Shown here in pieces: positions 1 through 64,000 of a DNA stretch of 64,000 nucleotides. Below the pieces are notes generated by a model. It was not told the origin of the DNA. It saw only the letters and a list, made by a program, of their open reading frames with translations, and ran no database searches. Each line of letters opens with the position of its first letter. The stretch's first letter is position 1. Made by a program: the position numbers and the translations under genes. Location: NCBI GenBank assembly GCA_963750165.1, contig CAVVPN010000003.1, positions 2,400,001 through 2,464,000 on the forward strand, written 5' to 3'. Origin of the DNA: an uncultured Gemmataceae bacterium. GTDB lineage: Bacteria > Planctomycetota > Planctomycetia > Gemmatales > Gemmataceae.

Positions 1-1335
1 CTGGAGTTCACCGCGGACACGGCGCGGGTGCGGTTGGTCGGCCCCGTCAACAGCCTGCTCCGCAGTCCGCGCGCGACCGCGGTCGAGCTGCTCGTCCACC
101 GCGACACCGAGGCGAACGCGGCGGTCCTCGAGGTGCAGGGGCGGCGCGTCGTGCTGCAGGCCGGCGACTGGAGCCGGTGGGTCAAGCTCGACTTCGAGAT
201 CACCACCCCGACGCCGATTCCCGCGCGGCACGTCAGCGGCATTTGTCGCTTCTTCCTGAAGCGCGTCCGCGACAACTTCCAGCTGTTCGTCTCACCGATC
301 AACATCGACCCGAGCAACCCCGCGGTGCCGATCTCCGAGCCGGGCTCGTTCGTGCAGGACCTGTCGAACGACCTCGGCCTGTTCTACACCACCGGCTTCC
401 AGGAAGACTTCAAGGCACGCTACAACGACGTGTTCTCGGACGACGAGTACGCCCGTCAGGCGAACCTGGTGCTGGAGGCGCGCCTGGAAATGTTCAACCA
501 CGCCGTCAACAACTACGACGACGGCCTGCTGTTCTTCTACTTCTCCAGCAGCGACCTGCAGTCGCACATGTTCTGGTGGAACGGCAGCGAGTCGCAACCG
601 CGCCGCGAGGACGGCGTGGTGCGGCAAAACTTCGAGCGCGTGATGGGGCTGTACCAACGGCTGGACGCGGTGGTCGGCGACCTGCTGGGCCGCTACGGCA
701 GTCAGGCGACCATCATCGTGATGAGCGATCACGGCTTCGCCAACTTCGGCCGGCAGTTCCACCTCAACACCTGGCTGCGCGAGGAGGGCTTCATTCAGCC
801 GCAGGGGTGCCGCTCCATCATCGGCGAGAGCATTGAATGGGGGGCCACCACCGCGTACGGGCTGGGGCTCAACGGGTTGTATTTGAACCTGAAGGGGCGC
901 GAGCCCGACGGCTTCGTTGAGCCCGCGAAGGTGAATGAGGTGCTGACGGACCTGAAGGACCGGCTTGAGCGGGTCACGGACCGGGACCGGGATGACGCGC
1001 CGGTGATCCGCACCGTCTACCGTGCGAACGAGATTTACACCGGCAGCGCGAAGGCGCTGGCGCCGGATTTGGTGATCGGCTATCACCGCGGCTATCGGGC
1101 GTCCTGGGAGACCTGCCTGGGCAACCTGCTGGAGCCCGGCGAGCCCGGGATTTCGGACAACGACAAGGCGTGGGCCGCCGACCACTGCGCCGACGCCCTG
1201 GAGGTGCCGGGCGTGTTGTTCTGCAACCGGCCGATCCGCGGCCGGCCGTCGCTGGTGGACGTGGCGCCGTCGATCCTCGCGGAGTTCGGGTTGGCGACGC
1301 CGGCGTCGATGGTGGGGCGGAGCATCTTTTCCTGA
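1..1335 (+). CDS. Alkaline-phosphatase-superfamily type I phosphodiesterase / nucleotide pyrophosphatase (5'-partial)
   Basis: Frame open from window start; motifs D-LQSH, IIVMSDHGF, YLNLKGREPDG, APDL, WAADH, SLVDVAPSIL typical of the family. Confidence 0.8.
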   Translation: MEFTADTARVRLVGPVNSLLRSPRATAVELLVHRDTEANAAVLEVQGRRVVLQAGDWSRWVKLDFEITTPTPIPARHVSGICRFFLKRVRDNFQLFVSPINIDPSNPAVPISEPGSFVQDLSNDLGLFYTTGFQEDFKARYNDVFSDDEYARQANLVLEARLEMFNHAVNNYDDGLLFFYFSSSDLQSHMFWWNGSESQPRREDGVVRQNFERVMGLYQRLDAVVGDLLGRYGSQATIIVMSDHGFANFGRQFHLNTWLREEGFIQPQGCRSIIGESIEWGATTAYGLGLNGLYLNLKGREPDGFVEPAKVNEVLTDLKDRLERVTDRDRDDAPVIRTVYRANEIYTGSAKALAPDLVIGYHRGYRASWETCLGNLLEPGEPGISDNDKAWAADHCADALEVPGVLFCNRPIRGRPSLVDVAPSILAEFGLATPASMVGRSIFS

Positions 1336-1368
1336 ATCCGAGCCCGAGCGAATGAAGGGACGAAGAAC

Positions 1369-1554
1369 GTGGAAAAAATCAAGATCGACGCCGCCCTGCT
1401 GGAGCGGGCGCAGCGCGCCGCCGTCGCCGCAGGTTACAGCAGCGTGGAGGAGTTCGTCGCCCACTGCGTCGAGCAGGGCATTCAGAAACTCCAGCTCGAC
1501 GAGGCGGAAACGCGCGTGGCGGACCAGCTGCGCGGCCTGGGGTACATCGAGTGA
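1369..1554 (+). CDS. Small CopG/ribbon-helix-helix-like protein with a QLRGLGYIE tail
   Basis: 61 aa, GTG start; pattern KIKID..LLERA...A...GYSSVEEFV; abuts the next gene. Confidence 0.55.
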   Translation: MEKIKIDAALLERAQRAAVAAGYSSVEEFVAHCVEQGIQKLQLDEAETRVADQLRGLGYIE

Positions 1555-2396
1555 TGAACGCGCTCGCACAGATCGTTGTCTGGCTGAACGGCGTGGCCGG
1601 GGCGCTCGGCGCGCTGCTGCTGGCGCCCATCGGTCTGTTGCCGGGCTGGCTGTCCGCGACGCTCGTGGCGGTCGTGACCGGTGTGCTGCTGCTGGTCATC
1701 TTCAAGCACACCTCCAACCAGCGGGCGATCAAGCGGGTGCGCGACGACATCAAGGCCCACCTGCTGGCGCTGAAACTGTTCAAGGACAACCTGCGCGTCA
1801 CCTTCCAGGCGCAGGGCGGTCTGCTGTCCGGCGCCGGCCGGCTGTTCCTGCTGGCGATTGTGCCAATGCTGGTCATGGCGGTGCCGGTGACGCTGCTGCT
1901 GGGCCAGCTGGCCCTGTGGTATCAGGTGCGGCCGCTGCGCGTCAACGAGGAAGCGGTCATCACCCTGAAGCTGAACGGCACTGACGCCGACCCCTGGCCC
2001 GACGTGCGCCTGGCGACGAACGACGCCGTCAAGGTGATGGTCGGGCCGGTGCGGGTCAAGAGTCAGCGCGAAATCTGCTGGGACATCAAGGCCCGCAAGC
2101 GGGGACAGCATCGCCTGGTGGTGCTGGTCGATGGCCAGCGCATCGAAAAGGAACTGGCGGTCGGCGACGGCTTCATGCGCGTCAGCGCGAAGCGGCCGGG
2201 CTGGGACGCGGCCGAGGCGCTGCTGCACCCGGGGGAGCCGCCGTTCGGCCCGGATTCGCCCGTGCAGTCCATTGAGATCGACTATCCGGAGCGGTCCTCG
2301 TGGGTGTACGGCAGCAATTCCTGGGTGATTTACTGGTTCGTGGTCTCCCTGGTGGCGGCCCTGGGCTTCCGCCGGTGGCTGGGCGTCAACGTTTGA
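1551..2396 (+). CDS. Membrane protein, DUF106/EMC3-TMCO1-like N-terminus
   Basis: TM helices, KHTSNQRAIKRVRDDIK coiled segment, C-terminal WVIYWFVVSL helix; coupled to the upstream gene. Confidence 0.55.
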   Translation: MMNALAQIVVWLNGVAGALGALLLAPIGLLPGWLSATLVAVVTGVLLLVIFKHTSNQRAIKRVRDDIKAHLLALKLFKDNLRVTFQAQGGLLSGAGRLFLLAIVPMLVMAVPVTLLLGQLALWYQVRPLRVNEEAVITLKLNGTDADPWPDVRLATNDAVKVMVGPVRVKSQREICWDIKARKRGQHRLVVLVDGQRIEKELAVGDGFMRVSAKRPGWDAAEALLHPGEPPFGPDSPVQSIEIDYPERSSWVYGSNSWVIYWFVVSLVAALGFRRWLGVNV

Positions 2397-2405
2397 CCGG
2401 CCCCA

Positions 2406-2451
2406 CCCGAGCCCGAGCGCCAGCGCGGGGCAGCGCTGGCGCTCGGGCTCG
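2406..2451. repeat. REP-like palindrome (ccgagcccgagcgccagcgc ... gcgctggcgctcgggctcgg)
   Basis: Intergenic inverted repeat; related copy at ~45213-45273 and a half copy at ~1338. Confidence 0.7.
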
Positions 2452-2488
2452 GACTCACAACCATGCTCCCTTCTCCGAGAGGCAACAC

Positions 2489-3070
2489 ATGTGTACCGAG
2501 GTCATCATCGTTTCGGGCTTGCCCCGTTCCGGCACGTCGCTCATGATGCAGATGCTGGAGCACGGCGGCGTCGCGGTCCTCACGGACGGCATCCGCACCG
2601 CGGACACGGACAACCCCCGCGGCTACTACGAATTTGAGCGGGTCAAGAAGGTCAAGACGGACACCGACTGGCTGTCGGCGGCCCGCGGCAAGGCGGTCAA
2701 GATGGTGTCGCAGTTGCTGTACGACCTGCCAGCGACCGAGACGTATCGCATCCTCTTCATGGACCGCGACCTGGACGAGGTGCTGACCTCGCAGGAAAAG
2801 ATGCTGGCCCGGCTGGGCCGCAGCGCCGCGCCGCGCGAGGAGATGAAACGGGCCTATACACTACACCTGGAGCGGCTGCACCGCTGGCTGCCGGCGCAGA
2901 AGCACCTGGCCGTCCTCGGCGTCAGCTACAATGACCTCCTGGGCCAGCCGCGCGACCAGGCGGAGCGCGTGGCCGCCTTCCTCGACAGCGCGGCGGACGT
3001 GGAGAAGATGGTGCAGACGGTGGACCCGTCCCTCTATCGCAATCGCAAAGTCGCCGCCAACCCCGCGTGA
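2489..3070 (+). CDS. Sulfotransferase-family protein
   Basis: ATG at 2489 after GAGG; PAPS-binding loop IIVSGLPRSGTSLMMQML, NPRGYYE, RDLDEVLTSQ. Confidence 0.85.
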   Translation: MCTEVIIVSGLPRSGTSLMMQMLEHGGVAVLTDGIRTADTDNPRGYYEFERVKKVKTDTDWLSAARGKAVKMVSQLLYDLPATETYRILFMDRDLDEVLTSQEKMLARLGRSAAPREEMKRAYTLHLERLHRWLPAQKHLAVLGVSYNDLLGQPRDQAERVAAFLDSAADVEKMVQTVDPSLYRNRKVAANPA

Positions 3071-3097
3071 CGGCGGGCCCTTTCGCCGCACGGTTTC

Positions 3098-4945
3098 ATG
3101 CCGCAGCAGCTGTCCCTGACCACTGGCACGAACGGTACGCCGCTCCCGGGCGTCGCGGGCTGGCTGTGCCGCTACGTCCCGGCCCTGGACGCGCTGCGCG
3201 GCTACTCGCGGTCGGCGCTGCGCAGCGACCTGACGGCGGGGCTGACCGTGGCCGCCATCGCGGTGCCGCAGGCGATGGCCTACGCCAGTCTGGCGGGGCT
3301 GCCGCCGCAGTACGGCCTGTACACGGCCATTGTCATGACCGCCGTCGGGGCGTTGCTCGACTCGTCGCGGCTGCTCATCAACGGCCCGGTCAACGCCATC
3401 TCCATTGCCCTGCTCAGCGCCCTGGCCGTGGTGCCCGCCGCGGAGCGCGTGCAGGCCGCCGTGCTGCTGGCGTTCCTGGTCGGGACGATGCAACTGGGCA
3501 TCGCCCTGTGCCGCCTGGGCGATCTGACGCGCTATGTCTCACACAGCGTCATCGTCGGCTTCACCGTCGGCGCGGGCACGCTGCTGGTGCTCAACCAGCT
3601 GCGGCCGTTGCTCGGCCTGCAAGCGCGCGGCGGCCCCGAAGACCATTTCCTGATGCGCTTCTGGATGTCGCTGACGGAAAGCGGCGGCGTCCACGTGCCG
3701 ACCTGTTTGATTGGCGTTGGCACGATGGTCCTGGTGGCGGCGCTGCGGCAGTTCAACGGCCTGATGCGCCGCCGCGGCGCCCGCTTCCCGATCCCGCAAC
3801 ACCTGGTGGCACTGATCCTGATGTCGGTGCTGGTCTGGGCCGGCGAGCTGGACGAGCGCTTCGGCGTGCGCATCGTCGGCGCCATCCCCGCGGCGCTGCC
3901 GGGCTTCCGGCTGCCGGACCTGCGCTGGGAGCAGGTGCGGCTGCTGGCCGGCAGCGCTTTCGCCATCGCCATGCTCGGCCTGCTGGAAGCGCTGGCGATG
4001 GCCAAATCCATTGCGCACCGCACCGGCCAGCTGCTCGACGTCAATCAGCAGTGCCTGAGCGAAGGTGCGGCCAACCTGGCGGGCAGTTTCTTCCAGTGTT
4101 TTCCCGGGTCGGGCTCGCTGACGCGCTCGGCGGTCAACCAGCAGGCGGGGGCGGTCAGTCAGTGGTCGGGGGTGTTCGCGGCGATCACGGTCGCCGGCAC
4201 GGTGCTGTTGTTCGCGCCGCTGGCCCGATACATCCCGCGGGCGGCGCTGGCAGGCCTGCTGCTGCTGGCCGCGTTTCGCATGGTGGACTTCAAGCAACTC
4301 GTCTTCCACCTGCGCGCAACGCGCTTCGACGCCGGCCTGGTGATCGCCACGGCCGTGGCCGCCGTCGCGATCTCGGTGGAGTTCTGCATCGTCATCGGCG
4401 TCTTTCTGTCGTTCGCGCTGCACATGTCGCGGGCCGCGCCGGTGCGGGTCACGCCGCTGGCCGCGACTGCGGCGGACGGCGTTGTGGAGCGGACGGCCGC
4501 GGCGCCGGTGTGTGACCGGCTGCTCATTTACCGCCTGGAGGGGGAGGTGTTCTTCGGGGCCGAGCCCGAGTTGAAGCGGCACTTCGCCGCCATCGCTCAG
4601 GCCGCTCGCGGCTCCGTCCGTGCGGTCATCCTGATGCTGGAGGGGGCGCGAAACCCGGACGCCGCCTTCCTGAACGTGCTCGGGATGCTGGGCGACAACC
4701 TGCGGCAGCGGGACGTGGCCCTGCTGCTGTGCGGCGTCGGGCCGGAGCTGGGCCTGGCGCTGGCGCGTACCGGCCTCGAAGGCCAGATTGGTGAACAGCG
4801 CATTTTCTACGACCGGCCGACCCACGAGGTCAGCCGGCGCAACGCCGTGTTGTCCGCGTATCAGTTGCTCGGCGGCGGCCTGTGTCCGGTCTGCCCGCGG
4901 CGGCCGGGGCACGACACGCAGCCGGCGTATGATTACGACATTTGA
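3098..4945 (+). CDS. SulP (SLC26) inorganic anion/sulfate permease with STAS domain
   Basis: DLTAGLTVAAIAVPQAMAYA, GLYTAIV, GSGSLTRSAVN, STAS-like LEGEVFFGA. Confidence 0.92.
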   Translation: MPQQLSLTTGTNGTPLPGVAGWLCRYVPALDALRGYSRSALRSDLTAGLTVAAIAVPQAMAYASLAGLPPQYGLYTAIVMTAVGALLDSSRLLINGPVNAISIALLSALAVVPAAERVQAAVLLAFLVGTMQLGIALCRLGDLTRYVSHSVIVGFTVGAGTLLVLNQLRPLLGLQARGGPEDHFLMRFWMSLTESGGVHVPTCLIGVGTMVLVAALRQFNGLMRRRGARFPIPQHLVALILMSVLVWAGELDERFGVRIVGAIPAALPGFRLPDLRWEQVRLLAGSAFAIAMLGLLEALAMAKSIAHRTGQLLDVNQQCLSEGAANLAGSFFQCFPGSGSLTRSAVNQQAGAVSQWSGVFAAITVAGTVLLFAPLARYIPRAALAGLLLLAAFRMVDFKQLVFHLRATRFDAGLVIATAVAAVAISVEFCIVIGVFLSFALHMSRAAPVRVTPLAATAADGVVERTAAAPVCDRLLIYRLEGEVFFGAEPELKRHFAAIAQAARGSVRAVILMLEGARNPDAAFLNVLGMLGDNLRQRDVALLLCGVGPELGLALARTGLEGQIGEQRIFYDRPTHEVSRRNAVLSAYQLLGGGLCPVCPRRPGHDTQPAYDYDI

Positions 4946-5134
4946 ATTCCCAGGCTCACCGAGCAGGAAATTCAGCAAGTCAAGTCAAATCGCGACCTAT
5001 ATTTCTGTGGGCCGATCAACGCGACGGCACCGCAGCAGCACCTATCGTTGATCCGTATCTCGACGAGGGGCGGCCGCGTTCGACCGCCACCCTGCCGCTG
5101 ACGGTGCCTTCGTCACTCAAGAAAGGTGGCACTG

Positions 5135-5863
5135 ATGAGCGAATCGCACCGCGACCCCATTCCGTCGTCTCCTCGTCTGGCAACCTCTCACGGCGGCACG
5201 AGGGCGCTGTCCCGACTGGGCTGCTGCCTGTTCGTGGGCACCCTGCTCACCGCGCTGATCGGAACCGCCGCCGCGCCGGCGCATTTCCAGCAAGGCAAGG
5301 ATGACGAGAAAAAGGTGAAGCGCAAGCCCACCTACAACCTCATGCCCATCATCGATCCCGTGCGCGACGCCGTCCGTGGCAAATGGGAGGTGACCAAAAA
5401 CGGCCTCCGTTGCGATACGCAACACTTCGTGCCGCGCATCCAGGTGCGGTACGAGCCGCCGGCGGAGTACGATTTTATTATCAAATTCTCGCAACCGAAG
5501 TTGCGTCATGCCGTCGCGGCCATCCTGCCCAACCCCCGCGGCGGCTCCTTCGTCTGGAAAGTCGGCGTCCAGAATGGCAACAACTTTGAACTCATGTCCA
5601 ACCCCACCCAGATCGTGAAATCCCCCGGGCTTATCAAGATCAACACGGTCCACACGACCGTTGTGCAGGTCCGCCGCAACTATGTCCGCTGTCTGCTCGA
5701 CGGCAAGGAACTCCTCAAGCGGCAGACCGATTTCAAGGATCTGACCTGTGACAGCTGGCACAAGATGAAGGACACCAGTTTGCTGGCTGTGGCCTGTGAC
5801 GACCCCACGGTGTTCCACGCGATCTGGATTACCGAGGTCACCGGATCGGGCAAAAAACGCTGA
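5135..5863 (+). CDS. Hypothetical secreted beta-rich protein
   Basis: Hydrophobic signal then K-rich linker; beta-sandwich-like composition; host-like codon usage. Confidence 0.65.
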   Translation: MSESHRDPIPSSPRLATSHGGTRALSRLGCCLFVGTLLTALIGTAAAPAHFQQGKDDEKKVKRKPTYNLMPIIDPVRDAVRGKWEVTKNGLRCDTQHFVPRIQVRYEPPAEYDFIIKFSQPKLRHAVAAILPNPRGGSFVWKVGVQNGNNFELMSNPTQIVKSPGLIKINTVHTTVVQVRRNYVRCLLDGKELLKRQTDFKDLTCDSWHKMKDTSLLAVACDDPTVFHAIWITEVTGSGKKR

Positions 5864-5960
5864 CCGTCGCGGAGCGCTCCCTGAGCTGGTTAGCGCGGTT
5901 CGCAGGCGGAGCGCGCACGGGTGGGGCGACGGGCACGGCTTGACCACCAGCGGCCTGCAC

Positions 5961-6117
5961 TGCCACAGCAAGGGGGCCAAGGGGGCCAAGGGGGCCAGCT
6001 TTTTCATACGTCGAGAGTTGGCAACCTGGCTCCGTGGGGGTGGCACGGCGCGACAACCACCGGCGGCGGTTGCCACAGCAAGGACGCCAAGAACGCCAAC
6101 TTTTTCATACGTCGAGA
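5961..6117. repeat. Two imperfect direct repeats (tgccacagcaagg...gcca.ctttttcatacgtcgaga) with internal 9-bp tandem units
   Basis: Copies at 5961-6016 and 6071-6117. Confidence 0.75.
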
Positions 6118-6194
6118 TGCGGCGCCTGAGAGCGCTGGCCTGCCGTTCGTGGTCCTTGCGACGGCAAACTGCTCCAGGGCCCACCCCGTTTTCC

Positions 6195-6244
6195 CCGCGC
6201 TGAAGGGGCACAACCGCGTTCGTGGTTGTGCCCCTTCAGCGCGG
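6195..6244. repeat. REP-like palindrome ccgcgctgaaggggcacaacc / ggttgtgccccttcagcgcgg
   Basis: 21-bp perfect arms. Confidence 0.8.
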
Positions 6245-6279
6245 AACAGCAGCAGAGGTTGGGGCCCTGGCTCAGAGGG

Positions 6280-6331
6280 AAAAGGGGACGCGGACATTTA
6301 TCGGGGAGGAAATATGTCCGCGTCCCCTTTT
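6280..6331. repeat. REP-like palindrome aaaaggggacgcggacat / atgtccgcgtcccctttt
   Basis: 18-bp perfect arms; near-identical left arm recurs at 18464-18485. Confidence 0.8.
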
Positions 6332-6401
6332 GATCCCCTCTTTTGTTCCCTTTATGTTTAGCATTTGTTAACTTTTCTCTCCGCACCCAGGCGGTTTTTT
6401 C

Positions 6402-6430
6402 TTGACACCTGCTGTGCAGGCCGGTAACCT
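6402..6430 (+). promoter_or_regulatory. Sigma70-type promoter, candidate cassette promoter Pc
   Basis: TTGACA-N17-TAACCT pointing into the cassette array. Confidence 0.65.
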
Positions 6431-6594
6431 TGCGAAAAATGCCCTGGCGGGGGAGCGTGCGCCCCGAGCAGATCCAGCGAAGATGGTCGTGATAAGAACG
6501 TCGGTTATTACCGCGTTATCAGGCACCGGCGGCGGATTCCGGCGGATTCACCGGCTGATTTTGGCGGATTCGCCCCTGGGTGCGTCCAGCAATG

Positions 6595-6649
6595 CCTGTT
6601 ATTATCACGTTATATGGCGCAGCGGGCGCCATATAATCACATGTTCGGC
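6595..6649 (+). other. Putative attI site (start of first cassette)
   Basis: GTTCGGC at 6643-6649 with no GCCGAAC partner, preceded by AT-rich sequence and an 11-bp palindrome; followed by a cassette ORF. Confidence 0.5.
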
Positions 6650-6681
6650 GGTTGACCCATTCCACCCTGAGGGTTCTCTTC

Positions 6682-7344
6682 ATGTTCATCACTCGTCTCC
6701 TATTGAGTCCGGTCACGCTGATCATGGTTGCCGCAACTCCGATCACTGCACAGGACAAGAAAGGCCCCTCGGGCGCGGAACGGGCGCAGTTCCGCCCGAA
6801 AGGGTTCACCGGGAAACTAACGCAGTACGATCTGGAGATGGTGTTTCAGGAAAACAAGAAGAAGGCGGCGGCAGCCAAGGCCCACAACTTTTCGAGTTTC
6901 CTGGTCAAGGAGTTCAGCGAACGCTATTATCCGAAGGCGGAATTCCAGTGGCACCAGGCTGGAGGCAGGCACAATGTCGGGATTCGCAAGAAGGACGAGA
7001 ACACGGTCCAGGAGATCTTTCTCAGTTGGACGAGCCTGAGCGATGGACTGGAATGGGGGTTCTTCAACGGCGAACTCGAACGCACGACGAAAGCCGATCG
7101 GTTCGCGATCATCACGGATGCCGAGGTCGCGAAGAAAATCAAGAAAAGCCTGCTCGACCGGAAGTTGATTGACGATCCGAAAGACGCAACGGATGTGTTC
7201 AGCTACAGGACGAGATCCTTCAGCACCGGACAGAAAACTTCAGGTTTGACGTTCCCAGCCAAGGACCTTGGAGAAACCAAATATGGCGTCTCCGTCGGAG
7301 ACAAGGTTTATTTCTTCACGGCTCAAGGCGAGGAAACGAAGTAG
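6682..7344 (+). CDS. Cassette 1: hypothetical secreted protein
   Basis: ATG 6682, signal-like N-terminus, lower GC, followed by attC. Confidence 0.75.
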   Translation: MFITRLLLSPVTLIMVAATPITAQDKKGPSGAERAQFRPKGFTGKLTQYDLEMVFQENKKKAAAAKAHNFSSFLVKEFSERYYPKAEFQWHQAGGRHNVGIRKKDENTVQEIFLSWTSLSDGLEWGFFNGELERTTKADRFAIITDAEVAKKIKKSLLDRKLIDDPKDATDVFSYRTRSFSTGQKTSGLTFPAKDLGETKYGVSVGDKVYFFTAQGEETK

Positions 7345-7410
7345 CCGTTCGCGGTCATCAAGAGAATAAGAGAAAAGGGGTCAGGTTGGCGGGAAAAACA
7401 AGAAAACCGG

Positions 7411-7500
7411 CCCGAACCAGGTGTTGCACGTGACGGGCAATCTAAGGTCAATCTGAAAACAATAAGTCGAGCGGCCCGCTCGTGAACTTTGTTGTTCGGC
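7411..7500 (+). other. attC site 1
   Basis: CCCGAAC...GTTCGGC ends; inner arms ttgcacgtgacggg / cccgctcgtgaa with extrahelical-type bulges. Confidence 0.75.
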
Positions 7501-7524
7501 GACAGGCTCAAACGGGGGCCGAAA

Positions 7525-8109
7525 ATGCGAGTGCTTTTGCTTTCCATGTTCGTTATAGCTCTGCTCGCCCAATCAAATGCCATCGGTGGCGATGCCCCCA
7601 TTCCGCCCAAATCCTACACACAGACGTCTGCCGATGGCAAGTATGTGTTCGTGATGCTCGCTCCTAAGAAGTTCCGCGGCACGAACGATCCACGTTATCC
7701 CAAGAGCGGCCTATACAAGAACGATGGATCCAAGGAGCCACTGTGGACGGTTGACTGGTATTGTCGCGATGTGCTTGTCTCAACCAACGGCGATCACGTC
7801 GTGAGGATTGAGCGTGACTTGTTTACCGAGGCAGCGCTTGATGATCCGTTACGGCAAGAAGATCTCAAGCGAGTCGTCGTGGCAACCTACTGGCGTGGCA
7901 AACCCCTAACAGAGCAGACTCTCGGCAGCCTGGTCGCTCGTCCGGAACTTATTCGCCGGAAGTCAGGACCTGGAGCCTCAAAGCGCGTGATCTGGCTAGT
8001 TGGCGAGTCAAAGCTGTTGGAAAAGGAGCGCCGCTTTGAAATACCGACAGGTGATGGTCGTGTCGTCGTCTTGGATCTTGGCACCGGAAAAATAATCAAG
8101 AGGAATTGA
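7525..8109 (+). CDS. Cassette 2: hypothetical secreted protein
   Basis: Signal peptide MRVLLLSMFVIALLA; YPKSGLYKNDGSKEPLWTVDWY segment. Confidence 0.75.
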   Translation: MRVLLLSMFVIALLAQSNAIGGDAPIPPKSYTQTSADGKYVFVMLAPKKFRGTNDPRYPKSGLYKNDGSKEPLWTVDWYCRDVLVSTNGDHVVRIERDLFTEAALDDPLRQEDLKRVVVATYWRGKPLTEQTLGSLVARPELIRRKSGPGASKRVIWLVGESKLLEKERRFEIPTGDGRVVVLDLGTGKIIKRN

Positions 8110-8310
8110 AATAGGCGACGACTACGTAGGCCGCCGGGAAAAATCAAAGGGGTCGGGAGTCGATTCCGGAAAACATCAGAGCCGAACCAGAGTGCTGCTG
8201 CGGACGGGCCATCTGAGTCTACTCGGACACCTTAAGTCGAGTGGCCCGCCGCAGAGTTCTCCATGAAACCAATTTCCCCCTGATCGATGAAAAGGAGGCG
8301 AGCTAGGATA

Positions 8311-8484
8311 GAGGGCGTCTGGGGACGTGCTGTGGTCGTGACTTAGCTGGTGCATCGTGCCCGACGCAGAGTTGGACCCGGACGCCGCGAGGCACCCTGA
8401 TTTGGGCGCAGCGCCCATATGCCCGTGTGGGAGACTCCACCACCGCCGGCGTCTGCATGCTCCCTGGGCGTCTGGAGAACTCCG
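8311..8484 (+). ncRNA. Putative IS110 bridge RNA
   Basis: Non-coding left end with stems (ggcgtctggg/cccggacgcc; tgggcgc/gcgccca) and four short segments matching target and donor half-sites; exact ends uncertain. Confidence 0.55.
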
Positions 8485-9732
8485 ATGGACGCGCTGCTCC
8501 CTGTCGTGCTGACCATTTGCTGCGGCATTGATGTCCACAAGAAGACCCTGACCGCCTGCCTCTTGAAGTCGGGTGCCTCGGGCGATGCGCTCGTCGAGCG
8601 CCGGGTCTTTCGGACCATGACCAGCGCCTTGCAGGAGTTGGCGCAGTGGTTGGTGCAGGCGGACTGTCGGCACGTGGCCATCGAGAGCACCGGCGTGTAT
8701 TGGAAGCCGGTGTTCAACATCCTGGAGCAGGCCGGCATTGAGGTCGTCCTGGTCAACGCCCAGCACGTCAAGAACGTGCCCGGACGCAAGACCGATGTCA
8801 AGGATGCCGAGTGGCTCGCCACCCTGTTGCGTGTGGGCCTGTTGCGCAGTAGTTTCGTGCCCCCCAAGGAAATCCGGGAACTGCGGGACTTGACGCGCTA
8901 CCGCACGCAAGTGATCCGCCAGCGCGCCGACGAGAGCAACCGTATCCAGAAGTTGCTGGAGAACTGCAACATCAAGTTGGCCGGCGTGGCCAGCGACGTA
9001 CTGGGAGCCAGTGGCCGAGACATGTTACGCAGCCTGGCCGAGGGCGTGGACAGCCCCGCCGTACTGGCCAACCTGGCGCGGGGCCAGCTGCGTGCGAAGA
9101 TCCCGGAATTGGAGGAAGCGCTGCGCGGGGTGATGAGCGCGACGCAGCGCTGGTTGCTGCGGGAGCAATTACAGAAGGTGAGCGACCTGGACGACGCCAT
9201 CGTCCGCTTGGATGCGAAGATCGCCGAGGTGTGCCTCCCGTTCGCGCAGGCGCTCGCGCTGTTGGACCAGATTCCCGGGGTGAACCAGCGGACGGCGCAG
9301 GTGATCGTGGCGGAGGTCGGCCTGGACATGAGCCGCTTTCAATCGGAGGGGCAGTTGGCGTCGTGGGCGGGGATGTGTCCAGGCAACCACGAGAGCGCTG
9401 GCAAGCAGAAGAGCGGCAAGACGCGCAAGGGCAACCGCTGGCTGCGGCAGGCGCTGGTGGAGGCGGCGCGGGGAGCGGCGAACACCAAGGAGAGCAGTCT
9501 GCGGGCGACGTACCATCGGATCAAGGCACGCCGCGGGGACAAGCGGGCCTGCCTGGCGGTGGGGCACCGGATCTTGCGGATGGCCTACACACTACTGAGC
9601 AAGCGCCGGCCGTACCAGGAAGAGGGGCCGGACTATTACCGGACGGCAGACAAGGACCGGCTGAAGGAGAGGCTGGTGCGGCGGCTGCAGAGAATGGGCT
9701 ATGAGGTGACCGTGGCGGAACCGGCGGCCTGA
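8485..9732 (+). CDS. IS110-family DEDD recombinase/transposase
   Basis: GIDVHKK, AIESTGVYW, KTDVKDA, IPGVN, WAGMCPGNHESAGK (catalytic Ser), GNRWLR; GGAG before ATG 8485. Confidence 0.95.
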   Translation: MDALLPVVLTICCGIDVHKKTLTACLLKSGASGDALVERRVFRTMTSALQELAQWLVQADCRHVAIESTGVYWKPVFNILEQAGIEVVLVNAQHVKNVPGRKTDVKDAEWLATLLRVGLLRSSFVPPKEIRELRDLTRYRTQVIRQRADESNRIQKLLENCNIKLAGVASDVLGASGRDMLRSLAEGVDSPAVLANLARGQLRAKIPELEEALRGVMSATQRWLLREQLQKVSDLDDAIVRLDAKIAEVCLPFAQALALLDQIPGVNQRTAQVIVAEVGLDMSRFQSEGQLASWAGMCPGNHESAGKQKSGKTRKGNRWLRQALVEAARGAANTKESSLRATYHRIKARRGDKRACLAVGHRILRMAYTLLSKRRPYQEEGPDYYRTADKDRLKERLVRRLQRMGYEVTVAEPAA

Positions 9733-9857
9733 GCAGGACCACCCACGACGGTCCCCTCGGTGGACACAGTCCCAGAAATACATTTTCGTGGGAGCTATGT
9801 CGTTCGGCGGCGGAGAGGCGGCTGTAGATTTACTATCTTGCAGACAGAGAGGATCTC

Positions 9858-10418
9858 ATGAAAGCGACAAGTGCAACCGCTACGGCATCCCTACTGCTAA
9901 TCGCCGCGCTACTGGCCGCGCGGTCTGGGGCGGCCCAGCCGCCAAAGGCGGACCAGCCCCCGGCCGGCGCGAAGACCCTTTCGGCGGACGACGACAAGGC
10001 CATCCGGCAGGTGATTCGCGGGATCGAGCAGGCGTGGAACGCCCACGACATGGACGCCTACGCCCGGCTGCTCCGGCCAGACGTCGAGTGGGTCAACGTC
10101 GTGGGCATGCACTGGCGCGGCCGGGACGACGTGATGCTCGCCCACAGAGCATTCCACAAAACGACCTTCAAGAACCACCACATCAAGACCGACGACATCC
10201 ACCTCCGCCCGCTCTGTCCCGGCTACGCGATCGCCGTGGTGACGACCACGAACGACGCGTTCACCGCGCCGGACGGTCGCGTCATCGACAAGAGGCAAGA
10301 TCGGCAGACCTACGTGTTGAGCAAAGAGGCCGACGGGTGGAAGATCGCCCACTGTGAGAACGTGTGGGTAGACGCCGAGGCGGCGAAGCACGACCCGGTG
10401 AAAAGCAAGAAGAAGTAG
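9858..10418 (+). CDS. Cassette 3: secreted SgcJ/EcaC-like NTF2/SnoaL-fold protein
   Basis: AWNAHDMDAY, DVEWVNVVGMHWRGR, GWKIAHCEN; signal peptide. Confidence 0.85.
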   Translation: MKATSATATASLLLIAALLAARSGAAQPPKADQPPAGAKTLSADDDKAIRQVIRGIEQAWNAHDMDAYARLLRPDVEWVNVVGMHWRGRDDVMLAHRAFHKTTFKNHHIKTDDIHLRPLCPGYAIAVVTTTNDAFTAPDGRVIDKRQDRQTYVLSKEADGWKIAHCENVWVDAEAAKHDPVKSKKK

Positions 10419-10589
10419 CGGCGTGCGGTCGCTCCGCCGAACCAGGCGCTGCACCTGACTTGCCTTCAGATTACAGGCATTTTACGCAGTCGCCGGGACA
10501 AAGTGAAGGACAAAGGCCGTGAATTGTCCCGCCAAGATTGTCCCGAAGGCCACGGCAGGCGGGGTGGCGGTCGAGCCTGGGTATCAGAA

Positions 10590-10904
10590 ATGGAACCACA
10601 CTTTTTCAGGGATGCCAGTGACCGCCTCACGCATGACAGAGCGGATATTGACTCCTCTTCGTATCCCGAAGTTTGCAGAACGGTCGCCGACCACTTCAAC
10701 CTGAAGCCGTTGTCAGAATTGGTCATCGGGCTTGACCAGATGTTTTGGGATTTTACGAATGGCACATTGGCCGTAGAGCTTGCGTGGGACAACTGGCTTT
10801 GTTTCACAATCACAGCAAAGGAGCCAGATGCAGAAGCACTTGTATGCCAAATGGCAGCTTTCCTATCGGAGACTCGACCGCCAAAGTTGGATTCATCACC
10901 CTGA
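10590..10904 (+). CDS. Small acidic hypothetical protein (DUF3630-like)
   Basis: 104 aa from ATG 10590; GLDQMFWDF...LAWDNW pattern; low GC. Confidence 0.55.
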   Translation: MEPHFFRDASDRLTHDRADIDSSSYPEVCRTVADHFNLKPLSELVIGLDQMFWDFTNGTLAVELAWDNWLCFTITAKEPDAEALVCQMAAFLSETRPPKLDSSP

Positions 10905-11702
10905 AACGGCTGTTACCACATCGTCCATGCTGGAAATCCACCCAGCAGGAACACCAAAATAGCCCACCGAGCGACGAACCCGCTTCAACGAGAAGTAGCC
11001 CTGAATGAGTTCATGGAGTTCAAGGGCATATTCCTCCGCACCGGGTTGTTGAAGCCCCTCACTGATCTTCCGCTCCTGTTCCTTGATCTCTTTCCAGATG
11101 TCCTCCTTGTTCATGCCGGTCGGCCAAAATAGGCCGATGGTTCCGTACTTCCGCATCTTAAGTTCTTGCCGAAGCAGGACACGCTTCCTGTTCCATCGGT
11201 CATGGCTGACGATCTCACCGTTCTTATACTTCGCCGTCCTCGCCTTCGTCATGTAGCGGACGGTGAACCGGCCTTCGGCGGGGTCGTACTTCTCCACCTT
11301 GATGTTGGTCTTCACGTCGTCCACCGCAAACTTCACCAACTCCGACAGGTTCGGCGTCTGGCTCCGTAGTAGCATGTGGTAGTTGAAGCGGTTGCTACGG
11401 CGGCTGACTTCGCAGATGTAGAGGGCGACGACGTTCTTGCCCTTCAAGTAGCGGCACACCTTCGACCACAACACCTTCATCTCGGCGGCGGTCAAGTCCT
11501 GCATGATGTTGATGGAGGCGAAGAACGTGAACTCGTCCTTGAAGTAACGGTGTCTGGCCCACGCCACACAGCGGGAGAGCTTGTCGGCCTCGTAGATGTA
11601 CCCGTCCAGCGTGTACCAGCCGTCCTCTTGGAAGCCCAACGGACGGACACGCTTCTTGGGGCGGCATTGATACAATCTCTCTGGTGAGGTACTATCTACC
11701 AT
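10896..11702 (-). CDS. Rolling-circle replication initiator (HUH-superfamily Rep-like)
   Basis: Motif 1-like FFASINI, motif 2-like LYICEVSRRSNRFNYHMLL, motif 3 RYMTK (YxxK). Confidence 0.65.
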   Translation of the reverse strand: MVDSTSPERLYQCRPKKRVRPLGFQEDGWYTLDGYIYEADKLSRCVAWARHRYFKDEFTFFASINIMQDLTAAEMKVLWSKVCRYLKGKNVVALYICEVSRRSNRFNYHMLLRSQTPNLSELVKFAVDDVKTNIKVEKYDPAEGRFTVRYMTKARTAKYKNGEIVSHDRWNRKRVLLRQELKMRKYGTIGLFWPTGMNKEDIWKEIKEQERKISEGLQQPGAEEYALELHELIQGYFSLKRVRRSVGYFGVPAGWISSMDDVVTAVSG

Positions 11703-11711
11703 AGCTTTCGG

Positions 11712-11750
11712 AACCCGCCGTGCTTGGGTTGCAGTTCGGTACGGCGGGTT
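11712..11750. other. Hairpin upstream of rep (terminator or candidate origin)
   Basis: 10-bp perfect arms aacccgccgt / acggcgggtt. Confidence 0.5.
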
Positions 11751-11777
11751 TCTTCGTGTTGCGATTTCACGATGCTG

Positions 11778-12053
11778 TCAGTCAGGCGATCTCCACTGCC
11801 GACCGAACTTGACGGTTTCCCAGCCGAATGGAGCGGCGGCAAAACCTTCCCTTTCATCGCCGTCGCCCATGATGATTACATCCCCCAGCTTACTCTCGTA
11901 CTGGTCAAACACCTTGGCAATGCTCTCGGCATCCAGTACCAGATGTTCGTGGTACTCGTCGGGGAACCTTGCCCCACGCATATCGGTGAGAGAGCGAGGA
12001 CGCCAACTGCCATGTCCTTCGGTGTTATCGAGGCGGTAGACGACAGCTTTCAT
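11778..12053 (-). CDS. Hypothetical protein (element cargo)
   Basis: 91-aa ATG ORF tiled co-directionally with its neighbours. Confidence 0.6.
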   Translation of the reverse strand: MKAVVYRLDNTEGHGSWRPRSLTDMRGARFPDEYHEHLVLDAESIAKVFDQYESKLGDVIIMGDGDEREGFAAAPFGWETVKFGRQWRSPD

Positions 12054-12070
12054 TGTGTATGTCCAGAAGG

Positions 12071-12478
12071 TCAGGAGTTGTCCGCTGCCGGTCGAGAGGG
12101 CGATGTCGTGAAAGTCGTATTATATCTACCAATCTCGGATGCCCCTCGCAGGTCGCTTTCGACTTGCACGGCCTGACGTGCCGCCTCGTCGTGGAAGTTG
12201 AAGAAGTTGGCGTACTCCGGGTAGTCAATAACCATCTGCCGGGCCATCATCGGGAGGAAGTCGTTCGACACCTTGTAGCCGACGTACTCTCCCACCGACA
12301 TCTCCCACCGTATGCGATTACCGATCAGGTTCGCTCCGCAGCGGTCGTGACCGGCTTTGCGGTACATCTCGGAGAACTGTCGGAACAAGGCGTACACGGT
12401 CTGGCCGTGCTTGGTGTTGATCCACTTCTGGAAACGGTCGTACTTCTCGTTGGTGTACCGGGAGAAGATACCGGGCAT
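12071..12478 (-). CDS. Phage-type conserved hypothetical protein
   Basis: VYALFRQF...GANLIGNRIRWE...YKVSNDFLPMMAR...P...NFF pattern recalled from small phage proteins; start ATG 12478 inferred. Confidence 0.6.
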   Translation of the reverse strand: MPGIFSRYTNEKYDRFQKWINTKHGQTVYALFRQFSEMYRKAGHDRCGANLIGNRIRWEMSVGEYVGYKVSNDFLPMMARQMVIDYPEYANFFNFHDEAARQAVQVESDLRGASEIGRYNTTFTTSPSRPAADNS

Positions 12479-12585
12479 GGATGTAATGTTCACGCCGGTA
12501 TCTATGCACCGGCGTTTCATTTTACCCGAATTTTTCCCGACTCGGTGTACTTCATGCCCAACAGGACGGCTGACACCTGAACTGG

Positions 12586-12867
12586 TCAATCATGAGGCTG
12601 CGGCTGAAAGAGAAGGAAAGTTTCTTCCGGGGTTGCCATGAAACGGTTGATCCGCTCGGCTTCGTCTGGCCCTGCATCGGCGGGGTACTCGTCGTGCAAG
12701 AATTGGAGGACATCAGCTAAGGGCCACGGCCCCAGCGAAGTCATATAGTCGTCGAACTCGTCCTGTATCTCTCGCCACGTTGAATATGGCTTCTTCGTTA
12801 GCAGCACTGGCCCGCTCCGCAGATACACGATATGTAGCAACACGTCGATGATGGGTGTAGTGTTCAT
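12586..12867 (-). CDS. Hypothetical protein (element cargo)
   Basis: 93 aa from ATG 12867 (MNTTPIIDVLLHIVYLRSG...), acidic. Confidence 0.6.
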   Translation of the reverse strand: MNTTPIIDVLLHIVYLRSGPVLLTKKPYSTWREIQDEFDDYMTSLGPWPLADVLQFLHDEYPADAGPDEAERINRFMATPEETFLLFQPQPHD

Positions 12868-12881
12868 GTTGTCGAAGTCAC

Positions 12882-13295
12882 TCAGTTGAAGTTGCCGACA
12901 TCGAAAAACGTCCCTTCTTCTGGAACGAACATCACGGCTCCCGGTAGCTTCTCCTCCAAGTCTTGCAGCAAGAAGACGAAGTGGTTGAAATGCTTCATGT
13001 CGTAGTCCTTGTCCGCACCGATGCTGACCCACTTGTCACACGCAGTCAACTGCTCCTTGTCAGTCCGCTCGGAGCCGTACCCGGCCACAATCTCTTCCGA
13101 CTCCTTGCGGACGCTCTCTCCTGCTTCGTAATAGACTCTCAGCGACCAGTCGCCCCACCGTACTTCCACACGACTTCCTTCAACATGTATCTGTGCCGCT
13201 CGATCTCGCCCGTATGTGTCGGTGACCAAGGCTGCGAGCTTTGTCGCAGACATGTCAGTCGTCGGTGGCAAGAAAATGATCCTGTCGTATGGCAT
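12882..13295 (-). CDS. Hypothetical acidic protein (immunity-protein-like composition)
   Basis: 137-aa ATG ORF; DYDMKHFNHFVFLLQDLEEKL...FVP. Confidence 0.65.
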   Translation of the reverse strand: MPYDRIIFLPPTTDMSATKLAALVTDTYGRDRAAQIHVEGSRVEVRWGDWSLRVYYEAGESVRKESEEIVAGYGSERTDKEQLTACDKWVSIGADKDYDMKHFNHFVFLLQDLEEKLPGAVMFVPEEGTFFDVGNFN

Positions 13296-13589
13296 AGTTC
13301 GTCGTCCTGTTGCTGCCGTTCAGAAACAAGAAAGCACACATGGTCATGGTGGAGCAGACCGGGGTTGATGGAACCAGTTTCCAACTTTTTACATTCGTAT
13401 TTCCGTGTTCTTAACTCTTCAACAAGGGCTGAGGGCGAACTGGAGGCTGTAAAGAACACGGACTTGGCCCACCCCCTTGAACGGCTCCCACACCACTACC
13501 ACAACACCGAGCAGGAGGCCAACAAGGACACGCAACCCCCGCAAAAAGCAGAGGTTGCGGTGTGTACTACTTCGGAACTCTGAACCGAC

Positions 13590-13640
13590 GTATTAACCAG
13601 TCGGCGGGCTGTCCGCTGCCCGGCACAGGGTGGTTAATAC
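13590..13640 (-). terminator. Hairpin just downstream of the integrase gene
   Basis: gtattaacca ... tggttaatac inverted repeat 8 bp past the stop. Confidence 0.45.
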
Positions 13641-14422
13641 TGCTGTTATTACTCCTTTTCCTCGTCGCCGCCGAACACCTTCGCCCGCACCATGTCCAGT
13701 GCCTTGTCGAGCTTGGCGACCTGGGCGTCCGTGAGGTTGCAGACGTAGCTGCTGTAGTGCGTGCCGTACCCTTCGGCCCGGTACAGGATGCGGCTCTCCT
13801 CCTCCCCGGTGAGTTCCTGTATCCACTGAGCCACCGTCTTCCGCAAGGCCATGTGTTCGGGCAGGCCGTACTTGTCCCGAAGCTGCTGGTACGCCCGTTC
13901 AAGCTGCCCCCGGTACAGCTTGTACTCCTTCCGCTCCTTCTGCGGGTCGTGGCCGTACTGGAGAACGGCCAGCGTTTCCGGCCACAACTTCCACTTCGAC
14001 ATGAAGCCCTTCTGTACCCCGTCCCGCTTGTTCTTCGCCCTCGCCTTCGTGACGTGGCTCTCGTCGCAGTGCTTGGCCTGTAGCTCGGCGATGTCCGACC
14101 AGTAGAACCCGCAGTTCAACCCCAGCAGCAGACCGACACGCTGAAGCCCGGTGGCGTGCTGGAGGGCGAGTTTGACCTGAGCCAACTCGTACTTCGTCTG
14201 GTCGGGCGGCGGCGTGTGGATGCGGTACTTCTTGTTGCGGACGAACGGGAACCGCAGGTCGTCCCGGTCGGCCTCCAGATGCTTCAGGAACGTGTGGATG
14301 ATCCGCTGGCGGTTCTGCTTGGTCCGCTGCGTCCAGCCTTCGGCCTGCTGTGGTGTGCTCCCCAAAAAGTGGTCCAGGTGGTATGAGAGTCTCTGAGGCC
14401 CTGCGGGGCCAGGAGACGAACC

Positions 14423-14695
14423 ATGAAGCGACACACGGCTGAAGAGGTCATCACCAAGCTGCGGCAGGCCGAGGCCGACCTGGCCCAGGGGCTTGGCGTC
14501 GCCCAGGTCTGCCAGAAACTCGGCGTCAGCGAGCAGACCCTGCACCGCTGGCGGAACCAGTACGGCGGCCTCAAGCAGGACGAGGCCAAGCGGCTCAAGG
14601 AACTGGAGACCGAGAACGTTCGCCTCAAGCGCCTCGTCGCCGAGCTGGCCCTGGACAAGCAGCTGCTCCAGGAGGCCGTCCAAAAAAAGTGGTGA
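14423..14695 (+). CDS. IS3 transposase OrfA (HTH)
   Basis: LGVSEQTLHRWRNQYGG, LKELETENVRLKRLVAEL; A7G slippery site at 14682-14689. Confidence 0.93.
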   Translation: MKRHTAEEVITKLRQAEADLAQGLGVAQVCQKLGVSEQTLHRWRNQYGGLKQDEAKRLKELETENVRLKRLVAELALDKQLLQEAVQKKW

Positions 14696-15600
14696 CCGCC
14701 GCCCAGCGCCGCCAGCTGGCGCGGCACCTGCAGGAGGCGTTCGGCGTGTCCGAGCGCCGCGCCTGCCGCGTGCTGGGGCAACCGCGCTCCACCCAGCGGC
14801 AGGTCCCCCTTCCCCAGGAGGAGGAAGGCCGGCTGGTCCGGCGCATCCTGGAGCTGGTGCGCCAGCACCCGCGCTACGGCTACCGGCGCATCTGGGCGCT
14901 GCTGCGCCGGGAAGGGTGGCGGGTCAACCGCAAGCGCGTCTGGCGGCTGTGGCGGCAGCAGGGGCTGAAAGTGCCCAGGAAGCAGCGGAAAAAACGGCGG
15001 CTGGGCTCCAGTGCCAACAGCTGCGTGCGGCGGCCGGCGGAGCACAAGGGCCACGTCTGGGCGTGGGACTTCCTGCACGACCGGACGGCGGACGGCGGGG
15101 CGCTGAAGTGGTTCACGCTGGTGGACGAGTATACGCGCGAGTGCCTGGCCCTGGAGGTGCGGCGCGGCATGACGGCCCGGGCGGTGAACGCGGTGCTGGC
15201 CGGGGTGGTGCGGGAGCGTGGCGCACCGAGGCACATTCGCAGCGACAACGGGCCGGAGTTCATCGCCAAGGCGATCCGGGCCTGGATGACGGGGGCGGGC
15301 CTGGAGACGCTGTACATCGCGCCGGGGGCGCCGTGGGAGAACGGGTACGCGGAGTCGTTCAACAGCAAGGTGCGCGACGAACTGCTGAACGCGGAGGTGT
15401 TCGGCAGCCTGCGGGAGGCGCAGGTGCTGGGCAAGGCATGGAAGCACGAGTACAACCACGTCCGGCCTCACAGCTCGTTGGGGTATCGGACGCCAGCGGA
15501 GTACGGGGAGATGTGTCCTCGGGCCGACTCCGCTGCGCTACGCCAGCCCGAGGACACATCTGTGACGGTTGATCCGACTCTCACAGCGCCTGGTACATAA
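14689..15600 (+). CDS. IS3 transposase OrfB (DDE), fused by -1 frameshift
   Basis: YGYRRI, WAWDF, VDEYTRECL, SDNGPEF, PWENGYAESFN, RPHSSLGY. Confidence 0.95.
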   Translation: MVTAAQRRQLARHLQEAFGVSERRACRVLGQPRSTQRQVPLPQEEEGRLVRRILELVRQHPRYGYRRIWALLRREGWRVNRKRVWRLWRQQGLKVPRKQRKKRRLGSSANSCVRRPAEHKGHVWAWDFLHDRTADGGALKWFTLVDEYTRECLALEVRRGMTARAVNAVLAGVVRERGAPRHIRSDNGPEFIAKAIRAWMTGAGLETLYIAPGAPWENGYAESFNSKVRDELLNAEVFGSLREAQVLGKAWKHEYNHVRPHSSLGYRTPAEYGEMCPRADSAALRQPEDTSVTVDPTLTAPGT

Positions 15601-16793
15601 AATGGGGGCAAGCCAGCTGCTCTCGGTCGAGGATTTCAAGGAAGCGGCGGTAGTGCTGGACCGTGATCTCGGTCAGCCGGATGTGGCCGGTCGCCTCAAG
15701 GAACAAGTCCATCGCCCGCTTGATGTCGTACCACTGTTTGTTGTCCTTCTTCTTGTAGCTGTCGATGTACGCCTTCGCCTCCACCGTGAGGCTCACGTCC
15801 TTCGGGATGGCCCTGCTCTCAGCAAGGTCGTTCAGCACGCTCGCCGTGATGATGCCCTCGCCCCCGTCGAGGGCCACCAGAGCCGCCGCCTGTCGCATAT
15901 CGGGGTGGACGGCAGGACCGTCCACATGGTCGATGTCCCAATCTGGCACGGTTCGGGCATCGGCGAGTTCTTCTTCAAGCTGGGCCGTGTCCCGGCCCTG
16001 CTCCTTGAACTCCGTGATGAACCCCTCAAGGCTGGCGATGCGGGTCGGGATCGGGGTCGGGCCGAGTAATTCGGCGGCTTTCTCGGCCCGCTTGAGCTTC
16101 AGGTACTTGAGCCAGTACGGGCGGCTCCCCTTCTCGCTGTTGGGGACCGCTTCCTTGAACGACTCCTGAAGTTGCTGGGTGGTGGCCGACACCTTGAGTT
16201 CCTTCGTTCGGAGCTTCCACTGCTTCTTGTCGTGGTCGAATGTTCCGTTGCCGTGAACCGCCATCTCGTCCATTGCCTTACCCCCTGCAACCCGCTATTC
16301 CTTGTATTGTCCCGAACTTTGCCCCTCCGGTCAATCGTCCCGAAGAGGTTTAGGACGTTACTTCTGATCTGGCAATCGGTTGCACTGCGTCAGGCGGGTG
16401 CGTTGGGGGCAAAACGGTCTGTCGCTGCACCTGACCGGGGCCGCCATACTGGTTCTCCGAGGCGCCAAGGTTTTGCAGGCGGCCCCGGCAGGTGAGGTTG
16501 GTTGTTCGGCTTGGCTGGCGTCATAAATGGTGTAGCACCATAGGTTTAAGCGATTCGGAGCCGCGTGGCTTAAGACGCGCGTCTCGTCGGAACCGCGAAC
16601 CGCCTTGGCCCACCAGGCGTGGCGTGCAGTCCAGGAGCGGCGGGAAGCCTCCGATCCGTTGCTACGGCGAGGCCATGCGTTCCCGCTCGCTGCGGTGGGG
16701 TCTGGTTCCCTGGTTGCCACCAGCCCACGCGATCTATCCCGAGGCAACCGGCCGGCACTTGGAACGCAGAGTTCAGCGCAACTGGTCCGCCCA

Positions 16794-16888
16794 GCCGAAC
16801 CCGCCGTTGCACGAAACCGGGCGCGCCTCCCGGTCCCTCTGACGGTGAGTCGGCCCAGCGCGCCCGGTTCGTGAACTCTGCGTTCGGC
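16794..16888 (+). other. attC site 4 (cassette 4, 16511-16793, has no convincing ORF)
   Basis: GCCGAAC...ttgcacgaaaccgggcgcgc / gcgcgcccggttcgtgaa...GTTCGGC. Confidence 0.8.
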
Positions 16889-16910
16889 AGCACACGAAAG
16901 GGGGGTGCGA

Positions 16911-17243
16911 ATGGCGAAGGAGCACCTGACATCGCTGCAGCTTGGTTTCAGTTTTCTGGGACTGCTGGCCTGGGGTCTCGCCACCTTCTTCGGCCTACGC
17001 GCGACCGTGGTGACGAAAACTTCTCCTGCTGCGGGGCATCCGGTGTTCATCGAGCAGCCCAACGTCGCAGCCGCAGGCGCGGCGGGCGGATTCGCCATCG
17101 CCGGCGGGCTCTGCTTCCTCGGCATCCCTCTGGCAAGACTGATGATCGGGAGTGGAGCATCGCCGAGTCAGCCTTTAGAGTTGACCGGGGCCGTCAGTCG
17201 CGGTTCCGAACAGTTCACGGCTACGAAGGGAAGCCCCGGATAA
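16911..17243 (+). CDS. Cassette 5: small two-TM membrane protein
   Basis: ATG 16911 after a G-rich RBS; two hydrophobic helices. Confidence 0.65.
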   Translation: MAKEHLTSLQLGFSFLGLLAWGLATFFGLRATVVTKTSPAAGHPVFIEQPNVAAAGAAGGFAIAGGLCFLGIPLARLMIGSGASPSQPLELTGAVSRGSEQFTATKGSPG

Positions 17244-17319
17244 AAGGCAATCAAAGGGACAGCAAAATCTCTTGACGATAACCAAAGGGGTCGGGAGTCG
17301 ACTGCAGATAAGAATCATC

Positions 17320-17418
17320 GCCGAACCAACGGATGAAGCTGACCGGGGCCGCCATCCTGGTTTCGCGCGGCATGAAGGTCTTGCAGGCGGCCCCGGCAGC
17401 TTATCCTTATCGTTCGGC
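17320..17418 (+). other. attC site 5
   Basis: GCCGAAC...ggatgaagctgaccggggccgcc / ggcggccccggcagcttatcc...GTTCGGC. Confidence 0.85.
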
Positions 17419-17476
17419 GGATCGACAAAAGGTCAGCGAAATCGTTTGGAACGGCTGCTGTTGAAGGAGGTGTTCG

Positions 17477-17962
17477 ATGCGCGTGCTGGCGATTCTATTA
17501 GCGACGTTGCTGCTATCCGTCCCGGTCGGGAGCGCGCAGGAAAAAGATGCTCCTCGCGGACAGCCTCCGCAGCTGTGGCTAGCGTCGGCCTCCGATCAGG
17601 AAGGGGCGGTCGTCATTCAGATCGCAAAGCAGGTGGAGCGAGGGGGTGTTGACGGCGCCCGCGGCTTAGGGCCGGGAGTGCAGTCCTTGCCGGCCACAAT
17701 GGTCATGAAGTGGAGTAACCTCAGGAAGGTGACACTCGGCAAGACGGTGCAAGCCTTCCGCGTCAATGGCGAACGTGCAGAAACGAAATCCGTGCTGAAG
17801 GCACTCGCCCAGCCGAAAGGCGTCGCGGTCTTTGTCCGAACCAACGAACGCGATCCGACAAGGCCCGACCGCTTCTACCTGGCACTGCTCCGCGAAGATA
17901 CTCTTGTGCTGGTGGTCAACGAGAAAGACATTTACCCCAATAAACCTGCGCCTCCACCGTAG
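17477..17962 (+). CDS. Cassette 6: hypothetical secreted protein
   Basis: AAGGAGG RBS; signal peptide; FYLALLREDTLVLVV C-terminus. Confidence 0.8.
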   Translation: MRVLAILLATLLLSVPVGSAQEKDAPRGQPPQLWLASASDQEGAVVIQIAKQVERGGVDGARGLGPGVQSLPATMVMKWSNLRKVTLGKTVQAFRVNGERAETKSVLKALAQPKGVAVFVRTNERDPTRPDRFYLALLREDTLVLVVNEKDIYPNKPAPPP

Positions 17963-18019
17963 CCAGCATGAGGACACCTGCGCGCCCGCAGGGCAGCACG
18001 GAGGATGGCATTGCTCAGC

Positions 18020-18116
18020 GCCGAACCAGCCGTTGCAGCAGACAGGGCGGGCAGCACGGCTTTCCGAGGTTCAACGTCTTTCCAGCCCGCCCTGCTGCTG
18101 AACTGGGTCGTTCGGC
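18020..18116 (+). other. attC site 6
   Basis: GCCGAAC...ttgcagcagacagggcgggc / gcccgccctgctgctgaa...GTTCGGC. Confidence 0.85.
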
Positions 18117-18131
18117 AGGGGAGGGAATCAA

Positions 18132-18425
18132 ATGGGTCCAGCTCCCCGCGAGATCGGTGGGGCGAAAGTGATTTGCTTCACGCCCATTGACGAACGGCAT
18201 CGCCCCACCGGAAACTGTAAGCAGATCGTTGCAGGGGTTCTCCGAGTGCCAGCCGCAGGTTTGGCCATCTGCCAATATCCTGGCGAGAACTGCTATTACT
18301 TGTTTGGCTGCAACGCCACTTGGGAAAGCATTACGGATACTTGGCATCAATCGCTCGAAGAAGCCAAGGAGCAGGCGGAGTTTGAATACAGGGGCGTTTC
18401 GGCAACTTGGCACGAGCATGGCTGA
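18132..18425 (+). CDS. Cassette 7: small conserved hypothetical protein
   Basis: LAICQYPGE..YYLFGC...W....DTWHQSLEEAKEQAEFEY motif; GGAGG RBS. Confidence 0.75.
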   Translation: MGPAPREIGGAKVICFTPIDERHRPTGNCKQIVAGVLRVPAAGLAICQYPGENCYYLFGCNATWESITDTWHQSLEEAKEQAEFEYRGVSATWHEHG

Positions 18426-18436
18426 TGTTACGCTAT

Positions 18437-18459
18437 GCCGAACCAAACGCTGCACCTGA
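18437..18459 (+). other. Truncated attC site 7 (left arm only)
   Basis: GCCGAACcaaacgctgcacctga followed directly by a REP arm; no GTTCGGC. Confidence 0.65.
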
Positions 18460-18525
18460 GGGAGGAAAAGGGAACGCGGACATTTTTCTTGACGGTGAAC
18501 CGGGGTCAGCCGTCGTCCGGTGGCG

Positions 18526-21500
18526 CTACACCGTCTGCACCAGTCGCGCCGAGAACAGGTGATCGATCCACAGCGAAGTCAACTTCTCCGCGGCGCTGTT
18601 CTGCCGCAGCCGCGTGTTCAGATTGCCGAAATCGACCGACTGCAACAGCTGGTCCTGATTGAAGCAGCTGAAGACGAACGACTCCGCCTTCGTCACGGGG
18701 TCCACGTGCCGCTGCAAACACTGGGCGCAGACCTCCTTCATCATGCACTGCATCGGCGAGTTGATGGAGCCGATGGCGGTCGGCTGTTCGGGGAAGCACG
18801 GCCGCAGCGGCCCGGCGAGCGCGTCCTTGACGGCGGCCATCATGCGGTCGGAGCCGATGGCGATGATGCGCTGGGCGGCGGCCAGCGGGATGGGCTGTTC
18901 GCCGAGCCGGTTCGTGGCGTACGCCTGCATGGCCTCGACGATGTTACCCTGCAAGGTGCGGTCCTGCGGCCGGGTGGGCGGGATGCACGGCCCCTTGTCG
19001 GTGCTCCAGACCACCACGTCACAGGCCTTTTCGATCTCGTGCCGCTTGAACAGGTCGCTGGCGGCCCGGTAGCCCGCGAAGTAAATCACGCGGTTGTGCT
19101 TCTCCTTCAGCGCCAGCGCGATCGAGAACAGCACGGCGTTGCCCAGGCCGCCGCCGGCCAGCACGACCGTCTGGTTTTCCGGGATCTCGGTCGGCGTGCC
19201 GGTTGGCCCCATCAGCACGATCTTTTCGCCCGGCTCCAGCAACGAGCACAGCCGGCTGCTGCCGCCCATCTCCAGCACGATCAGCGAAATCAGGCCGCGC
19301 TCGCGGTCCACCCACGCCCCGGTCAGGGCGATGCCCTCCATCGTCAGCCGAATGCCGTCCACCTCCTCCGCGTACGTCTCGTAGTTCTGCAAGCGGTAGA
19401 ACTCGCCGGGGTGGAAGTTGCGGGCGGCGAGCGGGGCGCGCACCACCACCTCGACGATCTGGTGCGTCAGCCGCAGCGCGTCCACCACTTCCGCGACGAG
19501 TTGCTGATCCAGCGATTCCGTGAACATGACGAAGTCGCGTTCGCGCTCCGGCTGGTCCTCGGGCCGCAGCCGGGCGACTTCGTGCTGAAAAACGCGGGCG
19601 ATTTCGTGGTGGCCGTCCTTGGCGGAGGCCATCGCCTTGACCACGTTGCCGGCGTAGTGCGGGTGATTGTCGCCGAAGAAGCTGACGTACCGGCCCTGCT
19701 GCGCGTAGGAGGTGAAGAAGCCGATTTCGCCCTTGCCCGCGGGCACGAGCCGGCCGCCGTCGCCGTCGGCCTCGAACCTGTGAGCCCGGTAATATTCGCC
19801 CCTGTCGTCGAGTTGAAACGTGCTGGGGTGTTCGCGGTTGTAGGTGGTGTTGGGATGCGTCCCCGCGGCGATCATCACGGCGCGGGCCGGCAGCGTCACG
19901 AACTCGCCGGACGACTTCCAGCGGCCGTCCGTGAGCGTCTGGTACTCGCAGCGGATGGCGGCCACCGCCCCGTAAGCGTCGGCGATGCACTCCACCGGGT
20001 TCAGCCGCTCGGCGAAACGGATGCCCTCTTCGAGCGACTTGATGACCTCCTCGTGGTTGAGGCGGTAGGCGGGCGAGTCCTGCAACCGCTTGCGGTACAC
20101 GATGGTCACGCCGCCCCAGGCCCGCACCAGGCGGTTGAAGTCCGGCGCCCGCCCGGCGGCCGCGGCGGCGGAGCGCTCGGCGCGGACAGCCCGGCCGTGC
20201 TTCAGCCACGTCTCGACGATCTCGCGCTCCTCCGGGTCCAGCCTGGCCCAGATCGCCGCCTCGCCGATCTTCGGCACCAGGCGGTCGTAGCGGTCCAGCG
20301 CCTTCTCCACCTGCACGACGTAATACGCCTGCATCTCGGTGGCGGTGTCGATGGCGGTCAGGCCGCCGCCGATCACGACCGCCGGCAGCCGCAGTTGCAG
20401 GTTCGCCAGGCTGTTCGCCTTGTAGGCACCGGTGGCCTGCAGCCCCATCAGGAAGTCGGACGCCAGGCGGACGCCGCGCAGCAGATTGTTCTTCATCTGC
20501 ACCAGCGTCGGCTTGCCGGCGCCGGCACAGATGGCCACGTGATCAAAGCCCAGCTGCCAGGCATCGTCGAGCGTCAGGGTGCCGCCGAAGCGAATGCCGT
20601 CGTACAGCCGAAACTTCTTGCGGCGCATCAGCAGCAGATAATTGATGTCGAGAAAATTCTTGTCCCAGCGCACGGTGATGCCGTACTCCGAGACGCCGCC
20701 GAAGCCGAGGATGGTGCGGCGGTCCAGCGGGCCGGTGATGTCGTTGATGTCCTTGATCGGCTGCGGCACCCGCCGCTTGGCCCCGCGCATGCGCACCGAC
20801 AACGGCTCCACGCGCAGGCCGTCAATGCCGACGACGCCGAAGCCCTCGTTGAGCAGGTGGTGCGCCAGCGTGTAGCCGGCAGGGCCCATGCCGACCACCA
20901 GAACGTTCTTGCCGTTGTACGGCAGGGGGACCGGCCGCCGCAGGTTGAGCGGGTTCCAGTGCGTCAGCAGCGAGTAAATTTCGAAGCCATAGGGCAGCCG
21001 CAGCACGTCCGACAGGATGTTGGTTTCGATCTGTGGGATGTTCACCGGCGTCTGCTTCTGATAGATGCATGCCTTCATGCAGTCATTGCAGATGCGGTGA
21101 CCGGTGCCGGCGCACAGCGGGTTGTCCACCATAATCATGGCCAGCGCTCCGATGCCGTGGCCCTCGCGCTTCAGCAGGTGTGCCTCGGAAATCTTCTCGT
21201 TCAGCGGGCAGCCTTCCAGCTCGATGCCCAGCGGATTCTTCTTGACCGGGCCGTCCTCGGCGCGCAGCCCCTTCGAGCACGAGTCCTTGTCGCGCGGGTG
21301 GCAGATGATGCAGTAGTGCATCTCGCGCAGCGCCTCGCGCGGAGCCATGCGCGGGTCGGTCAGGCCGAAGCCGTCGCGGTGCCGTCGCCCCTCCGCCGGG
21401 CCTTCAAAGAGCACGGGCAGTTCCGGGAAGTTGAATTCGCGCGCCACCAGGTTGTCGAAGTCCAGTTTTTCCGGGTGAACGAACGAGGCGAAGTGGCCGC

Positions 21501-22130
21501 GGCGGTGCTTCAGGTCGGGGTGGAAGGCGAGCGCCGCGCCCAGTGCAGGACGTCCTGCAAGCGGCGCTCATACTGGGCCGCGGCGTCGGCGTCGCCCTGG
21601 GCGCGCTCGGCGGCCTGGCGATCGAGCAGGTGCAGGGCGACCTCGGCCAGTTCGCGTTCAGGGTCGGTGGCCCATTCGCCGCGCGTCAGAACCTCCGCCA
21701 CCCGTTCGCGGTAGCGGAACTCCACGTCAGCGATGTTCATGGCCGTCAGCTCCGCCGTGGCCGGCGGCGCCTTCAGCACCAGGCGGTCCAGGAAGCGTTT
21801 CTTGAACTCGAACACCGTGCTGTCATCGGTGGTGCGGCGGTTCAGGTTGAAGACTTCCTTTTCGATGTGAAAGAGGCGGCCGATGAAGCGGTCCAGGTGG
21901 CGGGCCACGTCGATGAGCAGCGGCGTGTCTTCCGGGCCGGAACCGCTCTGTTCGTAGCGGCGGGCGAGGTCGGGGTCGGCGGCGCGCAGTTCGTCGCGGA
22001 ACACCTGGAGCAGGGACTGTAATCGGCGGACGCGGTTGAGGTCGGCGTAACGGAAGCCGTCGATGCCGAGCGGGAAATTCCACGCGGTCGCCGAGTTCCG
22101 CGAGGTGGAAGGCAGGTGCAAATTGTTCAT
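18526..22130 (-). CDS. Large FAD/Fe-S oxidoreductase: GltD-like domain fused to a C-terminal FNR/PyrK-like domain; frameshift near 21535
   Basis: YCIICH..DKDSC, GCPL, CNDCMKAC, VVGMGPAG, IGGGLTAIDT, GGGLGNA, PMQCMMKEVCAQC; ORFs 21510-22130 and 18526-21447 join with one added G. Confidence 0.85.
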
Positions 22131-22291
22131 GCGGGGTCCTGTAGGCGATACCGGGGGGTGTCGTCGGGGCCGCAGGAGGCCCTGAAGAATTATACCTCGC
22201 GGGCCAATGAATTAGGATGTGACTTTGACCGGCGGCGCTAGCCCGAGGACCACATCGGGCGCTGCGCTTTGGAAAACTCCTGGCCACCCAG

Positions 22292-22762
22292 TTAGCAGAT
22301 GATCACCGTAAGCGCCGCCCCCTGGGCCGCCGCGGTGTTGTACGCCTTTTGCAGTTCCTCAAAGGCCCAGTAAAAATGGTCGCGGTTTTCCTTGTGGCGC
22401 ACCCACCAGGGGTTCGCCTTGCGGAGCCAGTCCATCCACTTCCAGTTCGGCAGCGCGTTCAATGCCGCCGCGATCTTTTGCACCATTTCCGGGCTGACGT
22501 AGCCGAAATGCACCCCGTCCCCGTCCTCGTCGGACTGGTCCTCTTCCAGCATCAAATTCCGCAGGATGGGCCGCTCGGCGATGTCGCCCTGGATGGCGTA
22601 CTTCAACGGCTCCGGCTGCTCCCAGAAAACGGTGTGGAAGTTGAACCAGGTTTTCTCGATGCTGAAATGGGGCGTTTCCCCCCGGAAGGCGTATTCAGGG
22701 TCCGCCCGTTGGCGGGCGAACTCCTCCGCGGGCAGAACGCTGAGCGAACACCGGATGCCCAT
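22292..22762 (-). CDS. DUF1877/YfbM-family protein
   Basis: MGI start, SIEKTWFNFH, GYVSPEMVQKIAAAL, FEELQKAYNTAAAQG. Confidence 0.7.
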   Translation of the reverse strand: MGIRCSLSVLPAEEFARQRADPEYAFRGETPHFSIEKTWFNFHTVFWEQPEPLKYAIQGDIAERPILRNLMLEEDQSDEDGDGVHFGYVSPEMVQKIAAALNALPNWKWMDWLRKANPWWVRHKENRDHFYWAFEELQKAYNTAAAQGAALTVIIC

Positions 22763-22812
22763 TGCCGGCTCCTTGACCGAGGTTGCCCCTGGCTCCAAAT
22801 AGCCCCTGGCGT

Positions 22813-23835
22813 TCAGTCAACCCGGGCCAGTTCTACCTCAGCCCGCGTCAACCCGATGACCACCGGCCGCGCGTCCTCACCCGGCGGCAGCAGCACCGCC
22901 CCCAGCCCCGGGTTCGCCGCACACAATTCGCGCGCCGGCTCGACGCCGAGGATGAAGAACGCCGTCGCCAGCGCGTCCGCCAGCGCCGCCGTCGGCGCCA
23001 CCGCCGTGGCGCTCGCCAGCGCCTCCGCCGGCCAGCCGGTGCGCGGGTCGAGGATGTGGCCCAGCTTGCGGCCCTCGTGCTCCAGATGCTGGAACGTCGC
23101 CGCCGACGTGCCCAGCGCCCGGTCGCGCATGCGCAGCAAGCCCAGGTTCCGCTCAGGTTCCCACGGGTGCTTGACTGTCACCGCCCAGCCGCGCGGGTCG
23201 TTCGGCGGCGCCCCCAGCGCCAGCACACTGCTGCCGCCGCCGTGCAGCAGCGCCGAGCCGATCCGCCAGCGCGACCGCAGCAATTCCGCCGCCCGGTCCA
23301 GCGCGTAGCCCTTGCCGATACTGCCGAGGTTGATTTCCAGTCCGGGCCGCAGGAAGCGGACGCCGCGCCGCTCCGGGTCGAGTTCGACGTGGCGCATGCC
23401 GCAGCGCTCCAGCACCGCCGTGCGCTCCGCCGGCTTCGGCACCCGACCGCGGCGCTTGTAGAAGCCCCACGCCTTGACCAGCGCCCCGACCGACACGTCA
23501 AACGCCCCGTCGGTGACCTCGGTCAGCCGGGCGCACAACGTCAGCAGGTCGAACAACCGCGGCTCAACTGGCACCGGTGCCGTGGCGGCGAGGCGGTTGA
23601 GCCGGCTCAGTTCGCTCTGCTCGCGGTAGACGGTCAGCTGGCTTTCGAGGCGGTCGATCTCGTCGAGGGCGTCCTCGGCGGCGGCGAGGGCGGCGGGCGT
23701 GCCGCAGGGCAGCGCGATCTCGAACTGCGTGGCCATGGCGCGGCGGCTGCAGCGCAGCAGCGCCAGCGCCTCGGCCGGGGGCGGGTCGAGGGCGGCAGCA
23801 AAGTGGCGTGGGTCGAGGAAATCACGGCGGTGCAT
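22813..23835 (-). CDS. apbE: FAD:protein FMN transferase
   Basis: AMAT, TDGAFDVSVG, INLGSIGKGYALD, GTSA, HILDPRTG, ADALATA. Confidence 0.93.
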   Translation of the reverse strand: MHRRDFLDPRHFAAALDPPPAEALALLRCSRRAMATQFEIALPCGTPAALAAAEDALDEIDRLESQLTVYREQSELSRLNRLAATAPVPVEPRLFDLLTLCARLTEVTDGAFDVSVGALVKAWGFYKRRGRVPKPAERTAVLERCGMRHVELDPERRGVRFLRPGLEINLGSIGKGYALDRAAELLRSRWRIGSALLHGGGSSVLALGAPPNDPRGWAVTVKHPWEPERNLGLLRMRDRALGTSAATFQHLEHEGRKLGHILDPRTGWPAEALASATAVAPTAALADALATAFFILGVEPARELCAANPGLGAVLLPPGEDARPVVIGLTRAEVELARVD

Positions 23836-23847
23836 GAGTGTTCTGGG

Positions 23848-24447
23848 TTAAGTCGCAATGCTCATCAGATTCCCGATGATCTTGCCGACCTGGTGCAGGT
23901 GGTATTCGGGGCCGTCGATGGTCGCGGTCGTGCCTTCCAGACGTAAGAATCGCCAGATGTTCCCGGAGGTCACCGCTCCGTGGACGGTGATGCCGGCGGT
24001 GCCTTCCCGACGGGCGTTGAACAGCTGGGCGGCCACCATCGCCGCCACGCACTGGCCCAGGCCGCCGACGATGTCTTCCCGCTTGGCTTCTACCACCGCG
24101 ATCAATGGTTGGCTGACAAAAAAACGCTCGGGAGACCGTGACAGCAGAAAATCGCAGCCGCCGTTCAGGCCGCGCTCGCGGTCCACGTCCAGCGCCACTC
24201 CCGAAAACAAACTGAGACGATGTTCCGCCCGCCGCACCACTTCCATCAGGATGGGGGCAATGATCATTTCCGAGCGTGCCTTTTCAGTGTTCGTGGCGAG
24301 GGCGACAGGCGCCCACTCGGTCAGCGTTTGTTGCAGCAACGGTCCGGGCGGCACTTCGGGGGTGGCTGCGAACAGGTCCACGTCCTCGACCAGGGTAAGG
24401 CCGAAGCGGTCGCGGGCGGTCGGCAGGTCGAAGTCGCTGTACGCCAT
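23848..24447 (-). CDS. Hypothetical PD-(D/E)XK-fold protein
   Basis: EKARSEMIIAPIL, GGCDFLL, VVEAKRE...GLGQC.AAM.AAQ.FN, TSGNIWRFL. Confidence 0.75.
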   Translation of the reverse strand: MAYSDFDLPTARDRFGLTLVEDVDLFAATPEVPPGPLLQQTLTEWAPVALATNTEKARSEMIIAPILMEVVRRAEHRLSLFSGVALDVDRERGLNGGCDFLLSRSPERFFVSQPLIAVVEAKREDIVGGLGQCVAAMVAAQLFNARREGTAGITVHGAVTSGNIWRFLRLEGTTATIDGPEYHLHQVGKIIGNLMSIAT

Positions 24448-24461
24448 GATCGTTGCCCCGG

Positions 24462-24647
24462 TCACACCTCCGGGATGCCGAGGTCCCGGCAAATCTTTCG
24501 CGCCAGGAAATCATTGACCTCGCGGTGACGTGGCACTGCCGAGGTGCGGTTATTCGCCGGATGGAAGTACACGCTATGTTTGCCCTTGTCGCGCAGTAAC
24601 CGGCAGCCGTGCGCTTCCAGGTGGCGAATGAGGTCGTGGTGTTTCAT
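24462..24647 (-). CDS. hicA: HicA-family toxin
   Basis: MKHHDLIRHLEAHGC..LRDKGKHSVY...SAVPRHREV..FLARKICRDLGI. Confidence 0.85.
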   Translation of the reverse strand: MKHHDLIRHLEAHGCRLLRDKGKHSVYFHPANNRTSAVPRHREVNDFLARKICRDLGIPEV

Positions 24648-24719
24648 AGCGCCAGATTTTAACGCGAACCACGTCCGGGCGTGCACCAACTTCCCGGTGG
24701 CGAATGAGGTCGTGGTGTT

Positions 24720-24938
24720 TCATGGCGCCGACAGGACAAAGGGTTCGCGGGTCACGGCCTGGCCAGCCAGCGCCTGCTCCGCCAACTCACGGTTGGCCTC
24801 CAGCACCAACGCCACGGCCTCTCGCAAATTATCCTTCGCTTCTTCCAGCGTGTCGCCTTGCGTGTTGGCCCCCGGGATTTCTTCCACAAACGCAATGTAG
24901 CCCTCGGGCACCTGTAGATAGACCGCAGTAAACTGCAT
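24720..24938 (-). CDS. hicB: HicB-family antitoxin (short form)
   Basis: GYIAFVEEIPGANTQGDTLEEAKDNLREAVALVLE. Confidence 0.88.
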   Translation of the reverse strand: MQFTAVYLQVPEGYIAFVEEIPGANTQGDTLEEAKDNLREAVALVLEANRELAEQALAGQAVTREPFVLSAP

Positions 24939-25027
24939 CGGCAATCCCTCCAAACGCCATAGGGCCAGGAGACCCGCGCTGGCCGCCGGTTTCCTGGCCC
25001 TGTGTATTGTACCCGAACCGACTGGCG

Positions 25028-26161
25028 TCACTCGTTGCCATCGTGGATCATCGGCTCCAGCTCCTTGGTGTTGCGCTCGACAGCCAGCACGATGGTGCGT
25101 TCCTCAACGCCGTCGGCGGACGCGGCCACGGCGGGGATGATCTGCCGGCTGTCCGGCAGGCTGAAGCGCATCGTGAAGGTGCCGTCCGGCCGCAGCTTGA
25201 CCGGCTCGCCCTGCAGCGTGACGCGGGCGCTCGGCTCGGTGGCGCCGTAAACGATCAGCTCGGCGTCCAGCTGGAACCAGAACTTGCGCTGCCGGCCCGG
25301 CAGGAATGCACCGGAGCCGAAACTGGTCACCGCCGGCGAGCCCATCGGCCGCCGCAGCCGTTCCTCGAACAGCTGCTTCAGCTCCAGGCTGCTGGCGGTC
25401 GGGTCGAAGCCGCCGGACATGGCGTAAATGCGGTCAGCTTTCTTGGGGTCGATGTCGGACCAGTTCTCGTCAATGGCATCGCTGACGCCGGCCCGTGGCG
25501 TGGTCACGACGTTGGAGCGGGCCAGCACGTAGAACTGACCGTTGCGGGCCAGGTAGCCGATGTCCACCCGATACGACCGCGGCGGATTCTGCACGTCGAT
25601 GTACCAGTTGTTGCAGCCGCCGTGAATGTCGATGTCGCGCAGAACGGCCTCGGCGCTGCTGGTGGTGTCGTGGCTGCTAACGTCGAGCAGGCGCAGGATG
25701 GGCTTGGCGCCGTGCCAGTCCTGGCCGAGGGCGGCCTCGGCCCGCTGAATGGCCTGGCGGGTGAGTTCCCAGTAAGCGTGCAGCCAGTACGGATCGCGCA
25801 CCATGACGACGATGCGATCCTTGCCATAACCGGCGGGCAAATCGCGCGGCACCTTGGCGGACAGGTCGCGGGTGGGGACGCCGACGTCGAACTTGCTGCG
25901 CTCGACGATCTCCTCACCGGTGGCGGAGGTGTTGCGGGCGGCGGCAACTTGCGGCTTGGCGCGGGGCTTGACCGTGGCGACCCGGGCCGCCGGGTGGGTC
26001 TGACCATTCTTGCGTGCCCGAGAGCGGGCCGGCTTGCCGAGGGCCACCAGGGCGGCCACCAGTTCTTCCTTGCGCATGCCGTGCCAACCTGCGACGCCCC
26101 GGCGACGGGCCAGGGCGATCAGGTCTTTTTTGGAACAGCGCTGCAATTGGTCACTTTTCAT
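25028..26161 (-). CDS. DUF4912 domain protein with Rho-N-like N-terminus
   Basis: KDLIALARRRGVAGWHGMRKEELV; LPAGYGKDRIVVMVRDPYWLHAYWE; LDAELIVYGATEP. Confidence 0.88.
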   Translation of the reverse strand: MKSDQLQRCSKKDLIALARRRGVAGWHGMRKEELVAALVALGKPARSRARKNGQTHPAARVATVKPRAKPQVAAARNTSATGEEIVERSKFDVGVPTRDLSAKVPRDLPAGYGKDRIVVMVRDPYWLHAYWELTRQAIQRAEAALGQDWHGAKPILRLLDVSSHDTTSSAEAVLRDIDIHGGCNNWYIDVQNPPRSYRVDIGYLARNGQFYVLARSNVVTTPRAGVSDAIDENWSDIDPKKADRIYAMSGGFDPTASSLELKQLFEERLRRPMGSPAVTSFGSGAFLPGRQRKFWFQLDAELIVYGATEPSARVTLQGEPVKLRPDGTFTMRFSLPDSRQIIPAVAASADGVEERTIVLAVERNTKELEPMIHDGNE

Positions 26162-26905
26162 GCGGAACAACTCCGTCGAGCCTGCCGGCCAGGCGTCCGT
26201 GGGAACCGACCCTGTGCAATGTTTACGGAGACGTCCGTGCGACGAAAGACAGCCCCCGGAGAATCCCTTCCGGGAGGAGGAGCGTGAGCGCACCCGGGCG
26301 CGACTGACGATCCCATCGACAGCGAACCGGGCCGCCAACGGCATGCGAAACGGCTGGAGAGCCCAATCGCCTTGGACAGCGGCCACCTGGCAGGACAGCC
26401 GCCGGAGTGCAGGTTGGCAAGGCGACAAAAAAAGGCAACCCCCTGGTGCAAGAGGTGCCTGTCGGAATTATTCCTCTCGTCCGGTCAGGGACCACAACGC
26501 GGTTGGAGTCACGTGTACGTCTCTGGAGGTAACTGCTTGGGTTCTGGTTGCAGGCGGGTGGAAACCCCGGTCGCAGGGTAGCAACCTATTTCCTTCCTCC
26601 GTCGGATGATACAAACCTGCAAGGGCTACTGTCAACAATAAATTCATCGTTTCCGCCGCTTCCGCACGCAGTTTTCCGACCGCACCTTCGGCAAACATCA
26701 TTTTTTTTCATGCTGTTGCCGGGCTTGCCGAAACCATTTCTTCCGCAACTTGTTGATGAGTAAGGATTAATGATGGTCCGGTTGTGCCGGCTGACTTCGT
26801 GAATTTTTCCACGAACCGAATTGACTTTCGAGGCAGTATTTACACAATACCCCTTACGTGACCACGAAAACCGAACCAACATTCTCCGGCGCGTGGAGGG
26901 CGAGT

Positions 26906-27141
26906 GTGCCCGAGCAACGGCCCAACTCCCGCGAGTTGGGGCTTTACCTCACCATCTCGCAGGTGGGCATGGAGATGGTGGCGCCTGTGTTCGCGGGCTG
27001 GCTGCTGGGCGTCTGGCTGGACTGGCATCCGTGGCCGCTCATCGGTGGTGCCGTCCTCGGCCTGGTGGCCGGCCTGACGCACCTGGTGGTGCTCCAGAAC
27101 CGCGCCGACCGGAAGGCCCCCCCAGGAACGACGCACCGTGA
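26906..27141 (+). CDS. AtpZ/AtpI-family protein (apparent frameshift in the C7 run near 27120)
   Basis: SQVGMEMVAPVFAGWLLGVWLD.HPWPLIGGAVLG; GGAGG RBS; first gene of the atp operon. Confidence 0.7.
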
Positions 27142-27566
27142 TTCGGCCCCTGCGAGCGCTGTTGCTGGGCTGCCTGGTCTTCTGGGCCGTGGCGACCGGC
27201 CTGATTTACCTGTACTGGGACCGCCTGGGCCTGGCCGAGGCCGCGGTGCCGCGCGACGTGGCCCTGCTCGTGCATACCGTCGCCCTGGCCCTGTGCCTGG
27301 TGCCGATGACCGCGACGCTGCTGTGGGTCGGCTGGGCCAGCCACCAGGCGCCCGACCAGCAGCTGGCGTCGGTGCTGGGCGGCACTGGCGTGCGCATGTT
27401 CTTCGTGCTCGGCGTCGGGCTGATTCTGGCGAACGCGGTGCCGGTGTTCGCGCAGCATTCGATGTTGTTCTGGTTGTGGGTGTTGGTCGTCTATCTGGTC
27501 ACGCTCGGGTTGGAAATCGTCGTCCTGGTCCGCAGCCAGGAGGCGCTGAATACACCGCCGAAGTGA
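27138..27566 (+). CDS. Four-TM membrane protein in the AtpI position
   Basis: Hydrophobic helices, GGTGVRMF; directly upstream of atpB. Confidence 0.65.
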   Translation: MIRPLRALLLGCLVFWAVATGLIYLYWDRLGLAEAAVPRDVALLVHTVALALCLVPMTATLLWVGWASHQAPDQQLASVLGGTGVRMFFVLGVGLILANAVPVFAQHSMLFWLWVLVVYLVTLGLEIVVLVRSQEALNTPPK

Positions 27567-27636
27567 TAACTGTCCCGGCGAGCGGGGGGCTCACGCCCTC
27601 CGCTCGCCGGCCCTGGATAAAAGAGGACGCCGCGCG

Positions 27637-28605
27637 ATGGCCGATGATCCCATCAAAAACGTCCAGCATCACGTTCAGGACACGCACCCAAGCCACCCGG
27701 CCTGGCAATTTTTCGAGCAGCTGTTTGGCGGCTACGAAATCAAATTGGTGCAGATTCCACTCTGGGAAGGCTACACCTTCACCCTGACCAAGTTCATGAT
27801 ATTGGAGGTGATTGCCGCCGGGCTCATCATTGCCATCTTTGTGCCGATCGCGCGCCGCGCCGCCAGCGGCGGCCCGCCCACGGGTATCTGGTGGAATCTG
27901 TTCGAGAGCCTGTTGACCTTCATCCGCGACGAGGTGGCCCGGCCAACACTCGGCGCCCCCGAGGGCCACCACGATGAGGCCAGGGCCGGCGTCGAGCTGA
28001 CCGTGGACGGCCACGGCCCCGCCGCGGCGCACCACGGGCACCAGCACGGCCCCGCCGCGGACCACGAGAACCCAGCCGACAAGTACGTGCCGTTCCTGTG
28101 GACGATCTTCCTGTTCATCCTGTTCTGCAACCTGCTCGGCATGATCCCGTTCATGGGCTCGCCGACCGCGAGCATCTGGGTGACGGGGGCGCTGGGGTTG
28201 ATTAGTTTCTTTGTGATGCACGGTGTCGCAATTGCCAAGATGGGCTTCATTTCCTATGTGAAGTCCCTGTGGCCGCCCATGGAAATCCCGTGGCCCATCG
28301 CCATCTTCCTGAAGCCGATGATCTTTTTGATCGAGTTCTTCGGAACGATCATCAAGAGCGGGGTGCTGGCGGTGCGGTTGTTCGCCAACATGTTCGCGGG
28401 CCACACGGTGCTGGCGATGATTCTGTTCTTCATCGTCATGTCCGCCAACGTCGGGCCGGTGCTGTGGGGCGGCATCACCGTCGCCAGCGTGCTGGGCGTG
28501 GTCGCGTTGAGTTTGCTGGAGCTGTTCGTCGCGTTCTTGCAGGCGTATGTGTTCACCTTCCTCACGGCGCTGTTCATGGGGATGACATTGAACCCGTCGC
28601 ACTGA
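27637..28605 (+). CDS. atpB: ATP synthase F0 subunit a
   Basis: NLLGMIP, LAVRLFANMFAGH, ELFVAFLQAYVF. Confidence 0.96.
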   Translation: MADDPIKNVQHHVQDTHPSHPAWQFFEQLFGGYEIKLVQIPLWEGYTFTLTKFMILEVIAAGLIIAIFVPIARRAASGGPPTGIWWNLFESLLTFIRDEVARPTLGAPEGHHDEARAGVELTVDGHGPAAAHHGHQHGPAADHENPADKYVPFLWTIFLFILFCNLLGMIPFMGSPTASIWVTGALGLISFFVMHGVAIAKMGFISYVKSLWPPMEIPWPIAIFLKPMIFLIEFFGTIIKSGVLAVRLFANMFAGHTVLAMILFFIVMSANVGPVLWGGITVASVLGVVALSLLELFVAFLQAYVFTFLTALFMGMTLNPSH

Positions 28606-28606
28606 T

Positions 28607-28885
28607 CCGATTGCGGATTTTGGATTGCGGATTGCGGATTCGTTGTGGCACGGTCTGCGGATTCGTTGTGGCAGGGTCTCCTGACCGTGCCACGGATCCT
28701 GACCGAAGGTCTCCTCCGGGTAGAAGCAGGGAGACCTTCGGTCGCAGAGAGTGGCTTGGTCCGGAGACCAAGCCACAACAGAGGGTCGCAGAGAGTGGCT
28801 TGGTCCGGAGACCAGGCCACAACAGCCACAACAGAGACCTTCGGTCGGACCGAGTGGCCTGGTCCGGAGACCAGGCCACAACAGA
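28607..28885. repeat. Heptamer tandem (ATTGCGG-like) plus REP/BIME-like cluster
   Basis: Three copies of gtggc(c/t)tggtccggagacca(a/g)gccacaac and gaccgaaggtctc/gagaccttcggtc inverted units. Confidence 0.8.
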
Positions 28886-28937
28886 CCCCACGAATAGAAA
28901 CAGAACCTTTTTCTCAAGGGTCAGGAGCAGAATTGAC

Positions 28938-29297
28938 ATGAAACTGATGCGTGTGCTGGTACTGGTGTTCGTGGTGTTCGCGGTGGCGGCGCTGCCGGTG
29001 CTGGCCCAGCCGAAAGAGAAGCCGGCCGAGACGACCGCGGCCGCCCCGACGGTGCCGTCGTCGGTCTCGTTCGCGGGCGCCGGCCTGGGCGTCGGCATCG
29101 GCGCGGCCCTCACCATCGTCGGCGCCGGTTACGGCTTCGGCAAGATCGGTTCCGCGGCCCTGGAGAGCATGGCCCGCCAACCCGAAGTCCGCGGCAACAT
29201 CCAGACGGCCATGCTGATTATCGCGGCCCTGCTCGAAGGCGCCACGTTCTTCAGCCTGATCGTGTGCATCTTGCTCATGGGTCAGGCCAAGTTTTAA
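28938..29297 (+). CDS. atpE: ATP synthase F0 subunit c with N-terminal signal-like extension
   Basis: GAGYGFGKIG, ARQPE, AALLEGA; AGGAG RBS. Confidence 0.93.
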   Translation: MKLMRVLVLVFVVFAVAALPVLAQPKEKPAETTAAAPTVPSSVSFAGAGLGVGIGAALTIVGAGYGFGKIGSAALESMARQPEVRGNIQTAMLIIAALLEGATFFSLIVCILLMGQAKF

Positions 29298-29351
29298 CCG
29301 TGGTGGCGGGTGCCTTCGCTTCTGGAGGTGGTCGGTCTTCGAGAGGTGACC

Positions 29352-30011
29352 ATGCTGCGTGTGCGGTATTACTGGAACGTGGCCCTGGCGTGCGCCCTGG
29401 TCCTGGCGACCACGGGCAGCGCCTGGGCGGCCGACGACGCCCACAAGCAGGGCGCCGACCCCGGCGGCGAGGCCGGCAAGCTGGACATCTTCGCCGGCGC
29501 CGTCGATCTGGCCATCTGGACCATCGTCGTCTTTCTGATCCTGTTGTTCATCCTGAGCAAGTTCGCCTGGAAGCCGATGCTCGAAGGGCTCAAGAAGCGC
29601 GAGGAGAGCATTCGCGGGGCGGTCGAGGAGGCCAAGGTCGCCCGCGCCGAGACGGCCCGGATGCAGGCGGAGTTCCAGCGCAAACTGGACGACGCCCATC
29701 AGCAAATCCCGAAGCTCATGGAGCAGGCCCGCCGCGACGCCCAGCAGCTGGCCGAGGAGATGCGCGCCAGGGCTAACGCCGACATCGCCGCCGAGCGGCA
29801 GCGGTTGCGCCGCGAGATCGACACCGCCACCGACCAGGCCCTGCAAACCCTCTGGACGAAGGCCGCCGACATCGCCGCCGACATCGCCGGCAAGGCCATC
29901 CGCCGGTCGCTGACCGAGGACGATCAGCGGCGGCTGGTCGAGGAGTCCATGAATGAACTGCGGGTCGCCGGGGAGGCGCGGTTGAAGGAAACCAACGGGG
30001 CCCGCGCATGA
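29352..30011 (+). CDS. atpF: ATP synthase F0 subunit b
   Basis: WTIVVFLILLFILSKFAWKPML...REESI followed by coiled coil. Confidence 0.93.
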   Translation: MLRVRYYWNVALACALVLATTGSAWAADDAHKQGADPGGEAGKLDIFAGAVDLAIWTIVVFLILLFILSKFAWKPMLEGLKKREESIRGAVEEAKVARAETARMQAEFQRKLDDAHQQIPKLMEQARRDAQQLAEEMRARANADIAAERQRLRREIDTATDQALQTLWTKAADIAADIAGKAIRRSLTEDDQRRLVEESMNELRVAGEARLKETNGARA

Positions 30012-30640
30012 GTGAGCACAACGAGGGCGCCCGCTACCACGCCCCCAGCGATGTCGGCGCGCAGCGGCTGGCCCGGGTCTACGCCGAGGCCCTGCTGCGC
30101 GGCGCCGTGAGCGAGAACCAGGTGGACGGGGTGCTGGAGTCACTGGAGTCGCTGGTCCAGGATGTCTTCCAGGCGCAGCCGCTGCTGGAAGAGATGTTCG
30201 CTGCCCCCGTGGTGCCGCCGCACGTCAAGGAAGAGGCCATCAACCGCCTCTGCGAGGGCCGGGCCAGCGATCTGTTCCGCAAATTCCTCCTCGTCGTCAA
30301 CCACCACGGCCGTCTGGAACTGCTGCGGCTCATCGCCCAGGAACTGCACAAGCTGGTCGATGAGCGTGCCCACCGTGTCCACGTCCTGGTGCGGGCGGCC
30401 GCGCCGCTGGCGGACGACCAGCGCCAGCGCCTGGCAGAGTTCATCGGCGGCGCCCTGCACCTGGAGCCGGTGCTCGACGTGCAGATCGAGCCGGAACTGC
30501 TGGGCGGTTTGGTGGTGCGCGTCGCCGACTGGCAGTTCGACGGTTCGGTGCGCACCCGGCTGTTGAACATCCGGAACCAAATCATTGAGAGAAGTAGCCA
30601 TGAGATTCAAACCGGACGAGATCGTTTCCGTACTGACTAA
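30008..30640 (+). CDS. atpH: ATP synthase F1 subunit delta
   Basis: [19 protein letters not shown]...DGSVRTRL. Confidence 0.93.
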
Positions 30641-32308
30641 AGAGATCGAGGACTACCGCAAGACCAGCGACGCCCGCGAGGTCGGCAAGGTGCTGGAGGT
30701 CGGCGACGGCATCGCCCGCATTTACGGCCTGGGCGGCGTCATGGCCGGCGAGATGGTCGATTTCGCGCACGGGGGTGCGCGGCGTCGCCTTCAACCTGGA
30801 AGAGAACTCGGTCGGCGTCATCATCCTGGGCGAATTCCTGGAGATCGCCGAGGGCGATGAGGTGCGCGTCACCGGCGAGCTGCTGCGCGTGCCGGTCGGC
30901 GACGCGCTGATTGGCCGCGTGGTTGATCCCCTGGGCAACCCACTGGACGGCAAGGGGCCGATCATCACGTCGCTGTCGCGGCCGGTGGAGTCGATGGCCC
31001 CCGGCGTCGCCGGCCGCCAGCCGGTCAACCAGCCGCTGCAAACCGGCATCAAGGCCATCGACGCCATGACGCCCATCGGCCGCGGTCAGCGCGAACTCAT
31101 CATTGGCGACCGCAAGACCGGCAAGACGGCCATCGCCGTCGATGCGATCATCAACCAGCGTGACCAGAAGGTGATCTGCGTCTACGTCGCCATTGGCCAG
31201 AAGGAATCGACGGTGCGTGCCGTCGTCGAGGCGCTGCAGGCGCACGGGGCGATGGACTACACGATTGTGGTGATCGCCACCGCCGCGGACCCGGCGCCCC
31301 TGCAGTACATCGCGCCCTACGCCGGCTGCGCGATGGCCGAGTATTACGTGTACGAGCAGGGCCGCGACACGCTCTGCGTCTACGACGACCTGACGAAGCA
31401 GGCGGCGGCGTACCGGCAACTGTCGCTGCTGATGCGGCGGCCGCCCGGCCGTGAGGCGTACCCCGGCGACGTGTTCTACGCCCACTCGCGCCTGCTCGAA
31501 GCGCTCGGCCAAGACGGCGGAGGAGTACGTCATCGTGCCGCAGGAGGCCGACCCGGCGAAGGTCAAGGCGGACTGGGGCGTCAACAATTTGCAGGGCGAG
31601 AAGCGCCAGCCAGGTGAGCCGGGCAAGGTCTACTACGGCCCGCTCGACAAGGAGATCGCCGAGAAGCACGACGTGCAAAAGTTCCCGGGCTGCAAGGTGG
31701 TGAAGGTGCCGAACACCGGCGGTTCGCTGACGGCGCTGCCGATCATCGAGACGCTGGAAGGCGAGGTGTCGGCGTACATCCCGACGAACGTGATTTCCAT
31801 CACGGACGGCCAGATTTATTTGCAGCCGGACCTGTTCTACGCCGGCGTGCGGCCGGCGGTGGACGTGGGCATCAGCGTGTCGCGCGTGGGCGGCAAGGCG
31901 CAGATCGCAGCAATGAAGCAGATCGCCGGCAGTCTGCGGCTGGACCTGGCGTCGTTCCGCGAACTGGAGGCGTTCGCGCAGCTGGGCACCGACCTCGACA
32001 AGGCGACGCAGCAGCAGCTGGACCGCGGTTACCGCATGGTCGAGATTCTGAAGCAGGGCCAGTACAAGCCGATGCACGTCATCGACCAGGTGATGATTAT
32101 TTACGCCGGCACCAAGGGCGCGCTGGACAAGGTGCCGCGCAACCAGGTGTCGGCGTGGGAGGAGCAGTTCCTGCGCTTCATGCGCGAGCAGCGGGCGGAC
32201 ATGCGCAACGCGCTCATCAAGGAAGGCAAGCTGAAGGGCAAGGACGATGACCGGCTGAACGCGGCGATTGCGGACTTCCAGCACCAGTTCAAGGCACCGG
32301 GCAAGTAA
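30600..32308 (+). CDS. atpA: ATP synthase F1 subunit alpha (two apparent +1 frameshifts near 30772 and 31500)
   Basis: [42 protein letters not shown] spread over three ORFs. Confidence 0.93.
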
Positions 32309-32323
32309 CCGTGAGGTTGAACC

Positions 32324-33226
32324 ATGGTCCCCCGAATCCACCGCGTTGTGGCGATGGTAGCTGTGCTGGCTGCCCTGCTCTTGGGCTGCTCCTCGGAGCA
32401 GAAGGACAAGGACGGCAAGAGGGACGAGGCCGTCAGGTCAGACAAGGACCACAGCAAGGGCCAAGGTAGGCGTGTCGAGGAAAATCCGGAGCATGAGCGG
32501 GCCGCCAGGATGGACAAGGGCTGGTATCCGGAGACAAACGGCAAGAAGGCCGAGGACGCCGGCAAGCCGGACTTCACGCTGACCGGGAAGGAGTTCATCC
32601 GTGAGTTCCTGAAGGACAAGAAGGCGGCCGGCAAGAAGTACGACAACAAGGTGGTCCGGCTTACCGGCGAGGTCCGCGGGGTGAGAGCCAAGGACGCGGG
32701 CAAATCTGTGGCCGTCCAGCTCGAAGGATTCAAGCAGAGCGCGGAGGATCCCATCGGCACGTGGGTGGAATTCGATCTGGCGCCGGAATTCACGGGGACG
32801 GGGTTGGAACTGTCTGGGGGTCAGAAGATCGAGATTACCGGTAAATTCGAGATATGGCTGAGTTACTTCGCCCGCCTGGAGCGCGGGGTGCTCAAGGAAC
32901 TGGGTAGGTCGGAGGCGGTGAAGATCGCCGCGTCCGACCTGGCCAAGGATGTCGCCGCCGCACCCAACACCACGAAATATGCCGGCAAAGTGATTATCGT
33001 CGCTGGCGAGTTGGTAGACGTGACCAAAGACAAACAGAGAGATACCACCTACTTCGCCAGGCTCAAGGGCGACGGTAAGGCACAGGTGATGGTGATCCTG
33101 GGCGACGAGAGCGGCCGACTGCTCAAGAAGGGGCAGTCCGTCCGCCTGCGTGCCGTAACGACTTACCCCCTGTTCGAGAACAACGAAGTTCGCCTCCACC
33201 AGGGGTACGTCGTGGAGATCAAGTAG
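32324..33226 (+). CDS. Lipoprotein with two OB-fold (tRNA_anti-like) domains
   Basis: Lipobox LLGC; duplicated pattern KKYDNKVVRLTGEV / KYAGKVIIVAGEL. Confidence 0.7.
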   Translation: MVPRIHRVVAMVAVLAALLLGCSSEQKDKDGKRDEAVRSDKDHSKGQGRRVEENPEHERAARMDKGWYPETNGKKAEDAGKPDFTLTGKEFIREFLKDKKAAGKKYDNKVVRLTGEVRGVRAKDAGKSVAVQLEGFKQSAEDPIGTWVEFDLAPEFTGTGLELSGGQKIEITGKFEIWLSYFARLERGVLKELGRSEAVKIAASDLAKDVAAAPNTTKYAGKVIIVAGELVDVTKDKQRDTTYFARLKGDGKAQVMVILGDESGRLLKKGQSVRLRAVTTYPLFENNEVRLHQGYVVEIK

Positions 33227-33227
33227 C

Positions 33228-34121
33228 ATGGCCAAAACCCGCGTCCTCGTCAAGCGCCGCAAGGCCGTCCGCAACATCCGCAAGATCACGCGGACGATGG
33301 AGCTGATCGCCACGGCCCGCTTCAAAAAAGCGCTCGACCGTGCCAGCGAGGCCCAGGCGTACACGCAGAAGATCGCCGAGATGGCCGCCGACCTCAGCGC
33401 CAGCGCCACCGGCATCAGCCACCCGCTGCTGGTCCAGCGCGAGACGGTCAAGAGCGTCATGCTGCTGGTCATCACGTCCAACCGCGGCCTGTGCGGCGGC
33501 TACAACGCCAGCATCATGCGTGAGGCCACGGCCCGCATCCGCCAGATTCAGCAGAGCGGCGTCACGCTGCACCTGGAACTGTCCGGCAAGAAGGCCATCA
33601 CCTACTACCGCTTCCAGGGCGTGCAGGCCGAGCGCACCTACACCAACTTCGAGGACAAGCCGCGCTTCGACGAGGTGGACGAACTGGCGGTGCGCTACAT
33701 CGACGGCTACATCAAGGGCCAGTACGACCGCGTCGAGGTGGCGTACATGAAGTTCCTGAGCGCCGCGAAGCAGACGCCGGTGGTCGAGACGCTGCTGCCG
33801 CTGGCGACGGTGCCCGGCCAGGGCGAAGGCGGGGCGCCGGCCGCGGCGGGCAAAAAGAAGACGGTCGAATACGAGTTCCTGCCGAGCGCCGCCAACATTC
33901 TGGAAGAGATTCTGCCGGTGTCGTTCAAGGCGCGGCTGTTCAAGTGCTTCCTGGACGCGGCGGTCGGCGAGCAGATCGCGCGGCGCGTCGCCATGAAGGC
34001 GGCCACCGAGAACGCCGGCGACATGATCAAGAACCTGACGCGGCTGTACAACCGTGCCCGGCAGGCGCAGATTACAAAAGAGATCGCAGAAGTGATCGGG
34101 GGCGCAGAAGCCCTAAAATAA
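33228..34121 (+). CDS. atpG: ATP synthase F1 subunit gamma
   Basis: KITRTMELIA, NRGLCGGYN, RARQAQITKEIAEVIGGA. Confidence 0.96.
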   Translation: MAKTRVLVKRRKAVRNIRKITRTMELIATARFKKALDRASEAQAYTQKIAEMAADLSASATGISHPLLVQRETVKSVMLLVITSNRGLCGGYNASIMREATARIRQIQQSGVTLHLELSGKKAITYYRFQGVQAERTYTNFEDKPRFDEVDELAVRYIDGYIKGQYDRVEVAYMKFLSAAKQTPVVETLLPLATVPGQGEGGAPAAAGKKKTVEYEFLPSAANILEEILPVSFKARLFKCFLDAAVGEQIARRVAMKAATENAGDMIKNLTRLYNRARQAQITKEIAEVIGGAEALK

Positions 34122-35699
<1,578 letters not shown>

Positions 35700-35702
35700 C
35701 GC

Positions 35703-36293
35703 ATGGCCGGACAACTGCAGTGCGTGGTGGTGACGCCGGAGCGGGCGCTGTTCGACGAGACCGCCGACTTCGTGGCGCTGCCGATGTACGACGGCGAGCT
35801 GGGCGTCGCGCCCGGCCGGGCGCCGCTGATCGGCCGGCTGGGCACGGGTGAGCTGCGGACGAAGAAGGCGGGCGTGACGAAGCGCTACTTCGTGGACGGG
35901 GGCTTCGCCCAGGTGCGCGACAACGTGGTGACGGTGTTGACCGAGCGGGCGCTGAAGGCGGAGGAGATTTCGCTGGAGGCGGCGCAGGCGGCGCTGCACC
36001 AGGCGCAGCAGCCGGCACTACAGCCGGGGGAGCAGGCGGCGCACGAGAAGGCGCAGCAGCGGGCGCGGGCGCAGTTGCGGATCGCGCAGAGCGCGAGGGG
36101 GAGACGACGCTGTGACCGCGGGCGGAGCCGTGACATTTCAGGGTTAAATGGCTTTTCCGACCAGGGCGTCGGCAGTGTCGGGCAGGCCATTGCGGCGCAG
36201 GGCATCGAGGTATTCGCCGGGAGACATGGCGGGGCGCGACATGCTGGCGCGGTGCTCGGTCGCCGCTGCCACGACGACTCCGATTTCCAGTAA
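35703..36293 (+). CDS. atpC: ATP synthase F1 subunit epsilon (true end probably near 36115)
   Basis: VVTPER, GELGVAPGRAPL, FVDGGFAQV; the tail beyond ~36100 overlaps the convergent PIN gene. Confidence 0.88.
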   Translation: MAGQLQCVVVTPERALFDETADFVALPMYDGELGVAPGRAPLIGRLGTGELRTKKAGVTKRYFVDGGFAQVRDNVVTVLTERALKAEEISLEAAQAALHQAQQPALQPGEQAAHEKAQQRARAQLRIAQSARGRRRCDRGRSRDISGLNGFSDQGVGSVGQAIAAQGIEVFAGRHGGARHAGAVLGRRCHDDSDFQ

Positions 36294-36713
36294 CCGCCGG
36301 ATAAAAATGTCTGGGGGTTCGGCGGTCACACCAAATGGGTTTAACACGGCGGCGGGAAAATCGGCGACGTTCTGCGTCACGATGACATCCGCCACGCAGG
36401 CCAGGGCTGCGGCGAGCACATGGCGGTCGTCAAGGTCCGGCAGCTGCAGCCGCGGGATCCACCGCCGGTACTGGTACACCCGACAGCCGGCCACATGTTC
36501 ATCCAGGAGCCGGGCCGTTCGCCGCAGCGCGGGGCGTTGCAGATCTCGCCGATTGCGTAACACGGCGCGAATCCACTCCTGGTGAATACGCCCCGTCCAC
36601 TTGCCGCGCAATTTCTTCTGTCTGCGGCCGTGAATCGCCAGCCAAACCAGAAAATCTCTCAAAAAGCTGGAGTAGAGCACACAGGCGTCGTAGACGGCGA
36701 CCAGCGGTTCCAT
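36144..36713 (-). CDS. PIN-domain protein
   Basis: VYDACVLY, LPDLDDRHVLAAA...DVIVTQNVADFP. Confidence 0.88.
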   Translation of the reverse strand: MEPLVAVYDACVLYSSFLRDFLVWLAIHGRRQKKLRGKWTGRIHQEWIRAVLRNRRDLQRPALRRTARLLDEHVAGCRVYQYRRWIPRLQLPDLDDRHVLAAALACVADVIVTQNVADFPAAVLNPFGVTAEPPDIFIRRLLEIGVVVAAATEHRASMSRPAMSPGEYLDALRRNGLPDTADALVGKAI

Positions 36714-36719
36714 GTCGGC

Positions 36720-37130
36720 TCACTTATCCGGCGGGTCCGATTCGTAGAGCCCCAGTTCTTGCGAAATGCGGGTGATCTCCTCGGCGGCCTTCTTCGCTTG
36801 CTGGTACATTTTTTCGTTCTGTTCCAGCAAAGCGGCACTTGGAATGCGGCGGCGCTTCCCTGCCCGGTGACAGGGCAACTCGCCGCGTCGGATCAACTTG
36901 AGGATGAACTCGCGCGAGACGTCCAGGAAGTCTGCGGCCTGGGTGACCGTCATCTCTTCGGGCAAGGGCTGGTTCGCCCCCGCGATGGCCCGCTGGACGG
37001 CGGCCTCGAAGATCGGCGACACTTCCATGGGCCTCCCGTTGACGGGGACTTCGCCGTTGCCATCCGGCCGCGATCCTGAGGGGGTTTCGCCGTTGGTAGT
37101 GGGCTCAGGCGCGGGCGTCGGATCCGTCAT
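36720..37130 (-). CDS. Excisionase-family HTH DNA-binding protein (putative antitoxin partner of PIN)
   Basis: MTVTQAADFLDVSREFILKLIRRGELP..RAGKRRRI; SQELGLY tail. Confidence 0.85.
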   Translation of the reverse strand: MTDPTPAPEPTTNGETPSGSRPDGNGEVPVNGRPMEVSPIFEAAVQRAIAGANQPLPEEMTVTQAADFLDVSREFILKLIRRGELPCHRAGKRRRIPSAALLEQNEKMYQQAKKAAEEITRISQELGLYESDPPDK

Positions 37131-37320
37131 GGCATGCTCCAACTTTGTCCGATGTGTTTGGGGTTTTCACACCGAAGGTGACGATGCAGCACAAATAATC
37201 GTGGCCACACCACAATCAGATTGTACCCACAATGTCGTCGAATTTCCTCGCCAGTTTTGAGGGGCCGGGCTACGATGAGCCCGTGTCCCCGCGTTCTCGT
37301 AGCCACTCCGGAGGCCGGTC

Positions 37321-37746
37321 ATGGCGGATCTCACCCTGCTGGCGACGCTCAAGGACAAGCTCATCCACGCCACCAACTTCGCCGACGTGTCGCGCTACTT
37401 CTTCGACCACTTCGGCGACGACCCCGAATTCATCAAGCTCGGCGAGGCGACGCGCCATCCGTTCCTGGAGGCGGTGGTGGCGCAGGTGGCCGGCCAGATT
37501 TTCGGCCAGGCGGCGCTCGCGGCCGGCAAGGACGCGCTGCTGAACAGCGTGCTGCTGACGCGCCTGGCGGACCACCAGTTCATTCACGGCGGCCTGAACG
37601 TCGCCGGCCACGTCGGCACCATCATCTACTTTGAGGACGAGGGCGTCGGCCTGGTGTCCGTCGCCATGTCGATGTCCGGGGACATGCAGTTCGCGCGCTT
37701 CCGCGGCCAGCGGCTGCAGCGCGTGCCGAAACCCTCGGACAACTGA
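37321..37746 (+). CDS. Conserved hypothetical protein
   Basis: GGAGG RBS; YFFDHFGDDPEF, FIHG, IIYFED..VGL. Confidence 0.75.
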   Translation: MADLTLLATLKDKLIHATNFADVSRYFFDHFGDDPEFIKLGEATRHPFLEAVVAQVAGQIFGQAALAAGKDALLNSVLLTRLADHQFIHGGLNVAGHVGTIIYFEDEGVGLVSVAMSMSGDMQFARFRGQRLQRVPKPSDN

Positions 37747-37823
37747 GCGGCACGCCGGCGCGCCGGCATTTTTCGGGTTTTCGACCGCGCAAAAGCGGCC
37801 GCCAGCCGCTACAATCAAGGGAA

Positions 37824-38267
37824 ATGAACCCGACGCCTTACCGCCGCCTCGTCGCCATGCTGGTGCTGGGCCTGTACGTCACGGCCTGCTTGCTGCCCGC
37901 CGCCTGCGATGGGGAGGGTGGCCAGGTGTTTACGGGCGCGGAAACCTCGTTCGCTGTCTGGCTGCTGCTGTCCGACAGCTGGCGGCTGCTGTCCGACCGG
38001 CCCGAATCCGTGAGGAATGTGCTGAGCATCGGGCTGCTTGCGCTCGCCAATTGCTTGCTGGTGCTGGGGTGGCTGTGTCTGGTCTGCAACCAACACGACT
38101 TCGCGGCAGTGTGCGGTTGGCTGGCGGTACTGGCCGCGGCTCCGGCCTGGCTGATTGGTGTCCCCCTGCTGGAGGGCTATTACCTCTGGCATCTGAGCAT
38201 GCTGGTGCTGGCGGTGACGGCGATGCTCTTGCCGTGGCCGAGCGACGGGCACAAGGTTCGCCCTTGA
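37824..38267 (+). CDS. Hypothetical membrane protein
   Basis: Four hydrophobic segments, GYYLWHLS motif. Confidence 0.65.
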   Translation: MNPTPYRRLVAMLVLGLYVTACLLPAACDGEGGQVFTGAETSFAVWLLLSDSWRLLSDRPESVRNVLSIGLLALANCLLVLGWLCLVCNQHDFAAVCGWLAVLAAAPAWLIGVPLLEGYYLWHLSMLVLAVTAMLLPWPSDGHKVRP

Positions 38268-38286
38268 GTTTCGCACCGAGACGGAC

Positions 38287-39492
38287 ATGAACACCTCCAC
38301 GCGCTGGGCCCTGGTGCTGCTCCGCATCGCCATCGGCTGGCACTTCCTCTTCGAGGGCGTCGCCAAACTGGAGACGCACTTCACCGGCCCCACCACGTCG
38401 AAGCCGCTCTGGACCAGCGAGCCCTACCTGCGCGGCGCCACCGGTCCCTTCGCTGACACCATCCGCGCCCCGCTCGGCGACCTCGACGCCGACGCCCTCG
38501 AACGCCTCACCCTGCCCGAAACCAAACCCGGCGAGCCCGCCAAGCTGCCGCCCGCCCTCGAAAAGGAGTGGGACGCCGAGTTCCAGCGCTTCGTGGACTT
38601 CTACAAGGTCGGCACTGACAAGGCGCCGCCGCTGAAGTTCATCGTCCCCTTCACCGTGGCCGAGCCTGACAAGCTTCAGCTAGCCCTGGCGAAAGCCCTC
38701 TTCGCGCACGCCAGGCTGGAAACGCTGCACTGGCTGGAATCCGGCGTCAAGGAGGTCGATAAGCAGTTCTCGAAGGTCGAGGAAAAAGTCCCGGTCACGA
38801 CGCAGCAGCGCATCGACGCTTACAAGAAGCAGCTGCGCGACGCCCGCCGTCTGGAGAACGAGGGCAATCCCGCCTTCGGCCACAACGTCTACAAGAAAAC
38901 CCTGACCGACCTGAAGAAGGACAGCACCACGTCCCGCAAGGAACTGCTGGCGGACGAGAACCGGCCGTTCAAGGACGCCCTCAAGTACATTCAGGCCAAG
39001 GTGCTGACCGACGAGCAGCGCAAGCTCGGCACGCCGCCGGAACCGGAGCCGGGCTTCCGCTGGATCACCTGGATCGACCGCGTGACCATGTGGGGTCTGG
39101 TCATTGTCGGCGGCTGTCTGCTGCTCGGCCTGTTCACGCGCACCGCCTGCGTGCTCGGCGCCCTGTTCCTGACCATGCTCTATCTGTCGATGCCGCCCTG
39201 GCCGTGGCTGCCGCAGGACCCCAGCACCGCCCGCAGCCACTTCTTCTTTGTCAACATGAACGTCATTGAGGCGCTGGCCTTGCTGACCCTGGCGACCACC
39301 GCCAGCGGCAAGTGGCTCGGCCTCGACGGCCTGGTGCAGTTCCTCAATCCGTGGAGCTACAAAAAGCCGGCCGCCCCGAAGCAACCCGTACCCCCCACCA
39401 GCCACAACGGCGGTCCCGTCGGCCCGCGCCTGCCCGAACGGCAGCCTGTCGTGACCACCACCCCTGCACAGGAGCCTCCGCATGGCCCTTGA
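38287..39492 (+). CDS. DoxX-family membrane protein
   Basis: LRIAIGWHFLFEGVAK; GGCLLLGLFTR; LGLDG. Confidence 0.85.
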   Translation: MNTSTRWALVLLRIAIGWHFLFEGVAKLETHFTGPTTSKPLWTSEPYLRGATGPFADTIRAPLGDLDADALERLTLPETKPGEPAKLPPALEKEWDAEFQRFVDFYKVGTDKAPPLKFIVPFTVAEPDKLQLALAKALFAHARLETLHWLESGVKEVDKQFSKVEEKVPVTTQQRIDAYKKQLRDARRLENEGNPAFGHNVYKKTLTDLKKDSTTSRKELLADENRPFKDALKYIQAKVLTDEQRKLGTPPEPEPGFRWITWIDRVTMWGLVIVGGCLLLGLFTRTACVLGALFLTMLYLSMPPWPWLPQDPSTARSHFFFVNMNVIEALALLTLATTASGKWLGLDGLVQFLNPWSYKKPAAPKQPVPPTSHNGGPVGPRLPERQPVVTTTPAQEPPHGP

Positions 39493-41098
39493 CATGACCC
39501 CCGAACAACGGGAGATCGGCCAGAAGAATTTCCAGCACGTCGCCGGCAAACTCGGTGAGGCCAGCCCACCGCCTGGTCAGCAGCCCGGCCCCGGCATGAC
39601 GCGCCGCAGTTTCATGAAGGGCCTGATGGCCGCCGGCGCGGCGCTGCCTATCGGCGCCGCCGCGTACTTCGGTTATCAGCGGCTGCACGGCCGGCCCATC
39701 AAGGCGGGCCTGATCGGCTCCGGCGACGAGGGCGGCGTCCTCATCGGCGAACACAATCCCGAGTTCGTCGAGTTCGTCGCGGTCGCCGACATCCGGCCAT
39801 ACAACCAGAACCGCATCTTCGAGGGCGAGCGCGACCCCGGCCCCGGCCGCCTGTGGCGCAAGGGCTTCAACCGCATTTACGGCAGCAACGCCCGCCAGCG
39901 CATCCGCCTCTACGGCGACAACTACGAGGACCTGTTGGCCGACCCCGAGATTGAAATGGTGGTGATCGCGCTGCCGCTGCACCTGCACCAGGAGGCGGCC
40001 ATCAAGGCGATGCGCGCCGGCAAGCACGTGCTGTGCGAAAAGCTCATGGCCTGGAACATCGCGCAGTGCAAGGAAATGATCCGCGTCGCCAAGGAGACCG
40101 ACCGGCTGCTCGCAATCGGTCATCAGCGGCACTACAACCTGTTGTACGCGCAGGCGACCGAACTGCTCAACGCCGGCGTGCTCGGCGACGTGCATCACAT
40201 CCGTGCCCTGTGGCACCGCAACACGACGATGCCGGGCCGCGACGGTTGGCGGCCGCCGATCCGCGACGTGGACCGGAACGCCCTGGCGGACCTCATCCGC
40301 AGCAAGTACCACTACAAGAGCATGGAAGAGCTGGTGCGCTGGCGGCTGTTCCAGCGCACCGGCGGCGGTCTGATGGCGGAACTGGGCAGCCATCAACTCG
40401 ACGCTTGCAGCATCTTCCTGAACAAGAAGCACCCGCTGGCGGTCAGTGGCGTCGGCGGCAAGTTCTTCTACCACGACGACACCGACGACCGCGAGGTCGA
40501 GGATCACGTCTTTTGCAGCTTCGAGTTCCCGGGCAAGCACTACGACCCGACCAAACCGCGGCGCAACGCCCAGGGCCGGGCCAAACACAGTGACATCGTG
40601 GTGGTGAATTACTCGTCGATCAGCACGAACGATTTCGAGAAGTACGGCGAGTGCGTGATGGGGCCGCGCGGCACGCTGGTGGTGGAGCAGGAGGCGACGG
40701 CGATGCTGTGGCCGGCGGCGGGCCGCTCGACGCTGGCGACGGTGACGGTCACGCCCGCGGGCCAGGCGCCGGCGGAAACGTCCTCGACCTGGGGAGCGAC
40801 CGAAACGGCGACGCAGCAGCGCGGCCAGCAGTCGCTGGGCGGCGGCGTGCCGAGCCGCGGCTATCGCGAGGAGATGGAGCATCTGGCGTACTGCATCCGC
40901 ATGCGCGACGAGGGCATGGCCCGCGACCGCGACGACCTGCAACCGCGCTGCCCCGGCAAGGCGGCCATGGCCGACGCCATCATCGCGCTGACCTCGAACA
41001 AGGCGATGCGATTGCAGCAGCGCATCGAGTTCAAGGAAGAATGGTTCGACCCCGATTCGCGCGAGGTGCCGGACGATTTGCCGGTGGAGCAGGTGTAG
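39482..41098 (+). CDS. Tat-exported Gfo/Idh/MocA oxidoreductase
   Basis: TRRSFMK, GLIGSGDEG, HVLCEKLMA, GGGLMAELGSHQLD. Confidence 0.92.
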   Translation: MALDMTPEQREIGQKNFQHVAGKLGEASPPPGQQPGPGMTRRSFMKGLMAAGAALPIGAAAYFGYQRLHGRPIKAGLIGSGDEGGVLIGEHNPEFVEFVAVADIRPYNQNRIFEGERDPGPGRLWRKGFNRIYGSNARQRIRLYGDNYEDLLADPEIEMVVIALPLHLHQEAAIKAMRAGKHVLCEKLMAWNIAQCKEMIRVAKETDRLLAIGHQRHYNLLYAQATELLNAGVLGDVHHIRALWHRNTTMPGRDGWRPPIRDVDRNALADLIRSKYHYKSMEELVRWRLFQRTGGGLMAELGSHQLDACSIFLNKKHPLAVSGVGGKFFYHDDTDDREVEDHVFCSFEFPGKHYDPTKPRRNAQGRAKHSDIVVVNYSSISTNDFEKYGECVMGPRGTLVVEQEATAMLWPAAGRSTLATVTVTPAGQAPAETSSTWGATETATQQRGQQSLGGGVPSRGYREEMEHLAYCIRMRDEGMARDRDDLQPRCPGKAAMADAIIALTSNKAMRLQQRIEFKEEWFDPDSREVPDDLPVEQV

Positions 41099-41103
41099 TG
41101 GGT

Positions 41104-41203
41104 TTTCTGCCGCTTGCGGCTTAGCGCGCTTCACCCTCCCGGCGCCAACAGAAATTGTTAGCGCCGGGAGGGTGAAGCGCGCTAAGCCGCAAGCGGCGGA
41201 AAG
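41104..41203. repeat. Long REP-like palindrome
   Basis: gccgcttgcggcttagcgcgcttcaccctcccggcgc and its reverse complement. Confidence 0.85.
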
Positions 41204-41241
41204 ATGGGTTTCACCTTCGTGAGGTCTTTTTCGCGTTTTCC

Positions 41242-42351
41242 ATGGCCGACATCGTGTCACTACCGCCGCCCGATCACCTCGACCGCCTGCCCGTCCGTCA
41301 TCAGCGCCTGCGCTTCCACGACCTGGAACTGGCGAGCCGCTTCCTGCTGTCGCCGCTGGCCGGCTACACGAACCTGCCGTTCCGCCTGGCCGTGCGCGAA
41401 CTCGGCGGCCTCGGCCTGGCGACCAGCGACCTCGTCAACGCCCGCGCCCTCTTGCAGTTCAGCCGCAAGACGATGGAACTGATCGCTACCTGCCCGGCCG
41501 ACCGGCCCCTCGCCATGCAGATTTACGGCGCCGACGTGGACGACCTGCGCGCCGCGGCGCAATGGCTGGAGCAGCACCACGGCGTCTCGTCCATCGACAT
41601 CAACATGGGCTGTCCCGTCCACAAGGTCACGCGCGGCGGCGGCGGCTCGGCGCTGATGTGCGAGCCCGGCAAGACGGTGGACCTGGTGCGCGGCGTCGTC
41701 GAGGCGGTCAGGATTCCGGTGACGGTCAAGATGCGGCTGGGCTGGGACGAGCAGACGCTGAGCGCTCCGTACTTCGCTCGCAAGTTCGAGGAGGCGGGCG
41801 TCGCCGCGGTCATCATCCACGGCCGCACCCGCGCCCAGGGCTTCAGCGGCAGCGTCAACCTCGACGGCATCCGCGCCGTCGTGGAGGCGGTCCAGAACAT
41901 TCCGGTGATCGGCAACGGCGATGTGCGCAACATCGCGGAGGCGCACCGCATGCTCACCGTGACCGGCTGTGCGGGCATCGCCATCGGCCGTGGGGCACTG
42001 CTGAACCCGTGGATTTTCGCCCAGCTGACGCACTGGGAGGAGACGGGCGGTTGGCTGGAGCCGCCGGGTTATGAGCGCCGACTGACGTTCATGGACCGGC
42101 ACTTTCACCTGCTGGTCGGCCAGCGCGGCGAGCGCTTCGCGTGCCTGACGTTTCGCAAGGTGGCCAACTGGTATTGCCGTGTGCTGCGGCCGGGGCGGGA
42201 AGTGCAACAAACGTTGATTCGGTTGGAGTCCGTGGCGGAGTTCGACGCCATTGTGGCGATGCTGCGCGAGCGCGGCGAGCCGCCGCACTGGCACCGCCAC
42301 ACGGGCGAGCTGAGCATCGCCGTGCCGGGCGGGCCGGTCGAGCGCTGGTGA
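41242..42351 (+). CDS. dusB: tRNA-dihydrouridine synthase
   Basis: LSPLAGYT, DINMGCP, PVTVKMRLGW, IHGRTR, VIGNGDV, GRGALLNPWIF. Confidence 0.92.
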   Translation: MADIVSLPPPDHLDRLPVRHQRLRFHDLELASRFLLSPLAGYTNLPFRLAVRELGGLGLATSDLVNARALLQFSRKTMELIATCPADRPLAMQIYGADVDDLRAAAQWLEQHHGVSSIDINMGCPVHKVTRGGGGSALMCEPGKTVDLVRGVVEAVRIPVTVKMRLGWDEQTLSAPYFARKFEEAGVAAVIIHGRTRAQGFSGSVNLDGIRAVVEAVQNIPVIGNGDVRNIAEAHRMLTVTGCAGIAIGRGALLNPWIFAQLTHWEETGGWLEPPGYERRLTFMDRHFHLLVGQRGERFACLTFRKVANWYCRVLRPGREVQQTLIRLESVAEFDAIVAMLRERGEPPHWHRHTGELSIAVPGGPVERW

Positions 42352-42593
42352 CGGCCCGCGCCTCATCACGCCGATTTCCACTCTCAGACGGCGTGAAAAG
42401 TTCTTCATTATCTTGACTATTTCAGTCGGCCTGATTGCTCTCTCAGGAGTTTTCCCTGGAGCGGTGCGTGCAGCAGATCCGGCGAACCGAGCTGACCCCG
42501 CCGGGTCTCGCTCGGTTCGTAGTTTCTCCCCTAGCGTGAACCCGCCGCGCAACCGTGTGTGCAAAAATAGTCAAGAAGGTGTGAAATTAAAAC

Positions 42594-42621
42594 TTGACTT
42601 CAAAGATTTGCCAGGTACTAT
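42594..42621 (+). promoter_or_regulatory. Candidate sigma70 promoter of the PEP-CTERM gene
   Basis: TTGACT-N16-TACTAT in an AT-rich patch; tctactctatt occurs twice just downstream. Confidence 0.45.
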
Positions 42622-42931
42622 CTACTCTATTCCTGCGGTGCCCGTCCGGAGGATCTCTACTCTATTTAACACCAACAACCAGTCCTTTTAGCGGCGCAAT
42701 CCGACGGTCGCTATCACTTCGCGGTGCGGAGACGATCGTCTGACGCGCGGTTCGCTACCCCTTTTGTCACTCTGAACTGTTTGCCGCCGAGGCGACCGCG
42801 CTGATGGTCCGCGCGGCGGCGACCCCGACCTGAACCCTTGCAGAATAGTCTCTTTTCCGCGCGGCAGCGGCGGCGCGGCCAATGTGTGCGTTTTGACTTA
42901 GCATTCCTTTCCCACAATCGAGGTAGGTTCC

Positions 42932-44008
42932 ATGTTCCAATTGCGGCGAATGTCCGCGGCGCTGGCGGTGGCGATCACCCTGGCGACCGCCACGGCTAGC
43001 CAGGCCGACATGTTTCAAGGCACGTTGTATTACACCCACTACACCGGGAGCGGCCCGAACGTTTTGGGCATCTCGTTCACCTACAACAGCACTACCCAGT
43101 CCCTCAGCTACGGCACCCAACAGGGCCTTTCCACGGTGAACGGCGCCGACGGCATCATGTTCGCGCCGAACGGGAATCTGCTCGTGACCAGCAACACCGT
43201 GGCCAACGTTTACCGGATCGACGCGACTTCCGGGAAAGTGCTGCAAACGGTTAGCACCAGTGGCGCCTCCGATTATCACATGGCGCTGGACCCGAGCGGC
43301 ACCATGTTCTACTCCAGCGACCGTTACTCCCGCACGACCGGCCCGCTGGACACGTTCGGGATCAACAGCAACGGCACGATTACCAACGCCACGACGACGA
43401 ACATCACCCCAACCAAGGGCAACGACACGAACGTGACCCAGCTCGCGTTCGCGCCGAACGGCAAGGTGTTCTACACCGACGGCACGCCCGACGCCAACGG
43501 AGCCGTCGGTCTGTTCACCTTCGGCTCGCCGAACGATACGACGGACCAGCTGTTCGCCGCGAACACGATCACGGCCGCCCACGGCATCGTGTATGACCCG
43601 TTCACCGGCTTGATGACGATGTTCGGCGGCGGCGGCGTGGCCACTTTGGACCCCAATGCCGGCAGCGACGCGGCCATCCAGGCCAGTCTGAAGCAGCGTA
43701 ACGGCATCAACTCCGATTTCGACCAAGGCTCGGTGGACGGCTACGGTCACGCCTTCATCGCCGGCAACGGCGAGATCACGTTCATCGACTACAGCCAGAC
43801 CCACGACATCACCAGCGCGGCGAACAAGGTCATCATCATGTCCACGGACGGCCACGGCAACAGCTTCAGCGGCATCGACGACGTGGCCCCGCTCGTCGGC
43901 CTGGGTTCGCAGGCCGTCCCCGAACCGGCCAGCCTGACGATCCTCGGCATCAGCGCCGCGGGCCTGGCCGGCTACGCCTGGAAGCGACGCAAGCAGGCCA
44001 GAGCTTAA
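42932..44008 (+). CDS. PEP-CTERM sorting-domain beta-propeller-like protein
   Basis: Signal peptide; FAPNG repeats; VPEPASLTILG-TM-WKRRK tail. Confidence 0.92.
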   Translation: MFQLRRMSAALAVAITLATATASQADMFQGTLYYTHYTGSGPNVLGISFTYNSTTQSLSYGTQQGLSTVNGADGIMFAPNGNLLVTSNTVANVYRIDATSGKVLQTVSTSGASDYHMALDPSGTMFYSSDRYSRTTGPLDTFGINSNGTITNATTTNITPTKGNDTNVTQLAFAPNGKVFYTDGTPDANGAVGLFTFGSPNDTTDQLFAANTITAAHGIVYDPFTGLMTMFGGGGVATLDPNAGSDAAIQASLKQRNGINSDFDQGSVDGYGHAFIAGNGEITFIDYSQTHDITSAANKVIIMSTDGHGNSFSGIDDVAPLVGLGSQAVPEPASLTILGISAAGLAGYAWKRRKQARA

Positions 44009-44030
44009 TTGCCCCCGGCGGTTGACAACA

Positions 44031-44080
44031 CCGGAACGCGAACGGGCCGGAGACCACGTCTCCGGCCCGTTCGCGTTCCG
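44031..44080. terminator. Palindrome between convergent genes
   Basis: ccggaacgcgaacgggccggagac / gtctccggcccgttcgcgttccgg. Confidence 0.6.
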
Positions 44081-44264
44081 GCAGGGCCCGCGCAGCGGTG
44101 CCGTCGGTGTTCCCAGGCCGGTAGCGGTGAACCCCCACTTCGTCCGGACGCCCTCATACGGAATCGCCATTCTGGTTCGTGGCCCTGCCCTCACCAACCC
44201 GACACCTGAGCGCGCTGGCGCCAACAATTTCTTGCAGCCGGTCGAGCGCTGTTAAATCCCCCCT

Positions 44265-44342
44265 CACGAAACCACGAAAGTACGAAACCACGAAAAAGAC
44301 ATTTGATTTGTCTTTTTCATGGTTTCGTACTTTCGTGGTTTC
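44265..44342. repeat. Inverted array of octamers (ccacgaaa/gtacgaaa)
   Basis: cacgaaaccacgaaagtacgaaaccacgaaa mirrored by ttcatggtttcgtactttcgtggtttc. Confidence 0.75.
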
Positions 44343-44353
44343 CTGACGGGCAT

Positions 44354-45010
44354 TTATTTCGTCGCCTCTGCCACCTGCGCTTGCTCGGCCGTGGTCGCGG
44401 GTTGCGGCGGCTGTTCGTGGTTCAGGTAGAACGCCTGCAACAGCAGCAAGCCGGCGCCGCACACCAGGCAGCAATCGGCCAGGTTGAAGACCGGGAAGTT
44501 GAACAGGTAGTTGTAGTGCAGGAAGTCGCGGACGCCGCTGAAGATGACGCGGTCGTAGAGGTTGCCGAGCGTGCCGCCCAGGATCAGGCCCAGCGCCGTC
44601 GAGAGATACCAGTCCTTGCACGCCTGCGCGCGCAGACTCCAGCCGACGATGGCCACTGCCGCGACGACGCTGATGACCGCGAAGAACGAGTTGAAGTCGC
44701 TGCCCGGTTCGCCCGCCTCATTGCGACTGCCCAGGCCCCACAGGGCCCCGTGGTTGACGTGCGGCAGCCGGTCGCCGCTCACCGTCCGCAGCTGAGCCAG
44801 CAGGTCGTCTCCCGTCCCGGGCTCGCGCGTGAACCAGGCGTCCAGGTAGAACACGCCGTCGATGAGCGGGTAACTCTTGCCCATGCTCTCGGGGCTGTCC
44901 GGGTACAGGTTGGCAAACACCTGGTACTTGCTGTACTGATCGACGCAGAGGCCCAGCAGAGCCAGGCCCCAGAACAGCCAGCGGTACGAGCGGGTCGTCT
45001 GCGTGGTCAT
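44354..45010 (-). CDS. lspA: Lipoprotein signal peptidase II
   Basis: DQYSK, NHGALWG, GGTLGNLYDR, VRDFL, FPVFNLAD. Confidence 0.95.
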   Translation of the reverse strand: MTTQTTRSYRWLFWGLALLGLCVDQYSKYQVFANLYPDSPESMGKSYPLIDGVFYLDAWFTREPGTGDDLLAQLRTVSGDRLPHVNHGALWGLGSRNEAGEPGSDFNSFFAVISVVAAVAIVGWSLRAQACKDWYLSTALGLILGGTLGNLYDRVIFSGVRDFLHYNYLFNFPVFNLADCCLVCGAGLLLLQAFYLNHEQPPQPATTAEQAQVAEATK

Positions 45011-45290
45011 AAGAGTCGGCAGTCCCGTAGAGAGCGCGCGGCGCTCCGCGCGGTGACCGAGGAGATTCTGGTGGGTGCGGCACCCGACGGCCTCGCTACC
45101 GTCGTCGGTAGTTCACGATAGCCCACGCCGCGCGGGCCGTCAAGCACACCCAGCGGCCGGTCTATACCAGGGAGCGGGCGCGACCGCAAGGCGGATTTGC
45201 CGGTCGATAAGCGTCGGAGCCCGAGCCCCAGCGAGGTGGCAGCGCTGCCCCGCGCTGGCGCTCGGGCTCCGACGGTCGAACGCCCCTGCA

Positions 45291-45962
45291 TCAGTCCTTG
45301 TCGAGCACCTCCGGCGTCAGGCCAACGACGATGTCGAAGTGCGCCGCCACCGCGCCGGTCTTCGAGCCCTTGATCGGCGTGAAGTCCACGAGGATCGCGT
45401 CACGCACCTTCTTGTCCTTGATGGCCATGAGGATGTCGTCCTTTGCGTTTCGCGGCTCGCCCTTGATGTAAATCTGCGTCGTCAGCAGCCGCTTGCCGTC
45501 CTTCAGCACGATGAAGTGGATGTGCGGCGTGCGGCCGGGATAGGGCACCGGCTTGAGGGTGCGGAAGTAGTAGTCGCCGTTCAGGCCCGTCCGGCAGCGG
45601 CCGAAGCCCTGGAAGTTCCTGTCGTAGCTGGCGCGGTTGTGGCTGTCGGAGTGCAGGTAAATGCCGTTGCTGTCCACCTGCCAGATTTCCACGACGGCGC
45701 CCGGCACCGGTTTGCCGCTGACGTTCAGCACCTTGCCGTACAGGTGCGTGACGGTGCCTCTGGCGGCCGTCTTGGAGTTGTTGACGATCACCAGGTCGTT
45801 GTCCGTGTCGGCCGGCAGCCGGTCGGGGTAGAAGGGGCCCTCCATCTGGGAAGGGGTCTTGCCCAGCGGCTTGCCGCCGACGCCGCCCTGCTGCGCAGCG
45901 GCGTCCAGGGCCAGAAGGGCCGCCACCGCCAGCGCCGCCACGCTCGTCATCCTGTACTTCAT
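45291..45962 (-). CDS. Secreted intradiol ring-cleavage dioxygenase-like protein
   Basis: EGPFYP, EIWQVDSNGIY, FQGFG, YPGRTPHIHF; signal peptide. Confidence 0.88.
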   Translation of the reverse strand: MKYRMTSVAALAVAALLALDAAAQQGGVGGKPLGKTPSQMEGPFYPDRLPADTDNDLVIVNNSKTAARGTVTHLYGKVLNVSGKPVPGAVVEIWQVDSNGIYLHSDSHNRASYDRNFQGFGRCRTGLNGDYYFRTLKPVPYPGRTPHIHFIVLKDGKRLLTTQIYIKGEPRNAKDDILMAIKDKKVRDAILVDFTPIKGSKTGAVAAHFDIVVGLTPEVLDKD

Positions 45963-46072
45963 GTGGACCTCGGAGTTGCCTCGCCTGAACTGAGAGGGGT
46001 TTGGGCAAGCATATCCTGGCAACCCCGGCGCGCAAGGTCAAGCCTTCTCACGCATTTCTCACGTCCCGAGGG

Positions 46073-46465
46073 TCACTTCGCCAGCAGATCGACCAGCGAG
46101 CGCAACTGCTCCGGCCCGACCCGGCCGACCAGGCCCTTGATCGTCTCGATGTCCTTCAAACTGATGCCGCCAGCCGGCGGGGTCGCCGCTTTCGGGGCCG
46201 CGGGCTTCGCGGTGGGTTTGGCGGCCGGCTTGCCCTGAGTCCTGGCCTTGCCCCCGCCCGGCTCCTGGCGGAGGATCTTGCCCTTGTAATTGGAAACGAG
46301 GTCGGTGGTCATGTCGATGTTGAACTCTGTCTTGACGAATCTCTGGATGTCCAGGGGCCTGGCGTCGTTGCCGAGTTTGGCCAGCGCCTGCTTGACGGCC
46401 TCCCATTTATTCATTCCGGACTGTGGGTCAGGGGTTGCCGACGTGGAAGGGGGCTTGTCCGCCAT
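46073..46465 (-). CDS. Small basic hypothetical protein (HTH-like)
   Basis: NKWEAVKQAL..LG...P.DIQ.FVK..F.I.M....VSNYK; ISLKDIETIKGLV..VG...L..LVDLL. Confidence 0.65.
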   Translation of the reverse strand: MADKPPSTSATPDPQSGMNKWEAVKQALAKLGNDARPLDIQRFVKTEFNIDMTTDLVSNYKGKILRQEPGGGKARTQGKPAAKPTAKPAAPKAATPPAGGISLKDIETIKGLVGRVGPEQLRSLVDLLAK

Positions 46466-46712
46466 GATGCTCTCCGGGTTCGGGTGAAGGACACAACTTC
46501 CACTATAATCGCTCCAGATTGCCCCTCTGGCCATACCATTTCGGGACACTGCGGCGGCCAACCCATCCCGCATTGGCCCTGTCTTCGGCACCAACGGTCT
46601 AACCGGCCCTGCCGCGGTGAACCTGGCGCGCCGGCTGCGTGTTTTCCCCCTGTCTACCGATAGGTTTCCTGCGTCGAGGCGTTCAACCAAGGCGCAGCCG
46701 TCACGCTGGTCG

Positions 46713-47126
46713 TTAGCGGATGATGTAGGGGACGGCGTACGACGGCACGTTGCTGGGGGTGTACAGCCCCTGGCCATAGTACGGGGCGGCGTAGTCCGAC
46801 AGGCCGTGGCCGTAATTGCTGAACAGGCCCTGACGGGGGTAGGGCAAGGCGAAGCCCGACAGGTCGGCGCCGGACGCGGTGCCCGCACCGTAGACGGGGA
46901 TGAGGGAGGCGGGGTAGTGGCGGTAGCGGCTCGGGTAGCCGCTGGGGGGGGCGGCGAAGTGGGTGAAGTACGGGGTCGTGTAGTCGGCGTAGAAGTCGTA
47001 GCTGGGCGGGTAGGCGAACGCCGGGCGTGCGCCGCGCGGCAGCTGGGCCGACGCCGGGGCCGCGCAGGCGGCGAACGCGATGAGGCCGGCCATCAGGCCG
47101 GCCGCCAGGATGGATTTGCTGCGCAT
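46713..47126 (-). CDS. Secreted Tyr/Pro/Gly-rich hypothetical protein
   Basis: GAGG RBS, signal peptide MRSKSILAAGLMAG... Confidence 0.65.
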   Translation of the reverse strand: MRSKSILAAGLMAGLIAFAACAAPASAQLPRGARPAFAYPPSYDFYADYTTPYFTHFAAPPSGYPSRYRHYPASLIPVYGAGTASGADLSGFALPYPRQGLFSNYGHGLSDYAAPYYGQGLYTPSNVPSYAVPYIIR

Positions 47127-48329
47127 GACGGATTCCTCGCTTTCCCTTGTGTATCGGCCGTTTGCCACTGCGGGCTGCGGAGAATCGGGAAGCAAAATGT
47201 GTGCCGTTCGCGGCGGATTGTCCCTTTTGCTGGGCCGCTTCGCGCTGGCCATGTTGAGAGGGCGGCAGCTTTGCCTTGCACGGCCGGCCCATCGGCCGGT
47301 TCAGCAAGCTGGCGACGACTCTCCCCACGGATCGGCGGATTGGCGCCAACGCAGGCGGAACTGGGCCGAAGGTTTTCCCACGGCTTTCATTGCCGCGCGC
47401 GGGGTTCCATGTCTGTCACCGGACACTTCCGCAACCCGGGTTACGCCGGCACCGGCACCGGCCGCGGCAGCCTGCGCCCGGCGGCGACCGCCGGCCGTCC
47501 CGCTACCAGTTGTTCCAGCGCATCGACGAACCGAACGGCCCGAAGCAGGTGTTCCTGCGGCGGGTCTTCAGCGGCAAGCGCCATCCGGTGGCGGGGACGA
47601 AGGCCGTGTTTTTCTGCTTCAACCTGCCGGCCCCGGACCGCGGCGCCGAGCCGGGGCCAGGGGGTGAACTACCCTGGACCGAGGAAGCCGGCCGCTGCGC
47701 GAGGTATCTGTTCGAAAAGACACCACCAGGGCTGTTTTTTCACTTGCATTCTCTCCGTCAGCCGTCATGCTTATGGTTCGATGTGAGATGTTCTGTTTGA
47801 GGACGGCAGCGCGGACGCTGTTGCGGCTGGTTCGCCCCTACCCTCCCCGGTTGGCGAACCCTTTTTATACGACTCGAATTGCCCGGCCGGGCGCCGTTTC
47901 CCCGGGTGTGAAGGAGATCGCATTGATGGGAAGGTTCACACGGCGTTCGCACGGGAGCAAGCTCGCCCACCGGACGCGCGGCCGACGGCTCCTCGTCGAG
48001 CAACTGGAGGACCGACTGACGCTCTCCGTCACCTGGACGGGGAACGCCGGCACGTTCAACTGGACCGACGCGAACAACTGGTCCAGCCACGCGGTGCCCG
48101 GCTCCACGGACGACGTGATGATCAACGTTGCCGTCTCAAGCCCCATCTCGATCAGTTCCGGGCGCAGGCCATCAACTCATTGACGGACACCACCGCCGCC
48201 CTCGACCTGTCCGGCGGTTCGCTGTCCATCGCGGCCAGTTCCGCGGTGAGCCAGAACTTCACGCTGTCGGGCGGGACGCTGACCCCCAGCGGCGGCCTGA
48301 CCGTGAGCGGTCCACCTTCAACTTCAACG

Positions 48330-51300
48330 GCGGGACCATTGGCGCGGCGGTGACGCTGGTGAACGCGGCGCTGGCCATCGGTGCGGGCTCGACCGGGGCG
48401 GCGAGTTTTATCGTGCAGGGCTCGAACACCCTCAGCGGTACCATCGCGGCCGGGCAGTCGGTGTGGTTGCAGGGGAACAGCGGCTCCGGTTTTGCGACGC
48501 TGACCGCCTCCGGCGCCGTCACCAACCACGGGACCATCCTGCTACAATCCGTCGGCAGTAGCTACACCGACAAGCTGGACGCCGGCAGCTTCGCCTTCAC
48601 GAACGCGGCCGACGGCACCATCCAGACCGTGGCCGGCAGCGGCGGCTCGCGCCTCCTGTTCGGCAACATCCTGAACCTGGGGACGGTGAGCGTGGGGGCC
48701 TCGACGGCGCTGGCGGTCAACAGCGGTGTGGCGGCCACCACAGTCTTCACGAACCAGGGGCAGGTGACGGTGGACCCGGCCGGGCTGGCGACCTTCGGCG
48801 GCACCTACGCCGCCGCCGGCGGCACCATCACCGGCCCGGGCTATGTCTTCAACGGCACCCTGAGCATCACCGCCAGCCCGGCGAGCCCGATCACGACCCT
48901 GGTCGCCGGCTCATCCAGTCTGGCGACGAACGTGCTGCCCAACAACGTCGTCTGGGTCCAGGGCAACAACACCCTCGGCCTCAACACCTTCGCCACCCTG
49001 AGCCCGGCCAGCACCGGCCTGGTCAACCACGGCACCATCCTGCTGCAGTCCATCAACGGTAGCGGCTACACCGACAAGCTGGACGCCGGCAGCTTCACCT
49101 TCAGCAACGCGGCCGACGGCACCATCCAGGCCATGGCCGGCACCGGCGGCTCGCGCCTCCTCTTTGGCAACATCCTGAACCTGGGGGCGGTGACCGTCGG
49201 CGCCTCGACGGCCCTGGCGGTCAACAGCGGTGTGGCGGCCACCACAGTCTTCACGAACCAGGGGCAGGTGACGGTGGACCCGGCCGGGCTGGCGACGTTC
49301 GGTGGCACCTACGCCGCCGCCGGCGGCACCATCACCGGCCCGGGCTATGTCTTCAACGGCACCCTGAGCATCACCGCCAGCCCGGCGAGCCCGATCACGA
49401 TCCTGGTCGCGGGCAACACCGCTCTGGCGACGAACGTGCTGCCCAACAATGTCGTCTGGGTGCAGGGCAACAACACCCTCGGCCTCAACACCTCCGCCAC
49501 GCTGAGCCCGGCCACCGGCCTGGTGAACCACGGCACCATTCTGCTGCAGTCGATCAACGGCAGCGGCTACACGGACACGCTGGCGTGCGGCAGCGGCTTC
49601 ACCAACGGCACCGACGGCACCATCCAGGTCGTGGCCGGCAGCGGCGGCTCGCGCGTCATCACCGGCAGCCTCACGAACCTGGGCACGGTGAGCGTCGGCG
49701 CCTCGACGGCCCTGGCGGTCAACAGCGGCGGGGCGGCGTCGGCAATCTTCACGAACTAGCACCAGGTGACGGTGGATCCGGCGGGGCTGGCGACGTTCGG
49801 TGGCACCTACGCCGCCGCCGGCGGCACCATCACCGGCCCGGGCTATGTCTTCAACGGCACCCTCAGCATCACCGCCAGCCCGGCGAGCCCGATCACGATC
49901 CTGGTCGCGGGCAACACCGCTCTGGCGACGAACGTGCTGCCCAACAATGTCGTCTGGGTGCAGGGCAACAACACCCTCGGCCTCAACACCTCCGCCACGC
50001 TGACCCCGGCCACCGGCCTGGTGAACCACGGCACCATTCTGCTGCAGTCCATCAACGGCAGCGGCTACACGGACACGCTGGCGTGCGGCACCAGCGGCTT
50101 CACCAACGGCACCGACGGCACCATCCAGGTCGTGGCCGGCAGCGGCGGCTCGCGCGTCATCTCCAACAACTTCACGAACCTGGGCACGGTGACCGTCGGC
50201 GCCTCGACGGCCCTGATGGTCAACAGCAACGCATCGGCGGCAGTGACCTTTACCAACCAGGGGCAGGTAACGGTGGACCCGGCCGGGTCGGCGAGTTTCG
50301 GCGGCACCTACGCCGCCGCCGGCGGCAACGTCACCGGGCCGGGTTACGTCGTCAACGGCACCCTGAACGTCACCGCCAGCCCCGCGACCCCGGCGACGAT
50401 CGGGGTGGTCGGCGCCACGACCCTCGCGACAGACGTGTTGCCGAACAACACCATCAAGATCCTGGCCCTCACCACCAACGCCATCCTCAGCCCGGCCACC
50501 TTCGGCCTGGTGAACCACGGCACGATTCTGCTGCAGTCGATCAACGGCAGCGGCTACACGGACTCGTTGGCGTGCGGCACCGTCGGCTTCACCAACGGCG
50601 CCGACGGCACCATCCAGACCGTGGCCGGCAGCGGCAGTGCGCCCCTCATCACGGGCAGCCTCACGAACCTGGGCGCGGTGAGCGTCAGCGCCGCGTCAAC
50701 ACTGACGGTCAACAGCGGTTCCCCGGCGTCCGCGACCTTCACGAACCAGGGACTGGTGACGGTGGACCCGGCCGGGCTGGCGGCCTTCGGCGGCACTTAC
50801 GCCGCCGCCGGCGGCACCATCACCGGCCCCGGCTACGTCCTCAACGGCAACCTGAGCATCACCGCCAGCCGCACGACCCCCACCACGATCCTGGTGGCCG
50901 GCTTATCCAACCTGGTGACCAACGTGCTGCCGAACTACACCGTCTGGGTGCAGGGCTTCGGCAACAACGCCGCTTTCGGGCCGGCCTCCGTCGGCCTGGT
51001 GAACCACGGCACCATCCTCCTGGAGTCGATCAACGGCTCTAACTACACGCCCTCGCTGGCGTGCGGCACCGACGGCTTCACCAACGGCGCCGACGGCACC
51101 GTCCAGGTCATGGACGGCAGCGGCGCGGCGGCTACCATCACGGGCAGCTTCACGAACCTGGGCACGGTGACCGTCGGCGCCTCGGCATCCGTGACGATCG
51201 CCGGCGGCGGCTACGCCGCGTCGATCTTCACCAACCAGGGGCAGGTGACGGTGGACCCGGCCGGGTCGGCGACCCTGAACAGCACCTACATCGCTGCGGG

Positions 51301-51660
51301 CGGCACCATCACCGGCCCCGGCTACGTCATCGACGCCACCCTGGACATCACCGCCAGCCCGACGACGCCATCGACGATCCTGATCGCGGGCGCCACGACC
51401 CTGGGGACCAACGTGCTGCCGAACTACACCATCTGGGTGGGGGGCCGCAACTCCTACGCCACCCTGAGCGCGGCCGGCGAGACCAACCACGGCACCATCC
51501 TCCTGCAGTCGATCAGCGGTTCGTCCGACACGGATACGCTGGCGTGCGGCGGCGGCTTCACCAACGGCGCCGACGGCACCATCCAGGTCATGGCCGGCAG
51601 CGGCGGCTCGCGCGCTTACATCGGCACCCTGACCAACCTCGGCACGGTAACCGTCGGTAG
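48330..51660 (+). repeat. Intragenic tandem repeats of ~483-501 bp (7 units)
   Basis: NHGTILL-encoding aaccacgg anchors at 48524, 49025, 49526, 50024, 50513, 51002, 51485. Confidence 0.9.
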
Positions 51661-54600
51661 CGGCACGACCTTCGCCCCCGGCGGCACCGGCGGCACCTAC
51701 ACGCAAAACGGCGGCGCCACGGTCCTGGCCTCCGGCACCCTGAACGGCACGGTCAGCCTGAACGGCGGCGTGCTGTCGGGGACCGGCACCGTGATCGGCA
51801 GCGTCACCAACGCCGCCGCCGTGAGCCCGGGGACGGCCACCGCCGCCGGCGAGATCACCGTCAGCGGCACCTACACCCAGGCCGCCGGCGGCAGCCTCAA
51901 CATCAAGGTCGGCGGCCGCACCACCCCCGGCCAGGACTACGACCAACTCGTGGTCAGCGGCACGCCGCCGGGCTCCGGCACGGCGGCCCTCGCCGGCACC
52001 GTGAACGTCAGCCTGCTGAACGGCTTCACCCCGCAGCCCGGCGACCGCTACCAGATCATCAACTACGCGTCCCATAGTGGCGACTTCGCCACGCGAACCG
52101 GCTTCACCCTGGGCGGCGGCAACGTGCTGGTCGAGCAGGTCAACTCGACCAACCTGGCCCTGGCCGTCGATCAGCCGCCGGCGATCACCAGCGCCGGCGG
52201 CACGATGTTCACGGCGGGCACGGCGAACAGCTTCACGGTCACGGCCATCGGCACGCCAGGCCCGACGTTCACCGAAACCGGCGCCCTGCCCGCCGGCGTC
52301 ACCCTCAGCGCGGCCGGCGTCCTGAGCGGCACCCCGGCGGTCGGCGCCGTCGGCACCTACAGCATCGTCATCACCCCCGCCAACGCCGCCGGCACCGGCC
52401 CCAGCCAGAACTTCACCCTCACCGTCACCCCCGCCACCGTGGTCGTCAGCGCCCCGGCCGGCGCCACCGCCGGCACCGCCATCACCGTCACCGTCACCGT
52501 CCAGGACGCCGCCCAGCACACCTTGACCGGCTACCAGGGCACGCTCCACTTCAGCAGCAGCGACCTGCTCGCCGTCCTGCCCGCCGACGCCCAGCTCACC
52601 AACGGCACGGGCAGCTTCAACGTCACCCTGAAGACCGCCGGCAACCAGACCGTCACGGCGACCGACACGATGACAGGCACCGTCACCGGCACCGCCACCG
52701 TCGCCGTCAGCGCCGCGGCCGCCACGACCTTCACCCTCGCCGCCCCTGCCGCCGCCACGGCGGGCAGCGCGTTCACGCTGACGGCCACCGCCCGCGACGC
52801 CTACGGCAACGTCGCCACGGGCTACACGGGGACGGTCCACTTCACGAAGATCGACACCGGCGTGGGCGCCGCCGTGCCCGCGGACTACACGTTCGTCGCC
52901 GGCGACAACGGCGCCCACACCTTCACCGGCGGCGCCACCCTCGTGACCGCGGGCAACCAGACCGTGACCGTGACGGACACCGCCGCGCCCGCCCGCACCG
53001 GCAGTGCCACGGTGGCCGTCAGCGCCGCCGCGGCGGACCACCTCGTCTTTCTGCAGCAGCCGACCAACACCGCCGCAGGCGCCGCCATCGCGCCGGCGGT
53101 CAGCGTGCTGGTCGTGGACGCGTACAACAACCCGGTCGCCAGCACGACCGCCGTGACTGTGGCCGCCAGCGGCCCGGGCAGCTTCACCGCTGCCAGCACC
53201 ACCACCATGCCGGCCGTGGCCGGGACGGCGACGTTCAGCAACCTGCACCTGGGCGCCGCCGGTGGCTACACCCTCGGCGCCACCGCCGTCGGCCTGACTG
53301 CCGCGTTCTCGCAGGGCTTTACCGTCACCGCCACCGCCGCCAACCACTTCGTGGTCGGTGCGCCGGTCGGGGCCACGACCGGCAACCCGGTCAGCGTCAC
53401 GGTGACGGCGCTGGACCCGTACAACAACCTGGCAGCGGGCTACGGCGGCACCGTCCACTTCACCAGCAGCGACCCCGCGGCCGAGCTGCCCGCCGACGCC
53501 ACGCTCACCGCCGGCACCGGCACTTTCAGCGTGACGTTCAACCGCAGCGGCAGCCAGACCGTCACCGTCACCGCCACCGGCGCCGTCACCGGCACGAGTG
53601 GCGCCGTCGCCGTCCGCGGCCTGGTGGTCACCGGCCTGGTGCCGACGGCGACGGGCTTCCGGGTGACGTTCAGCAAGCCCTTCAACCTCTCCGAGATCAA
53701 CCTCTATGACGCGGCCTCTGCCGGCTACGGCGCCGCGGACGTGACGCTGGCGGCGCCGAGCGGCAGCCGGGTGCGTGGCTCGCTGGTGTTCGACGCCAAC
53801 GACGCCGGCTTCACGTTCGTCAAGACGAGCGGCCCGGTGAACGGCGGCACTGCCGGGTTGCTCGCGGCCGGCACGTATACCGTCACGCTCGCCAGCAACG
53901 CCACGGCCTTCAAGGACCTGACCGGGGCGGCGCTGGACGGCAACAACGACGGAGTCAACGGCGACGCCTACACCACCACCTTCACCGTGGCGGCGAGCGC
54001 GGCGGTGGCGGTCACGGTGCCGGACTTCGCGCGCGGCCCCGACGCGACCGACGCCATTAACGTGCCCAATAACAGCACGAACGGGCTTCCCGTCGCCCTG
54101 AGCGACGGCGCCGGCGTCACCGACGCCACGCTGGTGCTGAATTACGACGCCGACCTCCTGACCATCACCGGCGGCACCGTCAACAGCGCTCTGACGGGGG
54201 CCAGCTTCACCGTCACCACTTCCGGCAGCGGCGCCGGCGCCCAGGCCACCATCGTCTTCCACAGCCCCACCGCACTGGCGGCCGGGGCCGTGCGCCTGGG
54301 CGGCCTTATCGCGACGGTGCCGGCCAACGCTCCGTACAAGGCGAAGGAGTTGCTGCACTGGTCGAGCGTCTCGCTTAACGGTGGGGCCATCACGGCGGTG
54401 GGCGACGACGCCATGCAGGTGGTCACCTTCCTCGGCGACACCACAGGCGACGGCATCTACACCAGCGCCGACAGCGTGCTGTTGTCGCGCGTGGCTGTGA
54501 CGGCGGACAGTGGCCTGGCGGCCTACCCGATACTCGACCCCGTCATCATCGGCGACCTCACCGGCGACGGCCGCGTCACCGCCGCCGACACGACCGCTCT

Positions 54601-54989
54601 GAACCTCTACATCTCGGGCACGGCCGTGGCGCAGGTGCCCCCCTACCTCGGCGCCCCCACCAACCTCCCGGCGGGTCCCGACCCCACCGTCAGCATCCCG
54701 ACCGGACTGAAGGCGGCCCCGGGCGGGGTGGTGACGGTGCCGGTCAACATCGACAACCCGCACCCCGAAGGCAGCACCGGCCTGACCCAGGCCGTGCTGG
54801 CCCTGACCTATGACCCTGCCGTGTTCGACGTGGCGCCGGCGGACGTCCACCTGGGCACGGTGCCGGCGGCCGGGCAAGGCTGGGCGCTGGAGACTCACAT
54901 GGACGCCGCCCGCGGGGAGATCGGCATCGTGCTGTACAGCGTCACGCCGATCAGCGCGGCGCAGGCCGGCAGCCTGGTGACGATTGACT

Positions 54990-55112
54990 GGCTCTTCCGT
55001 TTTTAGGTGCGAAACACTGGATTTTCTGTGAACGGACGATCACGTGCCCCACGATTTTTCCAGGGAAAATTGAGAATCGGGCCGATAACCCGCACCTAAA
55101 AACGGAAGAGCC
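54990..55112. mobile_element. 123-bp ISL3-type MITE
   Basis: 22-bp perfect TIR ggctcttccgtttttaggtgcg; 8-bp duplication GATTGACT (54982-54989, 55113-55120); removal restores VTIDFHVRP. Confidence 0.92.
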
Positions 55113-55624
55113 GATTGACTTCCACGTGCGGCCGACGGCCACCGCGGGGGCCACGCCGATCAACCTGGCCGACACGGTGCGCCTCGATGCGAGGGTGTTC
55201 CACACCGCCGTGTACGACAACCAGGGGCCGTACACGCTGCACCCGGCGCCGACCAACGCCGATACGGACGCAGTGGACGGCACCGCGGTGCTGACGGAGA
55301 AACCCCCGGCCGTGAGTCCGGCGCGTGGTGTTTCGGGGGCCGCACCGAAGATCGTGCTCCCCGTTGCCGACCTGGCACCGGCCGGGGGGGCGACGCCGGG
55401 CGGCTTTGTGATACCGATGAGCGTCGCGCGGCAGCCGGCCGGCGAGTGGCTCCTCGACCCGACACTGACCTCGCCGGCAGCGGCCAGTCCGGCGTGGCAA
55501 CCGGACACCCCGGCGGTTGGCGAAGCGCTGGCGCAGGACGACGAGTCGGCTGACGCGGTCTGGGCGCGAAGTCCCTGGCCGCTGTCCGAACCGGCCAGCG
55601 GCCTGGACGCTTTAGACGCCTACT

Positions 55625-55734
55625 TCGCCTGGACGGTGGCCGGCGGCTAGGGCGCGTGCGGCTGCACACCGCGAGACATCAGTAACGCGGAGATTCGTCG
55701 CCTGGACGGTGGCCGGCGGCTAGGGCGCGTGCGG
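55625..55734. repeat. 37-bp direct repeat separated by 36 bp
   Basis: tcgcctggacggtggccggcggctagggcgcgtgcgg at 55625-55661 and 55698-55734. Confidence 0.85.
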
Positions 55735-55902
55735 TCCCGGCACGGATCATTCACCCGCGAGGGAGAATGTCTTGGCGTCCTGCTTGGCGCCAAGACAGCG
55801 CCAAGCAGAGACTACTGGAGGCGCCGGTAGACTCTCGCTGGCGGTGGCAGTAGAATCACAAAGCCTTGAAATTCAGCGGTTTCCGCGGAAAAACAAGACA
55901 AT

Positions 55903-55997
55903 GGGGGTGCTTGCACACCTGGTGGTGGCCCTGGTCTTCAAAACCAGTGGGGGGCTTGAACAAAGCCCCCGGTGGATTCGATTTCCATGCACTCCCG
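55903..55997 (+). tRNA. selC: tRNA-Sec (UCA)
   Basis: 8-bp acceptor GGGGGTGC/GCACTCCC plus G; anticodon stem CTGGT-CTTCAAA-ACCAG; long variable arm; T-arm GTGGA-TTCGATT-TCCAT. Confidence 0.92.
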
Positions 55998-56101
55998 CTG
56001 ATCGACAATTCCTGAAATGATGCAAGTGGCTGCAACCACGCTGGCTGCGGTTTTCGATGGCACTTCGATCCGGGCGCCGCTGAAAACCCGTTGCGGGGCG
56101 C

Positions 56102-56180
56102 CTACGCGATCATCGCCCGGATGACGTTGCCGGCCACATCGGTCAGCCGGAAGGCGCGACCGTTGAATCGGTACGTCTGG
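56102..56180 (-). pseudogene. C-terminal remnant of a DUF1501-family gene
   Basis: TYRFNGRAFRLTDVAGNVIRAMIA* matches the recalled DUF1501 C-terminus; upstream residues unrelated. Confidence 0.65.
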
Positions 56181-56540
56181 CCACGACCTTCGAGCGGCGT
56201 AGCACCGGCGCCTACACCCTGACCATCCGTACCTTCGTCGATCCGAAGGAGTGACGGCCAGTTGTTTAACAACAATAACCTCACTCCGCCCAACTTTTTT
56301 CCTGACCGTCACGGATTGTGGGGCGGGTTTTTTTACGCCTTCGGCGTAAAGATCGGCCCAGTTGAGATTGCCCGCCCCACCATCCGTGACGGTCAGATTT
56401 TTTTGTTGCGACTCGTCCTGCCCCTCATTAAAATTGCGTCAAAAAATCAAACAATTGTCGCCAGATGCTTCAATCCTGCGCCATGGAGTTGACCGCTTGA
56501 TGATTGCTTTTGCCATTACGTTTCCCAGGGAGGTACACCA

Positions 56541-59500
56541 ATGCTCTCTACTCGTTGGCAACGCTGGATCCGCTGGAATGCTCGTTCGACCGCCAGGGTT
56601 CGCTCCCGGCAGTATCGCTCCAGGCCGGTGCTGATCGAACTGGAACCGCGCATCGTCCCGACGGGGTTGACCCCGGCCCAGATCCAGCACATCTACGGCA
56701 TCGATCAAATCAAGCTCCCTGGCGGGGTGACCGCCAACGGCCAGGGCCAGACCATCGCTATCATCGACGCCGGCGACTTCTACAACTCCGTCACCGGACA
56801 CGCTCGCATCTTCGACGACCTGCACCAGTTCGACACGACCTACGGCATCGCCGATCCGCCCAATTTCCTCCTCCTGGACCAGTACGGCAGCACGAATTAC
56901 CCTGGCCCCGTTTCGGGGGCGTATGAGGAAGAAGCCCTCGACGTGGAATGGGCCCATGCGCTGGCGCCGGCGGCCAACCTCATCATGTTCGAGGCGAACA
57001 GTCTCTCGAACGCCGACCTGTACGCGGCCGTGTACTCCGCCGCCCATTACAACGGCGCGCTGGGGCAGGTCAGCGTCGTGTCGATGAGCTTCGGGGAGCC
57101 GGAAAACCTGGACACCGAAGCGCTGTACGACAACTACTTCACGACTCCGTCCGGGCACCCGGGTATCACCTTCGTGGCAGCCGCGGGGGATGACGGGGCG
57201 GGGTATCAGTTTCGGTTGAACAACGACACGGGCGGCATTTACCCGCCGGAATATCCTGCCGTCTCGCCCAACGTGCTGGGGGTGGGCGGCACCACATTGA
57301 CGTTCCCGTCCGGCGACATGTCCGATTACCCGGGCGTCGCCACCAGCAGCGGCGGGGTGGGCGAGGAAGGCTGGGGTAATAGTTACCTCAGCTATTACCG
57401 TAGCAACACCCCGGGCGGCGGCAGCGGCGGTGGTCCGAGCAGTTACGAGCCCATGCCGAACTACCAGTACAACTATGGCCTCCGCTACACCAACGGCCTC
57501 TATAACGTCCGGAGCGCCCCGGATGTCGCCTTCAACGCGGATTTCAAAGACTCTCCGGTGAGCCTTTACGACTCGCTGGACGGCGGCTTTCTCTCGAACG
57601 GGGGGACGAGTTTCGCCGCCCCGGCGTGGGCCGCCCTGATCTCCCTGGCGGACCAGGCCCGGGTGTTGAACAACGCGGGCACGCTCGACGGCCCGACGCA
57701 AACGCTCCCCGACCTGTACCAGCTTCCCTCCGCGGATTTCCACGACATCCTCGTGGGTAACAACGGCTACGCGGCCGGAACCGGGTACGACCTGGTGACC
57801 GGACTGGGCACGCCGGTGGCCAGCCGCGTGGTGGGCGACCTGTGGGGCCACCCCGCGCCGACGGCGAACAACGACAGCTACACCACGCCCTACAACACCA
57901 CCCTGACGGTCAACGCCGCCAACGGGGTGCTGGCCAACGACAGCGACGCCCTGGGCGCGGCCCTGAGCGTTCCGTCCTTCTCCAGCCCGAGCCACGGCAG
58001 CCTTTCCCTCAATTCGGACGGTTCGTTCATTTACCTACCGAACTCCGGCTACTTTGGCACGGACTCCTTCACCTACACTCTGGCCAGCGCGGGCACCGGT
58101 CACACGCGCCAGGGCACCGTGACCATTCAGGTCCAGCAGCCGCCCCTGCCCGACCTGGCGCCGAACACGCCAAGCGGCTGGAGCGGGCCGATCGTGCTCT
58201 CGACGGTGACCGGCACCCACACCTCGGCCACGTCCTACACCACCGCCGACACGCTCTACCTCGACTGGTCGTTCATCAACCAGGGCACGGCCAACATCAC
58301 CACCGCCTTCCAGTTCAAACTGCTCCTGGACGGCAACCAGGTCACGACCTGGTCGGCCGGCTTGCCAGTCAACGTCGGCGCCAGTACCGGCATTCAGGAC
58401 TACAACCTGGGCCAGCTGTCGGCCGGCAGCCACACGCTTTCCGTGGTGGCCGACTCCCTGAACCAGATCACCGAGAGCGACGAGAGCAACAACACTTCCA
58501 CCTTCGTCTTCACCGTCAACCAGCCCCCCGCCATCACCAGCGCCAACAACGCCACCTTCGCGGTGGGGGTCGCGGGCACCTTCACCGTGACCGCCACCGG
58601 CTACCCCGCCGCCTTCACCTTCTCCGAAACCGGCACGTTGCCGAGCGGCGTCACCTTCAACACGAGCACGGGCGTGCTCAGCGGCACCCCGGCGGCGGGC
58701 ACCGCTGGCACCTACAACCTCATCATCACGGCCAGCAACGGCGTGAGCCCGAACGCCTCGCAGAACTTCACGCTCACCGTCATCAACCTGCCGGACCTGT
58801 TGCCGTACACGCCGACGGGCTGGAGCGGGCCGGTCGTGGTCTCGACGGGACCGGGCACCAACACGTCGGCAACATCCTTCACTACCGCCGACACGCTCTA
58901 CGTCGATTGGTCGTTCGCCAACCAGGGCACCGCCGCCATCACCACCTCGTATCAGTTCGAACTACGCCTGGACGGCGTCCAGGTGTACTACTGGAACGGC
59001 GCCAACCCGCTGAACCCAAACGTCTACTATTACGTGCAGGACGCCACCCTGGGCCCGCTGTCGGCTGGCAGTCATACCATCACGATTAATGCCGATTACC
59101 TGAACCAGGTCACCGAGAGCAACGAGAGCAACAACACCGCCACCTTCGTCTTTACCGTCAATCAGGCGCTTCCGGACCTGGCGCCGTACACGCCGACGGG
59201 CTGGAGCGGGCCGGTCGTGGTCTCGACGGGACCGGGCACCAACACGTCGGCAACATCCTTCACTACCGCCGACACGCTCTACGTCGATTGGGCGTTCGCC
59301 AACCAGGGCACCGCCGCCATCACCACCTCGTATCAGTTCGAACTACGCCTGGACGGCGTCCAGGTGTACTACTGGAACGGCGCCAATCCGCTGAACCCGA
59401 ACGTCTACTATTACGTGCAGGACGCCACCCTGGGCCCGCTGTCGGCTGGCAGTCATACCATCACGATTAATGCCGATTACCTGAACCAGGTCACCGAGAG

Positions 59501-62207
59501 CAACGAGTCCAACAACACCGAGACCTTCGTCTTTACCGTCAACCAGCCCCCTGCCATCACCAGCGCCAACAGCACCACATTCACCGTGGGCGCGGCGGGC
59601 AGCTTCATGGTGACGGCCACCGGCTTCCCGGCGCCAACCTTCAGCGAAACCGGCACGCTGCCGAGCGGCGTGACGTTCAACCAGACCACGGGCGTGCTCA
59701 GCGGCACGCCGGCGGCCGGCGGCGGCGGCACTTATCCCATCACCATCACGGCCAGCAACGGCGTCGGCAGCGACGCCACGCAGAACTTCACCCTGACGGT
59801 CAACCAGGCCCCGGCCGTGACCACGCCGCCGGTCAACCAGACCGTCACCGTCGGCAGCAGCGTCACCTTCACCGCGGCAGCCAGCGGCTTCCCGACCCCC
59901 ACGGCGCAGTGGCTCGTCAGCACCGACGGCGGCAACAACTACATGCCCCTCTCTGGCGCCACCTCCTCCACCCTGACCCTCAGCGGCGTCACCCTGGCCA
60001 TGAGCGGTTACTACTACGAGGTCACCTTCACCAACGCCGCCGGCAACATCACCTCCAGCCCCGCCCTGCTCACGGTCAACCCCATCACCACCAGCACGAC
60101 TCTCACGGACCTGGGTCCGAACCCGTCGCTGAACGCGGGCGTCACCATCCAGCCGGTCGCGTTCCTGGTCCACATCATGGCCGCCAACGGCGCCTCTCTC
60201 ACCGGCGACACCGTCTCCCTGCTGGACAACAACGTCGCCATCCCCGGCGCTACCGGCGCCCTGGACACCAACGGCAACGCCATTATCACTGTCTCGAACT
60301 TCGCCGTCGGCAGCCACCCCATTACCGCCAGCTTCGCCGCCCAGGGGAACTTCGCCCCCAGCACCTCCCAGCAGGTCATCCAGAACGTCGTCAGCACCTT
60401 CCAGGTGGACTCGGCCACGCTCTCGGGCAACGCCGTCCAGCTGGTCTTCGACGGGCCCATCGACCCCAGCACGACGCAGCTGTACTACAGCCCCGGCACC
60501 ACGGCGGTAGCGCCCGACGTTACCGTCACCGGCCCGAACGGCACCATCAAGGGCTCGCTGGTCCTCGACGCCACCAACCTCAACGTCGCCACCTTCGTCG
60601 CCACCGCCGGCGAGTTCCCCGCCGGCAGTTACACGGTCGCCGTCACCACCGCTGTCCAGGCGCTCGGCGGCGCCACCCTCACCGCCAACTACAGCCAGGC
60701 CCTCACCGCCGCCCCCGGCATCCCGGTGGTCACGGCCGCCAACGTCGCTCGCGGCCCCGGCGAAACTGTGAACGTGCCCAACACCAGCACCGGACTGCCC
60801 ATCACGGTCAGCGGCCTCACCACCGCCGTCCAGTCCATTTCCTTCATCCTCACCTATGACCCGACCCTCTTGACTGTGACGGCGGCCACCCTGTCGTCCG
60901 ACGCCGCTACCAATGGCAACCTCGTCCTCAACCCGATTGTCTTCACCAGCATCGACGCCCACCACATGCAGATCGCCTTCACCGTTGTTGGCGGCAGCGG
61001 TGGCGGCCACTGGAACCCCACCACCGGCACCGGCATGCTCTTGACCCTGACCGCCACCGTCCCCAGCAACGCTCCCTACACACAGAAAGCTCTGCTCAAC
61101 ACTCAGAACGTGGTCATCAACGGCACCACTGCTCAGGGCGACGACGCCGTCGATGTCAACGCCTATCCCGGCGACGTCCACGCCGACGGGCACTACACCG
61201 GCCTGGACGCCACGCTCATTTCCCGCGTCGTCACCGGCCAGGGCACCGGCTTCACTCCCTTCAAGGATCTCGATCCTTTCCTCATCGGCGGCGTCAGCGC
61301 CAGCTCCACCCTGGCCGTCAGCGGTCTGGACGCCACCGATGTCTCCCGCGCCGTCGTCGGCTCCTTCTCCGGCGTCATCCCCCAGCCGCCCTCCGGCGTC
61401 ACCATCACCGGCCCCACCGGCCCCGACCCGCGCCTCTACCTCGCCGCCGCCAGCGGCAGCGCCGGCCAGACGGTGGCCGTGCAGGAGCGGCTCGACGTGA
61501 CGGCGCCGTCGGGCGTCGAGGTGGACGCCATCGATTCAGTCATCGAGTACGACCCGAGCAAATTCACCGTCTCGAACATTCGCGTGGGCAGCCTGTTGCC
61601 GGGCTTCCTCGTGGTCAGCAACATCGACGCTGTGCAGGGCGTCATCCGCATCACCGAGTTCACCACCAGCCCGGTGCAGGCCGCCCACGGCACCGACGGC
61701 GCCGTGCTGCTCCTGGACTTCACCGTCAAGCCCGCCGCCGCGCCCGGCCGGTCGCCGCTGGTGCTCGCCGCCAACGACGGCGGCACCACCACGGCGGCGT
61801 ACAACGCCGCCGGCTCGCTGACGCTCAGCCCGGCGCCGCGGAACCCGAACCAGCTGCCGATCCGCGGCGGCAGCGTGGCGAACTTTGTCGCCGGCGTGGA
61901 CAGTTTCTTCACCATCCTCGGCCAGGGCGGCAGTGCCCCGCCGACCCCAACCGCGGCCCACGCTAACGGCCCGGCGCCGGTCCCGGGGCTGGGCGGCGCC
62001 GGCCGAGCGGACCAGCCGCCGGTCAACTTCCTGCCCGCGGCCACAGCGGCCGCCCCAACCGGATTGGTGGAATCCCTCGTGCCGCTCGGCGCCGCGGCCC
62101 TGCCCGTGGCCGACAGCGCTGCCGGCGCCGGCGGCGTTGATGAGTTCTGGCGGCGCTACGGCGCGACCACCGCGCCTGACCTGGTCGTTGCTCAGGGCGA
62201 CGGATGA
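56541..62207 (+). CDS. Secreted S53 (sedolisin/kumamolisin-like) peptidase with Ig, 3x CARDB, He_PIG and cohesin/dockerin-like domains
   Basis: LEPRIVP signal; EEALDVEW (Glu/Asp), AAAGDDG, GGTSFAAP (Ser), Ca site FHDI..GNNG...GYDLVTGLGTP; ESNESNN CARDB repeats. Confidence 0.9.
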   Translation: MLSTRWQRWIRWNARSTARVRSRQYRSRPVLIELEPRIVPTGLTPAQIQHIYGIDQIKLPGGVTANGQGQTIAIIDAGDFYNSVTGHARIFDDLHQFDTTYGIADPPNFLLLDQYGSTNYPGPVSGAYEEEALDVEWAHALAPAANLIMFEANSLSNADLYAAVYSAAHYNGALGQVSVVSMSFGEPENLDTEALYDNYFTTPSGHPGITFVAAAGDDGAGYQFRLNNDTGGIYPPEYPAVSPNVLGVGGTTLTFPSGDMSDYPGVATSSGGVGEEGWGNSYLSYYRSNTPGGGSGGGPSSYEPMPNYQYNYGLRYTNGLYNVRSAPDVAFNADFKDSPVSLYDSLDGGFLSNGGTSFAAPAWAALISLADQARVLNNAGTLDGPTQTLPDLYQLPSADFHDILVGNNGYAAGTGYDLVTGLGTPVASRVVGDLWGHPAPTANNDSYTTPYNTTLTVNAANGVLANDSDALGAALSVPSFSSPSHGSLSLNSDGSFIYLPNSGYFGTDSFTYTLASAGTGHTRQGTVTIQVQQPPLPDLAPNTPSGWSGPIVLSTVTGTHTSATSYTTADTLYLDWSFINQGTANITTAFQFKLLLDGNQVTTWSAGLPVNVGASTGIQDYNLGQLSAGSHTLSVVADSLNQITESDESNNTSTFVFTVNQPPAITSANNATFAVGVAGTFTVTATGYPAAFTFSETGTLPSGVTFNTSTGVLSGTPAAGTAGTYNLIITASNGVSPNASQNFTLTVINLPDLLPYTPTGWSGPVVVSTGPGTNTSATSFTTADTLYVDWSFANQGTAAITTSYQFELRLDGVQVYYWNGANPLNPNVYYYVQDATLGPLSAGSHTITINADYLNQVTESNESNNTATFVFTVNQALPDLAPYTPTGWSGPVVVSTGPGTNTSATSFTTADTLYVDWAFANQGTAAITTSYQFELRLDGVQVYYWNGANPLNPNVYYYVQDATLGPLSAGSHTITINADYLNQVTESNESNNTETFVFTVNQPPAITSANSTTFTVGAAGSFMVTATGFPAPTFSETGTLPSGVTFNQTTGVLSGTPAAGGGGTYPITITASNGVGSDATQNFTLTVNQAPAVTTPPVNQTVTVGSSVTFTAAASGFPTPTAQWLVSTDGGNNYMPLSGATSSTLTLSGVTLAMSGYYYEVTFTNAAGNITSSPALLTVNPITTSTTLTDLGPNPSLNAGVTIQPVAFLVHIMAANGASLTGDTVSLLDNNVAIPGATGALDTNGNAIITVSNFAVGSHPITASFAAQGNFAPSTSQQVIQNVVSTFQVDSATLSGNAVQLVFDGPIDPSTTQLYYSPGTTAVAPDVTVTGPNGTIKGSLVLDATNLNVATFVATAGEFPAGSYTVAVTTAVQALGGATLTANYSQALTAAPGIPVVTAANVARGPGETVNVPNTSTGLPITVSGLTTAVQSISFILTYDPTLLTVTAATLSSDAATNGNLVLNPIVFTSIDAHHMQIAFTVVGGSGGGHWNPTTGTGMLLTLTATVPSNAPYTQKALLNTQNVVINGTTAQGDDAVDVNAYPGDVHADGHYTGLDATLISRVVTGQGTGFTPFKDLDPFLIGGVSASSTLAVSGLDATDVSRAVVGSFSGVIPQPPSGVTITGPTGPDPRLYLAAASGSAGQTVAVQERLDVTAPSGVEVDAIDSVIEYDPSKFTVSNIRVGSLLPGFLVVSNIDAVQGVIRITEFTTSPVQAAHGTDGAVLLLDFTVKPAAAPGRSPLVLAANDGGTTTAAYNAAGSLTLSPAPRNPNQLPIRGGSVANFVAGVDSFFTILGQGGSAPPTPTAAHANGPAPVPGLGGAGRADQPPVNFLPAATAAAPTGLVESLVPLGAAALPVADSAAGAGGVDEFWRRYGATTAPDLVVAQGDG

Positions 62208-62224
62208 GGTTTAGCCGGGGCCGA

Positions 62225-62295
62225 CCAACAGTTGACCCCGTTTACGTTTCGCGCGGACTGAGCCTGCGCGAAACGTAAACGGGGTTTGCTGTTGG
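62225..62295. terminator. Long hairpin after the S53 gene
   Basis: accccgtttacgtttcgcgc / gcgcgaaacgtaaacggggt. Confidence 0.65.
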
Positions 62296-62691
62296 CGCGA
62301 CGGTGAGAAGCGGTTTGGGTTCTTCGGGGGCGAGGACTACTTCTCCGCCTGGGTCACGGAAGGCTCACGGGCTCGCGGCCGTCATGACGACGCTATCCAT
62401 CATCGGAACCACGAACCGCGGGGTTGTTCCAGGCCGATGATGGATAGCGTCGTCATGACGGCCATCGGCGAGCCTGAAACAGCCTTCCCTGAGACGGCCG
62501 GGATAGCAAACGCTCGGGCGACGCAACATCGCCCCTGATGCAGAGCATCCAGCTAGTTCTCCACCCCCGAAGAGGCCCAAACCTGTTCGCGTTGTAGCCA
62601 GAGCTGGCGCGACCGGCAAGACGACGCCGCGACATGCTTCGCCACCTCCAACTGGTAGCAGGAGAATGATTGATGCCATCAAAGAACGACC

Positions 62692-64000
62692 TCACTCCCG
62701 CGTAATCACCTCGTCGAGGTTCAGAATCAGGCTGGCCACGGTGGCATACGCCGCCAGTTCCGCCGCCTCAACGCCGGCCGGCCGCGGCGCCTCGCCGACC
62801 GCCAGCAGCTTTTCCACCGCCTGGGGCCGGGTGCGGAAGTGTTTTAACTGCCGCTCGAGTCCGGCCCGTAAAATCTTCAACTCCTGCGGCGTCGGCGCTC
62901 GCGCCGTCGCCAGCTTGAACCCGAGCGTCAGCCGTGCGTCCACGTCCTGGGCCTCCCGCAGCAGCCGCTGGGCCAGTACCCGCGCCGCCTCCACATAGGT
63001 CACGTCATTCATGAGGTTGAGCGCCTGCAGCGGCGTGTTGGTGCGGCTCTCGCGGACGACGCAGGTTTCGCGGGTGGCGGCGTCGAACGCCAGCATGCCC
63101 GGCGGCGCCACCGTCCGCTTCCAGTGCGTATACAGGCTGCGCCGATACAGGTTGGCGCCGTGGTCCTGCAAGTCCTCGTCCACGCCGGTCAGGTCCTTGA
63201 CGAGCCCCTTTGGCTGGTACGGTCGCACCGATGGGCCGCCGCGCTTCTCGACCAGCAGGCCGCTGACAAACAGCGCCTGGTCGCGGATCATTTCCGCCGA
63301 CAGCCGCTGCCGTGGGCCGCGCGCAGCAGGCGGTTGTCTGGGTCGCGCTCGCGCAGCGCCGGGCTGACCTTCGACGACTGCCGATACGTGGCGCTGGTGA
63401 CGATCAACCGGTGCAGCTTCTTCAGGTTCCACCCCCTCACCCCCGACCCCTCTCCCCCTGAAGGGGGCGAGGGGAGCATGAATTCCGTCGCCAACCAGTC
63501 GAGCAGTTCGGGGTGCGACGGCCAGGCGCCCTGTGCGCCGAAATCCTCGACGGTCTTGACGAGACCAGTGCCGAAGTGCAGTTGCCAGGCGCGGTTGACG
63601 GCGACGCGGGCGGTGAGCGGATGGTCGGGCCGCACCAGCCATTGAGCAAAGCCGAGGCGGTCGTTGCGGGCATGCAGCGGCAGCGGCGGCAGCGCCACGG
63701 GCAGGCCCGGCTGCACCCGCGGCCCCTTCTTGTCGTACTCACCGCGCAGCAGCACATGCGTGGCGCGCGGCGTCGGCATCTCCTGCATGACCATCGTAGT
63801 TGGGATGGCGTCCCAGAGTTGATCGCGTTCGCGCTCCAGCCGGCGCAGGTGTTCGTGGGCCCGCCGCACCGGCTCCGGGGCCGCGTGCAGCAGATAATAC
63901 AGGTCCAGCTTGCGTTGCTGGCCGACGGTGCGTTTCGCTGCCGGCCGCGCGGCCAGTTCGGACACCGGCTCCGGCGTCGCCAGCACCAGCGCCTCGTTCG
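62692..64000 (-). CDS. DUF1553 (PSD1) planctomycete protein, 5'-partial, frameshift near 63320
   Basis: [65 protein letters not shown]. Confidence 0.92.

What the first reader, a model, noticed from the sequence alone, without database searches (positions are those of the whole stretch)
8311..8484. Readable bridge-RNA-like guides in the IS110 left end, with unusual guide order
Seen: the pre-insertion target is ccgcagAGctatgtc and the circular donor junction is cgtgggAGttctcca. The non-coding left end contains GACTTAGCT (8340-8348; 8/9 match to the reverse complement of the right target half), CGCAGAG (8365-8371; left target half), GTGGGAG (8427-8433; left donor half) and TGGAGAACT (8473-8481; exact reverse complement of the right donor half). 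The last overlaps the transposase RBS. The two target matches lie inside a ggcgtctggg/cccggacgcc stem. Known: IS621 bridge RNA has the order LTG-RTG-LDG-RDG. Inference: the order here reads RTG-LTG-LDG-RDG, a possible variant architecture programmed for attC sites. Each match is short, so any one could be chance.
Basis: partly seen in the sequence, partly recalled or inferred. Interest (0 to 1): 0.78.

Follow-up and report, generated by a model that had tools for sequence, protein, structure and literature searches.

The report
Mirror-image bridge RNA in IS110 element
The stretch encodes the guide RNA of a jumping gene that aims itself at integron recombination sites, and its guide segments are arranged as a mirror image of the textbook example, a layout shared by a large family of relatives.

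Summary
An IS110-family element (8257-9794) sits in an attC-like repeat. Empty sites elsewhere in the genome confirm the target. All four matches exist at the stated coordinates; together they occurred in 0 of 20000 shuffles.

Three matches are genuine guides, shown by covariation in about 50 relatives and again in a held-out metagenome set:
- 8340-8348 is antisense to the right target.
- 8365-8371 is a sense copy of the left target, followed by a 2-nt handshake (8372-8373).
- 8427-8433 is a sense copy of the right end of the element.

They lie in two covariation-supported arms enclosed by a long-range helix.

The fourth match (8473-8481, on the RBS) does not covary in the family or in the closest relative.

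The order is therefore not a hybrid. In both arms the sense guide lies 3' of the inner hairpin, the mirror of IS621. The core AG reads CT on the other strand. No RNA guide for the left-end start was found.

The same guide order is published for IS1111-type seekRNAs, but those lie downstream of the transposase gene. The layout is family-wide, not attC-specific; only this lineage's guides spell an attC-like site.

Verdict: a variant of a known kind, of moderate interest.

The parts
8181..8256 (+). Left part of the attC-like target repeat: GCCGAAC box at 8181-8187; left target CGCAGAG at 8250-8256 with core AG at 8255-8256
   Evidence: Unoccupied copies of the repeat and the two other occupied copies. 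Regex census of CCGAAC..GTTCGG repeats. An integron integrase lies next to the array that holds the other two copies.
8257..9794 (+). IS110-family insertion sequence, 1538 bp, counting one copy of the core at its right end
   Evidence: Three 99% identical copies with identical junctions.
8262..8276 (+). Sub-terminal CATG plus a small hairpin (GAAA 8265-8268 / TTTC 8273-8276) at the start of the left end. It is a family-wide feature placed 4-5 nt after the core.
   Evidence: Seen by eye in the alignments. The first 36 nt of the left end fold better than the shuffled mean in 49 of 57 loci. No formal pair count was made.
8286..8294 (+). Box GATGAAAAG. The family consensus GATGAAAAT is the inverted repeat of ATTTTC near the right end.
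   Evidence: A box of this type is present in 43 of 57 left ends, at a median 31 nt from the end. Its role was not tested.
8311..8330 (+). P1, 5' strand of the long-range helix that encloses both arms. It pairs with 8455-8472.
   Evidence: Duplex energy with the own partner is -20.85 versus -12.76 kcal/mol with permuted partners (z -12.4, 0 of 200 permutations as good, 26 of 53 rows with enough flank). In WIN it is -27.1 kcal/mol.
8334..8337 (+). Target arm closing stem, 5' strand (GGTC). It pairs with 8375-8378 (GACC).
   Evidence: All 4 of 4 pairs show compensatory changes; 94.8% of cells are paired.
8340..8348 (+). Right-target guide (antisense to core plus right target), on the 5' strand of the target loop
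   Evidence: 8 of 9 to the WIN site, 8 of 9 and 7 of 9 to the other two copies' sites. Family: own 5.55 of 9 versus permuted 4.39, z 10.4. Held-out set: 5.12 versus 3.82, z 8.5, 0 of 300 permutations as good.
8348..8363 (+). Inner hairpin of the target arm (family motif UGGUGC..GAGCCCG with an invariant U.G pair)
   Evidence: 5 pairs, 98.5% of cells paired, U.G in 53 of 53 rows.
8365..8371 (+). Left-target guide (sense copy of left target plus core), on the 3' strand of the target loop
   Evidence: Exact in WIN. Held-out set: 7 of 7 in 46 of 64 loci, against 52 of 3134 permuted pairings.
8372..8373 (+). Handshake-like dinucleotide TT, identical to the first two bases of the left end
   Evidence: Both bases identical in 49 of 57 loci (permuted mean 7.35, maximum 15) and in 41 of 59 held-out loci. 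Mutual information 1.28 and 1.34. These columns were not used to place the junction.
8380..8387 (+). Donor arm closing stem, 5' strand. It pairs with 8447-8454.
   Evidence: All 8 of 8 pairs show compensatory changes.
8403..8425 (+). Inner hairpin of the donor arm (family motif UGUUGC..GAGCACG; UGGGC..GCCCG in this lineage)
   Evidence: 5 pairs, 100% of cells paired. The pair A-U in L012 against G-C in WIN is compensatory.
8427..8433 (+). Left-donor guide (sense copy of the right end plus core), on the 3' strand of the donor loop
   Evidence: Exact in WIN. First set: at least 7 of 8 in 67 of 71 loci. Held-out set: 7 of 7 in 51 of 58 loci, against 41 of 2765 permuted pairings.
8473..8483 (+). 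Complement of the left-end start (9 nt; 11 nt against the circle junction). It overlaps the Shine-Dalgarno GGAG and lies directly 3' of P1. Its role is open.
   Evidence: Exact. It occurred in 23 of 20000 shuffles. There is no family covariation and no compensation in L173.
8485..9732 (+). DEDD transposase / bridge recombinase gene, 415 aa
   Evidence: Pfam DEDD_Tnp_IS110 at 4e-37 and Transposase_20 at 6.5e-23. NCBIfam NF033542, 285.2 bits against a cut-off of 140.
9733..9794 (+). Short right end. It ends TTTTC (9783-9787) then GTGGG, then the core AG (9793-9794).
   Evidence: The family right end is ATTTTC, then 5 variable nt, then the core.
9795..9808 (+). Right part of the attC-like target: CTATGTC, then the GTTCGGC box at 9802-9808

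Best explanation
Window 8311-8472 encodes the bridge RNA (seekRNA) of an IS110-family insertion sequence. It is transcribed on the transposase strand.

Fold. The RNA folds into a long-range helix P1 that encloses two arms of like build: closing stem, 5' loop strand, conserved inner hairpin, 3' loop strand.

Target arm. [quoted passage not shown] The next two bases (8372-8373) match the first two bases of the element, as a handshake guide would after strand exchange.

Donor arm. [quoted passage not shown]

Polarity. This is the IS621 scheme seen in a mirror. If the DNA is read on the other strand the core becomes CT (family: CT, GT, TT) and every guide falls in its IS621 place. The RNA and transposase genes then point the other way relative to the recombination site. 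By inference, the strand exchanged first is the bottom strand in transposase orientation.

Targeting. In this lineage the target guides spell a position between the inner and outer boxes of an attC-like repeat, so the element inserts into integron cassette sites in one orientation.

Open points. No RNA guide for the left-end start was found. That side may be read by the protein through a conserved CATG-hairpin (inferred). The RBS-overlapping complement at 8473-8483 is more likely a fold-back that hides the ribosome site in read-through transcripts than a donor guide (inferred).

Shown here: anatomy, covariation, structure. Inferred: transcription, binding, order of strand exchange.
For: Element and target: three 99% identical copies and unoccupied sites. 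Transposase family.

Guides beyond chance: all four words together in 0 of 20000 shuffles.

Covariation, first set. Of 80 loci fetched, 78 had distinct upstream sequences, 71 were alignable, 57 had both junctions placed, and 53 carried distinct guide sets.
- The LT guide matches its own left junction just before the conserved CATG.
- The LD guide matches at least 7 of 8 in 67 of 71 loci.
- The RT guide scores z 10.4 against permuted pairings.
- 19 of the 36 hits of at least 6 of 7 fall at WIN 8336-8343.
- Handshake identical in 49 of 57 loci against 7.35 expected.

Held-out metagenome set, aligned by a covariance model built only from the first set:
- LT 7 of 7 in 46 of 64 loci, against 52 of 3134 permuted pairings.
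- LD 7 of 7 in 51 of 58 loci, against 41 of 2765 permuted pairings.
- RT guide z 8.5, 0 of 300 permutations as good.
- Handshake identical in 41 of 59 loci.

Closest relative L173 (89% aa): the LT guide changed to AGGTGAG and its flank reads CAGGTGAG|TT.

Structure: 22 pairs, 92.8% of cells paired against 80.7% in shuffles (0 of 500 as high). 19 pairs have changes on both sides. Slid controls give 34-54%. P1 z -12.4.

The model hits the window once, at 8311-8463 on the + strand, 72.7 bits, E 4.7e-12.

Strand: two invariant U.G pairs (53 of 53 each) would be C.A on the other strand.

Mirror: cores are AG 46, AC 7, AA 3, TG 1, and agree between the two junctions in 56 of 57 loci. IS621 has LTG at nt 50-58, 5' of RTG at 77-80, and LDG at 123-130, 5' of RDG at 157-165. 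The second T of its core is almost invariant (PMC11208158, passages). Its right end lies 5' and its left end 3' of the CT core (PMC11208160 methods passage).

attC: integron integrase at 426.5 bits (cut-off 265) beside the array that carries two of the copies. attC-like repeats in the window.
Against: No transcript evidence: no RNA run holds the stretch. No sigma-70-like promoter was found in the linear form or across the computed circle junction (best 8 of 12). Rfam has no match.

The minimum-free-energy fold of the whole left end is no better than shuffles (z -0.18).

The RT guide is loose. Only 12 of 52 held-out loci reach 6 of 7, and the two 74-75% relatives L011 and L012 match their right flanks poorly.

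The mirror model predicts a guide for the left-end start on the 5' strand of the donor loop. A weak signal there (z 3.7-3.9) did not replicate (z -1.0). WIN itself matches poorly there (5 of 11).

The donor arm has no handshake signal: the first nt agrees in 16 of 55 loci against 13.1 expected.

Related sequences are not independent, so the z-scores overstate the evidence.

The junctions were placed with the LT and LD guides themselves. For those two guides the independent evidence is that the match lands next to conserved anchors (CATG; ATTTTC), together with the permuted-pairing controls.
Confidence: 0.85

Rival explanations
1. 8473-8481 is a working right-donor guide, so this RNA has a hybrid order RTG-LTG-LDG-RDG, with the donor guides in IS621 order and the RDG lying outside the donor arm on the RBS.
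For: The match is a perfect 9 nt, or 11 nt against the circle junction. It occurred in only 23 of 20000 shuffles. It lies directly 3' of P1. No other guide for the left-end start was found in WIN.
Against: The tail does not covary with the left-end start in 53 guide sets (z -0.1 to 0.2). WIN is the only one of 57 loci above 7 of 9. L173 (89% aa) changed TTCTCC to TTCCGC while its tail reads GGAGGATCT, 6 of 9 to the complement of its own start, with neither changed base compensated. Four of the nine bases are the Shine-Dalgarno GGAG, which relatives also carry. In the mirror frame this guide belongs on the 5' strand of the donor loop.
Confidence: 0.18
2. 8473-8483 is a fold-back element. In transcripts that read into the element from the cassette array or across the circle junction, the left-end start pairs with the RBS and keeps transposase translation low. 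This is the kind of protection from outside transcription that I recall for IS10 (recalled, not looked up). It can hold alongside the main explanation.
For: The element lies in the same orientation as the flanking cassette ORFs 7489-8109 and 9858-10418. The minimum-free-energy fold pairs UUCUCC at the 5' end with GGAGAA at the RBS. The family's conserved hairpin begins 6 nt into the left end, which suggests RNA may start at or before the end.
Against: It is not conserved in relatives. There is no expression data. The IS10 precedent is recalled, not checked here.
Confidence: 0.35
3. The internal copies of the junction sequences act at the DNA level, as extra transposase-binding sites or relics of nested insertions. 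On this view there is no guide RNA, or the RNA is made from the opposite strand.
For: There is no direct transcript evidence here. No promoter was found.
Against: Two of the segments track DNA outside the element (LT, RT), which a binding site for the element's own ends would not do. The segments sit in loops of helices kept by compensatory changes. Invariant U.G pairs fit only the + strand. RNA guidance is shown experimentally for IS621, ISEc21 and four IS1111-type elements (PMC11208160 and PMC11187229, passages and sections read).
Confidence: 0.03

Closest known systems
IS621 bridge RNA (IS110 group; Durrant et al. 2024, Hiraizumi et al. 2024)
   Same: The RNA is non-coding and lies upstream of a DEDD recombinase gene. 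It has two loops of like build: stem, guide, hairpin, guide. One loop reads the target and one reads the donor. Both strands are read and the core is included. A 2-nt handshake follows the 3' guide of the target loop. The core reads CT/GT/TT, with its second base invariant, when read on the appropriate strand.
   Different: Guide polarity is inverted relative to the RNA and transposase orientation: the antisense guide lies 5' and the sense guide 3' in the target arm, and the sense guide lies 3' in the donor arm. The core reads AG on the RNA-sense strand. A long helix P1 encloses both arms. The transposase is 415 aa, against 326 aa for IS621 (the figure given in 10.64898/2026.08.14.744561, passage). 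No covarying guide for the left-end start and no donor-arm handshake were found. There is no Rfam or sequence match.
IS1111-type seekRNA (ISEc11, ISKpn4, ISPst6, ISPa11; Siddiquee et al. 2024)
   Same: The complement of the top strand lies 5' of the bottom-strand match, the order seen here (PMC11187229, abstract and sections 9 and 12). ISKpn4 and ISPst6 also insert at a fixed point a few bases 5' of the GTT box of attC sites (target given in PMC13604230, Table 1).
   Different: In those elements the RNA lies downstream of the transposase gene, the transposases are 330-350 aa, and the sub-terminal inverted repeats are longer. Here the RNA is upstream and the protein is 415 aa, the size range that paper gives for the subgroup containing IS110 itself (395-455 aa, PMC11187229, section 6).
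ISEc21 seekRNA (IS110 type)
   Same: The non-coding region lies upstream, and short matches to both target strands lie in one small RNA.
   Different: ISEc21 has the bottom-strand match 5' of the top-strand match (PMC11187229, section 12), the opposite of this family.
IS1111-attC group (Tetu and Holmes 2008; Post and Hall 2009; seen only as references in PMC11187229)
   Same: Orientation-specific insertion into attC sites of integron cassettes.
   Different: It is a different branch of the family by gene order and protein size. The attC targeting here appears to be an independent re-aiming of the guides, since relatives with the same RNA build sit in unrelated targets.

Membership tests
IS110-family bridge RNA / seekRNA (general) | Non-coding region next to a DEDD (RuvC-like plus Tnp) recombinase gene, inside the element | tested here: met
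   Pfam and NCBIfam hits. The left end is 228 nt and the right end 62 nt.
IS110-family bridge RNA / seekRNA (general) | [quoted passage not shown] | tested here: met
   LT guide 7 of 7 in 46 of 64 held-out loci. RT guide z 10.4 and z 8.5.
IS110-family bridge RNA / seekRNA (general) | Conserved secondary structure with the guides in internal loops | tested here: met
   22 pairs, 19 with compensatory changes, 0 of 500 shuffles as good. P1 supported.
IS110-family bridge RNA / seekRNA (general) | The RNA is made and binds the recombinase | not testable with these tools
   No RNA run holds the stretch.
IS621-type bridge RNA | Order LTG then RTG, and LDG then RDG, on the RNA, with core CT on the RNA-sense strand | tested here: not met
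   The order here is RT guide, LT guide..., LD guide, and the core is AG on the sense strand. IS621 positions come from PMC11208158.
IS621-type bridge RNA | Both donor halves read by guides in the donor loop | tested here: inconclusive
   The LD guide is met. The RD guide gave z 3.7-3.9 in one set and z -1.0 in the other.
IS621-type bridge RNA | Handshake guides after the 3' guide of each loop | tested here: inconclusive
   Target arm met: 49 of 57 and 41 of 59. Donor arm not seen: 16 of 55 against 13.1 expected.
IS1111-type seekRNA | RNA encoded downstream of the transposase gene | tested here: not met
   The covariance-model hit lies upstream of tnp in the window and in 65 held-out loci.
IS1111-type seekRNA | Top-strand complement 5' of the bottom-strand match | tested here: met
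   definition from PMC11187229.
IS1111-type seekRNA | Sub-terminal inverted repeats of 7-17 bp | tested here: inconclusive
   WIN has CCATGAAAC (8261-8269) against TTTTCGTGG (9783-9791), 8 of 9 by eye. Family-wide, the ATTTTC of the right end mirrors a box about 31 nt inside the left end. This was not compared with IS1111 repeats.
attC site of an integron | Imperfect palindrome with outer boxes RYYYAAC and GTTRRRY, repeated between cassettes, next to an integron integrase | tested here: met
   GCCGAAC at 8181-8187 and GTTCGGC at 9802-9808. Repeats with small ORFs between them. intI scores above its cut-off beside the array that holds two copies. The window's own cluster has no integrase nearby. 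No attC covariance model was run.

The most novel reading that the evidence does not exclude
A large, phylum-spanning clade of upstream-RNA IS110 elements (transposases of about 400-415 aa, the size class of IS110 itself) uses a bridge RNA whose polarity is inverted relative to IS621. On this reading, recombination starts on the opposite strand with respect to the transposase gene. The clade has also given up an RNA guide for its left-end start and reads that side through a conserved CATG-hairpin plus a 2-nt handshake. The layout would be a missing link between the IS110-type and IS1111-type arrangements. In this genome it has been re-aimed at integron attC sites independently of the IS1111-attC group.
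Probability: 0.35. Interest if true: 0.65.

Novelty: new variant of a known kind. Interest (0 to 1): 0.5.

Why it matters
Bridge RNAs are being engineered as programmable recombinases, and the design rules come almost wholly from IS621 and its close relatives. A widespread family with the same parts in mirrored polarity would widen those rules in three ways. It has an enclosing helix, a 7-nt sense guide plus handshake on the 3' strand, and apparently only one donor guide. It would also bear on how the IS110 and IS1111 arrangements are related.

For integron biology, it shows a second, independent lineage of RNA-guided elements that parks in attC sites. Three of the eight sites in this genome that match the LT guide word plus CT and carry the GTTCGG box five bases further on are occupied. 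Occupation could block or reshape cassette exchange.

The caveat is that surveys with many covariance models already exist (PMC11208160, section 12; 10.64898/2026.10.21.760802, section 8). They may show this layout in figures I could not see.

Tried and rejected
- Rfam at a permissive threshold over 8000-10000 gave only two chance lncRNA matches.
- The whole-left-end minimum-free-energy fold is no better than shuffles. The structure emerged only from comparison.
- Search for a guide to the left-end start: an unbiased k-mer scan over the left-end alignment, column-wise mutual information anchored on the core and on CATG, and region tests on the tail, the donor 5' strand, the stretch after the LD guide, the 5' region and the inner hairpin. 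Only the donor 5' strand gave a weak signal, and it failed in the held-out set.
- The donor-arm handshake was not seen.
- Sigma-70-like promoter scan: none in the linear form; best 8 of 12, and inside the right end, on the computed circle junction.
- No RNA holder was listed for the element.
- Closer relatives in the same taxonomic family: 2 of 150 other genomes had a match, at 73-75% identity.
- Placing the transposase among named IS: the plasmid tblastn gave only the generic label 'IS110 family transposase'. Supplement file 3 of PMC11208160 (stored cut) holds look-alike rows, one of them named ISSsu10, but no RNA data. No tree was built, so the position relative to IS1111 and IS110 proper is inferred from gene order and protein length only.
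- Earlier findings of this scan: two look-ups, nothing returned.
- Literature on a mirrored order in upstream-RNA elements: searches, and the passages read, gave no such statement. Figures and bioRxiv supplements could not be seen.

Full report
**What is there**

The finding lies in the left end of an insertion sequence that spans window 8257-9794.
- Its only long ORF (8485-9732, 415 aa) carries the two domains of IS110-family recombinases: DEDD_Tnp_IS110 at 4e-37 and Transposase_20 at 6.5e-23. It scores 285.2 bits against the NCBIfam model 'IS110 family RNA-guided transposase', cut-off 140.
- The genome holds three copies, 99% identical.
- All three sit at the same point and in the same orientation in a roughly 110-bp repeat.
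- Unoccupied copies of that repeat read ...GTGGCCCGCCGCAGAGCTATGTCGTTCGGC.
- The sequence shared by the two junctions is GAG, so the two-base core could be AG or GA. Family data fit AG.

**The target is an attC-like site**

- The repeat has the outer boxes GCCGAAC (8181-8187) and GTTCGGC (9802-9808), and small ORFs lie between its copies.
- The other two copies of the element lie in an array that ends at an integron integrase gene: TIGR02249 at 426.5 bits, cut-off 265, at G000:C4:1198898-1199845.
- The window's own cluster of such repeats has no integrase nearby.
- Five unoccupied sites in the genome carry CGCAGAGCT, five bases, then GTTCGG; three are occupied.
- I ran no attC covariance model, so 'attC-like' is the careful wording.

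**The four matches**

All four are at the stated coordinates and all are anchored on the core. In 20000 dinucleotide-preserving shuffles of the left end:
- the LT word occurred 404 times;
- the LD word 839 times;
- the RD word 23 times;
- the RT word with one mismatch allowed 241 times;
- all four together never.

**Relatives**

- A scan of one genome per species found 555 stretches encoding a relative among 606 candidates. The best 80 were kept, at 41-75% amino-acid identity, from Planctomycetota, Chloroflexota, Acidobacteriota, Actinomycetota, Bacillota and others.
- Of 78 distinct upstream sequences I dropped 7: six were misaligned and one had no downstream DNA.
- Of the remaining 71, 57 had both junctions placed with at most one mismatch, giving 53 distinct guide sets.
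- A second set of 79 metagenome loci was kept aside as a test set.

**Structure**

The alignment shows a common build.
- Each of two arms has a closing stem, a 5' loop strand, a conserved inner hairpin (UGGUGC..GAGCCCG in the first arm, UGUUGC..GAGCACG in the second) and a 3' loop strand.
- On 53 sequences, 22 hand-placed pairs are 92.8% paired, against 80.7% in column shuffles (0 of 500 as high).
- 19 pairs have changes on both sides.
- Slid controls give 34-54%.
- A long-range helix P1 encloses both arms. The mean duplex energy is -20.85 kcal/mol with the own partner and -12.76 with permuted partners, 0 of 200 permutations as good. This rests on the 26 of 53 rows that had enough flank.
- In the window the helices are P1 8311-8330/8455-8472, target arm 8334-8337/8375-8378, and donor arm 8380-8387/8447-8454.
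It is not supported.
- Two invariant U.G pairs fit only the transposase strand.
- A covariance model built from the first set hits the 64-kb window once, at 8311-8463 on the + strand, 72.7 bits, E 4.7e-12. It hits just upstream of the transposase gene in 65 held-out loci.

**Guides**

*Left-target guide.* The 3' strand of the first arm (window 8364-8373) is a sense copy of the left flank plus core.
- In the held-out set it matches 7 of 7 in 46 of 64 loci and 6 of 7 in 13 more.
- Permuted pairings reached 7 of 7 in 52 of 3134 cases.
- The match always lands 4-6 nt before a conserved CATG at the start of the left end.

*Handshake.* The next two bases equal the first two bases of the element.
- This holds in 49 of 57 loci (permuted mean 7.35) and in 41 of 59 held-out loci.
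- These columns were not used to place the junction.

*Left-donor guide.* The 3' strand of the second arm (8426-8433) is a sense copy of the right end plus core.
- It matches at least 7 of 8 in 67 of 71 loci.
- It matches 7 of 7 in 51 of 58 held-out loci, against 41 of 2765 permuted pairings.
- The family right end reads ATTTTC, five variable bases, then the core.

*Right-target guide.* The 5' strand of the first arm (8339-8348) is antisense to core plus right flank.
- First set: own 5.55 of 9 against 4.39 permuted, z 10.4.
- Held-out set: 5.12 against 3.82, z 8.5, 0 of 300 permutations as good.
- This guide is looser than the other two. Only 12 of 52 held-out loci reach 6 of 7, and the relatives L011 and L012 fit poorly.

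*Closest relative.* L173 (89% identity over 171 residues) has the left-target guide AGGTGAG-TT and the flank CAGGTGAG|TT.

**The fourth match**

The tail of the left end (8453-8484) shows no covariation with the left-end start (z -0.1 to 0.2).
- Among 57 loci the best complement in the last 45 nt is 4-6 of 9 in 55 loci, 7 in one, and 9 only in the window.
- L173 changed its left-end start from TTCTCC to TTCCGC, but its tail reads GGAGGATCT. That is 6 of 9 to the complement of its own start, and neither changed base is compensated.
- Four of the nine bases are the ribosome-binding GGAG, which relatives also carry.
- The match is still unlikely by luck in this one sequence (23 of 20000 shuffles). 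I keep two functional readings open: a lineage-specific guide, and a fold-back that hides the ribosome site in transcripts entering from the cassette array. I favour the second.

**No guide for the left-end start**

- A weak signal on the 5' strand of the donor arm (z 3.7-3.9) did not replicate (z -1.0).
- Column-wise tests found nothing.
- The left end begins with 4-5 variable bases, then CATG and a small hairpin. The first 36 nt fold better than shuffles in 49 of 57 loci.
- This could be a protein-read feature. That is inference.

**How it compares**

*IS621.*
- LTG (nt 50-58) lies 5' and RTG (77-80, then the handshake at 81-82) lies 3' of the target-loop hairpin.
- LDG (123-130) lies 5' and RDG (157-165) lies 3' in the donor loop.
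- LTG and LDG pair with bottom strands, RTG and RDG with top strands.
- The second T of the CT core is almost invariant (PMC11208158, passages).
- On the RNA-sense strand the right end lies 5' and the left end 3' of the CT core (PMC11208160, methods passage).

*This family.*
- The sense guides lie 3' in both arms.
- The cores are AG (46), AC (7), AA (3) and TG (1), agreeing between the two junctions in 56 of 57 loci.
- Read on the other strand these become CT, GT and TT, and every guide, with the handshake, falls in its IS621 place.

*IS1111-type seekRNAs.* The order 'top-strand complement first' is published for these, in contrast to the IS110-type ISEc21 (PMC11187229: abstract, sections 6, 9, 12; PMC13604230, Table 1). 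Those RNAs lie downstream of 330-350 aa transposases. This family has the RNA upstream and a 415 aa protein, the size class given there for the subgroup around IS110 itself.

*Published surveys.*
- In the passages and sections I read, I found no statement of a mirrored order in upstream-RNA elements (searches; reading).
- Two surveys built many covariance models and report structures that 'visibly deviate' from IS621 while still covarying with their DNA (PMC11208160, section 12; 10.64898/2026.10.21.760802, section 8).
- Their figures and the preprint supplements were not visible to me.
- Look-alike proteins, one named ISSsu10, are in the first paper's tree table.

**Verdict**

The stretch encodes a bridge RNA, and three of the four guides are real. 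The fourth guide and the stem are not supported.

The unusual order is real, but it is a family trait and a full mirror of IS621, not an attC-specific hybrid. What is specific to this lineage is the spelling of the target guides, which aim the element at integron attC-like sites.

I file it as a new variant of a known kind, of moderate interest. Nothing here shows transcription or activity.

Noticed in passing
window 7412-7499, 16795-16887, 17321-17417, 18021-18115: Further attC-like repeats (CCGAAC ... GTTCGG, 88-97 bp) on the + strand with small ORFs between them. This is a cassette cluster with no integron integrase in the neighbourhood.
   Followed up: partly
G000:C4:1198898-1199845 (L091) and G000:C4:1190279-1190728 (L092): A full integron integrase gene (426.5 bits, cut-off 265) lies at the end of a cassette array of about 45 kb that carries the other two copies of the element. 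A second, partial integrase-like match (175 bits, below cut-off) lies 8 kb away.
   Followed up: partly
L004:1208-1371 (G000:C3, about 527 kb): A second, diverged member of the same IS family in this genome (67% nucleotide identity in the gene). The covariance model scores it 94.5 bits. Its own guides match its own junctions, and it does not sit in an attC-like repeat.
   Followed up: partly
L115:1603-1771, L166:1471-1627, L138:1992-2154, L107:1371-1524: In four metagenome loci the RNA model hits a second time, downstream of the transposase gene. These may be adjacent or tandem elements.
   Followed up: no
window 8286-8294 and 9782-9787: A family-wide box GATGAAAAT about 31 nt inside the left end (43 of 57 loci) is the inverted repeat of the conserved ATTTTC just inside the right end. 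It could be a sub-terminal repeat or a promoter part.
   Followed up: partly
window 8314-8321, 8448-8455, 8467-8474: GGCGTCTG occurs three times in the left end. Each copy can pair with GGACGCC at 8380-8386, so alternative folds are possible.
   Followed up: no

Follow-up and report, generated by a model that had tools for sequence, protein, structure and literature searches.

Integron attC sites are specific targets of two described kinds of mobile DNA, the IS1111-attC insertion sequences and the group IIC-attC (and IIB) introns, which insert in one orientation (PMC3001079, PMC7923331, PMC11187229). The former depend on a DEDD transposase and a guide RNA, the latter on retrohoming, and we found no published account of an attC-targeting phage or tyrosine-recombinase element. 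Small integrated elements with a replication gene include the pSAM2-type AICEs of actinomycetes, which are integrative rolling-circle plasmids that insert into tRNA genes and have an FtsK-like gene for transfer; the RS1 satellite of the CTX phage, which carries rep without morphogenesis genes and uses XerCD at dif; and the PICMI, PICI and P4-like satellites, which replicate by a primase-helicase. IntDOT/NBU1-type integrases of Bacteroides are active without the canonical first catalytic arginine, for which an upstream arginine is thought to substitute.

We analysed a 64-kb stretch of Gemmataceae DNA, hereafter the window, in which an attC site is split by an insert. With a probability of about three in four, this insert represents an inactivated member of a group of small integrative elements of Gemmataceae that derive from a phage and are aimed at attC. 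Like the IS1111-attC elements and group IIC-attC introns, it has attC as its specific target; it differs from both in using a tyrosine integrase and an attP and in carrying a replication gene and cargo, one member of its family even having virion genes. Repeat families and an HMM delimit a cluster of seven attC sites on the plus strand (7411..18460), at 7411-7500, about 8181-8256 with about 9792-9808, 10436-10459 with 16436-16510 (the site split by the element), 16794-16888, 17320-17418, 18020-18116 and 18437-18460, the last being a 5' arm only. The array is classed as a CALIN, a cluster without integrase, because no intI was found in the window. These are true attC sites; some 30 of the same type lie on the minus strand of another contig (C4, 1,150,922-1,196,490), in an array that ends just before an intI gene scoring 426.5 bits against TIGR02249 (cut-off 265). 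The neighbouring attC at about 8181-8256 is likewise interrupted, by an IS110-family insertion sequence.

The boundaries of the insert and its attC target are established. The 13-mer CGCTGCACCTGAC, which the initial annotation had placed at both ends of an insert inside an attC, was recovered exactly at 10447-10459 and 16423-16435, and the recurrence it reported at 18448-18459 in the seventh site is a near-copy with one mismatch (18448-18460). With up to one mismatch allowed, dinucleotide shuffles gave on average 0.19 matches, and three were reached in 1 of 100 shuffles; the exact 13-mer occurs 10 times in the 9.6 Mb of the whole genome. One further exact copy lies within a long ORF at C3:2,504,809 and has no meaning there. 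The core-to-core spacing is 5976 bp, or 4707 bp without an IS3 insertion, a figure given earlier and confirmed by metagenome contigs that skip 1269 bp. At the Rep-proximal junction the R'' box GCCGAAC (10436-10442), the spacer CAGG and the first core copy make up an attC 5' arm (10436..10459, plus strand; repeat family D1/D3), matching positions 1-55 of the attC HMM, which was built from 21 attC sites adjoining the genome's intI. At the Int-proximal junction sequence, HMM and fold identify the second core copy (16423-16435) with the remaining attC (to 16510, plus strand), namely stem, loop, L' and an R' box GTTCGGC ending at 16510. That excision would rebuild an attC like the one at 17320-17418 was borne out in silico: the rejoined site is identical to it in 78 of 102 aligned columns, folds as a single hairpin (-30.5 kcal/mol for a 101-nt slice, -30.0 kcal/mol for the 99-nt GCCGAAC-to-GTTCGGC site) and scores 38.0 bits over model positions 2-96, its type being that of the array beside the genome's intI. 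Each separate junction scores 22-23 bits, and 20 shuffles reached at most 4.7 bits.

An attP core, GTCAGG-TGCAGCG, is common to nine independent relatives with both junctions, and GTCAGGTGCAGCG stands at the Rep-side junction in all nine insertions. The Int-side copy agrees with it at all 13 positions in five cases, at only the last 9 in one and at only the last 7 in three, the identity common to every junction being the 7 bp TGCAGCG; where the copies differ, the Int-side one has target-type bases left of TGCAGCG, as expected if exchange falls within this heptamer. The core is flanked by a P arm (10460..10546), in which k-mer analysis revealed three GGGACAA-type repeats, two direct and one inverted, whose offsets relative to the core are -85, -71 and -42, and by a P' arm (16305..16422) with GGGACAA/GGGACGA repeats, recognised by k-mer analysis and in the sequence. 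The repeats lie at equal offsets in 7 other elements and fall into three sequence types that track integrase subfamilies. Since these arm-type repeats keep constant offsets from the core, integration looks like a lambda-type, double-strand reaction and not like IntI chemistry; we infer a 7-bp overlap and binding of the integrase to the arm sites.

The initial annotation had proposed an integrative element that uses the attC left arm as a multi-copy attB. Integration sites of the homologues agree with this: of the nine independent insertions, five lie in an attC of which both stem arms are found, three in a 5' arm of an attC whose 3' half is not recognisable, one in a DJ-1/PfpI gene and none in a tRNA gene. 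In a further case (L030) the right junction is not attC-like. In the host genome the 7-mer CGCTGCA is present in 15 of 50 attC 5' arms, and the target is therefore multi-copy; only 3 of 145 CAGGCGCTGCA 11-mers are in attC context, so the 11-mer alone does not explain the use of attC. A more distant 3.1-kb relative with Int and Rep (L069) has an unrelated core, which confines attC targeting to one clade. Sites of this kind are also used by the relatives, a 20-kb prophage among them, so that integron arrays act as landing pads for a phage-related lineage.

The integrase gene lies on the minus strand and is split by an IS3-family insertion sequence with its target duplication (14347..15615, plus strand; orfA 14423-14695, orfB 14689-15600; Pfam HTH_Tnp_1, rve and rve_3). 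Its C-terminal part, with the catalytic domain (13649..14346), is 78% identical to the intact integrase of a relative (L032), and its N-terminal part, comprising an N-terminal beta-sheet domain, long helices and the start of the core-binding domain according to the modelled secondary structure, is 69% identical (15616..16273). Contigs in two metagenome runs (X1 and X3, one each) join 14346 to 15616 and omit exactly 1269 bp, which fixes the limits of the IS3 insert; a close relative with an unbroken integrase is present in two metagenome runs, and a second, 100% identical IS3 copy lies at C1:258175-259438. Because the IS3 splits the integrase and no second copy of this integrase was found in the genome, the window copy is defective and cannot excise by itself.

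The tyrosine recombinase, Rep and small ORFs listed by the initial annotation all stand, with the correction that at usual thresholds Pfam, NCBIfam and PHROGs recognise neither integrase nor Rep, so that both were identified by structure and remote homology. The integrase, a divergent one which also lacks a significant match among PDB sequences, has a tyrosine-recombinase fold in its model: that of the L032 protein (pLDDT 86) gave VIA Z-scores of 15.5 with Brujita Int, 13.7 with an archaeal Xer and 12.5 with lambda Int, all 50 VIA rows listed were tyrosine recombinases or their domains, and the best Foldseek E-value was 1.8e-6. It thus resembles the lambda-type (heterobivalent) integrases in fold, in having core-binding and catalytic domains with an extra N-terminal beta-sheet domain, in an attP whose short core has arm-type repeats to its left and right, in the putative 7-bp overlap and in having a tailed prophage among its family. 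It differs from them in that attB is an integron attC arm instead of a tRNA or unique gene, and in that there is no Pfam Phage_integrase match and, as a correction to the initial annotation, the canonical first arginine is missing: a nearly invariant tyrosine (Y300) appears at its expected place, an assignment read from the alignment and a weak hhalign match (probability 0.4). A nearly invariant arginine, R288, lies 12 residues upstream, recalling the IntDOT/NBU1-type enzymes, to which there is, however, no detectable sequence relationship and from which the identity of the overlap between attP and attB sets this integrase apart. No excisionase was identified.

Rep (10896..11702, minus strand, 268 aa) belongs, remotely, to the REP_ORF2-G2P superfamily of HUH rolling-circle initiators, as a divergent member. 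Its motifs are FTFFASINI, NRFNYHMLL and VRYMTKAR; 75 homologues were found and aligned, and 70 of the 104 remote homologues scanned match Pfam REP_ORF2-G2P (PF23343). The model (pLDDT 78) has the order beta-alpha-beta-beta-alpha-beta-alpha, and its best structural match is the HUH Rep SIRV1 ORF119 (2x3g; VIA Z 7.1, in a range the tool calls common), in line with the HUH fold suggested earlier. An Atlas lead also points this Rep to the superfamily. An HUH Rep sets the element apart from the PICMI, PICI and P4-like satellites with their primase-helicase. It shares the superfamily with the gpII-type Rep of inoviruses and plectroviruses, and resembles RS1 as a small integrated element with rep and without morphogenesis genes; in contrast to both, its full-size relative is tailed, not filamentous, and it has its own integrase in place of XerCD at dif. 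A stem-loop conserved in 14 aligned elements (11712..11750, minus strand) occupies the stretch 10-48 nt before the start codon of rep; 96.7% of the cells of its 11 pairs are paired, five pairs show compensatory changes, none of 500 shuffles paired as highly, and sliding the partners by 1-3 columns left 23-40% paired. It is a candidate nick site or origin, or a regulatory hairpin. A conserved backbone gene, orf172 (12071..12589, minus strand; phrog_13625, E 3.5e-10), occurs in every full relative and also in the 20-kb prophage, with tblastn identities of 49-78% in relatives; phrog_13625 was also matched in L032, L029 and C307.

The prophage measures 19,980 bp from one exact core to the other and encodes TerL (phrog_9, 474 bits), portal (381 bits), major head protein (236 bits), Neck1 and tape measure. 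It has its Rep, orf172 and integrase type, as well as the core and the arm repeats, in common with the small elements, whose genes form one contiguous arc of its circular map, as expected for a deletion derivative. Because one relative is a tailed prophage with shared modules, the small elements appear to be a lineage of satellites or mini-replicons that arose from the 20-kb phage, which favours the satellite side of the "satellite- or plasmid-like" element first suggested; the odds that they spread in that phage's particles, as satellites or mini-derivatives, are about even. No homologue of the prophage TerL or capsid was found in the host genome, and only one of five element-bearing genomes searched has one. 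The small elements share with PICMI, a minimal phage satellite (PMC10803314), and with PICI and P4-like satellites a size of 4.7-7 kb, an integrase and a replication gene without virion genes, and modules that also occur in a phage of their host group. They differ from these in their attC target and in that no terminase small subunit, packaging site or AlpA-type regulator was identified in them; their satellite lifestyle and their replication are putative.

The backbone of the proposed phage-derived element consists of a lambda-type tyrosine integrase, a variable region for cargo, in most cases a resolvase (which the window copy lacks), orf172, the hairpin and a rolling-circle-type Rep. Its integrase would recombine double-stranded attP with the R''-L'' arm of attC (top strand GCCGAAC-CAGG-CGCTGCA-CCTGAC), exchanging strands within the 7-bp CGCTGCA and splitting the attC, with direct repeats of 7 to 13 bp as the result. 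Once excised as a 4.7-kb circle, it may be replicated by Rep, or nicked for transfer, at the hairpin upstream of rep.

Possible, though rather unlikely, is an integrative rolling-circle plasmid or integrative mobilizable element without phage involvement, whose Rep would either replicate it, with the resolvase resolving multimers, or act as a relaxase at the hairpin together with a conjugative system, the phage relative having only borrowed the integration and replication module. Rep and resolvase are a plasmid-like pair, the latter lying upstream of orf172 in 7 relatives and missing from the prophage; the cargo of relatives (ArsR with SulP, a MerT/HMA fusion, an ECF sigma-WD40 protein) is plasmid-like too, neither packaging gene nor helper was detected, and no family member was found in the viral contig collection. 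However, orf172 matches a phage family only and has mostly viral Atlas neighbours, the contiguous arc on the prophage map speaks for a phage origin, and none of the elements scanned showed a relaxase, a coupling protein or an FtsK-like gene for transfer. A tyrosine integrase and rolling-circle Rep on a small integrating replicon recall the pSAM2-type AICEs, from which the absence of FtsK-like gene and tRNA target separates this family. Nor was a free circular contig recovered. Counting against the phage-derived reading in turn, neither a circular junction nor an empty site or a free replicon was observed; no metagenome run contained more than 0.16 of the element's sampled words, and among assembled contigs none joined its two ends.

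Distinctly improbable is that the small elements are inert remnants, decayed prophages without structural genes and without a life of their own. Decay does occur, as in the window copy (IS3 in the integrase, resolvase missing), in L062 with a broken rep, in L027 with a broken resolvase and in fragments within L071 and L072; yet the small layout recurs in eight independent insertions in different genomes, mostly with intact integrase and rep and with cargo of their own, and one conserved layout is not expected from independent decay. They moreover hold a resolvase that the prophage lacks, and their Rep is 70-80% identical to the window copy, compared with 55% for that of the prophage. That the host integron integrase IntI took up the insert by attC x attC recombination, as an oversized cassette, would suit its position within a cassette array and its flanks, which jointly form an attC, but is very hard to credit: exchange falls 4 nt past the R'' box and not at G/TT of the R' box, where IntI cleaves, the reconstructed attP reaches at most 7.3 bits on the attC model as a partial match, one relative has inserted into a protein-coding gene and three others into attC arms unable to fold, and the element supplies its own integrase and arm repeats. 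A chance repeat or assembly artefact, for which one could cite GC-rich DNA, where a 13-mer may recur, and the extra copy at C3:2,504,809, is practically negligible, as homologous elements from eight other genomes and metagenomes have this core at their ends and the rejoined flanks score as attC.

The remaining genes of the insert, read here as a phage-derived element, are small ORFs taken from the ORF list, of which orf133, orf91, orf148 and orf137 had no family match in Pfam, NCBIfam or PHROGs. The variable region (12586..13295, minus strand) consists of two overlapping ones, orf148 (12586-13032) and orf137 (12882-13295), at the place where most relatives hold cargo genes and the resolvase; a resolvase was not found in the window copy. 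Between rep and attP, on the strand opposite to rep, lies orf133 (10503..10904, plus strand), 94.5% and 73.5% identical in amino acids to the corresponding position in L062 and L072, respectively, and orf91 (11778..12053, minus strand) has a DNA paralogue, 70% identical, at C11:1850000-1850273.

The 13-mer CGCTGCACCTGAC, which the initial annotation had placed at both ends of the element, is indeed present at 10447-10459 and 16423-16435, and a third copy with one mismatch lies at 18448-18460; shuffled versions of the window gave a mean of 0.19 matches at this mismatch level, and the 9.6-Mb host genome contains 10 exact copies. GCCGAAC-CAGG adjoins the first copy on its left, and rightward of the second copy follows a GC-rich stem and then GTTCGGC at 16510. 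The G+C content is 57% for the element, 65% for the whole window and 69% for the insertion sequence (IS) within the element, and subtraction of this IS leaves an element of 4707 bp. Excision had been predicted to rebuild an attC site, and the two flanks joined in silico do form a single 99-nt hairpin running from GCCGAAC to GTTCGGC. The proposed likeness to the intact site at 17320-17418 also holds, with 78 of 102 columns identical in the rejoined site. On an attC HMM built from 21 complete sites of the array on host contig C4, the rejoined site scored 38.0 bits over model positions 2-96, each of the unjoined junctions 22-23 bits and 20 shuffles at most 4.7 bits.

The sites in this region show the imperfect hairpin, the RYYYAAC-like and GTTRRRY-like boxes and the repetition in one orientation between small cassettes that are expected of attC. 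Seven of them, all of one type and one orientation, make up the array in the window (7411-18460), and approximately 30 sites of the same type lie on the minus strand of C4 (1,150,922-1,196,490), stopping just before an intI gene at 1,198,898-1,199,845 (TIGR02249, 426.5 bits with a cut-off of 265). No intI match was found in the window's stretch of host contig C3. Since the array in the window lacks intI and shares its attC type with C4, it is a CALIN (an attC cluster without integrase) in a genome whose large sedentary integron lies elsewhere, so that of the integron location claimed earlier the attC part stands, by score and by fold, and a complete integron is not found. A neighbouring attC of the array (5' part at approximately 8181-8256, 3' end at approximately 9792-9808) is interrupted by an IS110-family element with a transposase at 8419-9732 (DEDD_Tnp_IS110 and Transposase_20 domains); with this IS and the present element in adjoining sites, the CALIN has been struck by two attC-inserting elements, in opposite arms. 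The interior of the C4 array holds a truncated second intI (C4:1190003-1190728, model positions 1-148), approximately 8.6 kb from the full gene.

Relatives were sought in genome and metagenome contigs and in 252 genomes of the host's family, 15 of which contained Rep matches. In a phylum-wide sample of 400 genomes, Rep matched nowhere except in the host and the integrase matches were all weak, and a scan of a viral contig collection with the Rep alignment gave no relative. The homologous elements have the gene order int, variable cargo, resolvase, orf172, hairpin and rep, and at the junction next to rep all of them carry GTCAGGTGCAGCG. The tally comprises nine independent insertions with both junctions. 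The flanking repeats measure 13 bp in the window element, in the loci L028, L032 and L062 and in a prophage relative on contig G491:C307, 9 bp in L029 and 7 bp (TGCAGCG) in L027, L033 and L026. Where the core copies diverge, the bases left of TGCAGCG are of the target type on the int side and of the element type on the rep side, which locates the strand exchange inside this 7-bp stretch and suggests a 7-bp overlap. Regarding the targets, the initial annotation had proposed to test whether the att cores of homologues fall in attC sites, and most of them do: an attC with both stem arms is restored in 5/9 (window, L027, L029, L032 and the C307 prophage), the 5' arm alone is present in 3/9 (L028, L033 and L062), and the remaining element (L026) is inserted in a DJ-1/PfpI gene having only CAGGCGCTGCA in common. 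One more right junction (L030) is not attC-like, and a scan of distant Rep loci found no tRNA next to the Rep gene. Of the 145 copies of CAGGCGCTGCA in the host genome, just 3 have an attC context, so the preference for attC exceeds that word; the putative 7-bp overlap is present in 15 of the host genome's 50 attC 5' arms.

From this tally we excluded L034 and L036 (same insertion as L033), L037 (contig stops 3 nt past the core), L031 (P arm breaks off approximately 20 nt short of the expected core, with other sequence beyond), L035 and L038-L041 (contigs stop ahead of any junction), L071 (part of a Rep gene flanked by two complete attC sites), L072 (a fragment), L063-L068 and L070 (a distant Rep of 25-34% identity, lacking both this integrase and this core) and L069 (distant Int and Rep pair with another core). 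The last of these is a 3.1-kb element (L069:7791-10905) that has little beyond a distant Rep (28% identity) and an integrase belonging to the family (36-39%). It is bounded by the 12-bp repeat CAGGCGATACGC with TTGGGTA-type repeats adjoining, and its site is not attC. In L071 (G470:C848, 1-12476), approximately 19 core-like attC arms in one orientation occur within 12 kb; the attC HMM gave a score for 13 of these arms, and the Rep fragment (residues 142-241, 67% identity) is flanked by complete attC sites like cassette content. In L032, the closest relative, an IS110-family element (9138-10273) directly follows CCTGG at the rep-side junction and displaces the R'' box of the attC.

The integrase proved to be atypical. 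Neither the two halves in the window nor five intact homologues gave a hit with Pfam Phage_integrase (PF00589) or the NCBIfam integrase models, the best Pfam approach of the set being Phage_int_SAM_5 (E 0.015), and a profile of the integrase alignment run against PDB sequences retrieved geminin coiled-coil noise, with P2 integrase only at E 0.87. The intact integrase of L032 is 78% (C-terminal) and 69% (N-terminal) identical to the window halves, and as a query it found 37 relatives, a few of them named integrase in their source records. Its structural model (pLDDT 86) has the core-binding and catalytic domains of a tyrosine recombinase; VIA-align returned Brujita Int (Z 15.5), archaeal Xer (13.7) and lambda Int (12.5), all 50 of the 50 matches listed being tyrosine recombinases or their domains, and Foldseek likewise returned tyrosine recombinases with lambda Int as the best (E 1.8e-6). 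Residue 414 of the model pairs with lambda residue 337, so that Y419, which is nearly invariant, coincides with Tyr342, the nucleophile of lambda Int. In alignment and model, R387 (in ALRKT), K323 and Y419, each of them nearly invariant, are compatible with Arg II, the hairpin Lys and the nucleophile, respectively. The Arg I position appears to hold a nearly invariant Tyr300 (Thr in L027), as read from the alignment and a weak hhalign match (probability 0.4 against the IntI of the genome), and the His III position may be taken by E410 or H415. Candidates for a substitute Arg are R288, R321 and R408, all nearly invariant, R288 being situated 12 residues ahead of Y300. A similar loss of the first Arg occurs in the IntDOT family of Bacteroides, in which an Arg is provided from upstream.

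The attP region contains repeats at constant offsets in every element, at about -86, -72 and -55/-42 on the rep side and at +92 and +107 to +121 from the core on the int side. Their type tracks the integrase subfamilies, with GGGACAA in the window, L032 and C307, AGGGTAG in L026, L027, L029 and L033, and TCAGAGA in L028. The model of the L032 integrase has an N-terminal three-stranded sheet, and together with the arm repeats this is the picture typical of lambda-type integrases and their arm-binding sites, to which the integrase would bind.

The Rep protein (268 aa) has 75 homologues with 52-100% identity, mostly from Gemmataceae records, which have the motifs FTxFxSINI, NRFNYHxLL and VRYMTKAK in common. 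Its model (pLDDT 78) has the order beta-alpha-beta-beta-alpha-beta-alpha, as in Rep-class HUH nucleases, with FTFFASINI in the first strand (60-66), NYHMLL in the third strand (106-112) and RYMTK in a helix (146-151). The best VIA match of this model, obtained independently of Foldseek, is the SIRV1 ORF119 Rep (Z 7.1, rmsd 4.4, 110 aligned residues), followed at Z 4.7-5.5 by parvovirus NS1, RepB of pMV158, a REP-associated transposase (RAYT) and circovirus Reps, among which generic ferredoxin-like folds are interspersed. The HUH motif reads N-Y-H, an invariant Asn standing in place of the first His. At the sequence level, the window Rep gave no hit with Pfam REP_ORF2-G2P (PF23343) even at E 10, and one of 29 close homologues matched this family (E 0.0033). 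A profile of the Rep family found 236 cluster representatives, 150 of which were listed; of the 104 remote homologues scanned from these (approximately 200 aa or longer, closest relatives excluded), 70 matched PF23343 at E <= 0.01, 12 at or above the gathering cut-off of 27.8 bits, and two also matched Phage_GPA. A protein-language-model atlas led to the REP_ORF2-G2P family as well. We read the window Rep as a probable divergent HUH-type initiator with an N-Y-H motif, based on the predicted fold and on transitive sequence evidence. Fourteen elements conserve a stem-loop situated 10-48 nt upstream of rep, with 11 pairs, 96.7% of cells paired and compensatory changes in five pairs; none of 500 shuffles scored as high, and slid partners were 23-40% paired. 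This stem-loop could serve as the nick site of Rep or have a regulatory role, and the element is predicted to replicate and to nick its DNA.

A complete tailed prophage belongs to the same family. On G491:C307, a stretch of 19,980 bp between two exact cores contains an integrase with 41% identity to the intact L032 integrase and 43-46% to the window halves, an orf172 homologue and a Rep (55% identity to that of the window); GGGACAA arm repeats as in the window element and the conserved hairpin are present as well. Between orf172 and rep it encodes a terminase large subunit (TerL), portal, HK97-type major head protein, Neck1 and tape measure, and downstream of rep a methyltransferase; its rejoined target has both attC stem arms and a degenerate R' box. 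The small elements gave no hit for virion structural genes and share modules with this helper-type phage, as satellites do. On the circular map of the phage the genes of the small elements form one contiguous arc. The small elements also have their own resolvase (in 7 relatives, absent from the phage), their own cargo (ArsR with SulP, a MerT/HMA fusion, an ECF sigma-WD40 protein) and Reps that are 70-80% identical to that of the window compared to 55% for the phage, so that they would look like a satellite or mini-replicon lineage rather than the products of independent decay. A putative satellite lifestyle is argued against by three findings: homologues of the C307 TerL or capsid are absent from the host genome, only one of five carrier genomes searched has one, and a packaging gene or site was not found in the small elements. 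That the element was instead inserted into the array by IntI, as an integron gene cassette, is argued against by the low score of the reconstructed attP on the attC HMM (at most 7.3 bits, partial only), by junctions in the R''-L'' arm rather than at the R'-box crossover points of IntI, and by the insertions in half-sites and in a gene.

In our assessment the element is an integrating module of phage, satellite or plasmid nature that uses a new class of attachment site and has an atypical integrase. The most far-reaching reading, to which we assign a probability of roughly one in three, is that tailed temperate phages of Gemmataceae and minimal satellites derived from them have in common one Arg I-less tyrosine integrase, specialised on the 5' arm of double-stranded attC. 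If so, cassette arrays would be multi-copy landing pads for phages, prophages or satellites between attC sites could move by IntI as compound cassettes (IntI might in principle do this with any element situated between attC sites), and phage particles could ferry cassettes between hosts, tying integrons to phages in a testable manner. The arrays would be attractive as targets because the attB is multi-copy, conserved and non-essential, and an attC split by insertion should block IntI excision of the adjoining cassette. According to the accessible parts of the literature, the known attC-homing mobile elements are IS1111-attC insertion sequences and group II introns, and a search for a tyrosine-recombinase element or phage in attC yielded only work on these two in sources that mostly exclude subscription journals; the accessible text of a preprint on the Planctomycetes plasmidome and of an integron review makes no mention of such an attC element. 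A third kind would join them, characterised by ordinary double-strand tyrosine recombination, metal or transport cargo in relatives and a full tailed prophage as a member. Because standard profile libraries do not recognise the integrase family, such elements have probably been overlooked in annotation. The 4.7-kb and 3.1-kb forms rank among the smallest elements with Int and Rep, and satellite biology would reach Planctomycetota if the small elements prove to be satellites.

The copy in the window is defective, as its integrase is split, no other copy of that integrase exists in the genome and the resolvase is missing. The integrase frame is broken by an IS3-family element with HTH_Tnp_1 and rve/rve_3 domains, in line with the two overlapping ORFs (HTH, then DDE rve), terminal inverted repeats and short target duplication expected of that family; the orfA/orfB overlap falls at an A-rich run, and a second, 100% identical copy is present on host contig C1. 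In two metagenome runs that belong to different studies, a single contig per run connects 14346 directly with 15616 and lacks exactly 1269 bp; this IS-free joint leaves 4 ambiguous bases. Neither a circular form nor an empty site nor a free replicon turned up in metagenome runs, which contained at most 0.16 of the element's words, or in the viral contig collection, and contigs of four runs contained the IS-free joint and no joint between the element's two ends. This run search speaks neither for nor against excision. Comparison of the small ORFs with Pfam, NCBIfam, PHROGs and PADLOC gave orf172 (phrog_13625) as the sole match, and none matched a defence system in PADLOC. For orf91, a DNA paralogue with 70% identity lies on host contig C11 (1850000-1850273). 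The protein encoded by orf133 (10503-10904) is 94.5% identical to its counterpart in L062 (10338-10667), whereas integrase identity between these elements is only approximately 33-41%, so modules have evidently been swapped between elements.

A number of other features of the host genome were observed. Two exact 13-mers 9,095 bp apart on C3 (2,495,714-2,504,809) were considered as a second element and rejected, as no int or rep lies between them and the second 13-mer sits within a 2833-aa ORF of 74-76% GC. A phage head module (TerL, portal, HK97-type capsid) is located on C3 at 2,488,000-2,495,726, outside the window and approximately 72 kb from the element; approximately 760 nt past it lies a solo attC 5' arm with an exact 13-mer, the orientation of which misfits insertion of this element family. 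A perfect palindromic repeat of 65 or 87 nt, starting with GCCGAACAACAACTTC, ending with GAAGTTGTTGTTCGGC and having the attC end boxes in common, is dispersed genome-wide (for example at C1:333250, C3:438971 and C12:21966), with 71 hits through the fold filter, both strands counted. Finally, the window contains a selenocysteine tRNA gene at 55903-55996 (Rfam RF01852, 71.6 bits).
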